From positions 43-64,042 of the forward strand of contig JBCCXT010000015.1 of assembly GCA_039191215.1 (NCBI GenBank): a stretch of 64,000 nucleotides of DNA, read 5' to 3'. This document shows, in pieces, positions 1 through 64,000 of the stretch. Made by a program: the position numbers and the translations under genes. Within the stretch, counting starts at the first letter, position 1; every line of letters begins with the position of its first letter. A model generated the notes under the pieces. The model had not been told where the DNA came from, ran no database searches, and saw only the letters and a list, made by a program, of their open reading frames with translations. The stretch is from Pseudomonadota bacterium. GTDB lineage: Bacteria > Pseudomonadota > Alphaproteobacteria > Rhodobacterales > Rhodobacteraceae.

Positions 1-94
1 TCGGAGGTCAGCGCCTCCCAGGCTGCCGTGGCGGTGCGGTCGAAATAAGCCTCGACCCGGTCGCGCGTTGCGTCATATGTGCGCGTGTCGGCCA

Positions 95-95
<1 letters not shown>
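1..95 (-). CDS. bchM: Mg-protoporphyrin IX O-methyltransferase, 5' fragment (runs off the window)
   Basis: Manual translation from ATG at 95, overlapping the bchL stop (TGATG): MADTRTYDATRDRVEAYFDRTATAAWEALTS, the BchM N-terminal YFDRTA..W..LTS motif; expected position after bchL. Confidence 0.9.
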
Positions 96-7823
<7,728 letters not shown>

Positions 7824-7878
7824 AGGTCTCCGACTCCCAATCGCTCTAGTGAAATAGCTAGCGGCCTGAAGACGAAAG

Positions 7879-7896
7879 TGTCAATCCAAACTTACA
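7879..7896. promoter_or_regulatory. PpsR/CrtJ operator (TGT-N12-ACA) upstream of bchF
   Basis: TGTCAATCCAAACTTACA, exact consensus spacing. Confidence 0.85.
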
Positions 7897-7971
7897 CCTT
7901 TTTGGAAGCCTGGTTTGACATTTACGGGCCCGTTTAGGCCCTTCTTTGCAACGATGCCTGCTTTTACACGC

Positions 7972-7989
7972 TGTCAATTATATTTGACA
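7972..7989. promoter_or_regulatory. PpsR/CrtJ operator in the bchF-aerR divergent region
   Basis: TGTCAATTATATTTGACA, near-perfect palindrome matching TGT-N12-ACA. Confidence 0.87.
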
Positions 7990-8103
7990 GATTGGGCTGT
8001 AAGGGCGACAGTGTTAACCGAAATATCCGGCCTACCGATAGCTTTGGGCCGCGCATCTCGGTGCGTCCCATGATTTTGCCGGTCCAACCAGCAAGTACGT
8101 ATC

Positions 8104-8895
8104 ATGATCCAGCTTGACGGAAACGACCCAAGAGTTGATGACCCTGTCACCGCGCCAGAGGTCGAAATCCTCGCCGCACGCGCCCTGGCCATTCTGGCCA
8201 CACGTGGCGCCCAGCAAAGTCCACGACTGGTCGAACGGCTTCGATTTCTGGCCGATGCGTTCATGGCCATGGATACCGATGCCAGCGTTGAGGCGTTGGA
8301 ACGGGTGTTGGCGGACGGGGTCTCGATAGATGATGTGATCGACCACGTCATTCCGGAAGTTGCGCGGCTTGCGGGCAAACTATGGGCCGAGGATGACGTG
8401 AGCTTTGTTGATGTCTCCATCGCATCCGCGCGGTTGCAGGAAAGCGTGCGCCGCCTGCGTCGGCGTGAGCGTGGCAAGATGGATGTCGGCGGCGCAGAGG
8501 CTAATGTTTTGCTGATCGTGCCGCCCAGCGAAGAGCACACGCTTGGCATCTTCGTTGCTGCAGACCAGCTGCGGCGCATGGGCACGTCGGTCGAAATATC
8601 GATCGCAGAACGGCCGCGCGATATAGCCGGGCGGCTGAAGGCGAAAACCTACAAGCTTGTCGGGATCACCGCGTCGGGTCCCAGGACGCTTGCCTATGTG
8701 AAGGAACTTATAAAAACGGTCCGCCGGCACACCAAGGCATTCGTGCCGATTGCGCTTGGCGGCCCCATAATACTGAATGACGGGCTTGGACTGGACCAGC
8801 TCGGCGTCGAATTTGTGAGTGAAGATATACGCTTAACCGCACAGCGCTGCGGTCTGGCATTGCGGGAGACAAACGCAACTGATGAAGTGGTTTAA
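8104..8895 (+). CDS. aerR: Cobalamin-binding photoreceptor/antirepressor AerR (PpaA)
   Basis: B12-binding signature W..D..SF..V and EEHTLG (ExHxxG); sits between bchF and ppsR. Confidence 0.9.
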   Translation: MIQLDGNDPRVDDPVTAPEVEILAARALAILATRGAQQSPRLVERLRFLADAFMAMDTDASVEALERVLADGVSIDDVIDHVIPEVARLAGKLWAEDDVSFVDVSIASARLQESVRRLRRRERGKMDVGGAEANVLLIVPPSEEHTLGIFVAADQLRRMGTSVEISIAERPRDIAGRLKAKTYKLVGITASGPRTLAYVKELIKTVRRHTKAFVPIALGGPIILNDGLGLDQLGVEFVSEDIRLTAQRCGLALRETNATDEVV

Positions 8896-8904
8896 GAGCA
8901 GCTG

Positions 8905-10350
8905 ATGAATACCCGTGGAACCGACTTTTGGGATGATGTGACGGCGCCATCGATCGCGCCGGAGCACATTAATGACATCGTCACCACCGCTGCGGATTTG
9001 GCCATCGTGCTGGAAACCAACGGCAAGGTCAGATCGGTCATCGTGAACCCGCTGAACCCCGCCCTTGGTCGGCTCGACCACTGGAAAGACCGCGACATTC
9101 GGGAGTTTACCGCCGAAGACAGTATGTCGAAGATCGAAAGCCAGCTTGCCGCCTATCGCAATGGTGAGCCGCCTGTCGCCGAAGCGATTGAGCTTAACCA
9201 TTTCGACAACGCGAATTGGGAATTTCCAATCCGCTACACGCTGCATCGGATCGGCAGTGATGATGTGGTGCTGATGCTGGGGCGTGATCTGCGCCCCATT
9301 GCGGAACTTCAGCACCGGCTGGTCAAGGCGCAGCTGGCGCTGGAAAAGGACTACGAAAGCCACCGCGATTTCGAGACGCGCTACCGCGTTGTGATGGAAA
9401 GCTGCCGCGAGCCGATTGCGCTGGTGCAGGTCGGATCGGGCCGGATTGTCGATCTCAACGATGCGGCCGCGCGCGTCCTTGGCGCCGATTCTGAATCCAT
9501 GGTGGGCGGCGCCTTCACGCAGGAATTTGATGGCCGGCGCCGAGGTGAGTTCATCGAAAGCTTGGTTGCGATGGCCGGCAATCAAACCGGTGGTGCCGTG
9601 CGCGGCGAGACCAAGCGCTCAGCCCAGCATGTCGCGATTTACCCGACGCTTTTCCGCGCTGCTGGCGAACGGATGTTGCTGTGCCGCATTGAGCCGGAAG
9701 GCTCCTCTGAGGGGTTGGCGGCCGAGCTTTCGGCGACCTTAGCGCAGCTTTATCAGGATGGCCCGGATGCGATTGTTTTCACTGACATTCACGGCATCAT
9801 CCGCTCAGCAAACGACGCCTTTTTGGGGTTCTGCGATGTCGGGCAGCTAAGCGAGGTCAAAGACCGAAATCTGAGCGATTTTCTGAGCCGCGGCAGCGTC
9901 GATATGAAAGTGCTGATGGATAATGCCGCGCGGGCCGGACGCATACGCGTGTATTCCACCCGCATGGAAGGTGCCTATGGCGGGCAATTGTCGGTTGAGA
10001 TCTCGGCGACACGGCTTGGCGGTGCAACGCATGCGGGTTTTGCGTTTATCATCCGCGATACCAGCCGGGTTGAGGTGGTCCGCGAGCCCGCCAATCAAAA
10101 CGCGGGCATCACCGGCGGCATGCCGATTTCTGACCAGGCGATGCGAAATCTGATGGATCTCGTCGGCTCTTCGCCTCTGAAGGACATCGTCGCCGCAACA
10201 ACGGATGTGATCGAAAAGATGTGCATCGAGACGGCGGTGGAGCTGACCGACAACAACCGCGTGGCTGCAGCCGAGATGCTCGGCCTGTCGCGGCAATCGC
10301 TGTATGTGAAGCTGCGCAAATACGGGCTTCTCAGCAAGCACGGCGACTAG
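8905..10350 (+). CDS. ppsR: Photosynthesis gene repressor PpsR/CrtJ (PAS domains + Fis-type HTH)
   Basis: GRDLRPIAELQHRLV Q-linker; C-terminal IEKMCIETAVELT..NRVAAAEMLGLSRQSLYVKLRKYGL with the conserved Cys. Confidence 0.96.
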   Translation: MNTRGTDFWDDVTAPSIAPEHINDIVTTAADLAIVLETNGKVRSVIVNPLNPALGRLDHWKDRDIREFTAEDSMSKIESQLAAYRNGEPPVAEAIELNHFDNANWEFPIRYTLHRIGSDDVVLMLGRDLRPIAELQHRLVKAQLALEKDYESHRDFETRYRVVMESCREPIALVQVGSGRIVDLNDAAARVLGADSESMVGGAFTQEFDGRRRGEFIESLVAMAGNQTGGAVRGETKRSAQHVAIYPTLFRAAGERMLLCRIEPEGSSEGLAAELSATLAQLYQDGPDAIVFTDIHGIIRSANDAFLGFCDVGQLSEVKDRNLSDFLSRGSVDMKVLMDNAARAGRIRVYSTRMEGAYGGQLSVEISATRLGGATHAGFAFIIRDTSRVEVVREPANQNAGITGGMPISDQAMRNLMDLVGSSPLKDIVAATTDVIEKMCIETAVELTDNNRVAAAEMLGLSRQSLYVKLRKYGLLSKHGD

Positions 10351-10402
10351 CGTAAGGTTTAGTTTACACTTGCCTGGCGGAAGCTGTCACTTTAGGTTGA
10401 CA
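10351..10402. promoter_or_regulatory. Pair of PpsR operators upstream of bchG
   Basis: CGTAAGGTTTAGTTTACA (10351-10368, 1 mismatch) and TGTCACTTTAGGTTGACA (10385-10402, exact). Confidence 0.8.
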
Positions 10403-10404
10403 GC

Positions 10405-11310
10405 ATGACTGGAACGACCAATCCCGTCGCAGGAACACGCCCAAGGCCGCTGCCTGAGCCCGCGGCCGTATTGACGCTGGTCAAACCTATCACCTGGTTC
10501 CCACCAATATGGGCGTATCTGTGCGGCATCGTCTCTGCCGGGGTGAACCCGTTGGAACGTCCAGGCTTCGTAGCGCTTGGCTTAATCTTGGCCGGTCCGG
10601 TTGTCTGCGGCATGAGCCAGGCAGCCAATGATTGGTGCGACCGGCATGTCGATGCGATCAACGAACCGCGGCGCCCGATACCTTCGGGTCGCGTACCCGG
10701 CCGATGGGGCCTTTGGATAGCGCTGGTTATGAGCGGCCTGGGCCTGGCCATCGGCGCGCTGCTTGGGCCTTGGGGCTTTGCCGCAACCGCGCTGGCAATC
10801 GCCGCGGCCTGGGCCTATTCAGCGGAGCCGGTTCGGCTCAAACGCTCCGGCCTATGGGGCCCGGGCCTTGTCGGGTTAAGCTATGAGACACTGCCCTGGA
10901 TCACTGGCGCAGCAGTTCTGTCTGCCGGGGCGCCGGATCTCGGCGTGATCGTGGTCGCCCTGCTTTACGGGCTGGGCGCGCATGGCATTATGACGCTGAA
11001 TGATTTCAAAGCGCTGGAGGGCGACCGGCAGACTGGCGTGAATTCCCTGCCGGTGACATTGGGTCCGGACCGGGCAGCGCGCCTTGCCTGCCTTGTAATG
11101 CTCCTGCCGCAGGTCGCCGTGATCGCACTTCTATTCGTTTGGGGCCGCCCGGTTCATGCATGCATCGTGTTGGCCCTTCTGCTGGCGCAGCTCGCCGCGA
11201 TGCGCGTTTTGCTGAACGACCCCAAGGGCCGGGCGCCCTGGTATAACGGCACCGGTGTCATGGCCTATGTGGCGGGCATGATGGTCAGCGCCGTGGCATT
11301 GGGAGGCTAA
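10405..11310 (+). CDS. bchG: Bacteriochlorophyll synthase (UbiA family)
   Basis: KPITWFPPIWA, NDWCDRHVDAINEPRRPIPSG, NDFKALEGD. Confidence 0.96.
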   Translation: MTGTTNPVAGTRPRPLPEPAAVLTLVKPITWFPPIWAYLCGIVSAGVNPLERPGFVALGLILAGPVVCGMSQAANDWCDRHVDAINEPRRPIPSGRVPGRWGLWIALVMSGLGLAIGALLGPWGFAATALAIAAAWAYSAEPVRLKRSGLWGPGLVGLSYETLPWITGAAVLSAGAPDLGVIVVALLYGLGAHGIMTLNDFKALEGDRQTGVNSLPVTLGPDRAARLACLVMLLPQVAVIALLFVWGRPVHACIVLALLLAQLAAMRVLLNDPKGRAPWYNGTGVMAYVAGMMVSAVALGG

Positions 11311-11313
11311 GAC

Positions 11314-12594
11314 ATGGTGTGGCTTCGGATCATTCGCTTGGGCCTGGTGCAGATGAGCCTTGGTGCGCTGGTGGTGCTCACCACCGCAACACTAAACCGG
11401 GTGATGGTTGTTGAGCTGGCCCTGCCCGCGCTTCTGCCCGGGCTATTGGTTTCGTTGTATTACGGGCTGCAATTCCTGCGCCCGCGTTTCGGACACGGCG
11501 CAGATCAAGGCGGGCGGCGTGTGCCATGGATCCTTGGCGGTGTCGCCGTTTTGGCCGCAGGCGGGCTGATCGCGGCCCATTCCGTTGGGGTTATGGCCCA
11601 AAGCGTGCCTTTGGGCATCGCCGTGGCAATCCCCGCCTTTGTGCTGATCGGACTCGGAATCGGTGCGGCCGGCACCAATGTTCTGGCGCTCTTGTCAGCC
11701 ATCGTGCCGGAGGGTCGCCAAGCTGAGGCGGGATCAACCGTTTGGATCATGATGATCGCGGGCCTTGCCACCACGGGTATTACCGCAGGCATTCTGCTTG
11801 ATCCGTTTAGCCAGGAGCGCCTGATGGCCGTGGCGAGTGGTGTGGCGGCAATCGCGCTGGTGCTGAGCGTGATCGGCGCGTACGGCCAAGACCGGGGCGT
11901 CCCGCGACGGGCGCCCGAGCGTAAGATCGCAACCAAGCAAATCTTGGCTGAGCTTTGGGGCGTCCCGCATATCCGAACTTTCACGATCTTCGTCTTCGCC
12001 TCGATGCTGGCCTACAACCTGCAAGACCTGATCTTGGAACCCTTTGGCGGCCATGTCTTCGGCATGAGCGTGGGCGAAAGCACCGCTTTGGGTGGCCAAT
12101 TACATGCCGGTGCACTGTCGGGCATGATCTTGGTCTTGATTGCAACGCCCCTGCTGCGGGTGCCCGTCCGCGTTTGGATCGTTGGCGGTTGCGTGCTCAG
12201 CGGCGCGGCGCTTTTGGCGATGGGGTTCGGCGCCCAAACACCGCATAGCTGGCCCATCGGCGGCAATGTCTTCGTGTTGGGATTGGCCAATGGCGCCTTT
12301 GCGGTTGCGGCCGTGGGCGCGATGATGGGCCTGGCAAGGGAAGGCTCAGAGGCGCGCGAAGGTGCCCGGATGGGCCTCTTTGGCGCCGCGCAAGCCATCG
12401 CCTTTGGCGCCGGATCCTTTCTTGGAACGGCGGCTGTCGATGTGATGCGCGCGCTGACACCCTCTTTGCCAACCGCCTACGGCACCGTCTTCATCGCCGA
12501 GGGAACGGTCTTTTTGTTGGCCGCGTTTTTGGCGCTTAAAATCGGCTCTAACACGCGGAAAAGCCACGATTCTGCGCTTGTACCAGGGGAGTGA
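11314..12594 (+). CDS. PucC/LhaA-like BCD-family MFS transporter
   Basis: RLGLVQMSLGA..TLNRVMVVEL, QDLILEPFGG, GLFGAAQAIAFG; highly hydrophobic; conserved position between bchG and bchP. Confidence 0.88.
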   Translation: MVWLRIIRLGLVQMSLGALVVLTTATLNRVMVVELALPALLPGLLVSLYYGLQFLRPRFGHGADQGGRRVPWILGGVAVLAAGGLIAAHSVGVMAQSVPLGIAVAIPAFVLIGLGIGAAGTNVLALLSAIVPEGRQAEAGSTVWIMMIAGLATTGITAGILLDPFSQERLMAVASGVAAIALVLSVIGAYGQDRGVPRRAPERKIATKQILAELWGVPHIRTFTIFVFASMLAYNLQDLILEPFGGHVFGMSVGESTALGGQLHAGALSGMILVLIATPLLRVPVRVWIVGGCVLSGAALLAMGFGAQTPHSWPIGGNVFVLGLANGAFAVAAVGAMMGLAREGSEAREGARMGLFGAAQAIAFGAGSFLGTAAVDVMRALTPSLPTAYGTVFIAEGTVFLLAAFLALKIGSNTRKSHDSALVPGE

Positions 12595-13781
12595 CACGGA
12601 TGGTCTATGATGTCGTTGTTGTCGGTGGCGGCCCTGCTGGGGCTACAGCCGCGCTGGACCTTGCGCGGTCCGGCCTATGCGTCGCAATGCTTGACCGTGC
12701 CGGGCGGATCAAACCCTGCGGTGGTGCCATTCCGCCGCGGCTGATCGCAGATTTCGACATTCCCGAAGACCAGCTCGTCGCACGCATCCAGACCGCGCGG
12801 ATGATTTCGCCAACCGGGCGCCGCGTCGACATCCCGATCGAAAACGGTTTTGTCGGCATGGTCGACCGCGAACACTTCGATGAATACCTGCGCGGCCGTG
12901 CCGCAGAAGCTGGGGCCGACCGCGTCACCGGGACATTCGTGCGCATCAATCGCGACGGCAACACACCGCAGGTCATCTACCGCGCCAAGGGCGAAACCGA
13001 CACACGCAGCCTTTCAGCAAAGCTGATCATCGGCGCTGACGGTGCGCGGTCGAATGTCGCCCGCCAAGAGGTCCCGGATGGTGACAAAATCCCATATGTC
13101 ATTGCCTATCACGAGATCATCGAGGCGCCCGGACCGCGCGGTGACTACCATCCCGACCGCTGCGACGTTGTCTATGACGGGCGCATCAGCCCCGATTTTT
13201 ACGGCTGGGTCTTTCCGCACGGATCGCAAGCCAGTGTCGGCATGGGTTCGATGGAAAAGGCCGTGGACCTCAAACAGGCCACAGCCGATCTGCGCGAAGC
13301 TTCCGGTCTGGCCGATTGTCAGACGATCCGCCGCGAAGGGGCGCCGATCCCGCTCAAGCCGCTTGATCAATGGGACAATGGCCATGATGTGGTTCTGGCC
13401 GGGGATGCGGCGGGGGTCGTTGCCCCATCCTCCGGCGAGGGCATCTATTATGCCATGGTCGGTGGGCGCGTCGCCGCAACAGCCGCCGCGGCCTGCCTGG
13501 CCTCAGGTCGCGTCAAGGACCTTGGCCTGGCACGCAAGCTGTTCATGCGCGAGCACAAGACCGTATTCCGCGTTCTGGGCGCGATGCAGGACGCCTATTA
13601 CAAATCCGATGATCGGCGCGAACGCTTTGTCAGCCTGTGCCACGATATCGATGTTCAGCGCCTGACTTTTGAGGCTTACATGAACAAAAAGCTTGTGCGT
13701 GCCCGCCCGCTGGCCCATCTCAAGATCGGTTTGAAGAATATCGCCCATCTGACGGGCGTGATACCGGCGACGCGCGCATGA
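12591..13781 (+). CDS. bchP: Geranylgeranyl reductase
   Basis: GGGPAG FAD motif, KPCGGAIPP, SPDFYGWVFP, SSGEGIYYA; alternative start ATG 12600. Confidence 0.96.
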   Translation: MTRMVYDVVVVGGGPAGATAALDLARSGLCVAMLDRAGRIKPCGGAIPPRLIADFDIPEDQLVARIQTARMISPTGRRVDIPIENGFVGMVDREHFDEYLRGRAAEAGADRVTGTFVRINRDGNTPQVIYRAKGETDTRSLSAKLIIGADGARSNVARQEVPDGDKIPYVIAYHEIIEAPGPRGDYHPDRCDVVYDGRISPDFYGWVFPHGSQASVGMGSMEKAVDLKQATADLREASGLADCQTIRREGAPIPLKPLDQWDNGHDVVLAGDAAGVVAPSSGEGIYYAMVGGRVAATAAAACLASGRVKDLGLARKLFMREHKTVFRVLGAMQDAYYKSDDRRERFVSLCHDIDVQRLTFEAYMNKKLVRARPLAHLKIGLKNIAHLTGVIPATRA

Positions 13782-14302
13782 CGATCATGATCCCTGCCTG
13801 GGTCGATGGGGAATTGGTCCCGGTCGAAAAACTCGAAGCCCATGTCAGGGGTTTGCGGCATCGCGCGATCTCGGTGTTTTTGATGCGCGGTGACCAGGTT
13901 TTGCTGCAGCGCAGGGCGCTCAGCAAATATCACACGCCAGGTCTTTGGGCCAATGCCTGCTGCACGCATCCGCATTGGGGCGAAGAAACCGGCCCCTGCG
14001 CCGTGCGGCGGCTGGAAGAGGAGCTGGGACTGGCCGGTGTGGCGCTGAACTATCGCGACACCGTCGAATACCGCGCCGATGTCGGTGGTGGGCTGATCGA
14101 GCATGAGGTTGTCGACATCTTTGTCGGCCAGCTCGCACCAGGCACGGAGCCGCAGCCAAACCCGGATGAGGTGATGGACACAATCTGGCGCCCGCTTGAC
14201 ACACTGGCCGAAGAGGTCGCAGCCGCGCCAACTGGTTTCACGCCGTGGTTGGCCATCTATTTGCGCGACCATGCCACGACCATTTTTCGCGAGTTAGCTT
14301 AA
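13778..14302 (+). CDS. idi: Isopentenyl-diphosphate delta-isomerase (type 1, Nudix fold)
   Basis: HRAISVF, LLQRRA..KYH.PGLWANACCTHP, RRLEEELG, IEHEV. Confidence 0.95.
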   Translation: MTIMIPAWVDGELVPVEKLEAHVRGLRHRAISVFLMRGDQVLLQRRALSKYHTPGLWANACCTHPHWGEETGPCAVRRLEEELGLAGVALNYRDTVEYRADVGGGLIEHEVVDIFVGQLAPGTEPQPNPDEVMDTIWRPLDTLAEEVAAAPTGFTPWLAIYLRDHATTIFRELA

Positions 14303-14402
14303 GCTTTGCGACCGGCGCTGATTTGGGCGCAGGTTTTCGACGCGATCTTCATACTGCACGGCAGTTTTCGCGGCATGCGCGTTGCCAGGTCTCGGCTGCG
14401 TC

Positions 14403-16322
14403 CTAGGCGCGCGCTTCGCCAAAATTGGCGGTCTCGATCCCCATTGCCCCAAGGGCGGTGCGCGCGATGTCATCCGCCGTCAGGCCGGCATCGGCGTACA
14501 TATCCGCAGGGCTGGCCTGGTCGATGAAGCGGTCGGGCAGGGTCATGGTGCGCACAGCAAGACCGCAATCGAGCAATCCGGCGCTTGCCAGGTGATGCAA
14601 AACCATGCCGCCGAACCCCAAAACCGCGCCTTGTTCGACGGTCAGCAACACATCGTGATCGGCCGCCAAGCCGTTGATCAGCTCAGTATCGAGCGGTTTG
14701 GCGAAACGGGCATCTGCAACGGTCACGCTGATGCCGCGCGCCGTGAGATCTTCGGCCGCACACAGTGCCTCCGCAAGATGCGCGCCAAAAGACAGGATGG
14801 CCACCTGGTTGCCCTCACGCAGGACGCGGCCCTTGCCAATTTCCAGTACGTCACCGGTTTCAGGCAGATCGATGCCGACACCCTCCCCGCGCGGGTAGCG
14901 CACCGCAATCGGGCCGCTGTCATGGGCGGCCATCGTCGCCATCATATGCACAAGCTCTGCCTCATCGGCGCAGGCCATCACACTCATGTTCGGCAGGGCG
15001 GACAGATAGCCAATGTCAAACGCGCCTGCATGGGTCGGCCCGTCAGCGCCGACAAGCCCGGCCCGGTCGAGGCAGAACCGCACGGGCAAATTTTGCAGTG
15101 CCACATCATGTACGATTTGATCATAGCCGCGCTGCAGGAAACTCGAATAGATCGCGCAGAACGGCTTTAGGCCGCCCGCCGCCATGCCTGCGGCAAAGGT
15201 TACGGCATGCTGTTCGGCGATGCCGACGTCAAAAACGCGTTTCGGATGGGCTTTGGCCAGGGCGGTCAATCCGGTGCCGCCAGGCATCGCGGCGGTAACG
15301 CCGACAATCTTTGGATCTGTGTCTGCAAGGCGGGATAGAGCCTTTCCAAAAACGCCAGTATAGCTTGGTGCATTGGGTTTTGACTTTTTCTGCTGGCCGG
15401 TGGCGACGTCGAATTTGGCAACGCCATGATAACAATCATCCGCCCCCTCGGCCGGCGCGTACCCTTTGCCTTTGACCGTGACGGCATGGATCAGAATGGG
15501 CTTGGTGGCCCGCGTCTTCGCCGCGCGCAACACGGTCAGAAGCTGGCCCATATCGTGCCCATCGATCGGGCCGACATAGTCAAACCCCAGATGGTCAAAC
15601 AGCGTGCCCTGACCCACGGCGCCGGTGACAAGCTGGCGCGCACGCTCGGCCCCGGCGCGCAGCGGCTCCGGCAGATGTGCGGCCATGTCATCGGCCATGT
15701 TCTTGAACGCCATGAACGGTGCATTGGCGTAAAGGCCCGACAGATAGCTGGACATGGCGCCGACGGGCGGGGCGATCGACATCTCATTGTCGTTGAGGAT
15801 CACAAAAAGCCGTCGGCCCTCCGCACCGGCATTGTTCAGCGCCTCATAGGCCATGCCCGCGCTGATCGAGCCATCGCCGATCACAGCGATTGCGTCCCCG
15901 GTTGCCTCACCCAGGTCACGCGCCATGGTGAAGCCAAGCGCGGCCGAGATGCTTGTTGAGGAATGTGCCGCGCCAAACGGGTCGTAGATGCTCTCGGCGC
16001 GCTTGGTAAATCCGCTCAGCCCACCCTTTTGCCGAAGCGTCCGGATCCGGTCACGTCGGCCGGTCACAATCTTGTGGGGATAACATTGGTGGCCGACATC
16101 CCAAATGAGCTTGTCGTAGGGCGTGTTAAAGGTGGCATGTATCGCCACGGTCAGCTCTACCACTCCAAGCGATGAGCCCAAATGCCCGCCGGTCTCGGAC
16201 ACCGCGGAGATCGTCTCGGCGCGCAATTCATGGGCGAGCTTGGCAAGATCGCGATCCGATAGACGTCGCAGATCGGCAGGGCTATCGACCTGATCGAGGA
16301 TCGGGGTGCTGGGTTTGGTCAA
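14403..16322 (-). CDS. dxs: 1-deoxy-D-xylulose-5-phosphate synthase (PGC-associated copy)
   Basis: [28 protein letters not shown] ThDP motif, [20 protein letters not shown]. Start taken as TTG 16322 after GGGAGGG. Confidence 0.95.
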
Positions 16323-16802
16323 TTTTCCCTCCCTTATTAAGCACTTGCCGAAATTCGGCACCAGGGCCCACAGAATGTGACAGCGGTGCTGACGATCTGC
16401 GTCGAACCTGGCCCGCTCATCGCCAATGCGCCGACGAACCGGCCGGCGTCACTCATAAGCGTTGCAATCGTGGTCGCCGCCGATCTTGGCCAGCTATGGT
16501 TTGTTGACGACCGCGTTCATCCCTTGCCATCGCTGTTGATAGCCTTGGTGACAAGTTCGGCCGTCGACCAAGGGCACTTCGTGGAAAGCCAGGCCGCAAT
16601 TTTGGGCAAAATGGCCTTTTCCAGCAAAGGCACGCAGCGGTCAGTGATGTCCTGGACCATGCGAATGCCAGGCCTGGCCGCCACCCAACTTGCAGTGACC
16701 CGCGCATGGTCGCAAAACGCCCGGCCTTTGTGACAAATACGCAATTCACACCCAAGGAATTGGCGAGGTATCTCATGAAGCGTTGTCTGTGTCGTTGCCA
16801 TC

Positions 16803-16829
16803 GCCGCGGGCGGGCGCGCCGCCCGCAGC
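16803..16829 (-). terminator. GC-rich stem-loop just downstream of pufA (position of the pufA-pufL intercistronic hairpin)
   Basis: GCGGGCGG (16806-16813) / CCGCCCGC (16819-16826), 5-nt loop, extendable to 11 bp with one G-U pair on the minus strand; no U-tract. Confidence 0.7.
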
Positions 16830-16844
16830 AGTTTTAGGGTTTGA

Positions 16845-17009
16845 TCAGAAGCCAGAAGTTGAGGCTGCTTGCTCGAACCAGTTCAGACCCGACGACAGGA
16901 CCACCAGGTGGATCATTGCCGCGAGGAGGAACAGGAACACGCCCTGGGCCACGAAAACGCGGCGCGGGTCGAAGATGAGCCAGATTTTGTAGAATTTAGA
17001 CAAAAACAT
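16845..17009 (-). CDS. pufA: LH1 antenna alpha polypeptide (54 aa, below the ORF-track cutoff)
   Basis: Manual translation [54 protein letters not shown]; BChl-ligand His; SD GAGGT. Confidence 0.97.
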
Positions 17010-17017
17010 GGCTCACC

Positions 17018-17176
17018 TCATGCTCCGCCGCCGAACCAAGGCGCCCAGATGTACGTGGCGACATGAGCTACAAGGCATGCACCGGCAAAGAGCCAGAGCC
17101 CGCTCAAATACACCGCGTGCAGCTCTTGCGCCTGCTCGTCGGTCAGACCCGTGAAAGACAGGTCACTTTCAGCCAT
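17018..17176 (-). CDS. pufB: LH1 antenna beta polypeptide (52 aa, below the ORF-track cutoff)
   Basis: Manual translation [52 protein letters not shown]; SD GGAGG. Confidence 0.97.
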
Positions 17177-17393
17177 AAACTTTCCTCCGGAACGTTAGAC
17201 TGATGCCGCGCACCCCGCGGCCGGGCCCCGACAAAGCCTCATTGCCCTGCCGGCAATCCGCCCGCCCAGGGCGAGCCCCAAGCGGATGGAAATCAGTCTC
17301 GGTTCCGGTCTGACCGAGGTTTATTTTGGCCATCCACGCGCGAGGTCTGACTTAGGCGCGCAGCGGCAATCTCGGGCCTGTTGCCTTGCGGCG

Positions 17394-17615
17394 TCAGGCC
17401 GAGAAGATCATGGGCGTGATGACACGCGCCTGGCTCCAGGCACGGGCCACGGGGCCCTTATTGGTAACGGGCCCGCCGCGCAGCGCGGCGATGGCCCAAG
17501 CGATCAGCGCAAGCGGCAGGGCTGCCGCAAAAATGATCGCGAAGTAAAAGGTGAACTCCGCCCGCGGCGGCTTTGACCGCGACGAAATGGGCGTGTTGGA
17601 TGTGGCGTCAGCCAT
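17394..17615 (-). CDS. pufQ: PufQ protein
   Basis: [10 protein letters not shown]...[20 protein letters not shown]; ATG 17615 overlaps the bchZ stop; SD GGAGG. Confidence 0.93.
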
Positions 17616-19098
17616 CCGTGCCTCCCTTTTTTTGTTGAGATGTCCCTGTTTGAGCCGCGCCCAGATGCGCGACGATGTCTCGCGCGACCCGGTCGGCCCC
17701 GTTTTCCAACGCAGCACGCTCGGCCGCATCGCGTAATGTCTTTGCCGCCGAGATACGCGTCAGCACCGGATGCTCAGCGACAATCCGGTCCAGCAGCTGC
17801 TGCGCGTCGGCATCCCAGGGAAAGTCCCGCTTCAGCGTCGCAGGCGTTGCTTCGGCGGCATCAAGCTGGGCGCCCAAAGGCAGGATGTGGAACAGCGCAT
17901 CGAAGAGCCCGTTGCAGATCTCCTGCAAAAGATAGGCGGCACCGGAATAGCCCATGAACGGCGTGCCAATCGCGCGGCGGATGGCGGCGCCCGGAAAGCT
18001 TGCCGGTATGAAGGCAGGCTGCGGGCCATGGCCGCCGCCAAGCTCTGCGAGATACATTTTTTCGTTGATCGACCCCAACACAACCAGCGGACGGGTCTGC
18101 GCGATCTGATCGCGCACGTCATCATTGTCGGTCTTCTGCCCGGCGATGCGGCCAACGGCGAAGGCACAGGGCAGGCCCAACTCGTCTTCCAAGTAATGGC
18201 GGATGCCACGGGTATAGGTTTCATTCGCGACGATGCCAAAGCTGGCCGTGGCAAAGAAATCCTGCGTGACTGAGCGCCAGAGGTCCCATACCGTTTTTAG
18301 GGTCGAGTGCTTTTCGCGGGCGATGAAAGGCTCCGGGTCGAGACCGAGCATAGCGCCCAGCTTGCGCAGGAATTTTGTTGTGGAATCAACGCCAATTGGT
18401 GCTTGCAGATAGGGTTTGCCCAAGACTTCCGCCAGCCCGCGGCCAAATTCGCGGTACATGACCACATTGGCATCGGCATTGACCAAGTTGCGCATCTCAG
18501 CCAGATGCGCGCCCATTGGCATGACCATGTTAAGCTCGGCTCCGATACCCTCAATCAGCCGACGGATCTCATGCAAATCGCTGGCCATGTTAAAGGTGCC
18601 ATACATCGGCCCGAGGATGTTGACGCGGGGCTTGGCGTCCGGATCGCGTTTCTTCTCCGGCGGCATGCGGCCCTTGGTCTGGCCCCATTCGGTGAAAAGC
18701 CAGGTCATCGCCCGGTCGGCGGCCTGCCACTGATCTTCATCGATGGTGCGCGGCAGGAAGCGTTGGATATTCGTGCCCTGGGGCGTGACCCCGCCGCCGA
18801 TCATCTCCGCGATCGATCCGGTCACCACAACGGCAGGCAGGGCCGGATCGAGCGTCTTCCAGGCGCGCTTCATCGCGCCTTCGGTACCGTCGCGGCCGAG
18901 CTCTTCCTCGCCCAACCCTGTGGTCACGATGGGCAGCTCATGCGGTGGCAGCGCGTCGGTGTAATGCAACACACTGGTCACGGGCAGGTTTTCGCAGCCA
19001 ACCGGGCCATCGATCACAACTTGCAAGCCCTTGACGGCGCAGAAGGCGTAAACCGCCCCCCAATAGCCCCCGGCCCTATCGTGATCCTGGATCAGCAT
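17608..19098 (-). CDS. bchZ: Chlorophyllide reductase subunit Z
   Basis: [37 protein letters not shown]. Confidence 0.97.
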
Positions 19099-20591
19099 CA
19101 GATCATCCGCTCCGCTTCCGCGGCGCGCTTCGCCTTGTCGAGTTTCTTTTGGGTCTGCGCGCGGAAATCAGGCCGCAGATTGGGCTCGCCTTCCCAGACA
19201 CCGGCCGTGTCGTCTTTGCCGACGCCTTCGAAAAAGTCGCGCATCGTATCCATGCGCTCCTTGTTTGCGATGGCTGCGTTCACAACCTGCGCCAGGCTGC
19301 CCGCACCCGCCGGGCCCATAAGCGGGCGGGCCGAGATAAGATTGGTGAAATAGAGGCCCGGAATGCCCAACTCCTTGGCCTTTTGCACCACTGGCGTTGT
19401 GCCGATGGCGAGATCGGGTTGCACCGCCTCCATCGCCGCGCAATCGTCTTCTAAAGAGGCTCTAAACTGCACTTTTGTGCCTTTTGAGGTGAGCCAATCG
19501 AGATCGGGCTCCGACCATTTCGTGCGCGCGCATGCGGTACCAACATACGGCACCTGCGCGCCGCTTTCGATCAAAAGGCGCGCGACCAAAAGCTCCGATC
19601 CCTCATAGCCCGAAAGTGTGATCGTGCCGTCGACCGGCGCACCTTCCAAGGCGCCTTTGATGACTGGCAAAAAGGTGTTCTGGGCATCAGCCACTTTGGG
19701 CGCAACGTCAAACGCGTCGCCCACGGCCGCAAGCCAAGCTGCAGTTCCGTCATAGCCCACCGGCCCAGAACCCAGGATCGGGCGTCCGGCCGCCTCAAAT
19801 TCTCGGATAGCGGCAGTATAGAACGGGTGGATCGCGGCCACCGCGCCACAATCCAGTGCAGAATAGAGCTCGCGCCACTCACGACAGGGAACGACCGGAC
19901 CTGCCGCCAGACCGAGAGGCGCGAGCATCCCACCGACACCTAGCGGATCAGCAGGAAACATTTCGCCCAACAAAGTCACTGTTGGGCGGTCTGAAACACC
20001 CGCAGTCGGAGATTGTACCGGACCGGCCTCCGCCTCCGTGCGGGCATAGTTGAGCATGGCACCGGCCAGGATATCCTTAGCCTCTGCATGCGTTGGGACG
20101 CCAAATCCCGGCACATCAATGCCGATGATCCGAACGCCGTTAATCTCATCTGGCAACAGCCGCAGCGGCACCCCGCTGGCCGTGGGCACGCACAAATTGG
20201 TCACGACAATTGCGTCATACTGCGCGGGGTCGGCCATATCGTGCACCGCGTCGCGGATATCTTCGAACAGCTTGCCGGTAACCAGGGTTTCGGAATTGAA
20301 CGGCACGTAGCCCACAGACCGGCGCGCGCCGTAGAAATGGCTGACAAAGGTCAGCCCATAGACGCAGCAGGCCGATCCGGACAAAACTGTGCCAACGCGG
20401 CGCATCCGCAGGCCCACGCGCAACGAGCCAAAGGCCGGGCACATGCTTTGCGGCTTGTCATGCGGGCCGGCCGGGTAATCGGCGGCATAACGGTCAAGCA
20501 GTTCGGACTGCCCCGCCGAGCGTGCGGCCACATCCATCGCCTCGCCCGAATGGCAGCCGGCTTTTGCTGTATATGTGGCCGCATCTTTCAT
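19098..20591 (-). CDS. bchY: Chlorophyllide reductase subunit Y
   Basis: [36 protein letters not shown]; start taken as ATG 20591 (GTG 20618 is an alternative). Confidence 0.96.
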
Positions 20592-20595
20592 CGGG

Positions 20596-20724
20596 TCAGT
20601 CTTGATCCTTCTCGGCACTCTGCCGAACGTCTTTTTGCAACTTGCGCCATTGGTCGGGCTTCACGCGCACAAAACCCCGCTCATCACGGCAGGGCACATC
20701 ATGGTTTTTGCATTCCTCACACAT
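20596..20724 (-). CDS. Putative 42-aa Cys/His-containing small protein between bchX and bchY
   Basis: MCEECKNHDVPCRDERGFVRVKPDQWRKLQKDVRQSAEKDQD; ATG overlaps the upstream ORF stop (ATGTGTGA); ends 4 nt before the bchY ATG. Confidence 0.45.
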   Translation of the reverse strand: MCEECKNHDVPCRDERGFVRVKPDQWRKLQKDVRQSAEKDQD

Positions 20725-20899
20725 CTCGCCCCGCATTAAAGCATTGGAATTGAGAGAGAAATTCGTCCAGATCCAACCTCCGCGTCTTTGCGATTCGGCG
20801 CGCCGCTTCGGCATCACGGCGCAGGCGCTCCGCTTCCTGAGACAAAACGCGTGCCTCCAGGAGGGTGGCTTTTTCCGCCGGATTCATGTCGTCAAACAT
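20717..20899 (-). CDS. Putative 60-aa helical small protein between bchX and bchY
   Basis: [38 protein letters not shown]...; ATG overlaps the bchX stop (ATGTTTGA); protein-like composition. Confidence 0.55.
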   Translation of the reverse strand: MFDDMNPAEKATLLEARVLSQEAERLRRDAEAARRIAKTRRLDLDEFLSQFQCFNAGRDV

Positions 20900-21896
20900 C
20901 GTCGTAGATCACTTCCAGCGAGGGTTTGGGTTTGGCGTTCTTGCCGCGCATATCGGCGTCAGTTGCAGGCGTAAGCACAAAGTCGGCACCGGTCGTTTCG
21001 GCATCAAACAGCCCGATCAGATCATCTTGGATCAGCGGCGCCGGCCTAAGCGGCGGCGCCTCGGCAACATTCTCAGCAAGTTCGGCAAACATCGCGCCCC
21101 ACGGGCCCGCAGCTGTCCCAACGATCTGGTAGTTTGCGGACTTCTTGCGCAGATCGTCATCGGCCGGGATCGACGCCAGAACCGGGATGTCGACGGCTTC
21201 GGCAAAAGCCTTTGCCTCGCCCGTGCCGTCGTCTTTGTTGATCACGAGGCCTGCGACGCCAACATTGCCACCAAGCTTACGGAAATATTCGACCGCCGAG
21301 CAGACATTGTTGGCCACATAAAGCGATTGCAGATCGTTGGATCCGACCAGGATGACCTTTTGTGCCATGTCACGCGCGATCGGCAGACCAAAGCCGCCGC
21401 AGACCACATCACCGAGGAAATCGAGCAGAACGTAGTCAAAATCCCAGTCATGAAAGCCCAGCTTTTCGAGCAGCTCAAAGCCATGGATGATGCCGCGCCC
21501 GCCGCAACCGCGGCCAACCTCGGGGCCGCCAAGCTCCATCGCGAACACCCCGCCGCGTTTAAAGCAGACATCGCCGATTTTGACCTCTTCCCCGGCCAGC
21601 TTCTTTTTGGTCGAGGTCTCGATGATCGTCGGGCAGGCCTTGCCGCCGAACAGAAGGCTCGTGGTATCGGATTTTGGATCGCAGCCGATCAGAAGCACGC
21701 GCTTGCCCTGTTCGGCCATCATGTGGCTCAGATTGGCCAGGGTGAAGCTTTTGCCGATGCCGCCTTTGCCGTAGATCGCGATGATCTGGGTCTTTTTGGT
21801 GGGCTCCGATTGGGGAACCTCTAGCGTCGGTTCTTGCGACGCCTCATTGCGCAGGCCGCTATCGTAGTCTTTCAGGTTAGGGACATCGAGCGTCAT
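20892..21896 (-). CDS. bchX: Chlorophyllide reductase Fe-protein subunit X
   Basis: [39 protein letters not shown]; ATG 21896 in ATGA overlap with bchC. Confidence 0.97.
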
Positions 21897-22834
21897 GTCC
21901 GCGCCTCCCAATCGAGGATCATTTTCAGGCAGGCAGGATCGGTGAACGCCTTGCGATAAGCCTCTGCAGCGTCCTCGGCAGGTGCCATATGCGAGATGAG
22001 CCCATCGAGGCTCAGCGCGCCCTGATCGGTCAGATCCCGCGTGGCGATCAGATCTTCATGCGTCCATTCGGCGGCAATCCGCAGCCGCGCTTCGCGCATG
22101 AAGGCAGGCGCAAAGTTGAACCGCAGCGCATCGGGATAAAAACCCGCCAGGACCAATTCGCCGCCCTTGCCGAGCCGCGCGATGAGCCGGTCCAGGACCT
22201 CACTGTCGCCTGTCGCGTCGTAGATGCAACGATAGTCGCGGCGCGTATCATCATCGGGATGCACGACCTGGTAGCCGTCGGCACCGCCCCGGCGTGCGGG
22301 ATCAGTTTCCCAGACAGTTGGCGCCGCGCCACCGGCCGCAATCGTCAGCCGCGCCAGCAGCCGACCGACAGCACCATGTCCGACGATCAGTTCCGGCAGG
22401 GCTTTGTCAATCCCTGCCATCGCGTGCCGAGCCGTTGCCGCCAGCGCCAGAAGCGCCCCGGACGGGCCCATTTTGCTGTCGATCCGAACAACTCTGTTGG
22501 CGGCGGTGGTCAGCGTATCTGCCGCCGCACCAAAAAGGCCACGCACCTCGCCATAGCACGTGGCACCCGGCACAAAGACATGGTCTCCGACCGACAGGCC
22601 GGTGCCTTTATTGGCGACAACGACTTCTCCCATAGCCTCATAGCCAGGGATCAGCGGGTACCCCATGCCGGGAAAGGGCGGCATCTTACCCGACCAAAAA
22701 AGCTTCTCGGTGCCCGTGGAGATCCCGCTATAGCGGATCTGCACGACAACATCATCCGACTTCGGCGAATCGATACGCACGCTGCGGGTGGCAATCTGCT
22801 CCGGCGCGTCAATTATGACAGCATTGGAAAACAA
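21893..22834 (-). CDS. bchC: 3-hydroxyethyl bacteriochlorophyllide a dehydrogenase
   Basis: [36 protein letters not shown]; TTG start after GGAGG. Confidence 0.95.
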
Positions 22835-22874
22835 GCGACCTCCATTCCGCCTTCGCCGCTGAGGCGTTCCTCCG

Positions 22875-22943
22875 TGTACGTTCGTCGGTACATCGCATCT
22901 GTCAGTTTATTCTGACAGTACGTTATGTCAATTGAAATAGACA
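22875..22943. promoter_or_regulatory. Three tandem PpsR operators in the bchC promoter
   Basis: TGT-N12-ACA at 22875-22892, 22900-22917 and 22926-22943 (gaps of 7 and 8 nt). Confidence 0.88.
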
Positions 22944-22950
22944 GTCTGTG

Positions 22951-24057
22951 TCAGGCTTTTACGGCCGTCACAACTTGGGTGACAAAGGCTCTGTCCATGC
23001 GCGCGATCTCGACCCCACTGAACCCGGCTTCGCGCAGCAGGTCGGAAATCCGGGCAGCGTCACGCACGGTTCCGGTCCCCATCGCCATACAATAAAACGC
23101 GAAATAGACATCACCCGACCGGGTCGGGCTGACGCCCCCGGACATCGGCTCAGAAATGATGATCCGTCCACCTGCAGGCAACGCCGTATGGGCCTTGGCC
23201 AGCAGGGCGGCCACAACTTCATCGCGGTGATCATAAAGCACCCGGATTAAGCTGATCGCATCCGCGCCCTCGGGCAACGGTTCGGATTGGAAGTCGCACG
23301 GCCTGTGGATCATTCGTGGATGGGGCGGGGCTTTGACAGCCGGCAGATCGACCAACACGCCCTGTAGCTTTTCGTGCCGGTCGAGCGCGGCCCGCAGAAA
23401 TGCGCCCGTTCCGCCACCGACATCCATCAAGACCGAAACGCGCCCCAGGTCGACGGATTTCAACGTCTCCTCCGCGACAAGCGTTTGTGTTTCGGTCATC
23501 AGTTGCGAATACCGCGCCGCCTGCTCGGGGTCGGCTGCCGCGCCAGCGCCAAAGACATACGGCCAGAAACCGGCAAGCTCCGGTTCTGTCTCACCGCGTA
23601 GAAATGCTTCGGGGCGCGCCAGATCACGATAGAGGATATCGTGGTGCAAAATCATATCCTGCAGGCCCGGGACACCGCGTAACGCGGCACCAAGTCGGGC
23701 GAGACGAAAGCGCCCATCCCGACCGCGCGACAACAGGCCCAAAGCACTCGCCGCCTGACACAGGCGCTGCATTGCCGCAGGATCAAATCCGGTTTCTAAC
23801 GCTAGGGTTTGTGACGATTTTGGGCCGTTGGCCAAGCGGTCGGGAAGCTCAAGCGACACGGTTGCATGCAGCGCCTGGCTATAGGCGAAACCGGCAACTA
23901 AATCGAACAGCGCCTGCCCATCGCGCCGCGCGCGCGCCTTTGTCAGCGGAAACCGCGCAGCCCATGCCTGAAAGCGTGGTGAGGCAAAAAGCCGGTCCCG
24001 CCGAATACGCAATCGATCCAGTAGGTTCGGAGCCGGGCCCGGATCAATCGCGGCCAC
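22951..24057 (-). CDS. crtF: Hydroxyneurosporene/demethylspheroidene O-methyltransferase
   Basis: FQAWAARFPLT, LFDLVAGFAYSQ, SAM motif MDVGGGTG, RVLYDH, DVYFAFY. Confidence 0.95.
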   Translation of the reverse strand: MAAIDPGPAPNLLDRLRIRRDRLFASPRFQAWAARFPLTKARARRDGQALFDLVAGFAYSQALHATVSLELPDRLANGPKSSQTLALETGFDPAAMQRLCQAASALGLLSRGRDGRFRLARLGAALRGVPGLQDMILHHDILYRDLARPEAFLRGETEPELAGFWPYVFGAGAAADPEQAARYSQLMTETQTLVAEETLKSVDLGRVSVLMDVGGGTGAFLRAALDRHEKLQGVLVDLPAVKAPPHPRMIHRPCDFQSEPLPEGADAISLIRVLYDHRDEVVAALLAKAHTALPAGGRIIISEPMSGGVSPTRSGDVYFAFYCMAMGTGTVRDAARISDLLREAGFSGVEIARMDRAFVTQVVTAVKA

Positions 24058-24061
24058 CGGC

Positions 24062-24931
24062 TCAGACCATTGCGCGGGCGGGGATCACCGGGGTCAGGCG
24101 TTCAGCCTGGGCGCGCACCATCTCACAAAGTGCGGCCTCGCCAGGGCAGGACGGGATCGAAGATATCGCGCCGGATAGAATGTCCTGCAACCGCGCTATT
24201 GCACCTTTCACGCCCAATTCCGCCACGGCATTCGGCCGCGCATGGATCTCATCCTGGCCCGCAGGCTTGCCTAAGACGTCTTCGTCATAAAGCGCGTCGC
24301 GTAAATCATCGGCGACCTGAAAGGCCTCACCGATACGGGCGCCAAGCTCTCCCCAGGCATCGGGATCGGCACCGGCAGCAACAGCGCCCATCTGCGTAGC
24401 GGCGGTGAAAAGCGAGCCGGTCTTCGCGCGATGGTAGGCCGACAGATCGACATGTTCCTCGCTTTCCCAGCCCTGGCCAGCACATATGCCGCCGGGCATC
24501 CCGGTTGCCGCCGCAAGAATGCGGATCAGCGCCAAGCCGCGCTCCGGAGCGGCCAAAGCGGCCTGCGCCACGACGTCGAATGCCATCACGATCAAGCTGT
24601 CCCCGGTCAAAAGTGCAAGCGGATCGCCATAGGCTTTATGGACCGACGGTTTGCCACGCCGAATGTCGGCATCGTCAAAACACGGCATGTCGTCGTGAAC
24701 GAGGCTTGCGCAATGCATTAACTCGATGGCGGCGGCGGCGGCGTCAGCGACGGCAGGCCGGTCATCTCCGCAGGCGCGCGCGACAGACAGGCAGATCGTC
24801 GGCCGGATGCGCGCCCCACCCGGCTTGACCGCATACTTTAAGGCACTGGCGAGTTTGGGCGGGCTTGGATTTGCCTGGCCGCGCGCGATCGCGGCATCGA
24901 TAGCACGTTCGATACGGGTTGGGATCGGCAT
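24062..24931 (-). CDS. crtE: Geranylgeranyl diphosphate synthase
   Basis: PGGARIRP, VHDDMPCFDDA..RRG, KTG, FQVADD. Confidence 0.96.
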   Translation of the reverse strand: MPIPTRIERAIDAAIARGQANPSPPKLASALKYAVKPGGARIRPTICLSVARACGDDRPAVADAAAAAIELMHCASLVHDDMPCFDDADIRRGKPSVHKAYGDPLALLTGDSLIVMAFDVVAQAALAAPERGLALIRILAAATGMPGGICAGQGWESEEHVDLSAYHRAKTGSLFTAATQMGAVAAGADPDAWGELGARIGEAFQVADDLRDALYDEDVLGKPAGQDEIHARPNAVAELGVKGAIARLQDILSGAISSIPSCPGEAALCEMVRAQAERLTPVIPARAMV

Positions 24932-24957
24932 GGCGGCTCCGGTCGCGTCAAGTCATG

Positions 24958-24975
24958 TGTAAATTACACTGGACA
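24958..24975. promoter_or_regulatory. PpsR operator in the crtE-crtD divergent region
   Basis: TGTAAATTACACTGGACA matches TGT-N12-ACA. Confidence 0.8.
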
Positions 24976-25022
24976 GTTGAACTGTCAGTGTCAACAATAT
25001 CGTCATCGCGGAGGATGTGCCT

Positions 25023-26573
25023 ATGGCTGTGCATCAGCCCCATGTCATTGTCATTGGCGCCGGGATCGGCGGGCTGGCCGCAGCATTGCGGCTAACCAAG
25101 ATGGCTGCGCGCGTGACACTAATCGATGCGGGCAGCGCGCCGGGCGGTAAGATGCGCCAGGTTAAAAGTGCGGCTGGTCCGGTTGATGCCGGACCAACCG
25201 TTCTGACGATGCGCCCCGTCTTTGAGGAGCTTTTCGCCGCTGTCGGGGCGCAACTTTCCGACCATGTCACTTTGGTGCGCGAACACCTGTTGGCCCGGCA
25301 CTGGTGGTCTGATGGCTCCACTCTCGATCTAAGCGACGATGTGAATGCCAACGCCGCCGCCATTCAGGCCTTTGCCGGTTCGACAGAGGCGGCCGCATTT
25401 CTTGGCTTCACGAAACGGGCGCAGTCACTATTTGAGGGCTTCGACCAGCCGATGATGCAGGCCGCGGCGCCCAGCCTACCGGCCCTTGCGGCGCATGTGC
25501 TGACGCATCCGTCGCTGGCGCTGCAAATGGCACCGCTGTCCTCGCTTGCCCAGTCCCTGCGGCGCAGCTTCAAAGACCCAAGGCTTCGCCAGCTCTTTGG
25601 CCGCTATGCAACTTATGTCGGCGGCGCTCCCGCAAAGGTGCCGGCACTTTTGTCGCTCATCTGGGCGTCCGAGGCCGCCGGTGTTTGGCGCGTCGAAGGC
25701 GGCATCCAACGCCTGGCCCAAGCGATTGCCGATCTGGCACAGGCACGCGGGGCTGAGTTTCTGTTGAATGCCGAGGTCACGAAGATCGAGCAGCAGCAGA
25801 ACCGCGCAAGCGGCGTGGTTTTGCGCGACGGCACACGGATTACAGCCGATGCGGTTCTTTTCAATGGCGACCCAAAAGCGCTTTTCCACGGGCTACTGGG
25901 CGACGCGATCCGGCCCTCTGTTACGCCAGCGGGCATCAAACCGCGAAGTCTGTCGGCTTATGTTTGGCACTTCGCAGCCGAGGTGCACGGCCTGCCGCTG
26001 GTCCATCATAACGTCTTTTTTGCTGACCGGCCTGATTCGGAGTTTCCCGAGATCGCGCGTGGTGTGATGCCCGCCGATCCAACCTTGTATCTATGTGCCC
26101 AAGACCGCGGCGGCGATCGCATCCCGCAAGGTCGGGAACGGTTTGAGATCATCATGAACGGCCCGCCCGGATGCCCGGAGCCGCAGGAGGAATTTACGAC
26201 ATGTCAGACCCGGACTTTTCAGCGCCTGGCAGCCATGGGCCTGACATTCTCACCGCGGCCCGGGCGCGAGAACCTGACGACACCGCGGGATTTCGCCGTG
26301 CGCTTCCCCGGGTCGGACGGATCCCTTTACGGGCGGAGCCCTGCGGGCATGATGGCGGCCTTCCAGCGCCCGACAGCACACAGCCGGGTGCCGGGGCTTT
26401 ACCTGGCCGGGGGCGGGGTGCATCCGGGGGCGGGCGTCCCGATGGCCTGCCTGTCCGGCCGGCACGCGGCAGAGGCGATCATGCGCAACCTAACTTCGAC
26501 CTCGACGTCCCGCCGGACGGATATGCGTGGTGGTACGTCGATGGGCTCTCGGACGACCACACCCGCGCAATAA
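25023..26573 (+). CDS. crtD: 1-hydroxycarotenoid 3,4-desaturase
   Basis: GAGIGG, DAGPTVLTM, FGRYATYVG, HPGAGVPMA; ATG 25023 after GGAGGA; divergent from crtE. Confidence 0.95.
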   Translation: MAVHQPHVIVIGAGIGGLAAALRLTKMAARVTLIDAGSAPGGKMRQVKSAAGPVDAGPTVLTMRPVFEELFAAVGAQLSDHVTLVREHLLARHWWSDGSTLDLSDDVNANAAAIQAFAGSTEAAAFLGFTKRAQSLFEGFDQPMMQAAAPSLPALAAHVLTHPSLALQMAPLSSLAQSLRRSFKDPRLRQLFGRYATYVGGAPAKVPALLSLIWASEAAGVWRVEGGIQRLAQAIADLAQARGAEFLLNAEVTKIEQQQNRASGVVLRDGTRITADAVLFNGDPKALFHGLLGDAIRPSVTPAGIKPRSLSAYVWHFAAEVHGLPLVHHNVFFADRPDSEFPEIARGVMPADPTLYLCAQDRGGDRIPQGRERFEIIMNGPPGCPEPQEEFTTCQTRTFQRLAAMGLTFSPRPGRENLTTPRDFAVRFPGSDGSLYGRSPAGMMAAFQRPTAHSRVPGLYLAGGGVHPGAGVPMACLSGRHAAEAIMRNLTSTSTSRRTDMRGGTSMGSRTTTPAQ

Positions 26574-27409
26574 CAATCATCGGCTTTATCGGGTCGGTCT
26601 TTTCGCCCTGGTATCGTTGGTCGGGCCGGCGCGATCCGGCCAATCATTGCTGTCTGAATGTCGTGACTTACGGCCCTGGCGGGCGCTGGACCATGACCGA
26701 CCGTGGCCGCGATGCGCTTACACTGTCGAAAAGCCAGATGACCATTGGGCCGTCTTCGATGCGTTGGGAGGCAGGCAAGCTGGTCGTCTCTATAAACGAG
26801 ATCTCGACGCCGCATGGTCAGCGCATCAAGGGCCGCGTGGTGGTGACACCCCAGGCAGTCACCGATGTGGAAATGGCGCTGACCGAAGACGGTGCCCATA
26901 TCTGGCGGCCGTTCGCGCCCCGCGCCGGGATTGATGTTGAGATTGACCGGCCCGGTTGGTCCTGGCAGGGCGATGGCTATTTCGACGCAAATTTCGGCAC
27001 CCGCGCGCTGGAAGCGGACTTTTCCTACTGGTCCTGGGGCCGTTTCCCAACGGGCGACGGAGCCGCTTGTTTTTACGATGCCGTCCGCCGCGATGGCACA
27101 AAGTTGGATGCAGCGATCGGCTTCGATGCCAAAGGTCAGCCGCATGCCATCGCCGATGTGCCGCAATCGCGCCTGCCGCGCCCACCCTGGCTTGTGCGTC
27201 GGATCACAAGGGCTGATCCCGATACCAAACCGCGCCAGGTTCTGGCAATGCTCGATGCGCCGTTTTACAACCGATGCGCCGCGCGGACCTGGTTGAACGG
27301 CGAAGAGACAACCGGGGTTGTGGAAGCGCTCGATCTCGACCGGTTCCGCGGTCCCTGGCTGATGCCGATGCTGGCGGTGCGGGTGCCGCGACGCGCGCGA
27401 TGGGGCTGA
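26201..27409 (+). CDS. crtC: Carotenoid 1,2-hydratase (hydroxyneurosporene synthase)
   Basis: VPPDGYAWWYVDG.SDD, GSVFSPWY, HIWRPFAP, GYFDANFG, DAPFY. Start inferred at ATG 26201 (AGGAGG at 26185-26190) inside crtD. Confidence 0.92.
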   Translation: MSDPDFSAPGSHGPDILTAARAREPDDTAGFRRALPRVGRIPLRAEPCGHDGGLPAPDSTQPGAGALPGRGRGASGGGRPDGLPVRPARGRGDHAQPNFDLDVPPDGYAWWYVDGLSDDHTRAITIIGFIGSVFSPWYRWSGRRDPANHCCLNVVTYGPGGRWTMTDRGRDALTLSKSQMTIGPSSMRWEAGKLVVSINEISTPHGQRIKGRVVVTPQAVTDVEMALTEDGAHIWRPFAPRAGIDVEIDRPGWSWQGDGYFDANFGTRALEADFSYWSWGRFPTGDGAACFYDAVRRDGTKLDAAIGFDAKGQPHAIADVPQSRLPRPPWLVRRITRADPDTKPRQVLAMLDAPFYNRCAARTWLNGEETTGVVEALDLDRFRGPWLMPMLAVRVPRRARWG

Positions 27410-27410
27410 A

Positions 27411-27441
27411 CTTGCTGCCTTAAACCTTTCCACCCATATAA
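27411..27441 (+). promoter_or_regulatory. Candidate RpoH (sigma32) promoter of hslV
   Basis: CTTG (27411)...CCCATATA (27434-27441) directly upstream of a heat-shock gene. Confidence 0.6.
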
Positions 27442-27465
27442 AGACCAAGCGGCAGGAGGCAGGCG

Positions 27466-28014
27466 ATGGCGGCAGATACGTGGCATGGCACAACGATCAT
27501 CGGTGTGCGCAAAGCGGGCCAAGTGGTCGTGGCCGGCGATGGTCAGGTGAGTCTTGGTCAGACAGTCATCAAAGGCACGGCGCGCAAGGTGCGCCGCCTG
27601 AAGCCCGGCGGCCATGAAGTTGTCTGCGGTTTTGCGGGCTCCACCGCAGATGCGTTCACGCTTCTGGAGCGGCTGGAAGCCAAGCTAGAGGCGACGCCGG
27701 GCCAATTGCAGCGCGCCGCCGTTGAATTGGCCAAAGACTGGCGCACCGATAAATACCTGCAAAAGCTCGAAGCGATGCTGATTGTAACTGATGGGGCAGA
27801 GCTTTTTGTGATCACCGGCGCGGGCGACGTGTTGGAGCCCGAACATGGCGTGGCTGCCATCGGGTCGGGCGGAAACTACGCGCTTGCAGCGGCGCGCGCG
27901 ATGATCGACGGGCCCGAAGACGCCGAAACCATCGCCCGCCGCGCCCTGGAAATTGCGGCCGATATCTGTGTCTACACGAATGGAAACCTGACCGTTGAGG
28001 CCATCAGCGGATGA
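27466..28014 (+). CDS. hslV: ATP-dependent protease peptidase subunit
   Basis: HGTTI catalytic Thr, [29 protein letters not shown]. Confidence 0.97.
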
Positions 28015-29099
28015 GCGAGTTGACCCGCGACGACATCCGCGCAGCCGTTGCGTCGGGTTTTATCACCGAGGCGCAGGCCGCATCGATCGTCACGCTTTCG
28101 GACGAACGGCGCGGCGTGCGCGACCGGATGTCTGGCCTTGATGAGCCGTTTGAGCTGTTTCGCGGGTTCAACGAGATCTTCATCGTCGTCGGCTTGGTGA
28201 TTCTGTTTTCGGGATGGGCCGGGCTGACCGGCCTGTCATTCATAGGGAGCAGCCAAGGTTACCTGCTGGCGATGCTTTTTGGCTGCATGGGTGCCGGGGC
28301 CATGGTCGCCCTTGCCGCGTATTTCACAATGAAGCGCCGGATGGTCGCGCCCTCCATTGCAATTGCCATCATGTTTGCACTGTCGGTGTCGCAATTCGGT
28401 CTGGGCGTGGCCTGGGCCTTCGATGCCGAAGCCCCGCAGGAACTGACGATCACCGCCTTGATCACCACGCTGGCATTGGCAGTCTATTTCATAAGGTTCC
28501 GGGTGCCGTTTGTGGTTGCGCTGATCTCCATAGGGGTCTTTGCGACCTGCTTCGGCCTGGTTTTCATCGGCGGCAGGTTCCCCGACAATATCGAAGACCT
28601 GTTCCTTTTGTCCGCCGATGGCCCCTTTGCCATCCTGACTTTTGTTCTGGGGATCATCGGGTTTTGCATTGCCATGTGGTTCGATATGGGTGACCCGCAT
28701 CGTGTAATGCTGAGGTCCCGAGCGGGCTTTTGGCTGCACATCATCGCCGCACCCGCGATAATCAACACCGTTGCCCTGACGCTCTTTTCCGTCGGAACGA
28801 TCCTGGCGCAAACTGTTCTTGTGGTTTTTGTCGCCGCTTTGGCGATTGTCGCCGTCGTGATCGACCGGCGATCCTTCCTGGTCTCGGGCGTTGGCTACAT
28901 CGTCGCCGTGGCCGTCACGCTGCTGGAAGACCAGGTATTCGTGGCGATTTTGGCGCTTGGCCTCGGCCTAGTCTTGCTGGGCGCGAAGTGGGAGAATTTG
29001 CGCGGCTGGATGATGACGCGCCTGCCCGATTTCCCGGGCAAAACGCGCCTGCCGCCCTGGTCGGTCAGCTCAGCTGAGCCACGCCAAGTGGAACATTGA
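28011..29099 (+). CDS. Polytopic membrane protein of unknown function
   Basis: 362 aa with roughly 10 or more hydrophobic segments; ATGA overlap with hslV; [14 protein letters not shown] motif. Confidence 0.8.
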
Positions 29100-29436
29100 A
29101 GCGCTCGCACCAGATCCAGACCTGATTATAGACATCTGCGTCGATGCCAGCAGGGATGTCATAGCTCTGCGCGCCGGTATTGGACTGCAATGCGCCCATC
29201 AGCGTGGTTGGGTCAAAGCCATTTCGGCCCAGCCCGACCTTCGGATCAGGCGCGCCATCAAAAAAGAAATCATCCAGAAGATTGACCATGTTGTCAGCGA
29301 TCTCTGCCGTGCCGCTGGTGACATGGCCGCTATCGCCGGTGAATGTTCCGGTCCGGCCATGCCCGCCAGCCCGCAACGCGGCTGGCAGAACGAGAAGTCC
29401 GGGCGATGCAAGCAGAAGGGCGCGGCGGGTGAACAT
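29065..29436 (-). CDS. DM13-domain protein with a twin-arginine-like signal
   Basis: MFTRRALL signal; [35 protein letters not shown] are DM13 hallmarks. Confidence 0.85.
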   Translation of the reverse strand: MFTRRALLLASPGLLVLPAALRAGGHGRTGTFTGDSGHVTSGTAEIADNMVNLLDDFFFDGAPDPKVGLGRNGFDPTTLMGALQSNTGAQSYDIPAGIDADVYNQVWIWCERFNVPLGVAQLS

Positions 29437-29590
29437 GGGTCGATACCTTTTTTGTGTAATCGGTGCGCACAATTTGCGCCATTCCAGCAATTTCGCCTAG
29501 AGCCTCTACGCGAGTGTGAAACTTTGTGAGCGGCTTGTCGTTTGGCGCCCGTGGCCTTACCTCTCATCGACCAAGACCAAAGGGATGCCC

Positions 29591-30904
29591 ATGACCGACC
29601 TGACCCCGCGCGAGATCGTCTCGGAACTTGACCGTTTCATCATCGGCCAATCCGATGCCAAACGGGCGGTTGCTGTCGCGCTGCGCAATCGTTGGCGGCG
29701 CAAGCAATTGGCCGATGATCTGCGCGATGAGGTTTACCCAAAGAACATCCTGATGATCGGGCCAACCGGTGTCGGCAAGACCGAGATCTCGCGCCGGCTT
29801 GCCAAGTTGGCCCGCGCGCCGTTCATTAAGGTTGAAGCGACAAAGTTTACCGAAGTTGGCTATGTCGGACGCGATGTGGAACAGATCATCCGTGATCTCG
29901 TCGATGCGGCACAGTTCATGGTGCGTGAAACGATGCGCGAGGACGTCAAAGCGCGCGCCCACGAAGCCGCCGAAGACCGCGTGATCGAGGCGCTGGCCGG
30001 TGAGGCCGCGCGCGACGGCACGCGAGAGATGTTTCGCAAAAAGCTCCGCGCCGGAGAGCTCGACGACACGGTGATCGAACTAAGCGTGGCAGATACGTCC
30101 AACCCCCTTCAAGGTTTTGAAATTCCAGGCCAAGCCGGGCCGATGATGGGCGGCGGGGCAATGAATTTGGGTGATATCTTCGGCAAGGCCTTTGGCGGCC
30201 GGCAAGTTCGCAAGAAAATGACCGTTGCTGCCAGTTACGAGGTGCTGATCCAGGAAGAGGCTGACAACCTTTTGGACGAAGAGAACGTGACCCGGGAAGC
30301 CCTGTCTGCGGTGGAGCAGAACGGCATCGTGTTCATCGATGAGATCGACAAGGTTGCAGCCCGGCAAGAAGCCCGCGGCGGCGATGTCAGCCGCGAAGGC
30401 GTGCAGCGCGATCTACTTCCCCTGATCGAAGGCACAACCGTCAGCACCAAACATGGCGCGGTGAAAACCGACCACATCCTTTTTATCGCCTCAGGCGCTT
30501 TCCATATCGCCAAGCCTTCGGATTTGCTGCCAGAATTGCAAGGGCGCCTGCCCATTCGGGTGGAGCTTCGGGCGCTCACTGAGGCCGATTTCGTTCGCAT
30601 TCTGACCGAGACCGACAATGCACTGACCCGGCAATACACCGCCCTGATGGGAACCGAAGGGGTTGAGGTGAGCTTCACCGAAGATGGGATCAAAGCGCTG
30701 GCCCATATCGCGGCTGAAGTGAATGGCTCTGTCGAGAACATCGGCGCACGGCGGCTTTATACGGTGCTTGAACGCGTGTTTGAGGAGCTGAGCTTCGCCG
30801 CCCCCGACCGCGCTGGCCAATCGGTCACTGTCGATGCCGCTTTCGTCAACGAAAACCTGGGCGAGCTGACCCGCAACACCGATCTGAGCCGCTACGTTTT
30901 ATGA
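29591..30904 (+). CDS. hslU: ATP-dependent protease ATPase subunit
   Basis: [32 protein letters not shown] pore loop, DEIDK, C-terminal DLSRYVL. Confidence 0.97.
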
Positions 30905-30905
30905 G

Positions 30906-30931
30906 GCGGGGGGCATTATCATGCCCCCCGC
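30906..30931. terminator. Perfect 11-bp hairpin between convergent hslU and the small ORF
   Basis: GCGGGGGGCAT-TATC-ATGCCCCCCGC; lacks a U-tract. Confidence 0.65.
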
Positions 30932-30939
30932 TGGTAGCT

Positions 30940-31104
30940 CTATTCAAACCGCGAAATCATCGCCCAATGCTCGCAGCCATAGATATCTGGAAACGCGTCG
31001 CCTCGCAGAACGATGCACGTGACATGCGGGAACTGTTCGCATCTCCATATGCCGGTCTCCGGGCAGCTATAGGTTGCAGGTGTTCGGATTTTTGATGTGC
31101 GCAT
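30940..31104 (-). CDS. Putative 54-aa Cys-rich small protein (YjzC/zinc-ribbon-like pattern)
   Basis: Manual translation MRTSKIRTPATYSCPETGIWRCEQFPHVTCIVLRGDAFPDIYGCEHWAMISRFE; AAGGA SD; hairpin right after the stop. Confidence 0.6.
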   Translation of the reverse strand: MRTSKIRTPATYSCPETGIWRCEQFPHVTCIVLRGDAFPDIYGCEHWAMISRFE

Positions 31105-31288
31105 TTCTCTTCCTTTTGTTCATGTTCAGGAAGAGCTCAAGATTGTCAGGCCTAGGACCCTCCCTTGAGGTCTACAGTATGGCGTATGGCTCAGCGATTC
31201 GCCAGGGCGAATATAGAAAAACTTATTACTTTCAATGATTTGAGCAATGCCTTCGCCGAGTGATGAGGGCCGCTCATCACGCTCGGCT

Positions 31289-31359
31289 AGAAAAAGAAAA
31301 GGTCCCAAGCCGAATGGCCCGGGACCTTTTCAAACTTGGGGTCCCCAAGCCTGACTCCC
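31289..31359 (-). ncRNA. Candidate ~70-nt two-hairpin sRNA
   Basis: Upstream TTGCTC-N17-TATAGA; hairpin 31330-31354; second hairpin 31296-31331 followed by a U-tract. Confidence 0.45.
31290..31331 (-). terminator. Rho-independent terminator (possibly bidirectional)
   Basis: GAAAAGGTCCC (31296-31306) / GGGACCTTTTC (31321-31331); UUUUCUUUUU follows the GC stem on the minus strand. Confidence 0.8.
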
Positions 31360-31407
31360 ATTCTATAACACAAGTGCCGCTGCGGAGCAACGCGAGGCAG
31401 CGCGTGC

Positions 31408-31998
31408 CTATCGCTTGAGGTAGACGTAATAGGCACCGTCGCCGCCGTGTTTGAGATGTGCGGTTCGAATGTCGAGGACGACCGCACCCAAAGGCGGGGA
31501 CTGAAGCCAAGCGGGAACCTGGTGGCGCAACACGCCGCGCCGGATTGGGATCGGGCCATCATCGTCCCTGTCCCGGCCTTTGCCGGTGATGACCAGGACC
31601 AAGCGTTTGCCAGCGGCATGGGCGTTCTGGATGAAGCGCGTGAGCACCGGATGGGCACGCGCTAGGGTCATGCCATGCAGATCGATGCGCGCCTCAGGCG
31701 TGATCTTGCCCCGCACCATTTTTTTGTGCGTGCCATGATGCATCCGAACCGGGGCGCCATTGACATGCTCCGCGACTGACGGGGCGAGCATGTGCGCCAG
31801 CTCCGGTGTCGGTGCGTTGCCGATGCGAAAATCGCTAAGCTTGCGGTCCGGCACCGATCTGACTTTCTGACTTTTCTGCTCTTTTACAGGCGCTTGGGTA
31901 TTGGATTTGCGATCCTTTACCAAGGGCGTCGCGGTCGCGGTGACGCGTTCCCAAAGCGCACGATCCTCGGCGCTCAGACCCCGGCGGCGGCGTGCCAT
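31408..31998 (-). CDS. Smr-domain endonuclease-like protein
   Basis: IDLHGMT, LVITGKG, HGGDGAYYVYL. Confidence 0.93.
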   Translation of the reverse strand: MARRRRGLSAEDRALWERVTATATPLVKDRKSNTQAPVKEQKSQKVRSVPDRKLSDFRIGNAPTPELAHMLAPSVAEHVNGAPVRMHHGTHKKMVRGKITPEARIDLHGMTLARAHPVLTRFIQNAHAAGKRLVLVITGKGRDRDDDGPIPIRRGVLRHQVPAWLQSPPLGAVVLDIRTAHLKHGGDGAYYVYLKR

Positions 31999-33038
31999 CA
32001 GGTGCCGTGTGCCAGGCTCAGTGCCTGTTCGATCGGCAGCAGTACAACCATTCTGCCCCGATCGCGGATACGACCCGCCGCAAGACCCGCCGCATCGCCC
32101 GTTCCGTAGAAAATGTCGGCGCGCTGCGCGCCTTGGATGGCGCTGCCGGTATCTTGCGCGATCATCAGGCGGTTCATCGGGTCATCGCCCGCCTTTTCGA
32201 TCCAAACCGGAGCACCCAAGGGCGTAAATGTCGGATCAACGGCAATGGTACGCAAGGTTGTGATCGACCGGTTCATCGCGCCAAGCGGGCCGTCATCGGG
32301 GTCATCGATGCGAACTTCGCGGAAAAAGACGTAAGATGGATTGTGCCGCAACAGCTCCAGCCCTTCTTCGGGGTGGCGCCGGACCCAGGATTGGATGACC
32401 TGGGCCGAGACCTGATGCGGCTGATAGACGCCGCGGCGGACCAATTCCTGGCCGACGGATCGGTATTCATGACCGTTGCGCCCGCCATAGCCTACTCGAA
32501 TGACGCTGCCATCTGTCAAGCGCACCCTTCCAGAGCCCTGTATTTGCAGGAAAAAGACGTCGACCGGATCGTCGATCCAGGCAATCTCCAACCCCCGACC
32601 ATCAAGCAATTGCTGCTCTTCGATCTCCGCGCGTGTGTGCCATAACCCGGTCACTTCGGGCGGTGTGCGATAGATCGGGTACTGGAAGCGCTCGGTCCGC
32701 GTGCGAGAGCCGCTCAATTCCGGCTCAAAATAACCGGTGAAGAGCGCTGAACGCTCGCCACCAATCAGCACCGGGCGGAAAAACAGTTCAAAAAACGCGC
32801 GCGGGTTGGATCCTTGGGTCTGCGCAACAGCGCAAAGTGCCGACCACTCACTATCGCGAAGATCAGGACAGGTCTCAAGGAAGGTGGCCAAAGCTGCGGC
32901 ATGGTCATCATCGCCCCAGCCTTGCAATTCGCTAAACTCAAGCAGCCGGGCCGGCGTCTCCGCGGGCGGGACCTGGCCTACCCCCATGCTCGCCACACAT
33001 CCCAGGACGGCGGCGGCCAACCACGCCCGGGCACCCAT
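31998..33038 (-). CDS. mltA: Lytic murein transglycosylase A
   Basis: FTGYFEP, FFLQIQGSG, NPSYVFF, AQDTGSAIQG..RADIFYG (3D domain). Confidence 0.94.
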   Translation of the reverse strand: MGARAWLAAAVLGCVASMGVGQVPPAETPARLLEFSELQGWGDDDHAAALATFLETCPDLRDSEWSALCAVAQTQGSNPRAFFELFFRPVLIGGERSALFTGYFEPELSGSRTRTERFQYPIYRTPPEVTGLWHTRAEIEEQQLLDGRGLEIAWIDDPVDVFFLQIQGSGRVRLTDGSVIRVGYGGRNGHEYRSVGQELVRRGVYQPHQVSAQVIQSWVRRHPEEGLELLRHNPSYVFFREVRIDDPDDGPLGAMNRSITTLRTIAVDPTFTPLGAPVWIEKAGDDPMNRLMIAQDTGSAIQGAQRADIFYGTGDAAGLAAGRIRDRGRMVVLLPIEQALSLAHGT

Positions 33039-33041
33039 CGT

Positions 33042-33698
33042 TTAGCCGTCAGTGGCAACCAGCGACCAGTTCGGATCATCCGCACCCATCGAGCGGGCAA
33101 AGACCCAGACATCGCGCTGGCGCTTAATCTCATTGGGATCGCCTTCGATGATTTCGCCGTCGCTATTGCGCACCACGGACGTCAGCTCACCCACAAAACG
33201 AACCACAATCTCTCCCTGACGGCTGCTTTCATCAAAGCTCGCCCCGGCCAGAGAAACTTCGCGCACACCAACAAAGCTTGCCTCAATTGTCAGACCTTTC
33301 TCGGCGCGCTCCGCGATCACGCTGTCGAATGTCTCGGCCACATCGGCATCAAGAAAGCTGCGTACCTCTTCGATATCGCCCCGCTCAAAGGCCATCAGGA
33401 TCATCTCATAGGCGCCGCGCGCGCCCGACAGGAAATCGGACACCGAAAACGAGGGCTCGGCCTGTTTCATCGCGCTTAAAGCTTTGGCCTCATCGCTGCC
33501 GTCATCGACATGATCTGTGATGTCGCGGTCCGGGCCACCTTCGATCACCTCAAAGTCGCGCCGGGCACCGTTGCGGCCGACAGCTTTTTGCGGTGGTTTT
33601 TCGAAGCCTTCACGTGTGCCCAAAACACTGCGCAACCGCAGGATCAGAAAAACCGCGATGGCAGCGAGTACGACAAGCGACAAGAGCGGCGAGTTCAT
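33042..33698 (-). CDS. Tim44/TimA-like adaptor protein
   Basis: LRLRSVLG.R.GFE, FLSGARGAYEMI..AF..GD, DVWVFAR...DPNWSLVAT. Confidence 0.92.
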   Translation of the reverse strand: MNSPLLSLVVLAAIAVFLILRLRSVLGTREGFEKPPQKAVGRNGARRDFEVIEGGPDRDITDHVDDGSDEAKALSAMKQAEPSFSVSDFLSGARGAYEMILMAFERGDIEEVRSFLDADVAETFDSVIAERAEKGLTIEASFVGVREVSLAGASFDESSRQGEIVVRFVGELTSVVRNSDGEIIEGDPNEIKRQRDVWVFARSMGADDPNWSLVATDG

Positions 33699-33812
33699 CA
33701 GGTATCCTCAGGGCAGGCGTTCAACTTGCGGCAGTTGCAACATATGTAGGGGAGGCAGGTGGACAAGTCCATCACGAGCCATGCACCATGTCTTTACGCA
33801 AGAGGACCGCCA

Positions 33813-34271
33813 ATGTGGCTATTTTTCTTATTTGTCGCAGTTCCGCTCATTGAAATTGCGCTTTTCATTCAAATCGGCGGCATAATCGGGCTTTGGCCGA
33901 CCTTGGCGATTGTTGTGCTGACTGCGGCGATCGGTACCTATTTGGTGCGCGCGCAGGGCGGTCAAGCACTGCAGAATCTGCGTCAAAGCTTCGAAGAGCT
34001 GTCTGACCCAACAGGGCCCTTGGCGCATGGAGCCATGATTCTCTTTTCCGGCGCACTTTTGCTTACGCCCGGTTTTTTTACCGATGCCGTCGGATTTGCC
34101 CTGCTTGTTCCGGCCGTTCGCCGGATCATCATCCGCGAGATCGGCAAACGGATTGAGCTGCGCAATGTCGAATATGGCCAAAGGCCGCCCGAGGCGCGGG
34201 ACGATATCATAGAAGGCGAGTTTCAGTCTGATGACGGCCCAACAGGGCCATCCGGTTGGACGCGGCATTGA
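33813..34271 (+). CDS. fxsA: FxsA family membrane protein
   Basis: VPLIEIALFI.IG, LLLTPGFFTDAVG; ATG 33813 after GAGG. Confidence 0.92.
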   Translation: MWLFFLFVAVPLIEIALFIQIGGIIGLWPTLAIVVLTAAIGTYLVRAQGGQALQNLRQSFEELSDPTGPLAHGAMILFSGALLLTPGFFTDAVGFALLVPAVRRIIIREIGKRIELRNVEYGQRPPEARDDIIEGEFQSDDGPTGPSGWTRH

Positions 34272-34333
34272 GCGCCGGCACGCGACCTGTTAGGCAACGG
34301 CGCTAGGGGCATATTTAGCGAAGGAAGATGTGG

Positions 34334-34846
34334 ATGGCCGAACAAAACGGTGCAGATGTGAGCGACGAAGCAGAGGCGCAGGCACCGACACCGCCAAAAA
34401 TGCAGGTTCTAGGGCAATATGTTCGGGATCTGTCGTTTGAGAACATCGCAATGCAAAAGGGCGTGGCGCTGCAAGGTCAGCCGGAGATGCAGGTTCGCGT
34501 CGGAATGGATGCCCGCAAGCGGACGGACAATCAGTACGAAGTGCTGGTCAAGGTCAATGTCGACAGCAAGACGCGCGACGATGACCCGCAGACTATTTTC
34601 GCGCTAGAGCTCGACTATGGCGGCATCTTCCAGATCGAGAATGTACCAGAGGCGCAATTGCATCCGTTTTTGATGATCGAATGCCCCCGGATGCTGTTTC
34701 CCTTCATCCGCCGGGTTGTCCATGACATCACGCGCGATGGCGGCTTCCCACCGCTCAACCTGGAAAACATCGATTTCATGAACATTTACCGCCAAGAGCT
34801 TGAGCGGCGTAAGGCAGGGCAAGACGCCGATAGCGCTCAGGCGTAG
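34334..34846 (+). CDS. secB: Protein-export chaperone
   Basis: [32 protein letters not shown]. Confidence 0.95.
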
Positions 34847-35523
34847 CGCGACCAAAGCGCCCCGTCACCAAGCTCTTCGACAAACGCATCATGCGCCGCG
34901 CGTTCGGCTTCGGTCACGCGCGGCGCTAGGTCGTTTGGTCGCGGATAGGCGCGCCAGCTGTGCTGTTTTGGCCCTGTTTCTCCACCATCACCGCCGAGCA
35001 CGAAATCGGGCTGCCGGCCACCGATCAGTTCTAGGTACACCTCTGCCAGAATTTCGGAATCGAGCAGAGCGCCGTGTTTTTCGCGGGCAGAATTGTCGAC
35101 GCCAAAACGCCGACAAAGTGCATCCAGCGAACCGGGAGAGCCGGGAAAGCGGCGCCTTGCAATTGCCAGCGTGTCGATCGCTTGATCACCGGGAAGCGGT
35201 GCGATACCGGCCCAGCCGAGCTCGGCGTTTAAGAACTTCATGTCGAAGGCGGCGTTGTGAATGACAAGTTTCGCATCACCGACAAAATCCACGAAAGCCT
35301 GCGCGATAGCCTCGAAAACCGGTTTGTCAGCCAAAAATTCGCTGGTGATCCCGTGCACCTCATAGGCCTCAGTCGGCATATCGCGTTTGGGATTGATGTA
35401 TTGATGGTATGTCCGCCCGGTGGGCACATGGTTCCAAAGCTCGACCCCGCCGATCTCAACGATCCGATGACCCTCTGACGGATCGAGCCCCGTGGTTTCG
35501 GTGTCTAAAACGATCTCGCGCAT
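34837..35523 (-). CDS. dnaQ: DNA polymerase III epsilon subunit
   Basis: LDTETTG, HNAAFD, HGALLD (DEDDh exonuclease). Confidence 0.96.
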
Positions 35524-35529
35524 TTTGGC

Positions 35530-36114
35530 CTACCCAGGTATCGTGAGATTTGCGATCAAATCTTCTACATCTTGACGGGTTTGTTCAAGGCTTCGCGTCT
35601 CAATGATGTGATCCGCCAGGGCACGTTTTTCAGCATCTGGCATTTGGCGATCCAATATCTGCTGCATCAGCGCCTCGGACATGTTCGGCCGGGCTAACAC
35701 ACGGTCACGTTGGGTCGCGGTATCAATGGTCACGACCAGAATTGCATCAAAATCGTCCCGGTTTCCGGTTTCAAACAAAAGCGGAATGTCGAGCACCACA
35801 AGCGGGGCGTTTTTGTGCTCCGCCAGGAAAGTTGACCGATCTTGAGCGACCAAAGGGTGCACAACAGATTCGAGACGATCGAGCCTGTTTGGATCAGAAT
35901 TGATCCACTTTTTGAGGACCGCGCGATCGACGCCACCGGAGGTCACGGCATCAGGGCAAATCTCCCCGACCGCGTCGACGGCACCGCCGCCTGGGGCGTA
36001 AAGCCGGTGCACGGCAGCATCGGCGTCCCAGACGGGAATGCCCGCATCATGAAACATTCTGGCCGTGGTAGATTTGCCCATCCCGATCGAGCCGGTCAGA
36101 CCGAGGCGGATCAT
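35530..36114 (-). CDS. coaE: Dephospho-CoA kinase
   Basis: GLTGSIGMGKST, VHPLV, DIPLLFE. Confidence 0.95.
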   Translation of the reverse strand: MIRLGLTGSIGMGKSTTARMFHDAGIPVWDADAAVHRLYAPGGGAVDAVGEICPDAVTSGGVDRAVLKKWINSDPNRLDRLESVVHPLVAQDRSTFLAEHKNAPLVVLDIPLLFETGNRDDFDAILVVTIDTATQRDRVLARPNMSEALMQQILDRQMPDAEKRALADHIIETRSLEQTRQDVEDLIANLTIPG

Positions 36115-36941
36115 GCCTTCAGGACCGCGTCGCGCAGCATCTGGTCAACCTCGGGGCGTTTGCCGAACCAGCGTTCAAATCCGGGGGCTGCCTGGTGCAG
36201 CAACATCCCCAGGCCGTCCACCGTTTCGCAACCGGCGGCGCGTGCGGCCAGCAGGAAATCTGTGTCAACCGGCGTATAGACAATGTCCGTCACAACCGTT
36301 CCTGGTCTGGCCCGAGAAAAATCGACCTGCAGCGCGCCAGCGCCTGACATGCCAAGCGATGTCGTGTTCACAATAGTCTGCATGTCGCTGACCGCATCAT
36401 CGATCCGCGCCCATGGCAAAAGCTCGATCCGGGCGCCAAGTTGATCGCGAATTGCTTCGGCCCGAGCCCGTGTCCGATTGGCCAGAATAATTCGTGGCAC
36501 GCCTTCTTGTATAAGGGCGGAAAGAATTGCTCGGCTGGCGCCGCCTGCGCCAAGAACCATGGCCGGGCCCAAACCGGGCTGCCAATGGGGGATGTGCTGT
36601 CGAATATTGGCGATAAACCCCCTGCCATCGGTGTTGTCGGCCTGAAGTCCCGACGGCGTGAAGGTGAGTGTGTTTGCCGCGCCAATAAGGGCTGCTCGAT
36701 CCGTCACATTTGTCGCTAAGGAAAGCGCCTGTTCTTTATGAGGGATCGTCACGTTGACACCGCTAAAGCCCATTTTTGGCAGGTTTTTTAGTACGTTGGC
36801 CAGGTTATCATGGGTGACATGCAGCGGCACGTAATGCCCGCGAATGCGGTAGCGTTTCAGCCAATGCCCATGCAGCGCCGGCGATTTCGAATGGACAATT
36901 GGGTCGCCAATGACGCCGGCCAACAGAACTCGATCACGCAT
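36111..36941 (-). CDS. aroE: Shikimate dehydrogenase
   Basis: HSKSP, NVTIPHK, AANTL, NTD, GAGGA, DGLGMLLHQA; start ATG 36941. Confidence 0.95.
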   Translation of the reverse strand: MRDRVLLAGVIGDPIVHSKSPALHGHWLKRYRIRGHYVPLHVTHDNLANVLKNLPKMGFSGVNVTIPHKEQALSLATNVTDRAALIGAANTLTFTPSGLQADNTDGRGFIANIRQHIPHWQPGLGPAMVLGAGGASRAILSALIQEGVPRIILANRTRARAEAIRDQLGARIELLPWARIDDAVSDMQTIVNTTSLGMSGAGALQVDFSRARPGTVVTDIVYTPVDTDFLLAARAAGCETVDGLGMLLHQAAPGFERWFGKRPEVDQMLRDAVLKA

Positions 36942-37533
36942 CGTGCAACACCCCTCGTGTTTCAAGATACGAACAAAGCTCCAAAAGCGGGAGGCCGAGA
37001 ATTGTGAACGTGTCGCCTGTGATGCGCCGAAACAATCTTGGGCCTTCTTCTTCGAGTTTATAGGCGCCCACGCTATCTGCGACGCCGGGCCAGTTGCGGG
37101 AAAGATAAGCCTCGATGAACCTGCCGGTCAGCGGCTTCATCGCCAGCTTTGCCTCCGTCACAGCGCGCCAGGTTTGAACGCCGTCTTCGGCAATTACCGC
37201 CGCGCTGATCAGTCGATGTTCGCGCCCGGCCAACATTTCAAGTTGCGCGGCGGCGGCCGCAAGCGTTGCGGGCTTGGATATGACCTCTCGATCCAGAAGC
37301 AAAATCTGGTCGCACCCGATGACAAGGGCGCCTGGCGCTTTTAGGCTTACTTTTACGGCCTTTTGCGCGGCAAGTTGGTCAGCGATATCCCGGCCGGACG
37401 CGTTTTCCGCCTGCATGGCTCGGCGCAGCGCCTCTTCGTCGATGCGGGCGGGCTGGACGGCAAAGGAAAGCCCGATGCGATGCAGAAGCGTCGCGCGGAT
37501 CGATGAACCGGAGGCGAGAATGACAGAAGCCAT
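36934..37533 (-). CDS. maf: Maf-family nucleotide pyrophosphatase
   Basis: ILASGSSIR, IDE, VIGCDQ, SKP, VGAYKLE, ILGLP. Confidence 0.93.
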   Translation of the reverse strand: MASVILASGSSIRATLLHRIGLSFAVQPARIDEEALRRAMQAENASGRDIADQLAAQKAVKVSLKAPGALVIGCDQILLLDREVISKPATLAAAAAQLEMLAGREHRLISAAVIAEDGVQTWRAVTEAKLAMKPLTGRFIEAYLSRNWPGVADSVGAYKLEEEGPRLFRRITGDTFTILGLPLLELCSYLETRGVLHDA

Positions 37534-37945
37534 GGGGCAAATATGGGGACAAGCCTGGTGAGCGCAGAAGATTAACCATTGGGTAAGATACTGGCCCGCT
37601 CAACGAAAGAGGAAATGGCCAAAACCGGAGGGATTCGCCCTCGATCCATCCCTGGGGAGGGGCTGAGATTGTCGGTATGTGCACAGGGAAAGGCGCCGTC
37701 AGATATCCTGGTGAAATACAATTGTCATCAACAGGTAATTTCAGATTTAGTAATTTAATATCAAATACTTAGCCATATCTTCCCCGAAGAGCGATGCCTT
37801 GTGGGTCGCGAAGTTGACGAAAGGGCAGATCCGGGGAAGATCTTTGGCCAACAGAGTTATCCCCGTTATCCCGCACCCTACAAAAACCACCACCTTTAAA
37901 TCTTCTATTTATTATTTTAGGTGGCAGAGAGGTTGGGAGATCGAA
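37534..37945. other. Candidate chromosomal replication origin (oriC)
   Basis: AT-rich intergenic region between maf and hemJ with degenerate DnaA-like boxes, an IHF consensus TATCAAATACTTA (37759-37771), a CtrA-like TTAA-N7-GTAA (37572-37586) and an AT-rich tract (37895-37919); parABS lies 3-7 kb away. Confidence 0.72.
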
Positions 37946-38398
37946 ATGCTGGACCTTCTGGCTTGGGCATATCCATGGACCAAGAGCCTCCATGTGATCT
38001 CTGTCATCGCGTGGATGGCGGGGCTGTTCTATCTCCCCCGTTTGTTTGTTTATCACGTTGAGCGTGTCGGTGAGAGCGGAGAAACAGCTGAGCTTTTTCA
38101 GCTCATGGAATTGCGGCTGATACGCGTGATCATGAATCCGGCAATGATCGCTACCTGGGTCTTTGGCCTGGCGCTTGCTGCAACACCCGGTGTGGTCGAT
38201 TGGGGCGCCGTCTGGCCCTGGACAAAAGCTGTGGCGGTTCTTGCAATGACTTGGTTTCACCATTGGCTGTCGCGGCGGCGCAAAGATTTTGTCGCCGCAT
38301 CGAACAGTAGAACAGGTCGCACGTTTCGCATGATGAACGAGCTGCCGACCTTGTTGCTGCTGGTCATAGTTGTGTCGGTAATCGCACGGCCATTCTAA
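37946..38398 (+). CDS. hemJ: Protoporphyrinogen oxidase HemJ
   Basis: KSLHVISVIAWMAGLFYLPRLFVYH, ME.RL...IMNPAM, FRMMNELPT. Confidence 0.93.
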   Translation: MLDLLAWAYPWTKSLHVISVIAWMAGLFYLPRLFVYHVERVGESGETAELFQLMELRLIRVIMNPAMIATWVFGLALAATPGVVDWGAVWPWTKAVAVLAMTWFHHWLSRRRKDFVAASNSRTGRTFRMMNELPTLLLLVIVVSVIARPF

Positions 38399-38533
38399 GC
38401 CAGGTCGTTGACAGAGCCTATCGAAACGCTTAGGTGCCAGGCATGCCCAGGGCGGTCCCGCCCGGACGGGCCTCCCAGTATCAACGACAAGCGCCGCTTC
38501 CAGCATTCTGCGCGGCCAATGGGCAATTTTTCG

Positions 38534-39805
38534 ATGAACGAAGACCGTTTGAACCTTTCTGATCTGAAGGCGCTGTCGCCGAAGGATCTCGTCAATATGG
38601 CTGAAGAACTCGAGATCGAGAACGCCTCGACCATGCGCAAGGGCGATATGATGTTCGCCATTCTCAAAGAGCGCGCCGAAGACGGATGGGAGATATCTGG
38701 TGACGGCGTACTGGAGGTATTGCAGGACGGGTTTGGCTTCTTGCGCAGCCCCGAGGCCAATTATCTACCGGGCCCGGACGATATTTACGTGTCACCGGAT
38801 ATGATCCGCCAGTATTCATTGCGCACAGGCGACACGGTTGAAGGCGTCATCACGGCACCCAATGAGAACGAACGTTATTTTGCGCTCGTTAAGGTCGCTC
38901 AGATTAACTTTGAGGAGCCGGAAAAGGCGCGCCATAAGGTCGCCTTCGACAATCTCACACCGCTTTATCCTGATGAGCGCCTGACGATGGAGATTGAGGA
39001 CCCGACGATTAAAGATCGGTCTGCGCGGATCATCGACCTGGTCGCACCGATCGGGAAGGGTCAGCGTAGCCTAATTGTGGCGCCGCCACGCACGGGTAAA
39101 ACCGTGCTTCTGCAAAACATCGCCCATTCGATCGAGGCCAATCACCCGGAATGTTATTTGATCGTTCTGCTGATCGATGAGCGTCCCGAAGAGGTGACTG
39201 ATATGCAGCGCTCTGTGAAGGGAGAGGTGATCTCCTCGACCTTTGATGAGCCTGCAACGCGGCATGTGGCGGTGAGTGATATGGTGATTGAGAAGGCCAA
39301 GCGACTGGTGGAGCATAAACGACATGTTGTGATCTTGCTCGACTCAATCACAAGACTTGGACGGGCCTTTAACACTGTCGTTCCTTCATCCGGCAAGGTT
39401 TTGACCGGTGGTGTTGATGCCAACGCGCTGCAGCGCCCCAAGCGGTTCTTTGGCGCGGCTCGAAACATCGAAGAAGGTGGATCGCTGACCATCATTGCGA
39501 CGGCGCTGATTGATACCGGCAGCCGTATGGACGAGGTAATCTTCGAAGAGTTCAAGGGCACCGGCAACTCCGAAATCGTTCTCGATCGCAAGGTCGCGGA
39601 TAAGCGCGTATATCCGGCGATGGACATCCTGAAATCAGGCACGCGGAAGGAAGATCTGTTAGTCGATAAGGTCGATTTGCAGAAGACCTACGTGCTGCGG
39701 CGCATCTTGAATCCGATGGGTACGACGGATGCGATCGAATTTCTGCTCTCAAAGCTGAAACAGACCAAGACAAATTCGGAATTCTTCGATTCGATGAACA
39801 CCTGA
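38534..39805 (+). CDS. rho: Transcription termination factor Rho
   Basis: [31 protein letters not shown]; start ATG 38534. Confidence 0.97.
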
Positions 39806-39808
39806 GCA

Positions 39809-41086
39809 GTGGACACTATTTGTGCACTGTCGAGTGCGCCTGGACGGGCCGGTGTGGCCGTCATTCGCGTATCTGGCCCCGGCGCATTTGGGATCTGCGC
39901 TAAGCTATGCGGTACCGTACCGGATCCGGGTCAGCACAAACTTCGAACCCTGAGAGGCTGCGAAAATCAAACCATCGACCAGGCTTTGGTCTTGTCATTT
40001 ACGGCGCCGTCGAGCTTCACGGGTGAAGATGTGGTGGAGTTTCAGACACACGGCGCGCGGGCCGTCATTGATGCGGTTCTCAGGGAGCTGACATATCTTG
40101 GCGCGCGACCGGCTGAGGCTGGCGAATTCACGCGCAGGGCGCTGGAGAACGACAAGCTGAGCCTCGGCGAGGTTGAAGGCTTGGCCGATCTTTTGGCGGC
40201 GGAGACAAAGGCGCAGTTGGATCAAGCCCATAAGGTATTGGCCGGGCAGCTTCATGAATTGGCGGAGGCGCTTAGGGCGCGCTTATTGCGGGGCCTGGCT
40301 CATTTGGAAGCGATGATCGATTTCGCAGATGAGGAAGTGCCGGAGGATCTTTCGCGCGAGGCTTTGGGTGAGTTGGACGAAGCCTTGTCCATGATCGCGA
40401 CGGAGATCTCTGGAAGCGTGGTCGCCGAACGGCTGCGCGACGGGTTTGAGGTGGCGATTGTCGGTCCGCCAAATGCCGGTAAATCTACGCTGTTGAACTA
40501 TTTGGCGGGACGCGACGCCGCCTTGGTATCCGAGGTTGCGGGCACCACGCGGGATGTGGTCGAGGTCCGAATGGATGTGCGCGGCTTGCCTGTCACTTTC
40601 CTTGATACGGCAGGGCTTCGACAGAGTGATGACGTTGTGGAACGCATGGGAATTGATCGCGCCATGAGCCGGGCGGCCGCCGCTGACCTGCGGGTGTTTC
40701 TTCTTTTGGATAGTGCATGGACCGGAAGTATACCGCGTAAAACGCAAGATGTAGTGGTTTTGGGGAAGGCAGATACTCAAAATGGTGATGTGTCGGGGGT
40801 AACAGGGAAAGGTGTCGATGTCCTTTTGGAGCGGATCCACGAGGTGCTCTCGGAGAAGGTCGCGTTGATTGGGTCGGCGACTCACTTTCGGCATCGCGAG
40901 GCGTTGGTACAGGCGGAGCGTGCTTTGGATGAGGCGCGCGCGGTCCTTTCGGAGGATGCGCATAGGGTAGAGGTGGCGGCCTACTATGTGAGGATGGCGG
41001 TGAGTGTTCTTGAAGGGCTAGTCGGGCGGCTTGACGTAGAGGCTGTGTTGGGCGAAATCTTTTCTTCCTTTTGTATTGGGAAGTAG
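39809..41086 (+). CDS. mnmE: tRNA modification GTPase
   Basis: DTI.ALS, SFTGED, GPPNAGKS, AGTTRD, DTAG, C-terminal FCIGK. Confidence 0.96.
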   Translation: MDTICALSSAPGRAGVAVIRVSGPGAFGICAKLCGTVPDPGQHKLRTLRGCENQTIDQALVLSFTAPSSFTGEDVVEFQTHGARAVIDAVLRELTYLGARPAEAGEFTRRALENDKLSLGEVEGLADLLAAETKAQLDQAHKVLAGQLHELAEALRARLLRGLAHLEAMIDFADEEVPEDLSREALGELDEALSMIATEISGSVVAERLRDGFEVAIVGPPNAGKSTLLNYLAGRDAALVSEVAGTTRDVVEVRMDVRGLPVTFLDTAGLRQSDDVVERMGIDRAMSRAAAADLRVFLLLDSAWTGSIPRKTQDVVVLGKADTQNGDVSGVTGKGVDVLLERIHEVLSEKVALIGSATHFRHREALVQAERALDEARAVLSEDAHRVEVAAYYVRMAVSVLEGLVGRLDVEAVLGEIFSSFCIGK

Positions 41087-41091
41087 AGGTG

Positions 41092-41107
41092 TGTTTCACG
41101 TGAAACA
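41092..41107. promoter_or_regulatory. parS centromere site
   Basis: TGTTTCACGTGAAACA, perfect consensus palindrome, overlapping the mnmG start. Confidence 0.95.
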
Positions 41108-42965
41108 CCAAGATGCGGATGTCCTCGTGATCGGCGGCGGCCATGCTGGCTGTGAGGCTGCCTACGCAGCCGCGCGCGCAGGCGCCAAGACCCTGCTACT
41201 CACGCTCAAACTGTCCGATATTGGTGTCATGTCGTGTAATCCAGCCATTGGCGGTTTGGGCAAGGGCCACCTTGTCCGAGAGATCGACGCGATGGGGGGT
41301 TTGATGGGCTTGGCTGCTGATCATTCAGGCATTCAGTTCCGCCTGTTAAATCGAAGAAAGGGGCCAGCGGTTCGTGGACCGAGAACTCAATCGGATCGTG
41401 TGCTTTACCGCCGCGCGGTGGCGGAGATCTTGGCCAGCCAAGGGAATTTGCGTGTCGTTGAGGGGGAGGCAGCTGCATTTTCAAGAGAAGGCGATGAGAT
41501 TCGCGGCGTTCGATTGGCTAACGGCGCGGAGATCAACGCAAGCGCGGTGGTGCTGACAACTGGCACGTTCCTCCGCGGCACCATTCACATCGGCATGCAA
41601 AGTCATGCGGGTGGTCGCATCGGCGATCCGGCATCCCACATGCTGGCAGATCAATTAAGAGAGATGGTTTCCGGAATTGGCCGATTAAAAACCGGAACCC
41701 CGCCAAGGCTGCGCAAAGACAGCATTGACTGGAACAAAACCGAGCTGCAACAAGCTGATACAAACCCAGCCATGTTTTCCTATCTTTCTGATCGGCCCTG
41801 TGTTGAACAAATCGCTTGTGGCATCACCCACACGAATGAAAAAACACATGAAATCATAGGGAATAACCTTGCGCGCTCAGCCATGTACGGCGGAAAGATC
41901 CAGAGCGTCGGGCCAAGATATTGCCCCTCGATTGAAGATAAGGTCACACGCTTTCAGGATAAAGCGAGTCATCAAATATTCTTGGAACCGGAAGGGCTTA
42001 CCAGCGACTTGGTATATCCTAACGGCATCTCAACATCGCTGCCCACGGATGTGCAGGTTTCTTACGTGCGGTCGATTGCGGGTTTGGAGAACGCGGTCAT
42101 CGCGCAACCAGGCTATGCGATTGAATATGATTTCGTTGATCCGCAGGTCTTGGACCATGGATTGCGGCTCAAGGATGTACGAGGCCTTTTTTTGGCCGGT
42201 CAAATCAATGGCACGACAGGGTATGAGGAGGCAGCGGCTCAGGGCCTTATCGCAGGTTTGAATGCGGCATTTGCTGCCACGGGCAGGCAGGCGATCTCCT
42301 TGGCGCGTAACGAGGCCTATATTGGGGTTCTGATCGACGATTTGATCACGCGTGGCGTGTCTGAGCCGTACAGAATGTTTACCTCACGCGCTGAATTCAG
42401 GCTTTCGCTGCGGGCAGATAACGCCGACCAGCGTTTGACGCCAAAAGCTCAGGAGCTTGGACTTATAACTGAGGAACGCAGAGCCAAGTTTTCGGCAAAG
42501 ATGGCTCTTTTGGAACAGGGGCACGCGCTCCTCAGGTCCAGCGACGCAACGCCAAGCGAGATTGCGGCGCACGGGATCGACATAAACCAGGACGGACGGC
42601 GACGGACGGCTGAGGCGTTATTATCATTCCCGAATATCGTTTTCGAGAAGCTGGAGCCAATTTGGCCCGCCTTGCAAGTGATTGATCCTGGAACGCGTGA
42701 CCAGCTAACCATCGAAGCGCTATATGCCCACTACATCTGGCGGCAACAGAAAGATGTCGAAAGCCTCCAAAAGGATGAGCGGCTCGTGATACCCGATTGG
42801 GTGATTTACAGTGAAATTGGCGGCCTATCGGCTGAGCTTACGATAAAATTGGAGCGCGTCCGCCCCCCTTCCATCGGCCACGCAGCCCGGATCGACGGCA
42901 TGACCCCAGCGGCTTTGACACTAATCCTTGCTCATTTGCGACGCGGCACGCGCGAATCGGCATGA
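41100..42965 (+). CDS. mnmG: tRNA uridine 5-carboxymethylaminomethyl modification enzyme (GidA)
   Basis: GGGHAG, MSCNPAIGG, LKTGTPPR, GPRYCPSIEDK, GQINGTTGYEEAA; GTG start at 41100. Confidence 0.97.
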   Translation: MKHQDADVLVIGGGHAGCEAAYAAARAGAKTLLLTLKLSDIGVMSCNPAIGGLGKGHLVREIDAMGGLMGLAADHSGIQFRLLNRRKGPAVRGPRTQSDRVLYRRAVAEILASQGNLRVVEGEAAAFSREGDEIRGVRLANGAEINASAVVLTTGTFLRGTIHIGMQSHAGGRIGDPASHMLADQLREMVSGIGRLKTGTPPRLRKDSIDWNKTELQQADTNPAMFSYLSDRPCVEQIACGITHTNEKTHEIIGNNLARSAMYGGKIQSVGPRYCPSIEDKVTRFQDKASHQIFLEPEGLTSDLVYPNGISTSLPTDVQVSYVRSIAGLENAVIAQPGYAIEYDFVDPQVLDHGLRLKDVRGLFLAGQINGTTGYEEAAAQGLIAGLNAAFAATGRQAISLARNEAYIGVLIDDLITRGVSEPYRMFTSRAEFRLSLRADNADQRLTPKAQELGLITEERRAKFSAKMALLEQGHALLRSSDATPSEIAAHGIDINQDGRRRTAEALLSFPNIVFEKLEPIWPALQVIDPGTRDQLTIEALYAHYIWRQQKDVESLQKDERLVIPDWVIYSEIGGLSAELTIKLERVRPPSIGHAARIDGMTPAALTLILAHLRRGTRESA

Positions 42966-43588
42966 ACGAAGCTGATGCCCGCGCTTGGGTGAGTCAGCGT
43001 GTTTCACGTGAAACACTAGATCGATTTGAGCTTTTCGCCCAAGTTTTGCGTAAATGGCAGAGGTCGATCAATCTTGTGTCTGGCTCAACGCTTCCCACGA
43101 TCTACGCGAGACATATCGCTGACAGTTTGCAGATATTTGAAGAAAAACCATATGAATCAGGATATTGGGTGGATTTTGGCAGCGGTGCAGGGCTGCCCGG
43201 ACTGATTTGTGCCGCAGCAGCGCGCGGTCATGCGCCCGGGCTCAGCTTCACGCTCATTGAAAGCGACCAGCGCAAGTCAAGCTTTCTGCGCGAGGCCTCA
43301 CGGATCATGGATACGCCGGTCACAATCCTCACGCAGCGCATTGAAGCAACAGCGCCGCAAAACGCGCGCATCATTTCAGCAAGGGCGCTCGCCTCGCTTG
43401 ATACGCTGTGTGAATTGAGCCATCGCCATCTTGCGCCTGACGGCGAAATGCTGTTTCTGAAGGGTGAGCACCACGCCGCAGAACAAATCGCTGCTGACAG
43501 AAATTGGCAGATGAAGCGACGGATCATTCCAAGTAAAACAGATCCAAGAGCCGCGATTTATCGAATAGGAGCACTTGCCCGTGTCTAG
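42962..43588 (+). CDS. rsmG: 16S rRNA m7G527 methyltransferase (GidB)
   Basis: W..SINLV, RHIADS, DFGSGAGLPG, SARALA, FLKG. Confidence 0.94.
   Translation: MNEADARAWVSQRVSRETLDRFELFAQVLRKWQRSINLVSGSTLPTIYARHIADSLQIFEEKPYESGYWVDFGSGAGLPGLICAAAARGHAPGLSFTLIESDQRKSSFLREASRIMDTPVTILTQRIEATAPQNARIISARALASLDTLCELSHRHLAPDGEMLFLKGEHHAAEQIAADRNWQMKRRIIPSKTDPRAAIYRIGALARV
43000..43015. promoter_or_regulatory. parS centromere site within rsmG
   Basis: TGTTTCACGTGAAACA, perfect; encodes VSRET. Confidence 0.95.
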
Positions 43589-44372
43589 CAACAGCCGCGT
43601 CAGGATCCTTGCCATCGCTAACCAAAAAGGCGGGGTTGGCAAGACGACAACGGCTATAAATCTGGGCGCAGCGCTTGCGGAAGCTGGCAGTACCGTCCTG
43701 ATCGTCGATCTTGATCCGCAGGGCAATGCATCGACGGGGCTTGGCATAGAGACGTCGAATCGCCAGCTCACCACCTATGATCTGCTGCTTGACGACCAAC
43801 CATTGGCGGCCGTGACCGTTCCTACCAGCATTGACCGGCTGTCAATCGCCCCGGCCACGACCGATCTCAGCTCGGCTGATATCGAGCTGGTTGGCCATGA
43901 AAATCGCGTCTTTCTGCTCCGTGATGCCCTTTTGCTCGACGGGCTGTCAGCTTATGATTACGTGCTGATCGACTGCCCGCCATCGCTGAATCTGCTCACG
44001 GTGAATGCGATGGCCTCCGCAGATGCGATGGTCGTCCCCCTACAGGCTGAGTTTTTCGCGCTAGAAGGCCTCAGCCAATTGATGCAGACCGTCAGACAGG
44101 TCCGCGAAACCGCGAATCCAAGCCTAAGGATCGAAGGTGTTGTGTTGACAATGTATGACACACGCAACAATTTGTGCCATCAGGTCGAAAAAGATGCGCG
44201 CGATAATCTTGGGTCGCTGGTCTTCCAGACGCGCATTCCACGCAATGTCCGGCTGAGCGAAGCGCCGTCTTACGCCATCCCGATCCTGCAATATGATACG
44301 GCAAGCCGGGGCAGCCATGCCTATCGCGAACTTGCGCGTGAAATGCTCGAACGGCAGTTGGCACACGCCTGA
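43581..44372 (+). CDS. parA: Chromosome partitioning ATPase
   Basis: NQKGGVGKTTT, DLDPQGNAS, IDCPPSL, IPRNVRLSEAPS. Confidence 0.96.
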   Translation: MSSNSRVRILAIANQKGGVGKTTTAINLGAALAEAGSTVLIVDLDPQGNASTGLGIETSNRQLTTYDLLLDDQPLAAVTVPTSIDRLSIAPATTDLSSADIELVGHENRVFLLRDALLLDGLSAYDYVLIDCPPSLNLLTVNAMASADAMVVPLQAEFFALEGLSQLMQTVRQVRETANPSLRIEGVVLTMYDTRNNLCHQVEKDARDNLGSLVFQTRIPRNVRLSEAPSYAIPILQYDTASRGSHAYRELAREMLERQLAHA

Positions 44373-44382
44373 GGGAACCAAA

Positions 44383-45276
44383 ATGTCCGGCAAGCGAGAC
44401 AAAAGGGGTTTGGGCCGGGGATTGTCGGCTCTGATGGCTGACATCCAACCCGAAGCGGTGGCCGCGGCAGAGGCAAATGCCCGGTCGCGTGCAGATCGCG
44501 TTGTGCCGATCGAACAGGTACGCCCGAACCCCGAACAGCCGCGCCGGCATTTTTCTTCGCAAGCACTCGAAGATCTGACCAATTCGATCCGGGAAAAAGG
44601 GATCATCCAACCGCTGATCGTCCGGCCGGACCCAACAGCGCCGGAGCAATTCCAAATTGTCGCGGGGGAACGCCGTTGGCGCGCTGCCCAGGCTGTTCCT
44701 TTGCATGAAATTCCTGTTCTTGTGCGGGATTTCAACGACACCGAAGTCCTCGAAATTGCCATCATCGAAAACATTCAGCGCGCTGACCTGAACGCCGTCG
44801 AAGAGGCGTCCGGCTATCGCCAGCTGATGGAACGCTTCGGCCACACGCAAGACAAGCTGGCACAAGCCCTAGGGAAGAGCCGCAGCTACATCGCCAATAT
44901 GTTGCGTCTTTTGAATCTTCCCGAGCCGGTGCTGGAGATGCTGATAAACGGTCAGCTTTCCGCCGGGCACGCACGTGCTTTGATCACCGCGGGTGACCCA
45001 ACCCAACTGGCGCGTCAGGTTCTCGCAAACGGGCTGTCGGTTCGCGAGACCGAAAAACTCGCATCCGCAGATCGCGCGCCGAAAGCGCCAAGAGGCAGGG
45101 GTACAAAACGCGCCACCAAAGACGCCGACACGGCAGAGCTTGAACGCTCGCTTTCCGCCACGCTTAAAATGCCGGTGAGCGTCGATTATGACGCAGGCTC
45201 TGGCACGGGCCGTGTCTCGATCCGGTACAAAGACCTGCAAGAGCTTGATGATCTTGTACGTCTTCTGGGCGGATAA
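44383..45276 (+). CDS. parB: Chromosome partitioning protein
   Basis: RGLGRGLSAL, QPRRHF, AGERRWRA, ENIQRADL, HTH KSRSYIAN. Confidence 0.96.
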   Translation: MSGKRDKRGLGRGLSALMADIQPEAVAAAEANARSRADRVVPIEQVRPNPEQPRRHFSSQALEDLTNSIREKGIIQPLIVRPDPTAPEQFQIVAGERRWRAAQAVPLHEIPVLVRDFNDTEVLEIAIIENIQRADLNAVEEASGYRQLMERFGHTQDKLAQALGKSRSYIANMLRLLNLPEPVLEMLINGQLSAGHARALITAGDPTQLARQVLANGLSVRETEKLASADRAPKAPRGRGTKRATKDADTAELERSLSATLKMPVSVDYDAGSGTGRVSIRYKDLQELDDLVRLLGG

Positions 45277-45277
45277 A

Positions 45278-46414
45278 TCAGACCAAAAGTGCTGCCAAGA
45301 TGGCGTTTAAAACCGGCCGACCACGCGGTGTGGTACCAATACGGCCACCGTCACGCCAGACGAATCCATCCGATGTCAATTCATCTAACTTATTGATATT
45401 AAGAGCTTCTACCGCGCGATCGAGCTCGCAGCCCTCAGCTAAGCGCAAGCTCATCATGACATATTCCACGGCGCGGTCTGCCGCACTCAACGGATCATAG
45501 ACCGCATCGCCCGACCCCTGTTGCTCAACAGCCGACAACCAGGCTTCAGGCATCATATGGCCTGCGGTCGCAACCCATGCTCCATCGCGATGCAACCGGC
45601 CATGCGCACCAGGTCCGATCCCCAGATACGATCCGCCGCGCCAATAGGTCAGGTTATGACGAGATTCCGCGCCGGGTCGGGCATGGTTGGATACCTCATA
45701 GGCCGCTAGGCCCACCTCGTTCATCTGATCCTGCGTCGCTTCAAAAAGATCTGCGGCCAAATCTTCGGCAGGTAAGCCCGCCAATCGGCCCCTTTCAAGC
45801 CGCGACGCAAACGCCGTGCCATCCTCAATCGTCAACTGGTAAAGCGACAGATGATCAAGGCCCAAATCGACCGCCTCCGCCAGCTCCGCCTGCCAATCCG
45901 CCAGGCTTTGATCCTGCCGCGCGTAGATTAGGTCTGCGCTGACTGCGTTGAAAACCCGGCCCGCCGTTTCAACCGCTTTGCGCGCCTCCGCGGCGGAGTG
46001 CAACCGGCCCAAAGCGCGCAAATGTTCGTCCCTAAGGGATTGAACGCCAACAGAAACACGTGAAACGCCCGCATCTCGGTAGCCCTCGAACCGCGCCGCT
46101 TCGACCGAGGTCGGATTTGCCTCCAAAGTCACCTCATAATCATTTGCAACCGGCCAGGTTTTGCGGATCTCGGCCAAAATGTGATCAACCAAGTCTGGCG
46201 GCATCAAGGACGGTGTCCCGCCGCCAAAAAAAACGCTGGTGATCCGCGCCTCGCCGATGTCTTTATGAAAGCGGGAGATCTCGGACGCGAATGCCCGCGC
46301 CCAACGATTGTAATCGACCGACCGCGCCACATGGCTGTTGAAATCGCAATAGGGGCATTTGGCCTGGCAAAACGGCCAATGCACATAGACGGCCAGATCA
46401 GGTAGCAAGGGCAT
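45278..46414 (-). CDS. hemW: Radical SAM heme chaperone (HemN-like)
   Basis: YVHWPFCQAKCPYCDFN, GGGTPS, YEVSN, HNLTYW; follows rdgB. Confidence 0.92.
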   Translation of the reverse strand: MPLLPDLAVYVHWPFCQAKCPYCDFNSHVARSVDYNRWARAFASEISRFHKDIGEARITSVFFGGGTPSLMPPDLVDHILAEIRKTWPVANDYEVTLEANPTSVEAARFEGYRDAGVSRVSVGVQSLRDEHLRALGRLHSAAEARKAVETAGRVFNAVSADLIYARQDQSLADWQAELAEAVDLGLDHLSLYQLTIEDGTAFASRLERGRLAGLPAEDLAADLFEATQDQMNEVGLAAYEVSNHARPGAESRHNLTYWRGGSYLGIGPGAHGRLHRDGAWVATAGHMMPEAWLSAVEQQGSGDAVYDPLSAADRAVEYVMMSLRLAEGCELDRAVEALNINKLDELTSDGFVWRDGGRIGTTPRGRPVLNAILAALLV

Positions 46415-47006
46415 CCTCAAGAAGCGCAACCGCTCGCGCACGGTGGCTGATCTTGTTCTTTTCCCACCGATCCATCTCGCCAAAGGTCTGTGTGCGGCCT
46501 TCCGGCACAAAAATCGGGTCATAGCCGTGACCCTGCGCACCTCGCATCGGCCAAACGACCTGGCCCGGCATCACGCCGGGAAACACCTCATCATGTCCGT
46601 CGGGCCAAGCCAGCACCAAAGTGCAGCAAAACCGCGCCGTCCAGGGCTCCGGCACGCCGGAGGCGCAAAGCGCGTCATGGCTGCGCGTCATGGCCAGCAC
46701 AAAGTCGCGTCCGTTTGGTGTCTCGGCCCAATCAGCGGTATAGACGCCGGGCGCGCCGTCAAGCGCATCGATCATAATCCCGCTTTCATCGGCCAGCGCA
46801 GGTAGGTCGGTCGCTTTTGCCGCGGCATGCGCCTTGATGCGGGCGTTTTCGACAAAAGTCGTGCCCGTCTCTGGCGGTTCAGGCAGTCCAAAATCCGCAG
46901 CACTGCGCAATGTGATCCCGTGGCGGTCCAGCAACGCGCGCATTTCTTCGATTTTGCCCTGGTTGTGAGAGGCCAAGACCAATTCCGGCCCCGCAAAACG
47001 GCGCAT
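46398..47006 (-). CDS. rdgB: dITP/XTP pyrophosphatase (HAM1 family)
   Basis: ASHNQGK, ETG.TF.ENA.IKA, GYDPIF, SHRARA. Confidence 0.93.
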   Translation of the reverse strand: MRRFAGPELVLASHNQGKIEEMRALLDRHGITLRSAADFGLPEPPETGTTFVENARIKAHAAAKATDLPALADESGIMIDALDGAPGVYTADWAETPNGRDFVLAMTRSHDALCASGVPEPWTARFCCTLVLAWPDGHDEVFPGVMPGQVVWPMRGAQGHGYDPIFVPEGRTQTFGEMDRWEKNKISHRARAVALLEDALAT

Positions 47007-47719
47007 CAGCCAACAGCCTCCTTTTGCGCGGCGACAAGCTGAGCGACACCGGCTTCGGCCAGGCCAAGCAGTGTCTCCAGCTCCTCGCGGGAAAAGGTCG
47101 CGCCTTCGGCTGATGCCTGCAATTCGATCATCCGGCCGGCACCTGTCATCACAAAATTACCATCCGTGCCCGCTTCGCTGTCTTCTGCGTAGTCAAGATC
47201 GAGGACAGGCTGCCCGGCATAAATGCCGCAGGATACGGCGGCCACGTGATCGGTGATCGGATCGGTGACGATATCGCCCGCCGCGATCAGCTTTTGCACC
47301 GCAAGTTTAAGCGCAACCCAACCGCCCGTGATCGCGGCACAGCGCGTCCCGCCATCGGCTTGGATGACATCACAATCGACAGTGATCTGGCGCTCTCCCA
47401 ACGCGACGCGATCAATACCGGCCCGCAAAGATCGGCCAATAAGACGCTGAATTTCCTGCGTTCTTCCAGATTGCTTGCCCGCGGCGGCTTCCCTTCGCAT
47501 GCGCGTATGGGTCGCGCGCGGCAGCATGCCGTATTCTGCCGTAACCCAGCCAAGCCCGGAATTTTTCAGAAACGGCGGCACCCGCTCTTCCAAGCTTGCC
47601 GTGCAAAGCACATGCGTGCCGCCATTGCGGATCATGCAGGATCCTTCGGCATGTTCCGTGACGCCCGTTTCAATGCTAATCGAGCGCATCTGGTTTAGTT
47701 CCCGTCCCGATGGGCGCAT
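47006..47719 (-). CDS. rph: Ribonuclease PH
   Basis: [34 protein letters not shown]. Confidence 0.96.
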
Positions 47720-47805
47720 GTGCCAACTCCTGCTAGTCAGGTTCCGCGTCACCGATAGTCCGACGATGCAATTGACCGCAAGGGCCTGGCGTTCCTAAAT
47801 GTAGA

Positions 47806-48876
47806 ATGGACATGTCAGAACACGCCAACATCATCGACGAACTCAACGAGCGCTCGCGCGAAGTGTTCCGCCGTGTGGTCGAGGGCTATCTCAATACGGG
47901 TGAGCCGGTCGGCTCGCGCACACTGACCCGGAGCATGGCTGAAAAGGTCTCTGCGGCCACTGTACGAAACGTCATGCAAGACCTTGAGTTTCTGGGACTT
48001 CTCGACAGCCCACATGTCTCGGCAGGCCGTGTGCCGACGCAACTTGGTTTGCGCATGTTCGTCGACGGCCTACTTGAAATGCGCGATCTCACGGATGATG
48101 ATCGGGCCAAGATCGACGAGACGATGGGTTCAAATGCAACCGATTTGTCGTCTGCACTTGATCGGGTCGGTTCAGCGCTGTCCGGGTTGACCCAAGGCGC
48201 CTCGCTGGTTTTGGCCCCGAAACACGAAGCACCAATCAAGCACATCGAATTTGTCGCGCTGACCGATGACCAGGCGCTTGTGGTGCTAGTCTTTGCCGAT
48301 GGCCATGTTGAAAACCGCCTGTTTCACCCACCACCGGGGCAGACGCCATCTTCCCTGCGTGAAGCGGCCAATTTCCTCAATGCTTTAGCCCAAGGCAAGA
48401 CAATCAGCGATTTGCGCTGCACAATTGCGCGCGAGATCACCGAACGGCGCCGCGAGATCGACATCCTCGCTCAAGGATTGATCGAAAGCGGCATGGCGGT
48501 TTGGGAAAATGAAACCGCAAGCGTTGGCCGATTGATCGTGCGGGGCCGGTCTAACCTGCTCGATGATACGCCTGAGACGGACGATCTCGACCGTATCCGC
48601 ATGCTATTTGATGATTTGGAGCGTAAACGCGATATCGAAAGTTTTCTCGAACTGACCGAAGATGCCGATGGCGTGCGCATATTCATAGGCTCTGAAAACA
48701 AGTTATTTTCACTTTCGGGTTCCTCTCTGGTCGTCTCTCCTTATATGAACTCAGATCGGAAGATTCTTGGTGCGATCGGGGTCATTGGGCCGACTCGTCT
48801 CAACTATGGCCGGATCGTTCCGATTGTGGATTACACCGCGCAGATGGTCGGCAGATTGATGTCTGACCGGGGCTGA
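47806..48876 (+). CDS. hrcA: Heat-inducible transcription repressor
   Basis: GEPVGSR, SAATVRNVM, PHVSAGRVPT, GVIGPTRLNY. Confidence 0.96.
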   Translation: MDMSEHANIIDELNERSREVFRRVVEGYLNTGEPVGSRTLTRSMAEKVSAATVRNVMQDLEFLGLLDSPHVSAGRVPTQLGLRMFVDGLLEMRDLTDDDRAKIDETMGSNATDLSSALDRVGSALSGLTQGASLVLAPKHEAPIKHIEFVALTDDQALVVLVFADGHVENRLFHPPPGQTPSSLREAANFLNALAQGKTISDLRCTIAREITERRREIDILAQGLIESGMAVWENETASVGRLIVRGRSNLLDDTPETDDLDRIRMLFDDLERKRDIESFLELTEDADGVRIFIGSENKLFSLSGSSLVVSPYMNSDRKILGAIGVIGPTRLNYGRIVPIVDYTAQMVGRLMSDRG

Positions 48877-48902
48877 CGGGGCTAGAAGGACCAGAGGACC
48901 AA

Positions 48903-49466
48903 ATGGGCGAGCCGAAAGACGACGGGTTTTTGGACGACATTGAAGCGCTTGAAGCCGAAATAGAAGCGGCAGAGGCGGCTGAGCCAAGCATCGAGGAGGA
49001 AGAACTCGATGCGCTCCGGGCGGAACGCGATGAGTTGAAAGACAGGCTCCTTCGCGTTCTGGCGGAATCGGAAAATGTCCGAAAACGGGCTGAACGTGAC
49101 CGCCGCGAGGCTGAACAATATGGCGGCTCGAAACTCGTGCGCGATCTGCTGCCCGTCTACGACAACCTTCGCCGCGCGCTGGATGCGGCAGGTGAGGAGA
49201 GCCGTGCCGCGGCGGGCCCGGTCATCGAAGGGGTCGAGCTGACATTGCGCGAATTGATCAATGTCTTTGGAAAACATGGGGTTACACCCATCGCGCCAGA
49301 GGTTGGCGACAAATTTAACCCCACCAATCACCAGGCGATGTTTGAGGCCCCGCTTCCCGATACAAAAGCCGGTGACATTATCCAAGTCATGGCCGAAGGC
49401 TTTATGCTGCACGATAGGTTGCTGCGCCCGGCACAAGTTGGCGTGTCCTCGACCCCGGCGAGCTAA
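48903..49466 (+). CDS. grpE: Nucleotide exchange factor
   Basis: AESENVRKR, LLPVYDNL.RA, FNP..HQAM, RLLRPAQV.V. Confidence 0.96.
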   Translation: MGEPKDDGFLDDIEALEAEIEAAEAAEPSIEEEELDALRAERDELKDRLLRVLAESENVRKRAERDRREAEQYGGSKLVRDLLPVYDNLRRALDAAGEESRAAAGPVIEGVELTLRELINVFGKHGVTPIAPEVGDKFNPTNHQAMFEAPLPDTKAGDIIQVMAEGFMLHDRLLRPAQVGVSSTPAS

Positions 49467-52087
49467 TCCGGCAGCTCGGCACGCAATTCGTAGAGCATCT
49501 GAAGCGCCTCACGCGGGCTGAGCGTATCGGGGTCGATCCCGCGCAGCTTGTCTTCGAGATCTGAGGACTTGGCTGGTGGCGGCGCCGCGATTGTGGCGCT
49601 AAACAGCGGTAAATCATCGACAATCGCGCGCCGGTCCTGTTGGCCTTCGCGCTCGCCCCGTTCCAGCGCTTCGAGAACGGATTTGGCGCGTGTCACCACG
49701 CTTTGTGGCAATCCGGCAAGTTTCGCGACCTGCACGCCGTAGGACCCGTCTGCCGCGCCCGGCAGAACCTCGTGCAGGAAGACCACATCGCCTTCCCATT
49801 CCCGTACCGCGACGGTGGCGTTTGAGACCTCCTGCAGGCGGTGGCTTAATTGCGTGAGCTCATGATAATGGGTCGCGAACAGCGCACGGCAGCAATTCAC
49901 GCTGTGCAGATGCTCCAAGACCGCCCAGGCAATCGACAATCCGTCATAGGTCGCGGTGCCGCGTCCGATCTCGTCCAGGATGACCAAGGCCCGGCTGTCG
50001 GCCTGGTTCAGAATGGCGGCAGTCTCGACCATTTCAACCATGAAAGTCGATTGGCCGCGGGCCAGATCGTCAGAGGCGCCGACGCGGCTGAATACCTGGC
50101 TGACGAGCCCCATTTTTGCTGACGAAGAAGGCACGAAACTACCCATTTGTGCCAAAATTGCAATCAGTGCATTCTGTCTAAGCCAAGTTGATTTACCGGC
50201 CATATTTGGCCCAGTCAGAAGGGTGATGGCGGCGGCCTCTCCCTCGGCGGACAGGGCGCAATCATTGGCGATGAAGGGCTGTCCGGCCCGGCGCAGCGCC
50301 GCTTCGACGACGGGGTGACGACCGCCGGAAATTTCAAACCGGCGGCTTTCATCGATCTCGGGTCGTGTCCAGTTCAGCTCTTCGGCAAGCGTTGCAAGGC
50401 CTGCGGCCAGATCCAGTTCCGTCAAGGCTTTGGCGACCCCGCCAATGGCAGCGTGGGCATCAAGACAGGCTTGCGAGAGCTCGGCGAAGATTCGCGCCTC
50501 GATCTCTTGGGCCAGACCGCCCGCATTCAGGATGCGGGTCTCCAGCGCGCTCAGCTCGGTTGTGGTAAAGCGCACCGCATTGGCCGTTGTCTGGCGGTGA
50601 ATGAAGCGATCCGATAGCGGCGGCGCGAGCATCTTCTTGGCATGTGTCGCGGGTGTCTCAATAAAGTAGCCTAAAACGTTGTTATGTTTGATCTTTAGCG
50701 CCGCGATTCCGGCCTCATCACCATAACTTTGCTGCAGGCCCGCAACAACGCCGCGACCCTCATCGCGAAGCTGACGCGCGCCGTCGAGTTCTGCGTCATA
50801 CCCCTCGGCCACAAATCCGCCATCGCGCATCAACAAAGGCGGCTCGGCAACAAGTGCTGCACCCAACAGATCGCGCAGCGCATCATGGCCGGCAAGCGCG
50901 GCGCAAGCTTGCAAAAGCAGGCTTGGCAGATCCTTGGGGAGCTGGGCGTTGATCGCCCGGGCCGCCTCAAGCCCTGCCCGAATCGCAGTCAGGTCGCGCG
51001 GGCCGCCCCGGCCGATCGCCAACCGTGACAGCGCGCGGTCAAGATCAGGCACAGTTCGCAGCGCAGTTTGCAGATCGCGGCGTGCCTCGGCCTCCGCCAG
51101 CCAATGCGCCACGGCGTCGAGGCGTTCATTGATGGCCATGCGGCGCGTCAGCGGGCTTGCCAGTCGTTGCTCCAGCAGCCGCCCGCCTGCCGCCGTCATC
51201 GTGCGGTCGATTGTGGCCAAAAGGCTGCCCGCTCGGCCGCCCGACAAGGCCGCGGTCAACTCCAAGTTACGCCGGGTGGCAGCATCGATCTGCATAATCG
51301 CGCCCTGCTCGGTCCGCACTGGGATGGCCAGGCGCGGCAGATTGCCTTTCTGGGTGAGCTCGAGGTAGTCGACAACAGCACCCATGGCAGAAAGTTCCGC
51401 CCGCCCAAACGCGCCGAAACCTTCAAGCGTTTCAACACCATAAAGCGCTTTCAGACGAAGCTCCGCGCCCGCGCTGTCAAAGCTTGCACCGGCCATCGCG
51501 GTTACCGCATCCATCTCGCCCAGCACTTGGGGCGGATCGATGCCGTCGCGCACCAGCACCTCAGCTGGTTGCAGCCGCGCCAGCTCTGGGCCCAATCGCA
51601 CAGCCGCGCAGGGCATGACCGAAAACGCCCCTGTGGAAATATCGGCCCAAGCCAGCGCGCCATCGCCGCGGATCTCCGACCAGGCAGCAAGGTAGTTGTG
51701 CTGACGCGGCTCCAGCAAGGCGTCTTCGGTCAAGGTGCCGGGCGTTACCAGGCGCACAACCTCACGCCGGACGACCGCCTTTGAGCCGCGCTTTTTCGCC
51801 TCGGCTGGGTCCTCCATCTGCTCACAAATGGCAACGCGAAAGCCCTTGCGGATCAGCGTCAGCAAATAGCCTTCGGCGGCATGCGCGGGCACGCCGCACA
51901 TCGCGATATCCTGGCCCGCATGTTTGCCGCGTTTTGTCAGCGCGATATCCAGCGCCTCGGCCGCCGCGACCGCGTCTTCGAAAAACATCTCGTAGAAATC
52001 GCCCATCCGGTAGAACAACAGCGCATCTTTATGCCCGCCCTTGATCTCCAGATACTGCGCCATCATCGGCGTGGTTTCGGCCGCCAT
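49463..52087 (-). CDS. mutS: DNA mismatch repair protein
   Basis: TPMMAQY, GDFYEMF, TGPNMAGKST, STFMVEM, DEIGRGT. Confidence 0.97.
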   Translation of the reverse strand: MAAETTPMMAQYLEIKGGHKDALLFYRMGDFYEMFFEDAVAAAEALDIALTKRGKHAGQDIAMCGVPAHAAEGYLLTLIRKGFRVAICEQMEDPAEAKKRGSKAVVRREVVRLVTPGTLTEDALLEPRQHNYLAAWSEIRGDGALAWADISTGAFSVMPCAAVRLGPELARLQPAEVLVRDGIDPPQVLGEMDAVTAMAGASFDSAGAELRLKALYGVETLEGFGAFGRAELSAMGAVVDYLELTQKGNLPRLAIPVRTEQGAIMQIDAATRRNLELTAALSGGRAGSLLATIDRTMTAAGGRLLEQRLASPLTRRMAINERLDAVAHWLAEAEARRDLQTALRTVPDLDRALSRLAIGRGGPRDLTAIRAGLEAARAINAQLPKDLPSLLLQACAALAGHDALRDLLGAALVAEPPLLMRDGGFVAEGYDAELDGARQLRDEGRGVVAGLQQSYGDEAGIAALKIKHNNVLGYFIETPATHAKKMLAPPLSDRFIHRQTTANAVRFTTTELSALETRILNAGGLAQEIEARIFAELSQACLDAHAAIGGVAKALTELDLAAGLATLAEELNWTRPEIDESRRFEISGGRHPVVEAALRRAGQPFIANDCALSAEGEAAAITLLTGPNMAGKSTWLRQNALIAILAQMGSFVPSSSAKMGLVSQVFSRVGASDDLARGQSTFMVEMVETAAILNQADSRALVILDEIGRGTATYDGLSIAWAVLEHLHSVNCCRALFATHYHELTQLSHRLQEVSNATVAVREWEGDVVFLHEVLPGAADGSYGVQVAKLAGLPQSVVTRAKSVLEALERGEREGQQDRRAIVDDLPLFSATIAAPPPAKSSDLEDKLRGIDPDTLSPREALQMLYELRAELPD

Positions 52088-52178
52088 ATCCCCCCCGCGC
52101 TCGCGATCGGACGGAGACTAACCGTTGCTTCCCGGACCGAAAAGCCAATAGCTTGATCTTCCACGGGAGGGACGTTTC

Positions 52179-54446
52179 ATGCCATCGAACACCAAGATCA
52201 CGCGCGAAGAAGCGTTGGCCTATCATCTGGAGCCAAATCCCGGAAAGATCGACATCCAGGCCTCCACCCCGATGGCCACGCAGCGCGACCTGTCGCTGGC
52301 CTATAGCCCCGGTGTCGCTGTGCCCTGCGAAGCCATCGCCGCAGACCCCGCGACTGCGTATGACTACACCACCAAGGGCAATATGGTGGCTGTCATTTCG
52401 AACGGGACGGCTGTCTTGGGTCTTGGCAATCTCGGTGCGCTTGCCTCAAAGCCAGTGATGGAAGGTAAATCCGTCCTGTTCAAGCGCTTCGCCGATATCA
52501 ATTCGATTGATCTTGAGGTGGATACCGAAGACGCGGATGATTTTATCAACGCGGTCAAGCTTTTGGGTCCGTCTTTTGGCGGGATCAACCTCGAAGATAT
52601 CAAGGCGCCGGAGTGTTTCATCATCGAAAGCCGCCTTAAGGAAATGATGGATATCCCGGTTTTCCACGACGACCAGCACGGTACAGCCGTGATCTGCGCG
52701 GCGGGCCTGATCAACGCCCTGCATATTTCCGGCAAGAAGATCGAAGATTGCCAGATTGTGCTGAATGGGGCAGGTGCGGCCGGGATTGCCTGCATCGAGC
52801 TTTTGAAATCGATGGGCGCGCGGCACGAAAACTGCATAGTTTGTGACACAAAAGGCGTCATCTACCAGGGCCGGTCCGAGGGGATGAACCAGTGGAAATC
52901 CGGCCATGCGATCAAGACCGATCTGCGAGAATTGAGCGAGGCGATGGTCGGCGCAGATGTGTTTTTGGGGGTCAGTGTGAAAGGCGCCGTGACCGCCGAT
53001 ATGGTGCAGTCGATGGCCGACAATCCGGTCATCTTTGCGATGGCCAACCCAGATCCAGAGATCACACCCGAAGAGGCCAGATCGGTGCGCGGTGACGTGA
53101 TCGTCGCAACTGGCCGGTCGGACTATCCCAACCAGGTCAACAATGTACTGGGATTTCCCTATTTGTTTCGCGGTGCGCTTGATATTCATGCGCGTGCGAT
53201 CAATGACGAGATGAAGATCGCCTGTGCCGAGGCATTGGCCGAGCTCGCCCGCCGCGACGTACCCGATGAAGTCGCCATGGCCTATGGCCGCAAGCTGAGT
53301 TTCGGGCGCGATTACATCATTCCCACGCCGTTCGACCCGCGGCTGATCTACACAATCCCGCCTGCCGTGGCGCGCGCGGGCATGGATACCGGCGTTGCCC
53401 GCCGACCGATTGTCGATCTTGACGGATATGGCGAAAAGCTTCGCCAAAGGCTCGACCCGACGGCCTCGATCCTGCAGGGCATCAATAACCGGGCGCGCAA
53501 GGCCCAGGCCCGGATGATCTTTGCCGAGGGCGATGATGTTCGGGTGCTGCGTGCCGCGGTGGCCTATCAGCGCAACGGGTTGGGCAAAGCATTGGTCGTT
53601 GGGCGCGAGGCGGACGTGCAGGAACAGCTCGACAGCGTCGGGTTGAGCGACGCGTTCCGCGAATTGGAGATTGTGAATGCGGCGAACACCCAGCATCTGG
53701 AGACCTACAAGGCCTATTTGTATGAGCGGCTGCAACGCAAAGGGTTCGATCAACGCGACATTCACCGCATGGCCAGCCGTGACAGGCACGTCTTTGGCGC
53801 GCTGATGCTGGCCCATGGCCACGGTGACGGTCTTGTCACCGGTGCGACCCGGAAATCGGCGCAAGTGATGGAGCTGATCGGCCATGTATTTGATGCCAAA
53901 GCGGCCGATGGCGCGGTTGGCATCACGGTGCTGATCCAGAAGGGCCGCATCGTTTTGATCGGCGACACCTTGGTACATGAATGGCCCGATGAGGCGGATT
54001 TGGCTCTAATTTCCAAGCGTGGCGCTGAGGTTGCGCGCGCCTTGGGATTGGAGCCGCGCGTTGCCTTTGTCAGTTTCTCCACCTTCGGCTATCCAGTATC
54101 CGAGCGGGCCGAAAAGATGCTGCGTGCGCCGAAAGTCCTTGAAAGTGAGGGCGTCGATTTTGAGTTTGAGGGCGAGATGACAGTTGATGTGGCAATGAAC
54201 CCGGATGCGGCGGCGGCATACCCGTTTTCGCGCCTGTCCGGTCCGGCTAACATCTTGGTTGTCCCGGCGCGGCATTCGGCTTCGATCTCGGTCAAATTGA
54301 TGCAGGAAATGGCGGGCGCGACGGTGATCGGCCCGATCTTGACCGGGCTCGATCGTCCGGTTCAGATCGCCTCGACCGTGTCCACATCGGGCGATATTTT
54401 GAACATGGCCGTGATGGCCGCTTGCGAAGTTGGGGCGGCGCGATGA
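52179..54446 (+). CDS. maeB: NADP-dependent malic enzyme with C-terminal phosphotransacetylase-like domain
   Basis: LAYSPGVA, NLEDIKAP, FHDDQHGT, GAGAAG, ATGRSDYPNQVNN. Confidence 0.94.
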   Translation: MPSNTKITREEALAYHLEPNPGKIDIQASTPMATQRDLSLAYSPGVAVPCEAIAADPATAYDYTTKGNMVAVISNGTAVLGLGNLGALASKPVMEGKSVLFKRFADINSIDLEVDTEDADDFINAVKLLGPSFGGINLEDIKAPECFIIESRLKEMMDIPVFHDDQHGTAVICAAGLINALHISGKKIEDCQIVLNGAGAAGIACIELLKSMGARHENCIVCDTKGVIYQGRSEGMNQWKSGHAIKTDLRELSEAMVGADVFLGVSVKGAVTADMVQSMADNPVIFAMANPDPEITPEEARSVRGDVIVATGRSDYPNQVNNVLGFPYLFRGALDIHARAINDEMKIACAEALAELARRDVPDEVAMAYGRKLSFGRDYIIPTPFDPRLIYTIPPAVARAGMDTGVARRPIVDLDGYGEKLRQRLDPTASILQGINNRARKAQARMIFAEGDDVRVLRAAVAYQRNGLGKALVVGREADVQEQLDSVGLSDAFRELEIVNAANTQHLETYKAYLYERLQRKGFDQRDIHRMASRDRHVFGALMLAHGHGDGLVTGATRKSAQVMELIGHVFDAKAADGAVGITVLIQKGRIVLIGDTLVHEWPDEADLALISKRGAEVARALGLEPRVAFVSFSTFGYPVSERAEKMLRAPKVLESEGVDFEFEGEMTVDVAMNPDAAAAYPFSRLSGPANILVVPARHSASISVKLMQEMAGATVIGPILTGLDRPVQIASTVSTSGDILNMAVMAACEVGAAR

Positions 54447-55303
54447 TCCTGAATGTCGGATCGATCAATATCGATTTGGTCTATCGCGTCCCGCACTTGG
54501 TTCGTCCCGGCGAAACGCTGGCCGCAGAAAAGTTCACGCGCAATCTCGGCGGCAAGGGGGCAAACCAATCCATTGCCGCCGCAAAGGCGGGCGCTTCGGT
54601 CATGCATTGCGGCGCGGTTGGCTATGACGGGCATGATTATGTGAAAGAGCTGGCCGATGCGGGTGTGTCCACCGATACGATCGAAATCTTGAGCGAGCCG
54701 ACCGGTCATGCCGTTGTTGCCGTCGATGCAGAAGGTGAAAACTCGATTATGCTCTTTGCCGGGGCAAATCACGCCATCGCGGACAGGCTGCTGGACGATG
54801 CCTTTGCCGATATTGGGCCAGATGACTGGGTCATGCTGCAAAATGAGGTGCAGGTGAACGTGGAGGCTGCCGTGCGCGCCCGCGGAAAGGGCGCAAGTGT
54901 CGTCTATTCCGCCGCGCCATTCGATCCCGATGCTGTGATGGATATCCTACCGTTCATCACACATCTGCTCCTGAACGAGATCGAAAACGCCGCGCTGGAC
55001 CATTTGAGCGTGCCGGTGCCCGACACGATCATCCGGGTTGTGACCCAGGGTGCTGCTGGTGCAACATGGCTGGCCCAAAGCCAGAACATGCATGTCGCGG
55101 CATTTGATGTGCCTGACGTTCTTGACACAACCGGCGCGGGCGATTGCTTTGCGGGAAATTTGGTTGCCGCTCTGGAACGCGGCATGTCGCCAATTGACGC
55201 GGTTTACTTTGCGCAAGCGGCGGCGGCGATCCAAATCACCCGAAACGGTGCGGCCCCTGCCATGCCAAGCCGCGCTGAGATTGAGGCATTCTTGGCGACT
55301 TAA
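54443..55303 (+). CDS. rbsK: PfkB-family carbohydrate kinase (ribokinase)
   Basis: [26 protein letters not shown]. Confidence 0.88.
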
Positions 55304-56445
55304 TGCTTCATCCCATCCCAGAAATTCTTCACCCGATCGAAAAACCCGCTTTCATTGGGGGTGTTGGACTGGGCGCAGCTATCCTCAAATTCGCGCAAAA
55401 GGTCTTTTTGATGGGCGTTGAGGTTCACCGGAGTCTCAACGGCAAGTTCGATATACATATCACCCTGGCCGCTGCCGCGAAGCGCCGGCATGCCTTTTGC
55501 GCGCAGACGCAGTTGCTTGCCCGATTGGGACCCTTCCGGCACGCGCACCAGCGACCGGCCACCGTCAATCGTGGGCACCTCGATCTCACCGCCAAGGGCC
55601 GCAGCGGTCATCGACACCGGAACACGGCAAAACAGGTCGATCCCCTCGCGTTTGAAGAGCGGGTGTTCATCGACTTCGATGAAAATGTAGAGGTCACCTG
55701 ACGGGCCGCTGCGAAGTCCTGCCTCTCCCTCCCCCGACAGACGGATCCGGGTGCCGGTTTCCACGCCCGCGGGGATGTTGACGTTCAGCGCCTTTTCTTT
55801 GTTCTCGCGCCCCGCACCACCGCAGACCTTGCACGGGTTCTTGACGATCTGGCCCATGCCGGAGCAGGTCGGGCATGTCCGTTCGACCGTGAAAAAGCCC
55901 TGCTGGGCGCGAACCTTTCCCATGCCGGAGCAGGTTGGGCAATTGACCGGCTCTGCGCCGCCTTCGGCACCCGTGCCCGAACAATTGACACAGGTCACGG
56001 AGGTTGGGACGCGGATCGACTTGGTTAGACCCGAATACGCTTCTTCGAGACTGATCTGCAAGTTGTAGCGCAGGTCCGAGCCGCGCGCCGCCCGCGTCCG
56101 TCCGCCCTGGCGCTGGCCGCCCATGAAGTCGCCGAACAGATCTTCGAACACATCCGAAAACGCCGATGCAAAATCACCCTGACCCGGTCCGCCCGCACGC
56201 GCACCGCCGGCCATGCCGCCGTCGAACGCGGCATGGCCAAAGCGGTCATAAGCTGCCTTTTTGTCGGCATCCTTCAGAACGTCATAGGCCTCGTTGACCT
56301 CTTTGAACTGTGTCTCGGCATCGGGATTGTCAGAATTGCGGTCAGGATGAAGCTCCTTGGCTTTCTTGCGAAAGGCCTTCTTGATCGCGTCGGTATCTGC
56401 GCCTTTGGTTACGCCTAGAACGTCGTAATAGTCGCGCTTTGCCAT
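55300..56445 (-). CDS. dnaJ: Chaperone DnaJ
   Basis: J-domain HPD, G/F-rich region, four CxxCxGxG repeats. Confidence 0.97.
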
Positions 56446-56525
56446 CTTGTGTCCTTTCTGCCCCCTTTTAAATACCGGAACCGGCCAGGTCGCCCTAGCC
56501 GGTCCGAGGGATCAGATGTCGCGCG

Positions 56526-58448
56526 TCACGCCCGGTCTTGGCGGTCTTCGTCGAGGTCCTCAAAATCAGCGTCAACGATGTCGTCGTCCACGCCCGAAGG
56601 CTCATCGGCACCCTCTGGCGCTTCTTCACCTGCAGCCTCAGCCTGGGCTTTGTAGATCGCCTCGCCAAGCTTCATGGCGGCTTCGGTCACGTTTTGGATG
56701 CCGCCTTTGATCTTGCCGGCATCTTCGGTGGCCATCTGCTCTTCGAGATTGCCAATCGCCAGCTCGATCGCTTCGATTGTCGCTGGGTCGACCTTATCGC
56801 CATGCTCTTCCATTGATTTCTTGGTCGAATGGATCAGGCTTTCGGCCTGGTTTTTGGCCTCGACAAGATCTTTCTTGGCCTTGTCTGCCTCGGCATTCTC
56901 TTCGGCCTCCTGAACCATGCGCTCGATATCGTCATCGCTCAGCCCGCCGGAGGCTTGGATCGTGATCTTCTGTTCCTTGCCGGTGCCTTTGTCCTTGGCG
57001 CTGACCGACACAATGCCGTTGGCGTCGATATCAAAGGTGACCTCAATCTGCGGCAGGCCCATCGGCGCGGGCGCAATGCCTTCAAGGTTGAACTGACCCA
57101 GCAGCTTGTTGTCGGACGCCATCTCCCGCTCACCCTGGGCCACGCGGATCGTCACGGCCGATTGGTTGTCTTCGGCGGTTGAGAAAATCTGCGACTTACG
57201 CGTCGGGATGGTGGTATTGCGGTCGATCAAGCGGGTGAAGACGCCGCCCTTGGTCTCGATGCCGAGGCTCAGCGGGGTGACGTCGAGAAGGACCACATCC
57301 TTGACATCGCCTTGCAGCACACCGGCTTGAATGGCCGCGCCCATGGCAACAACTTCGTCCGGGTTCACGCCCTTATGGGGTTCCTTGCCGAAGAACTTGG
57401 TGACCTCTTCCATCACCTTGGGCATCCGGGTCATGCCGCCGACCAGGACAACCTCGTCGATCTCGCCCTTTGACAGACCCGCATCCTTCAGGGCGGCCTG
57501 ACACGGTTTCAGCGATTTGGCGATCAGATCGGAAACCAGGCTTTCCAGTTTCGCGCGTGTCAGCTTCATCACCATGTGAAGCGGCGCGCCATCGGAGCCC
57601 ATGGAGATGAACGGTTGGTTGATCTCGGTCTGGCTGGAACTCGACAGCTCGATCTTGGCTTTCTCAGCCGCTTCCTTCAGCCGCTGAAGCGCCATCTTGT
57701 CTTTGGTCAGATCGACGCCGTGTTCCTTTTTGAACTCATCAGCCAGATAGGTGACGATCCGCATGTCGAAATCTTCACCACCCAGGAACGTGTCGCCATT
57801 GGTGGATTTGACCTCAAAAAGCCCGTCGTCGATTTCCAGGATGGAGATATCGAAGGTGCCACCGCCAAGGTCATAGACCGCGATGGTCTTGGACTGGCCT
57901 TCTTTGTCCAAACCATAGGCCAGAGCCGCCGCCGTCGGTTCATTGATGATCCGCAAGACCTCAAGGCCGGAGATTTTGCCGGCGTCTTTGGTCGCCTGGC
58001 GCTGTGCGTCGTTGAAATAGGCAGGCACCGTGATCACCGCCTGGGTCACGTCCTCACCCAAATAAGCTTCCGCGGTCTCTTTCATCTTGGTAAGGATCTG
58101 CGCCGAGATCTGCGCCGGCGAATACTTCTCGCCCTTCACCTCAACCCAAGCATCGCCGTTGCCGCCATTCACGATGGCATAGGGGACAAGCTTTTTGTCT
58201 TTCTCGACCTCAGCATCATCGTAGCGGCGGCCAATCAGACGCTTGACCGCAAAGACGGTGTTGTCGGGGTTGGTGACGGCTTGCCGCTTGGCCGGTTGTC
58301 CGACCAGACGTTCATCATCGGTATACGCGACGATGGACGGGGTGGTCCGTGCGCCTTCGGAGTTTTCGATCACCCGCGGCTGGCTGCCATCCATGATGGC
58401 GACGCAGGAATTGGTTGTGCCAAGGTCGATGCCAATGACTTTAGCCAT
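56526..58448 (-). CDS. dnaK: Chaperone DnaK (Hsp70)
   Basis: [35 protein letters not shown]. Confidence 0.98.
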
Positions 58449-58565
58449 GGTTTCCTAGTTCCTTCTCATCAGCGAACTGGGGCGCGCCGGTCCTGTTCGG
58501 CCCCGGCACAGGCCCTCGATTGTGACTGGTCAGAGCAGGAGGCTGCGCCTGACATGTTCGGGGGG

Positions 58566-58595
58566 TATATCAGGAGGGGGCGGTGACCCTGCAAG
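58566..58595 (-). promoter_or_regulatory. Candidate RpoH promoter of dnaK
   Basis: Minus strand CTTG-N18-CTGATATA upstream of dnaK. Confidence 0.55.
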
Positions 58596-58628
58596 CGCCG
58601 GGATGGCATTGTATAGAAAGGCGGATCG

Positions 58629-59240
58629 ATGAAGTTGGAATCTGGTCTGGAGATCCGCGGCGCGCGCATCTATCCCGGCTGGCTTGATCCGGCCGCGCAG
58701 GCTGAGATGGCCGCGCAGATTGCGGCAGCCCTGGACCAAGCACCGTTGGTTCAACCGGTGACGCCGCGTGGCCAGAAGATGAGCGTTCGGATGAGTGCCG
58801 CCGGCGCGTTTGGCTGGATCACTGATCGGGCGGGGTATCGGTACGAGCCGCACCATCCGAGCGGTGTCGCCTGGCCGCCAATCCCGGCCACGGTTTTGGC
58901 TGTATGGCAGGCGCTTTGCCCGGATGCCCGGCCGCCGGAATGCTGTTTGATCAATCACTATGAGACCGGCGCCCGCATGGGTCTGCATCAAGACCGCGAT
59001 GAGGCGGATTTTACTCAGCCGGTCCTGTCGATCTCGCTTGGCGATGACGCGTTGTTTCGGATCGGCAATGAGACGCGCGGCGGCAAGACCGAAAGCGTCT
59101 GGCTGCGATCGGGCGATGTGGTGGTCATGGGTAACGACGCAAGGTTGCTATACCACGGTGTGGATCGGATCCGCACGGGCACAAGCCGCGTCTGGCCCGA
59201 AGGTGGGCGCATCAACCTGACCTTGCGCGTTGTAAGCTAA
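58629..59240 (+). CDS. alkB: AlkB-family Fe(II)/2OG dioxygenase
   Basis: GW.TD..GYRY, N.Y, HQD (HxD), YHGV, RINLTLR. Confidence 0.92.
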   Translation: MKLESGLEIRGARIYPGWLDPAAQAEMAAQIAAALDQAPLVQPVTPRGQKMSVRMSAAGAFGWITDRAGYRYEPHHPSGVAWPPIPATVLAVWQALCPDARPPECCLINHYETGARMGLHQDRDEADFTQPVLSISLGDDALFRIGNETRGGKTESVWLRSGDVVVMGNDARLLYHGVDRIRTGTSRVWPEGGRINLTLRVVS

Positions 59241-59839
59241 GGCGCAATTGAGCAACAGCCTTGCATGATCTGGGTTTGGGCTGCGTCGCGGATGAGTGTC
59301 GCGCCCAGCCCATAAGCGCGATCCGACATCCCGTCAGAGCAGCTGCGTTGGGTGATTAAGGCCGTGACCCTGTTGGCGGCATCGGCTTCAAACCGAGCAG
59401 CCATCATATCGGGCACATGCACCGAAGGGCCCTGTTCGCTTTGCGTGTAACGACGCGCGCCGATTTCGGGGTCCTGCCATGAGGCCGTGGCGCCGTTGAC
59501 ATGCAGCAGCCAAAACGGCTCCGAGCCGAAGCACGCATACCGTTCCGGCATGCCGCCCTGCCAATCCGGGCCTGTGCGGGTCATGAACTGCGGCGACACC
59601 CAGCCGATCCCTTCGCCGAGATTGACCCGCAGCCAGCCTGTCTCAGCCGCTTCGCCGGTCACCTCGATTTCCGTCTGAAACGGCCCAAATGCGCCGAATA
59701 TCGGGTGGTTTGCGCCCGGGCCCTGGCGGATGTTCAGGACATCGTCCCGCGCCACGCCCGAGACATCGTAGAGCGCGGGAAACCCTTCAGCCAGCACCGC
59801 CCAAGGCCAAAGCACCAGGGCGGCCACCAGCCATTTCAC
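59237..59839 (-). CDS. Exported SH3-domain / COG3650-like protein
   Basis: Signal peptide; DVLNIRQGP (SH3b), CFGSEPFW, CSDGMSDRAYG, GCC; GTGA overlap with the upstream permease. Confidence 0.82.
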   Translation of the reverse strand: MKWLVAALVLWPWAVLAEGFPALYDVSGVARDDVLNIRQGPGANHPIFGAFGPFQTEIEVTGEAAETGWLRVNLGEGIGWVSPQFMTRTGPDWQGGMPERYACFGSEPFWLLHVNGATASWQDPEIGARRYTQSEQGPSVHVPDMMAARFEADAANRVTALITQRSCSDGMSDRAYGLGATLIRDAAQTQIMQGCCSIAP

Positions 59840-60657
59840 CTGCGCGCGCCCCAACTGGCTGAGACATAGCGGCGCGTGACATGTTCGCCGACAAAGCCAA
59901 GCAATGTCAGTGCCATGCATAGATAAAGCGGGTATTGCCAGTTTGTGTAATGCGGAAAGTAGTTCACGAAGGTGAAGCCGCGTGCCTGATCGATGGCATG
60001 AAACAGCGGATTCCAGGAAAACATCGCGACCATGTTTGCGCCGATCATGTTGGCCAAAAACATCTTACCTGAGGCAATCATGTTCGCCCGGCTCCAAATC
60101 GTTTGGATCAGATTGACCACATCCGGCATCCAGGGCCGGGCGGCCAGCAGCACCAAGCCAACGGCGATCCCGGAATACCAGGCCAGCAGATACATCGCAA
60201 AAGCACCGGCCCAGTCATCGATCACCACAGGCTCCAACAACATGTGCACGAAGAACAAAATCACAAACAGCGCAAGCGTCTGCTGGTAGAGCACCTGCAA
60301 AGCGGCCGACAGGATGGCCACCAGTGTATTCATCGGCGCGTGCTGCATCATCGCTGAAGCCGGGCCTTCCGCGCTCATAACAGCCATCAGCGCCTTAATA
60401 TGCGTCAGATAAAGGAAAATCCCGGTCAGCAGGTAAACGATGAAGTTGCCGCGTACGGCTGCGCCGCGCAAACCCAGAACCGCGAACATCACGTAAAAAG
60501 CGGCCACAAAAAGTGCCGCCTGAAGGATGTTCATGACCAGGCCAATCATAGCATTGGCATGGCCCTGGCGCACCTTGCGCACCGCCGTCAGATAGGTCAG
60601 CTCGCACAGCGAAAAGAAGACCGTTAGATTTGACCGCCGCCGGCGGGCTTCAAACAT
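59836..60657 (-). CDS. ABC-2 polysaccharide export permease (KpsM/Wzm-like)
   Basis: Six hydrophobic segments; ASGKMF, WNPLFHAIDQARG..F..Y. Confidence 0.85.
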   Translation of the reverse strand: MFEARRRRSNLTVFFSLCELTYLTAVRKVRQGHANAMIGLVMNILQAALFVAAFYVMFAVLGLRGAAVRGNFIVYLLTGIFLYLTHIKALMAVMSAEGPASAMMQHAPMNTLVAILSAALQVLYQQTLALFVILFFVHMLLEPVVIDDWAGAFAMYLLAWYSGIAVGLVLLAARPWMPDVVNLIQTIWSRANMIASGKMFLANMIGANMVAMFSWNPLFHAIDQARGFTFVNYFPHYTNWQYPLYLCMALTLLGFVGEHVTRRYVSASWGARR

Positions 60658-60775
60658 GAGGGCAGCCTTTATCCTTGGGGTGCGGGCCTTGCCGTTTCGA
60701 TTGCGATAGAAGATAACGACCGCAGCGTTAACGATCAATCAAGCCCGGGCCCGTGATCGGCGGAGGAGTGCCGTT

Positions 60776-61573
60776 TTGGACTATGAACGTCTTGTTTCAA
60801 CCTTCCGAAGCCTGTCGATCGAAGCCGGGGCAAAGATCATGGAGATCTATGAGCGGGCCGATATGGGCGTCGACGCAAAGGCGGATGCAAGCCCGGTCAC
60901 TGATGCGGACCGCGCGGCCGATGCCCTGATCTCGCAAGGTTTGAAGGCGGAATTTCCGGACATTACTCTGGTGACTGAAGAACAGTCGCATAGCCATTCT
61001 GAGGTCGCAGACGTGTTTATCATCGTCGATCCGCTGGATGGCACGAAAGAGTTCATTCAGCGCCGCGGTGATTTCACAGTCAATATTGCGCTGGTTGAAA
61101 ACGGTGTGCCGACCCGCGGAGTGGTTTTTGCCCCGGCCAAATCGCGGCTTTTTTATACCGATGCGGCCGGTCAAAGCGTCGAAGAAACCGGGCCGTTTTT
61201 GGCGGAAAGCGCCGGTGCCACCGCGCCGATCACGGTATCGGCGCCTGATAGTGGCGCGCTTCGGGTTGTCGCTTCAAAATCGCACCGTGACAAGGCGACC
61301 GATGACTACATCTCAAAATATGCCACCGCGGATCTGAAAAGCGCGGGCTCGTCGCTGAAATTTTGCCTTGTTGCCACCGGAGAGGCCGATTTCTACCCGC
61401 GCCTGGGCCCGACGATGGAATGGGACACAGCCGCCGGTGACGCGGTGTTGCGCGGCGCGGGCGGCCAAGTTGTGACTTTCGAGGACCACCAGACCTTCAC
61501 CTATGGCAAGCCCGACTACCGCAATGGCTCTTTCATCGCCACCGCGCCGGGCGTCGACCTCAAAGTCCCGTAG
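60776..61573 (+). CDS. cysQ: 3'(2'),5'-bisphosphate nucleotidase
   Basis: SPVT.AD, EE, DPLDGTKEF, SKSH, GSSLKFC, WDTAAG; TTG start after GGAGG. Confidence 0.95.
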   Translation: MDYERLVSTFRSLSIEAGAKIMEIYERADMGVDAKADASPVTDADRAADALISQGLKAEFPDITLVTEEQSHSHSEVADVFIIVDPLDGTKEFIQRRGDFTVNIALVENGVPTRGVVFAPAKSRLFYTDAAGQSVEETGPFLAESAGATAPITVSAPDSGALRVVASKSHRDKATDDYISKYATADLKSAGSSLKFCLVATGEADFYPRLGPTMEWDTAAGDAVLRGAGGQVVTFEDHQTFTYGKPDYRNGSFIATAPGVDLKVP

Positions 61574-61579
61574 GCCCAC

Positions 61580-62380
61580 ATCTCGGTCATTTGCGTCATA
61601 CCGGCGCGTTACGCGTCAAGCCGCTATCCGGGCAAGCCGTTGGCAATGCTGCGCGGCGCCACGGGTGAGGCGCGCAGCCTGATCGAACGCAGCTGGCAGG
61701 CAGCCCAAGAAGTTGCTGCCTTCGACAGGGTCATCATTGCGACCGACGATGCGCGCATCGCATCGGCAGCCACGGCTTTTGGCGCCGAGATCGCCATGAC
61801 GTCGTCTGCGGCCCAAAATGGCACGGAGCGCTGCGCTGAGGTGCTTTCGCAATTGCCGCAAGAGCCGGAAATGGTGGTTAACCTGCAAGGGGATGCGCCG
61901 CTGACGCCGCCTTGGTTTTTGTCCGATCTGGTCTCCGGCCTGCGCCGCTCGCCCAGCTTTGATGTCGCGACGCCGGTTCTGGAATGTGACGGCGAAACGC
62001 TTGCGGCATTTAAGGCCGACCGCGCCGCCGACCGCGTCGGCGGCACAATGGCGGTCTTCACCACCACCAACCAAGCACTTTATTTCTCAAAGGAAGTCAT
62101 ACCCTTCACCCGAGCATTGGCGGCTGACGCGCCGCGCACGCCGGTCTTTCATCATGTCGGCGTCTATGCCTACAGGCCCGGCGCGCTGGCCGCCTATCCG
62201 ACGCTTGCCGCCGGTCCGCTTGAGCGTGAAGAAGGGTTGGAGCAATTGCGGTTCCTCGAACATGGCATACCCGTTATGTGCGTGGAAGTTGACGCAAGGG
62301 GCCGCAAATTCTGGGAATTGAATAATCCTTCTGATACTCCGAGAATCGAAGCAATGATGCGTGATATGGCTATGCCGTAG
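61580..62380 (+). CDS. kdsB: CMP-KDO synthetase (3-deoxy-manno-octulosonate cytidylyltransferase); non-canonical start
   Basis: IPARYASSRYPGKPL, ATDD, NGTER, NLQGD, ALYFSK, EGLEQLRFL. The N-terminal motif lies upstream of the first canonical start codon; ATC at 61580 is where Met1 is expected. Confidence 0.9.
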   Translation: MSVICVIPARYASSRYPGKPLAMLRGATGEARSLIERSWQAAQEVAAFDRVIIATDDARIASAATAFGAEIAMTSSAAQNGTERCAEVLSQLPQEPEMVVNLQGDAPLTPPWFLSDLVSGLRRSPSFDVATPVLECDGETLAAFKADRAADRVGGTMAVFTTTNQALYFSKEVIPFTRALAADAPRTPVFHHVGVYAYRPGALAAYPTLAAGPLEREEGLEQLRFLEHGIPVMCVEVDARGRKFWELNNPSDTPRIEAMMRDMAMP

Positions 62381-62583
62381 GCGAAGTGACCGGACATGCG
62401 AGTTTTGTGCACAATCCGCTTGCCAGTCTTAGAATTGTCCAGTTTAGGGCTAACTCCTGCCCCGTCGCAGGATGATGACCCAATTGTGCAATTTCGCGCT
62501 CCGGGGGCGCATGCCAAGACTTTTCGCGCGTGCCAGCGGCTGACCATCCGCCAAAGCATGATGCAAGACCGATAGGAGCCGTT

Positions 62584-63477
62584 ATGAAAAAGCGAGTAAC
62601 CAAAGCGATCTTTCCGGTTGCAGGGCTTGGAACGCGCTTTTTGCCCGCCACCAAGTCGATCCCAAAAGAGATCATGACGCTGGTTGACCGCCCGCTTATT
62701 CAATACGCCATCGATGAGGCCCGCGCCGCCGGGATCAAGGAATTTATCTTTGTCACGTCGCGCGGAAAATCCGCGCTAGAGGATTATTTCGACAACGCGC
62801 CTGAACTAGAGATGACACTGCGCAAGAAGGGCAAGAAAGACATCCTTTCGATGCTCAAGCAGACCAATATGGACAGCGGCGCAATTGCTTACGTTCGCCA
62901 GACAAAACCCTTGGGTCTGGGCCACGCGGTCTGGTGCGCGCGGCGCATGCTTGGCAACGAGCCCTTCGCCGTGATCCTGCCCGACGATGTTATCGCAGCC
63001 GAAACGCCCTGCCTGCAGCAGATGGTCGAGGCGCATGCCGAGACGGGCGGGAACATGGTCGCGGCGATGGAAGTGCCCGACAGTATGATCTCGTCTTACG
63101 GCGTGCTCGACGTGAAAGAGGATATGGGCTCGGTTGTGTCCGTCAAAGGCATGATCGAAAAGCCCGAGAAGGGAAAAGCGCCCTCCAATCTGGCCGTGAT
63201 CGGGCGTTATATCCTGTCGCCGCAGGTGATGACAAATCTCAACAAGAAGAAGGCCGGTGCTGGGGGAGAGATCCAGCTGACCGACGCGATTGCCCGGGAA
63301 ATCGGCGAAAGTGACAATGTCTATGGCTTCCGATTCCGCGGCCAGCGGTTTGACTGCGGCTCCAAAGCCGGTTTCCTGCAGGCGACCGTGGCTTTCGGCC
63401 TTGCGCGCGACGATCTGCGCGACGAGTTTGGCGATTTTCTAAACGAGATGGCCGCGCTTCGCAGCGCGGCGGAGTGA
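62584..63477 (+). CDS. galU: UTP-glucose-1-phosphate uridylyltransferase
   Basis: KAIFPVAGLGTRFLPATK..PKE, LGLGHAV, EKP, GEIQLTDA; ATG 62584 after AGGAG. Confidence 0.96.
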   Translation: MKKRVTKAIFPVAGLGTRFLPATKSIPKEIMTLVDRPLIQYAIDEARAAGIKEFIFVTSRGKSALEDYFDNAPELEMTLRKKGKKDILSMLKQTNMDSGAIAYVRQTKPLGLGHAVWCARRMLGNEPFAVILPDDVIAAETPCLQQMVEAHAETGGNMVAAMEVPDSMISSYGVLDVKEDMGSVVSVKGMIEKPEKGKAPSNLAVIGRYILSPQVMTNLNKKKAGAGGEIQLTDAIAREIGESDNVYGFRFRGQRFDCGSKAGFLQATVAFGLARDDLRDEFGDFLNEMAALRSAAE

Positions 63478-63481
63478 GCGT

Positions 63482-64000
63482 CTGAACCTGGTTTGGCAGG
63501 CCTACCGCCTGCGCTGGCGGCGCCGTGCCTATCTTTGGCGCGCCTGGTCCGCGCGCCATGATTTGTCGCCGGTCGCTATCCGGCTCGACCATGCCCCGCC
63601 CGACGCGATCCTTTGTCTGGCCTCTATCCGCAACGAAGCGGAACGGCTGCCGCAATTTCTGGCCCATTACCGCGCATTGGGCGTTGGCCATTTCCTGATC
63701 GTCGCCCATGACTGCACCGATGACAGCACAGCCCTTCTGGCCGATCAGGCCGATGTCTCGCTTTGGCGAACGGATGCAGGCTACAAGGCCGCGCGCTTCG
63801 GTGTCGACTGGACAGGACGGCTTTTGCAGCGTTACGGGCACGGGCGCTGGTGCCTAACGGTCGATGCCGATGAGCTGTTGATCTATCCGCATTGGACAGA
63901 AAAGCCGCTACAAGACCTCACAAGCCAGCTTGCCGCTGATGGGCGGGAAAGCTTTGGCACGCTGAGCATTGATCTCTACCCCAAGGGCCCGTTGTCTTCT
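63482..64000 (+). CDS. Family-2-like glycosyltransferase, 5' part (runs off the window)
   Basis: Manual translation: YRLRWRRR, IRNEAERLP.FL.HYRALGV.HFLIV, FGVDW, WCLTVDADELL (DxD motif). Start uncertain (CTG 63482). Confidence 0.85.
   Translation, partial: MNLVWQAYRLRWRRRAYLWRAWSARHDLSPVAIRLDHAPPDAILCLASIRNEAERLPQFLAHYRALGVGHFLIVAHDCTDDSTALLADQADVSLWRTDAGYKAARFGVDWTGRLLQRYGHGRWCLTVDADELLIYPHWTEKPLQDLTSQLAADGRESFGTLSIDLYPKGPLSS

Follow-up and report, generated by a model that had tools for sequence, protein, structure and literature searches.

The photosynthesis genes of purple bacteria are usually seen as inherited or transferred as one large cluster, and the antenna-to-centre ratio is classically set by the differential decay of one pufBALM mRNA. 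In the clusters of Rhodobacteraceae, dxs normally stands directly after pufC or pufX. The separate loci of pufBA and pufLM in Chloroflexus aurantiacus are a further known arrangement. The canonical puf operons of Rhodobacteraceae are pufQBALMC-dxs and pufQBALMX-dxs (Brinkmann et al. 2018, PMC6052148; Liu et al. 2019, PMC6739100), and all pufC-lacking strains have pufX between pufM and dxs, after a single replacement (Brinkmann et al., PMC6052148). Citromicrobium sp. JL354 carries an incomplete second cluster, pufLMC-puhCBA, inside an integrating conjugative element (Zheng et al. 2012, PMC3338782), and the legend of Fig. 3B of a 2025 paper in Microbiome (PMC12661815) gives seven genomes of COR-cluster pelagic roseobacters with both pufLMX and pufLMC operons. 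Here, we analysed a window of 64,000 nt, which is the whole stretch of DNA under study, on contig C15 of a draft metagenome-assembled genome (G000; 145 contigs, 89% complete, 3.3% contamination). Among sequencing runs, the stretch was present in one marine metagenome study, with no RNA run listed.

The pufA-dxs junction and the pufC relic

The features of the window that bear on the junction are as follows, all on the minus strand.

19098 to 17608, minus: bchZ, 496-aa ORF, closes bchCXYZ and overlaps the start of pufQ
17615 to 17394, minus: pufQ, Pfam PF05398 PufQ, E 6.5e-31
17176 to 17018, minus: pufB (LH1 beta), PF00556 E 2.6e-9
17009 to 16845, minus: pufA (LH1 alpha), PF00556 E 8.9e-15; NF040861 69.8 bits
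16830 to 16802, minus: GC hairpin after pufA, 12 bp, all GC, T tract absent
16800 to 16781, minus: deletion junction, where homology to the PufC-type relative G003 breaks and then resumes
16779 to 16452, minus: pufC pseudogene relic, last 110 of 366 codons, with two frameshifts and an in-frame stop
16361 to 14403, minus: dxs, TIGR00204 E 1e-233
52087 to 49463, minus: mutS, NF003810 E 6e-299, a housekeeping anchor

We found that the gene order agrees with the canonical operons in having bchCXYZ-pufQ-pufB-pufA followed by a stable hairpin, with dxs-idi-bchP downstream. The three genes and the hairpin, all proposed from the sequence in the original prediction, were confirmed by ORFs, profile matches and RNA folding, with the pufQ start set at the ATG at position 17615. 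The match of pufB to NF040862 (59.7 bits) fell slightly below the 61-bit cut-off; its product is 96% identical to PufB of the sister species G004, and PufA is 96% identical to PufA of both G003 and G004. Identities to these two same-genus genomes were 87.5% for BchZ and 84-86% for dxs. A scan of the own genome for LHC proteins identified pufB and pufA as its sole antenna pair, and pufBA, pufQ and every bch gene seen were intact and conserved. A scan of the pufQBA surroundings for sigma-70-like promoter consensus found none, a scan that is uninformative for this family. An 81-nt stretch at the hairpin folds at -27.2 kcal/mol (z -2.0). The hairpin at 16802-16830 is a remnant of the pufA-pufL intercistronic region and, because of the puf mRNA biology of Rhodobacter, is presumed to form the 3′ end of the pufQBA transcript or to stabilise it.

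In contrast with the canonical operons, neither pufL nor pufM lies directly after pufA. The gap from pufA to dxs is 483 nt, shorter than the approximately 520 nt first estimated, and holds no intact pufL, pufM, pufC or pufX. The earlier statement that none of the four was present in any frame thus stands for intact genes but not for remnants, as the spacer contains a PufC-like relic. In a tblastn search with PufC of G003 (366 aa), residues 257-271, 265-311 and 316-366 matched in frames 3, 2 and 1, with a summed E of 4.5e-17 over residues 257-366. One haem motif of the relic is split by a frameshift, and the other is without its first Cys. A 94-aa ORF at 16517-16801 matched Pfam PF02276 (CytoC_RC; E 3e-5) and NF040706 (E 6e-6), and a whole-genome HMM scan detected pufC at the spacer only, as three pieces. 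The intact tetrahaem cytochrome gene that stands between pufM and dxs in PufC-type operons is therefore absent.

The edges of the loss were located by blastn against G003, in which window 17200-16800 corresponds to L044 10475-10075, and window 16781-16709 to L044 7323-7250. The homology continues through the hairpin to about 16800, ends upstream of the pufL start, and resumes within the 3′ third of pufC, with about 2.75 kb missing from the window. Because the spacer holds a 3′ relic of pufC, these alignments indicate that a PufC-type cluster lost its pufL, its pufM and the first two thirds of pufC in a single deletion of about 2.75 kb.

A mis-join by the assembler at this junction, for which only the draft state of the genome speaks, is a practically negligible explanation. 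Such an error would not create a decayed pufC tail, and five other genomes also have no pufLM after pufA, with dxs directly next in three of them. Moreover, a Logan contig, from a second assembly of the probable source run, is unbroken across 16084-16853, from within dxs through the spacer and the hairpin; this contig comes from the same sample and is not independent of it, and its overlap with pufA is limited to 9 nt, so that it supports the junction without bridging the join to pufA. The relic and the recurrence of the split also dispose of the earlier suggestion of an artefact or recent accident.

A separate puhC-pufLMX cassette

A Photo_RC search of the own assembly returned two matches (E 2e-96 and 4e-95), both with open frames and no stops. 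These are the only pufL and the only pufM of the genome, and both lie outside the cluster, on the 7.5-kb contig C94, together with the following genes.

C94: puhC, ending 15 nt before pufL
C94: pufL, 282 aa, TIGR01157 432 bits against a cut-off of 266
C94: pufM, 307 aa, TIGR01115 498 bits against a cut-off of 364
C94, after pufM: pufX, PF11511 E 4.8e-13, 48.9 bits against a cut-off of 25

The product of pufL aligned over its full length with L chains of solved structures (E 4e-151), and PufX matched solved chain X of 8ygd (E 1e-5). The cassette measures about 2.7 kb and consists of two tandem PpsR-type palindromes, puhC, pufL (with its own ribosome-binding site), pufM, pufX and a strong intrinsic terminator, beyond which lies a convergent pseudoazurin gene. 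PuhC is taken here to be an RC-LH1 assembly factor. A search of the whole assembly for PufL, PufM and PufX, as had been proposed, therefore revealed a split puf operon. Since intact pufL and pufM, followed by pufX, are present in the same assembly, the idea of an LH1-only antenna without a type II RC is refuted, and the associated concern about pufM surveys overlooking the organism falls away; its placement in pufM phylogenies would instead be wrong. With a PufX gene and without an intact pufC, the own genome is like the derived half of the family, which uses PufX and not PufC. Unlike in the canonical operons, its pufLM are not behind pufBA and its pufX is not between pufM and dxs, nor does its whole cluster fall in the monophyletic PufX branch.

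The TGT-N12-ACA sites of C94 number only two in 7.5 kb, 6 nt apart and 100-140 nt upstream of puhC, and the window contains 20 such sites against 6.6 expected. The palindrome pair is the best-conserved block in an otherwise diverged upstream region between G000 and G004. A site shortly upstream of pufL was found in all six genomes that carry the split, as a tandem pair in five; in G043 the sites are about 650 nt apart and flank puhC. These palindromes suggest co-regulation of cassette and cluster by PpsR. Upstream of the C94 puhC, the sigma-70-like consensus scan, uninformative for this family, detected no promoter.

We infer that C94 and C15 belong to one organism, because cassette and cluster genes are each closest to G004. 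PufL and PufM of C94 are closest to those of G004 (90% and 93%), as are the C15 genes; the flanking gene tctA is 93% identical to that of G014, slightly above the 90% to G004. A binning contaminant would leave the C15 organism truly without L and M, either as an RC-less producer of pigment and LH1 or with its cluster being lost. The estimated contamination of 3.3%, the shortness of C94 and the failure to find puhA in the assembly could be read in this way, and the explanation is nevertheless highly improbable. In the sister species, a 101-kb contig holds the same cassette beside the same pseudoazurin gene, and a 304-kb contig holds the same cluster, likewise without pufLM; the own pufBA, pufQ and bch genes, so far as seen, have stayed intact and conserved. 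As for the H subunit, puhA, lhaA, puhB and most of bchM were not found in the own assembly. The missing puhA looks like an assembly gap, because C15 begins inside bchM and C3 begins inside acsF.

Distribution and ancestry of the split arrangement

The same split was found in five other species-level genomes, namely G004, G014, G041 (a single-cell genome), G042 and G043. In all five, bchYZ-pufQBA stands without pufLM, and a pufLMX cassette adjoining puhC lies elsewhere; the cassette contigs measure 32-94 kb, with 101 kb in G004, and the cluster contigs 56-473 kb. In three of the five, pufA is directly followed by dxs, and in none do pufLM follow pufA. Two further genomes contain both sets. G295 (98% complete) has its bchYZ-pufQBALMC-dxs intact on a 171-kb contig, with puhC-pufLMX on a second contig (109 kb), and G090 likewise carries an intact pufQBALMC and the cassette. 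Thus, puhC adjoins pufLMX outside the main cluster in seven genomes besides the own one. The resident puhC is intact in G001, G003, G041 and G295, absent in G014 and truncated in G004, and the only copy found in G043 is that of the cassette, which indicates that resident puhC was secondarily lost in some split genomes.

The remnants at the junction differ between lineages. G041 retains the first approximately 12 codons of pufL after pufA, and G000 retains the 3′ end of pufC; because one remnant is a pufL start and the other a pufC end, the resident genes appear to have been deleted independently in at least these two lineages. The spacers of G000 and G004 do not align with each other, and no relics of pufL, pufM or pufC were detectable in the spacers of G004, G014, G042 and G043.

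We then compared the trees of the separate components, among whose relatives are Rhodophyticola and Gymnodinialimonas. The six split genomes come together in the PufLM tree as a single clade whose sister is G001, within the PufX types. With the two-set genomes included, the eight cassettes and G001 make up a starred set of nine rows (100*), and the cluster-borne PufLM of G295 and G090 fall among the PufC types (99*). In the BchYZ tree, the pair of G000 and G004 groups with the PufC-type G003 (98*), and G014 groups with Gymnodinialimonas ulvae (99*). The PufBA tree follows the host cluster, and both BchYZ and PufBA of the own genome group with PufC-type relatives; all trees come from a quick search, and the deep branches of the BchYZ and PufBA trees are poorly resolved. 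Congruence was rejected by AU tests in both directions (p 1.8e-6 and p 3e-5). The split genomes occupy at least five separate starred places in the MutS tree, and cassette hosts are 57-67% identical in MutS as against 82-86% in PufL. Taken together, these results indicate that the cassette PufLM are a PufX-type set of an ancestry different from the resident PufC-type genes.

This ancestry bears on the proposal that pufLM(C) had simply been relocated. The RC genes are indeed uncoupled from LH1, as that proposal held, and the genome has a single pufL and a single pufM outside the cluster. However, the set is not native, with a PufX type displacing a PufC type, and a move of the organism's own pufLM within its genome is very unlikely. 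The lost set ended in pufC, and the out-of-cluster set ends in pufX. The own PufLM are 71-75% identical to those of G003, which by BchYZ is the nearest of the cluster relatives after the sister G004, as against 80-93% to cassettes in distant hosts, and grouping the C94 PufLM with G003 was rejected by the AU test (p 3e-5). Genomes with both sets also exist.

The explanation we consider probable is that a foreign-type cassette was gained and the resident pufLMC was then deleted, leaving a mosaic photosystem whose LH1 and RC genes are separately transcribed. The events would have started from a chromosomal PufC-type cluster with pufQBALMC-dxs, into whose host came a compact puhC-pufLMX cassette from a PufX-type lineage unrelated to that cluster. 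The cassette would have coexisted with the resident pufLMC, a stage as in G295 and G090, before the resident copies were deleted, so that bchCXYZ-pufQBA, the hairpin, a decaying pufC tail and dxs remained. In the resulting photosystem, L, M, PufX and PuhC would come from the cassette, and LH1 alpha and beta, PufQ and all pigment genes from the resident cluster, which presumably also supplies the H subunit. The LH1:RC ratio would then depend on two transcription units that share a repressor and not on the decay of one mRNA.

The opposite polarity, in which the hosts were PufX-type and a complete PufC-type cluster arrived later (for instance on a plasmid, then integrated), would give the same mosaic, with the cassette as the resident remnant. 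The old cluster would have decayed to a puhB/puhC-pufQ-pufLMX relic, and the incoming one would have lost pufLMC. Several observations agree with such a course. The cassettes of G014 (puhB′ and pufQ′), G042 (puhB′) and G090 (pufQ′) keep pieces of a former cluster, the order pufLMX-puhB′-puhC in G042 is the expected product of a dxs-to-puhA deletion in a normal cluster, mobile-element genes are absent beside the cassettes, and plasmid transfer of whole clusters is documented in Rhodobacteraceae (PMC6052148, PMC6739100). Yet we regard it as unlikely. The spacing between pufA and mutS is 31-33 kb in G000, G001, G003, G004 and G014, which indicates that the cluster lies at a conserved chromosomal site, and BchYZ mirrors MutS within the genus, as vertical inheritance of the cluster predicts. 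In addition, the cassette PufLM form one tight clade despite hosts that are distant by MutS, and the cassette flanks differ in every lineage, save for a pseudoazurin gene nearby in three genomes. That the cassette and not the cluster was incoming is inferred from synteny in one clade.

Comparison with known systems and implications

Like the block of Citromicrobium JL354, the cassette joins L/M genes with puh assembly genes in a compact block of foreign ancestry outside the main cluster, with pufLM contiguous with a puh gene on C94, and the two-set state recurs in G295 and G090. Unlike it, the block here has pufX and is without puhA, and no ICE genes were found within about 8 kb in the loci examined, whereas the JL354 block is part of an ICE, includes pufC and puhA, and occurs alongside a complete resident set. 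Such a resident pufLM, present in G295 and G090, is absent in the own genome, and with resident pufLM(C) deleted in six genomes the block is their only source of L and M. The two-operon state of the COR-cluster genomes is like the intermediate stage of G295 and G090 (PMC12661815); in the parts of that paper available to us, a separation from pufBA, a link to puhC, loss of the resident set or discordance was not found described. Compared with the transfers of clusters in Rhodobacteraceae, the moved unit is about 3 kb and not a whole cluster, and a PufC-type backbone here would work with an out-of-cluster PufX-type set. Chloroflexus aurantiacus likewise transcribes antenna and RC genes from different loci; this is an analogy only, as its phylum is another and it is not known to have a photosynthesis gene cluster, PufX, PuhC or the PpsR system. 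Two other candidates were set aside: HIMB11, considered as a named relative, has a normal pufQBALMC operon as published (PMC4148974), and in Loktanella vestfoldensis SKA53 some photosynthesis genes lie apart from the cluster, with a reported operon of type pufQBALM and no pufBA/pufLM split (PMC3176799).

The loci examined contained no integrase, transposase or conjugation genes and no tRNA up to about 8 kb from the cassettes (C94 itself spanning only 7.5 kb), and thus no transfer vehicle was identified; viral contigs scanned with PufL contained no relative, and so gave no sign of a phage-borne copy. The length of about 2.7 kb from operator to terminator would fit a gene-transfer-agent particle, the capacity of which suffices for DNA of this size. 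It is conceivable, though we hold it doubtful, that puhC-pufLMX is a horizontally spreading RC conversion cassette that repeatedly turns PufC-type pelagic roseobacters into PufX types. The periplasmic pseudoazurin may, under such a conversion, replace the four-haem PufC as electron donor; if true, a copper carrier in place of an iron-rich subunit would be useful in the iron-poor surface ocean.

The split arrangement was thus seen at several stages of a probable RC swap in related bacteria, in which a core cassette of about 3 kb (assembly factor, L, M and PufX) has a history apart from that of the other cluster genes. In Rhodobacteraceae, the switch from PufC to PufX has so far been described as one event at a fixed position, from which the cassette departs. 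Surveys based on pufM will misplace such organisms, and cluster-based screens may call them incomplete phototrophs. In these bacteria, L, M and PufX would have to work with the LH1 ring, and presumably the H subunit, of another lineage, and the antenna-to-centre ratio would have to be set across two loci. The mosaic would therefore be a ready-made experiment on subunit compatibility and on the role of PuhC.

The junction between pufA and dxs

The original prediction held that pufQBA stands directly before dxs with no reaction-centre genes between them, and that the organism might lack a reaction centre. The first point is right: the gene content agrees, and no intact pufL, pufM, pufC or pufX was found in the pufA-dxs interval of the window.

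Features of the window from bchZ to dxs
bchY, then bchZ at 17608-19098, minus strand: head of the minus-strand order
17394-17615, minus strand: pufQ (Pfam PufQ, E 6.5e-31)
17018-17176, minus strand: pufB
16845-17009, minus strand: pufA
16802-16830, minus strand: 12-bp, all-GC hairpin 3′ of pufA
between pufA and dxs, minus strand: 483-nt spacer
14403-16361, minus strand: dxs; idi and bchP come next, on the other strand

One Logan contig, from what is probably the source run, covers window 16084-16853 unbroken. The spacer had been taken to be free of PufC-like sequence, which was wrong, as family matches and a PufC alignment reveal an overlooked pufC relic. A 94-aa spacer ORF matched PF02276, the reaction-centre cytochrome (positions 222-268 of 310, E 3e-5), and also NF040706, and in a genome-wide HMM scan pufC-like sequence was found only in the spacer, in three pieces in different frames, one with a stop. 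When PufC of G003, a PufC-type relative, was used as the query, residues 257-271, 265-311 and 316-366 (the end) aligned with spacer frames 3, 2 and 1, respectively (summed E 4.5e-17). One haem-binding motif of the relic is split by a frameshift and the last is without its first cysteine. DNA homology to G003 continues from pufB across the hairpin until about window 16800 and restarts at 16781, within the final third of the G003 pufC. This break and restart shows that about 2.75 kb, comprising pufL, pufM and two thirds of pufC, was lost in a single deletion from a former pufQBALMC-dxs operon.

A separate puhC-pufLMX cassette

The assembly (a draft MAG, G000, of 145 contigs and 3.95 Mb, 89% complete with 3.3% contamination) contains exactly one pufL and one pufM, both on the 7.5-kb contig C94 and both above their cut-offs, which refutes the reading without a reaction centre.

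Features of contig C94, in order
minus strand: tctABC
between tctABC and puhC: 400-nt intergenic region
puhC: TIGR03054, 73.5 bits against a cut-off of 55
pufL, 15 nt after puhC, behind a GGAGG site: 282 aa, TIGR01157, 432 bits against 266
pufM: 307 aa, TIGR01115, 498 bits against 364
pufX: 77-aa PufX, PF11511, E 4.8e-13
6369-6956 (locus L003), minus strand, convergent with the cassette: pseudoazurin gene

Solved L chains aligned end to end with this PufL, and chain X of entry 8ygd aligned with this PufX. C94 has only two TGT-N12-ACA palindromes, which are separated by 6 nt and lie 100-140 nt in front of puhC, and 3′ of pufX there is an 11-bp GC stem with a T run after it; with these borders, the cassette is predicted to form a transcription unit of its own, about 2.7 kb long, with PpsR-type operators. 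No second antenna pair or LH2 genes were found in the assembly. Searches for puhA and for the C-terminal domain of bchM (PF07109) found neither; the H-subunit gene is probably missing because the bchM-lhaA-puhA-puhB(-puhC) stretch sits in an assembly gap, as contig C15 starts inside bchM (window 1-335) and contig C3 inside acsF. Some 4.6 kb of the cluster is thus unassembled, comprising the remainder of bchM, lhaA, puhA, puhB, possibly puhC, orf98 and the acsF 5′ end. Beside the cassette, TctA (L003 319-1836, minus strand) shares 93% identity with its G014 counterpart and 90% with the one in the sister species G004, with no close ortholog in the congeners G001-G003; the tct transporter itself may be mobile, or C94 may be mosaic.

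The option of an artefact was ruled out by the same split in five other genomes. G004, in the same GTDB genus, carries bchYZ-pufQBA-465 nt-dxs on a 304-kb contig and puhC-pufLMX-pseudoazurin on a 101-kb contig, and G014, from a different genus, carries pufQBA-194 nt-dxs on a 473-kb contig and puhB′-puhC-pufQ′-pufLMX on an 87-kb contig (primes mark extra copies). In a scan of one genome per species, pufL was without pufBA upstream at 4 of 80 loci with PufL relatives: those of G014, G041 (single-cell genome AH-326-E22), G042 (P01_C01_bin.51) and G043 (an uncultured 'Roseovarius' MAG), and the clusters of the latter three all have pufQBA with no pufLM behind. Within the genus of G000, the order is a normal pufQBALMC-dxs in G003 and a normal pufQBALMX-dxs in G001, and pufL was not found in G002. 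Separately, the pufL match of G017 (63% complete; contig C5, 57.5-59.3 kb; L026, L038-L041) lies in four or five pieces, which suggests a frameshifted or decaying gene.

Discordant histories of cluster and cassette

In quick-search trees, the two parts of the system group differently. The PufL+PufM tree (57 genomes) united the six split genomes in one clade (SH-aLRT 81), sister to G001 (99, starred) within the PufX-type group, and placed G003 among PufC types with Rhodophyticola and Gymnodinialimonas. The BchY+BchZ tree placed G003 sister to (G000,G004) (98, starred) and G014 sister to Gymnodinialimonas ulvae (99, starred), with the remaining split genomes scattered. Two constraints failed in AU tests: BchYZ rejected the split genomes and G001 as one clade (delta lnL 225, p 1.8e-6), and PufLM rejected G000+G004+G003 (delta lnL 183, p 3e-5). 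With MutS as species proxy, the genus resolved as (G001,((G000,G004),(G002,G003))), while G043 stood by Roseovarius conchicola, G042 by G021, G014 by another lineage and G041 distant; starred branches force at least five changes. PufB+PufA, although short sequences, followed the host cluster, with G000 and G004 beside G003, G014 beside Gymnodinialimonas and G043 beside PufC-type Roseovarius. Between G000 and G014, G041, G042 and G043, MutS is 57-67% identical and PufL 82-86%. The pufA-mutS distance is 31-33 kb in G000, G001, G003, G004 and G014, and the cassette flanks share nothing across lineages save a pseudoazurin gene in G000, G004 and G041. From the trees, AU tests, identities and genomic context, the cluster backbone appears to be the resident part and the cassette the newcomer, at any rate in this clade. 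As a further observation, G001 has pufLMX in the normal place (L043) and PufLM sister to the cassette clade, and its BchYZ groups with clusters of its own genus, including that of G003; it may represent an in-place replacement or the cassette source lineage.

When 400 genomes of the family were scanned for reaction-centre proteins, three of them showed four full matches each. G295 (98% complete, 1% contamination) has an intact bchYZ-pufQBALMC-dxs-idi-bchP on a 171-kb contig and a second set, puhC-pufLMX, on one of 109 kb; both sets recur in G090 (a 66% complete MAG), with a pufQ′ copy and pseudoazurins adjoining the cassette. Their cassette PufLM fell in the starred nine-row set of eight cassettes plus G001 (100), and their cluster PufLM among PufC types (99, starred). 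This two-set state agrees with a remark in the literature on seven COR-cluster genomes with both pufLMX and pufLMC operons (PMC12661815). In the nearly closed relative G111, a normal pufQBALMX cluster is accompanied by a distant second reaction-centre set on a 104-kb replicon (contig C3, L188), with puhA-puhB by pufC-pufM-pufL (63% and 51% identity), which resembles the Citromicrobium incomplete cluster.

Deletion remnants differ by lineage: G000 retains the pufC 3′ end, and G041 retains, after the pufA hairpin, a ribosome-binding site and the first ~12 pufL codons (MVLLSFQRKYR...); no pufLMC remnants were detectable in the spacers of G004, G014, G042 and G043. Resident puhC is intact in G041, G295, G001 and G003, absent from the G014 cluster and reduced to its last 69 codons in G004, and the sole copy found in G043 is that of the cassette; by gene content, resident puhC is undergoing loss too. 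The extra puhB′ and pufQ′ of some cassettes and the order pufLMX-puhB′-puhC in G042 suggest that the cassette began as a remnant of a second, PufX-type cluster. No transfer vehicle was identified at the loci searched.

Previously, pufX was described as always lying between pufM and dxs, with one pufC-to-pufX replacement (Brinkmann et al., PMC6052148), and mixed PufC/PufX genera were explained by whole-cluster transfer on replicons (Liu et al., PMC6739100). The closest precedent is the compact pufLM+puh block of foreign origin in Citromicrobium JL354; that block includes pufC and puhA, is located in an ICE and occurs alongside the resident set (PMC3338782). In the literature searched, of incomplete coverage, neither a pufBA/pufLM split in this family nor a displacement series of this kind was found.

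Predicted regulation and function of the split system

The cluster holds the LH1, PufQ and pigment genes, and the cassette holds those for L, M, PufX and PuhC. Each of the six split genomes has PpsR-type palindromes a short way upstream of pufL, arranged in five of them as a tandem pair, and in a comparison of G000 with G004 no other block in front of puhC is as well conserved. The whole window has 20 TGT-N12-ACA sites against 6.6 expected, with clusters at 22875-22943, 7879-7989 and 10385-10402, a pattern that fits an intact PpsR regulon. Beyond the cluster lie rho, mnmE and mnmG (window 38408-42965), a set often near the chromosomal origin, and the cluster may be close to oriC.

The bchCXYZ/puf promoters would read pufQBA, with the retained hairpin ending or protecting the transcript, and puhC-pufLMX would form a second transcript under the same repressor. 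PuhC is known from Rhodobacter capsulatus genetics to act in RC-LH1-PufX assembly or reorganisation, and it may travel with L and M because it helps in this step. In G000, G004 and G041 the cassette has a pseudoazurin gene beside it, and in G090 two are close by. In this small sample of related genomes, pseudoazurin (TIGR02375) was present in the six split genomes and PufX-type G001, and none was detected in G002, G003, G021, Rhodophyticola, Gymnodinialimonas or G052; it could be a copper electron donor for the PufC-less centre.

Taken together, the genes of a draft MAG with a short contig C94 and an unassembled puhA region, read alongside quick-search trees, point to a puf system that became split and mosaic when a reaction-centre cassette was gained and the resident genes were lost; its complex would combine cassette L, M and PufX with resident H and LH1.
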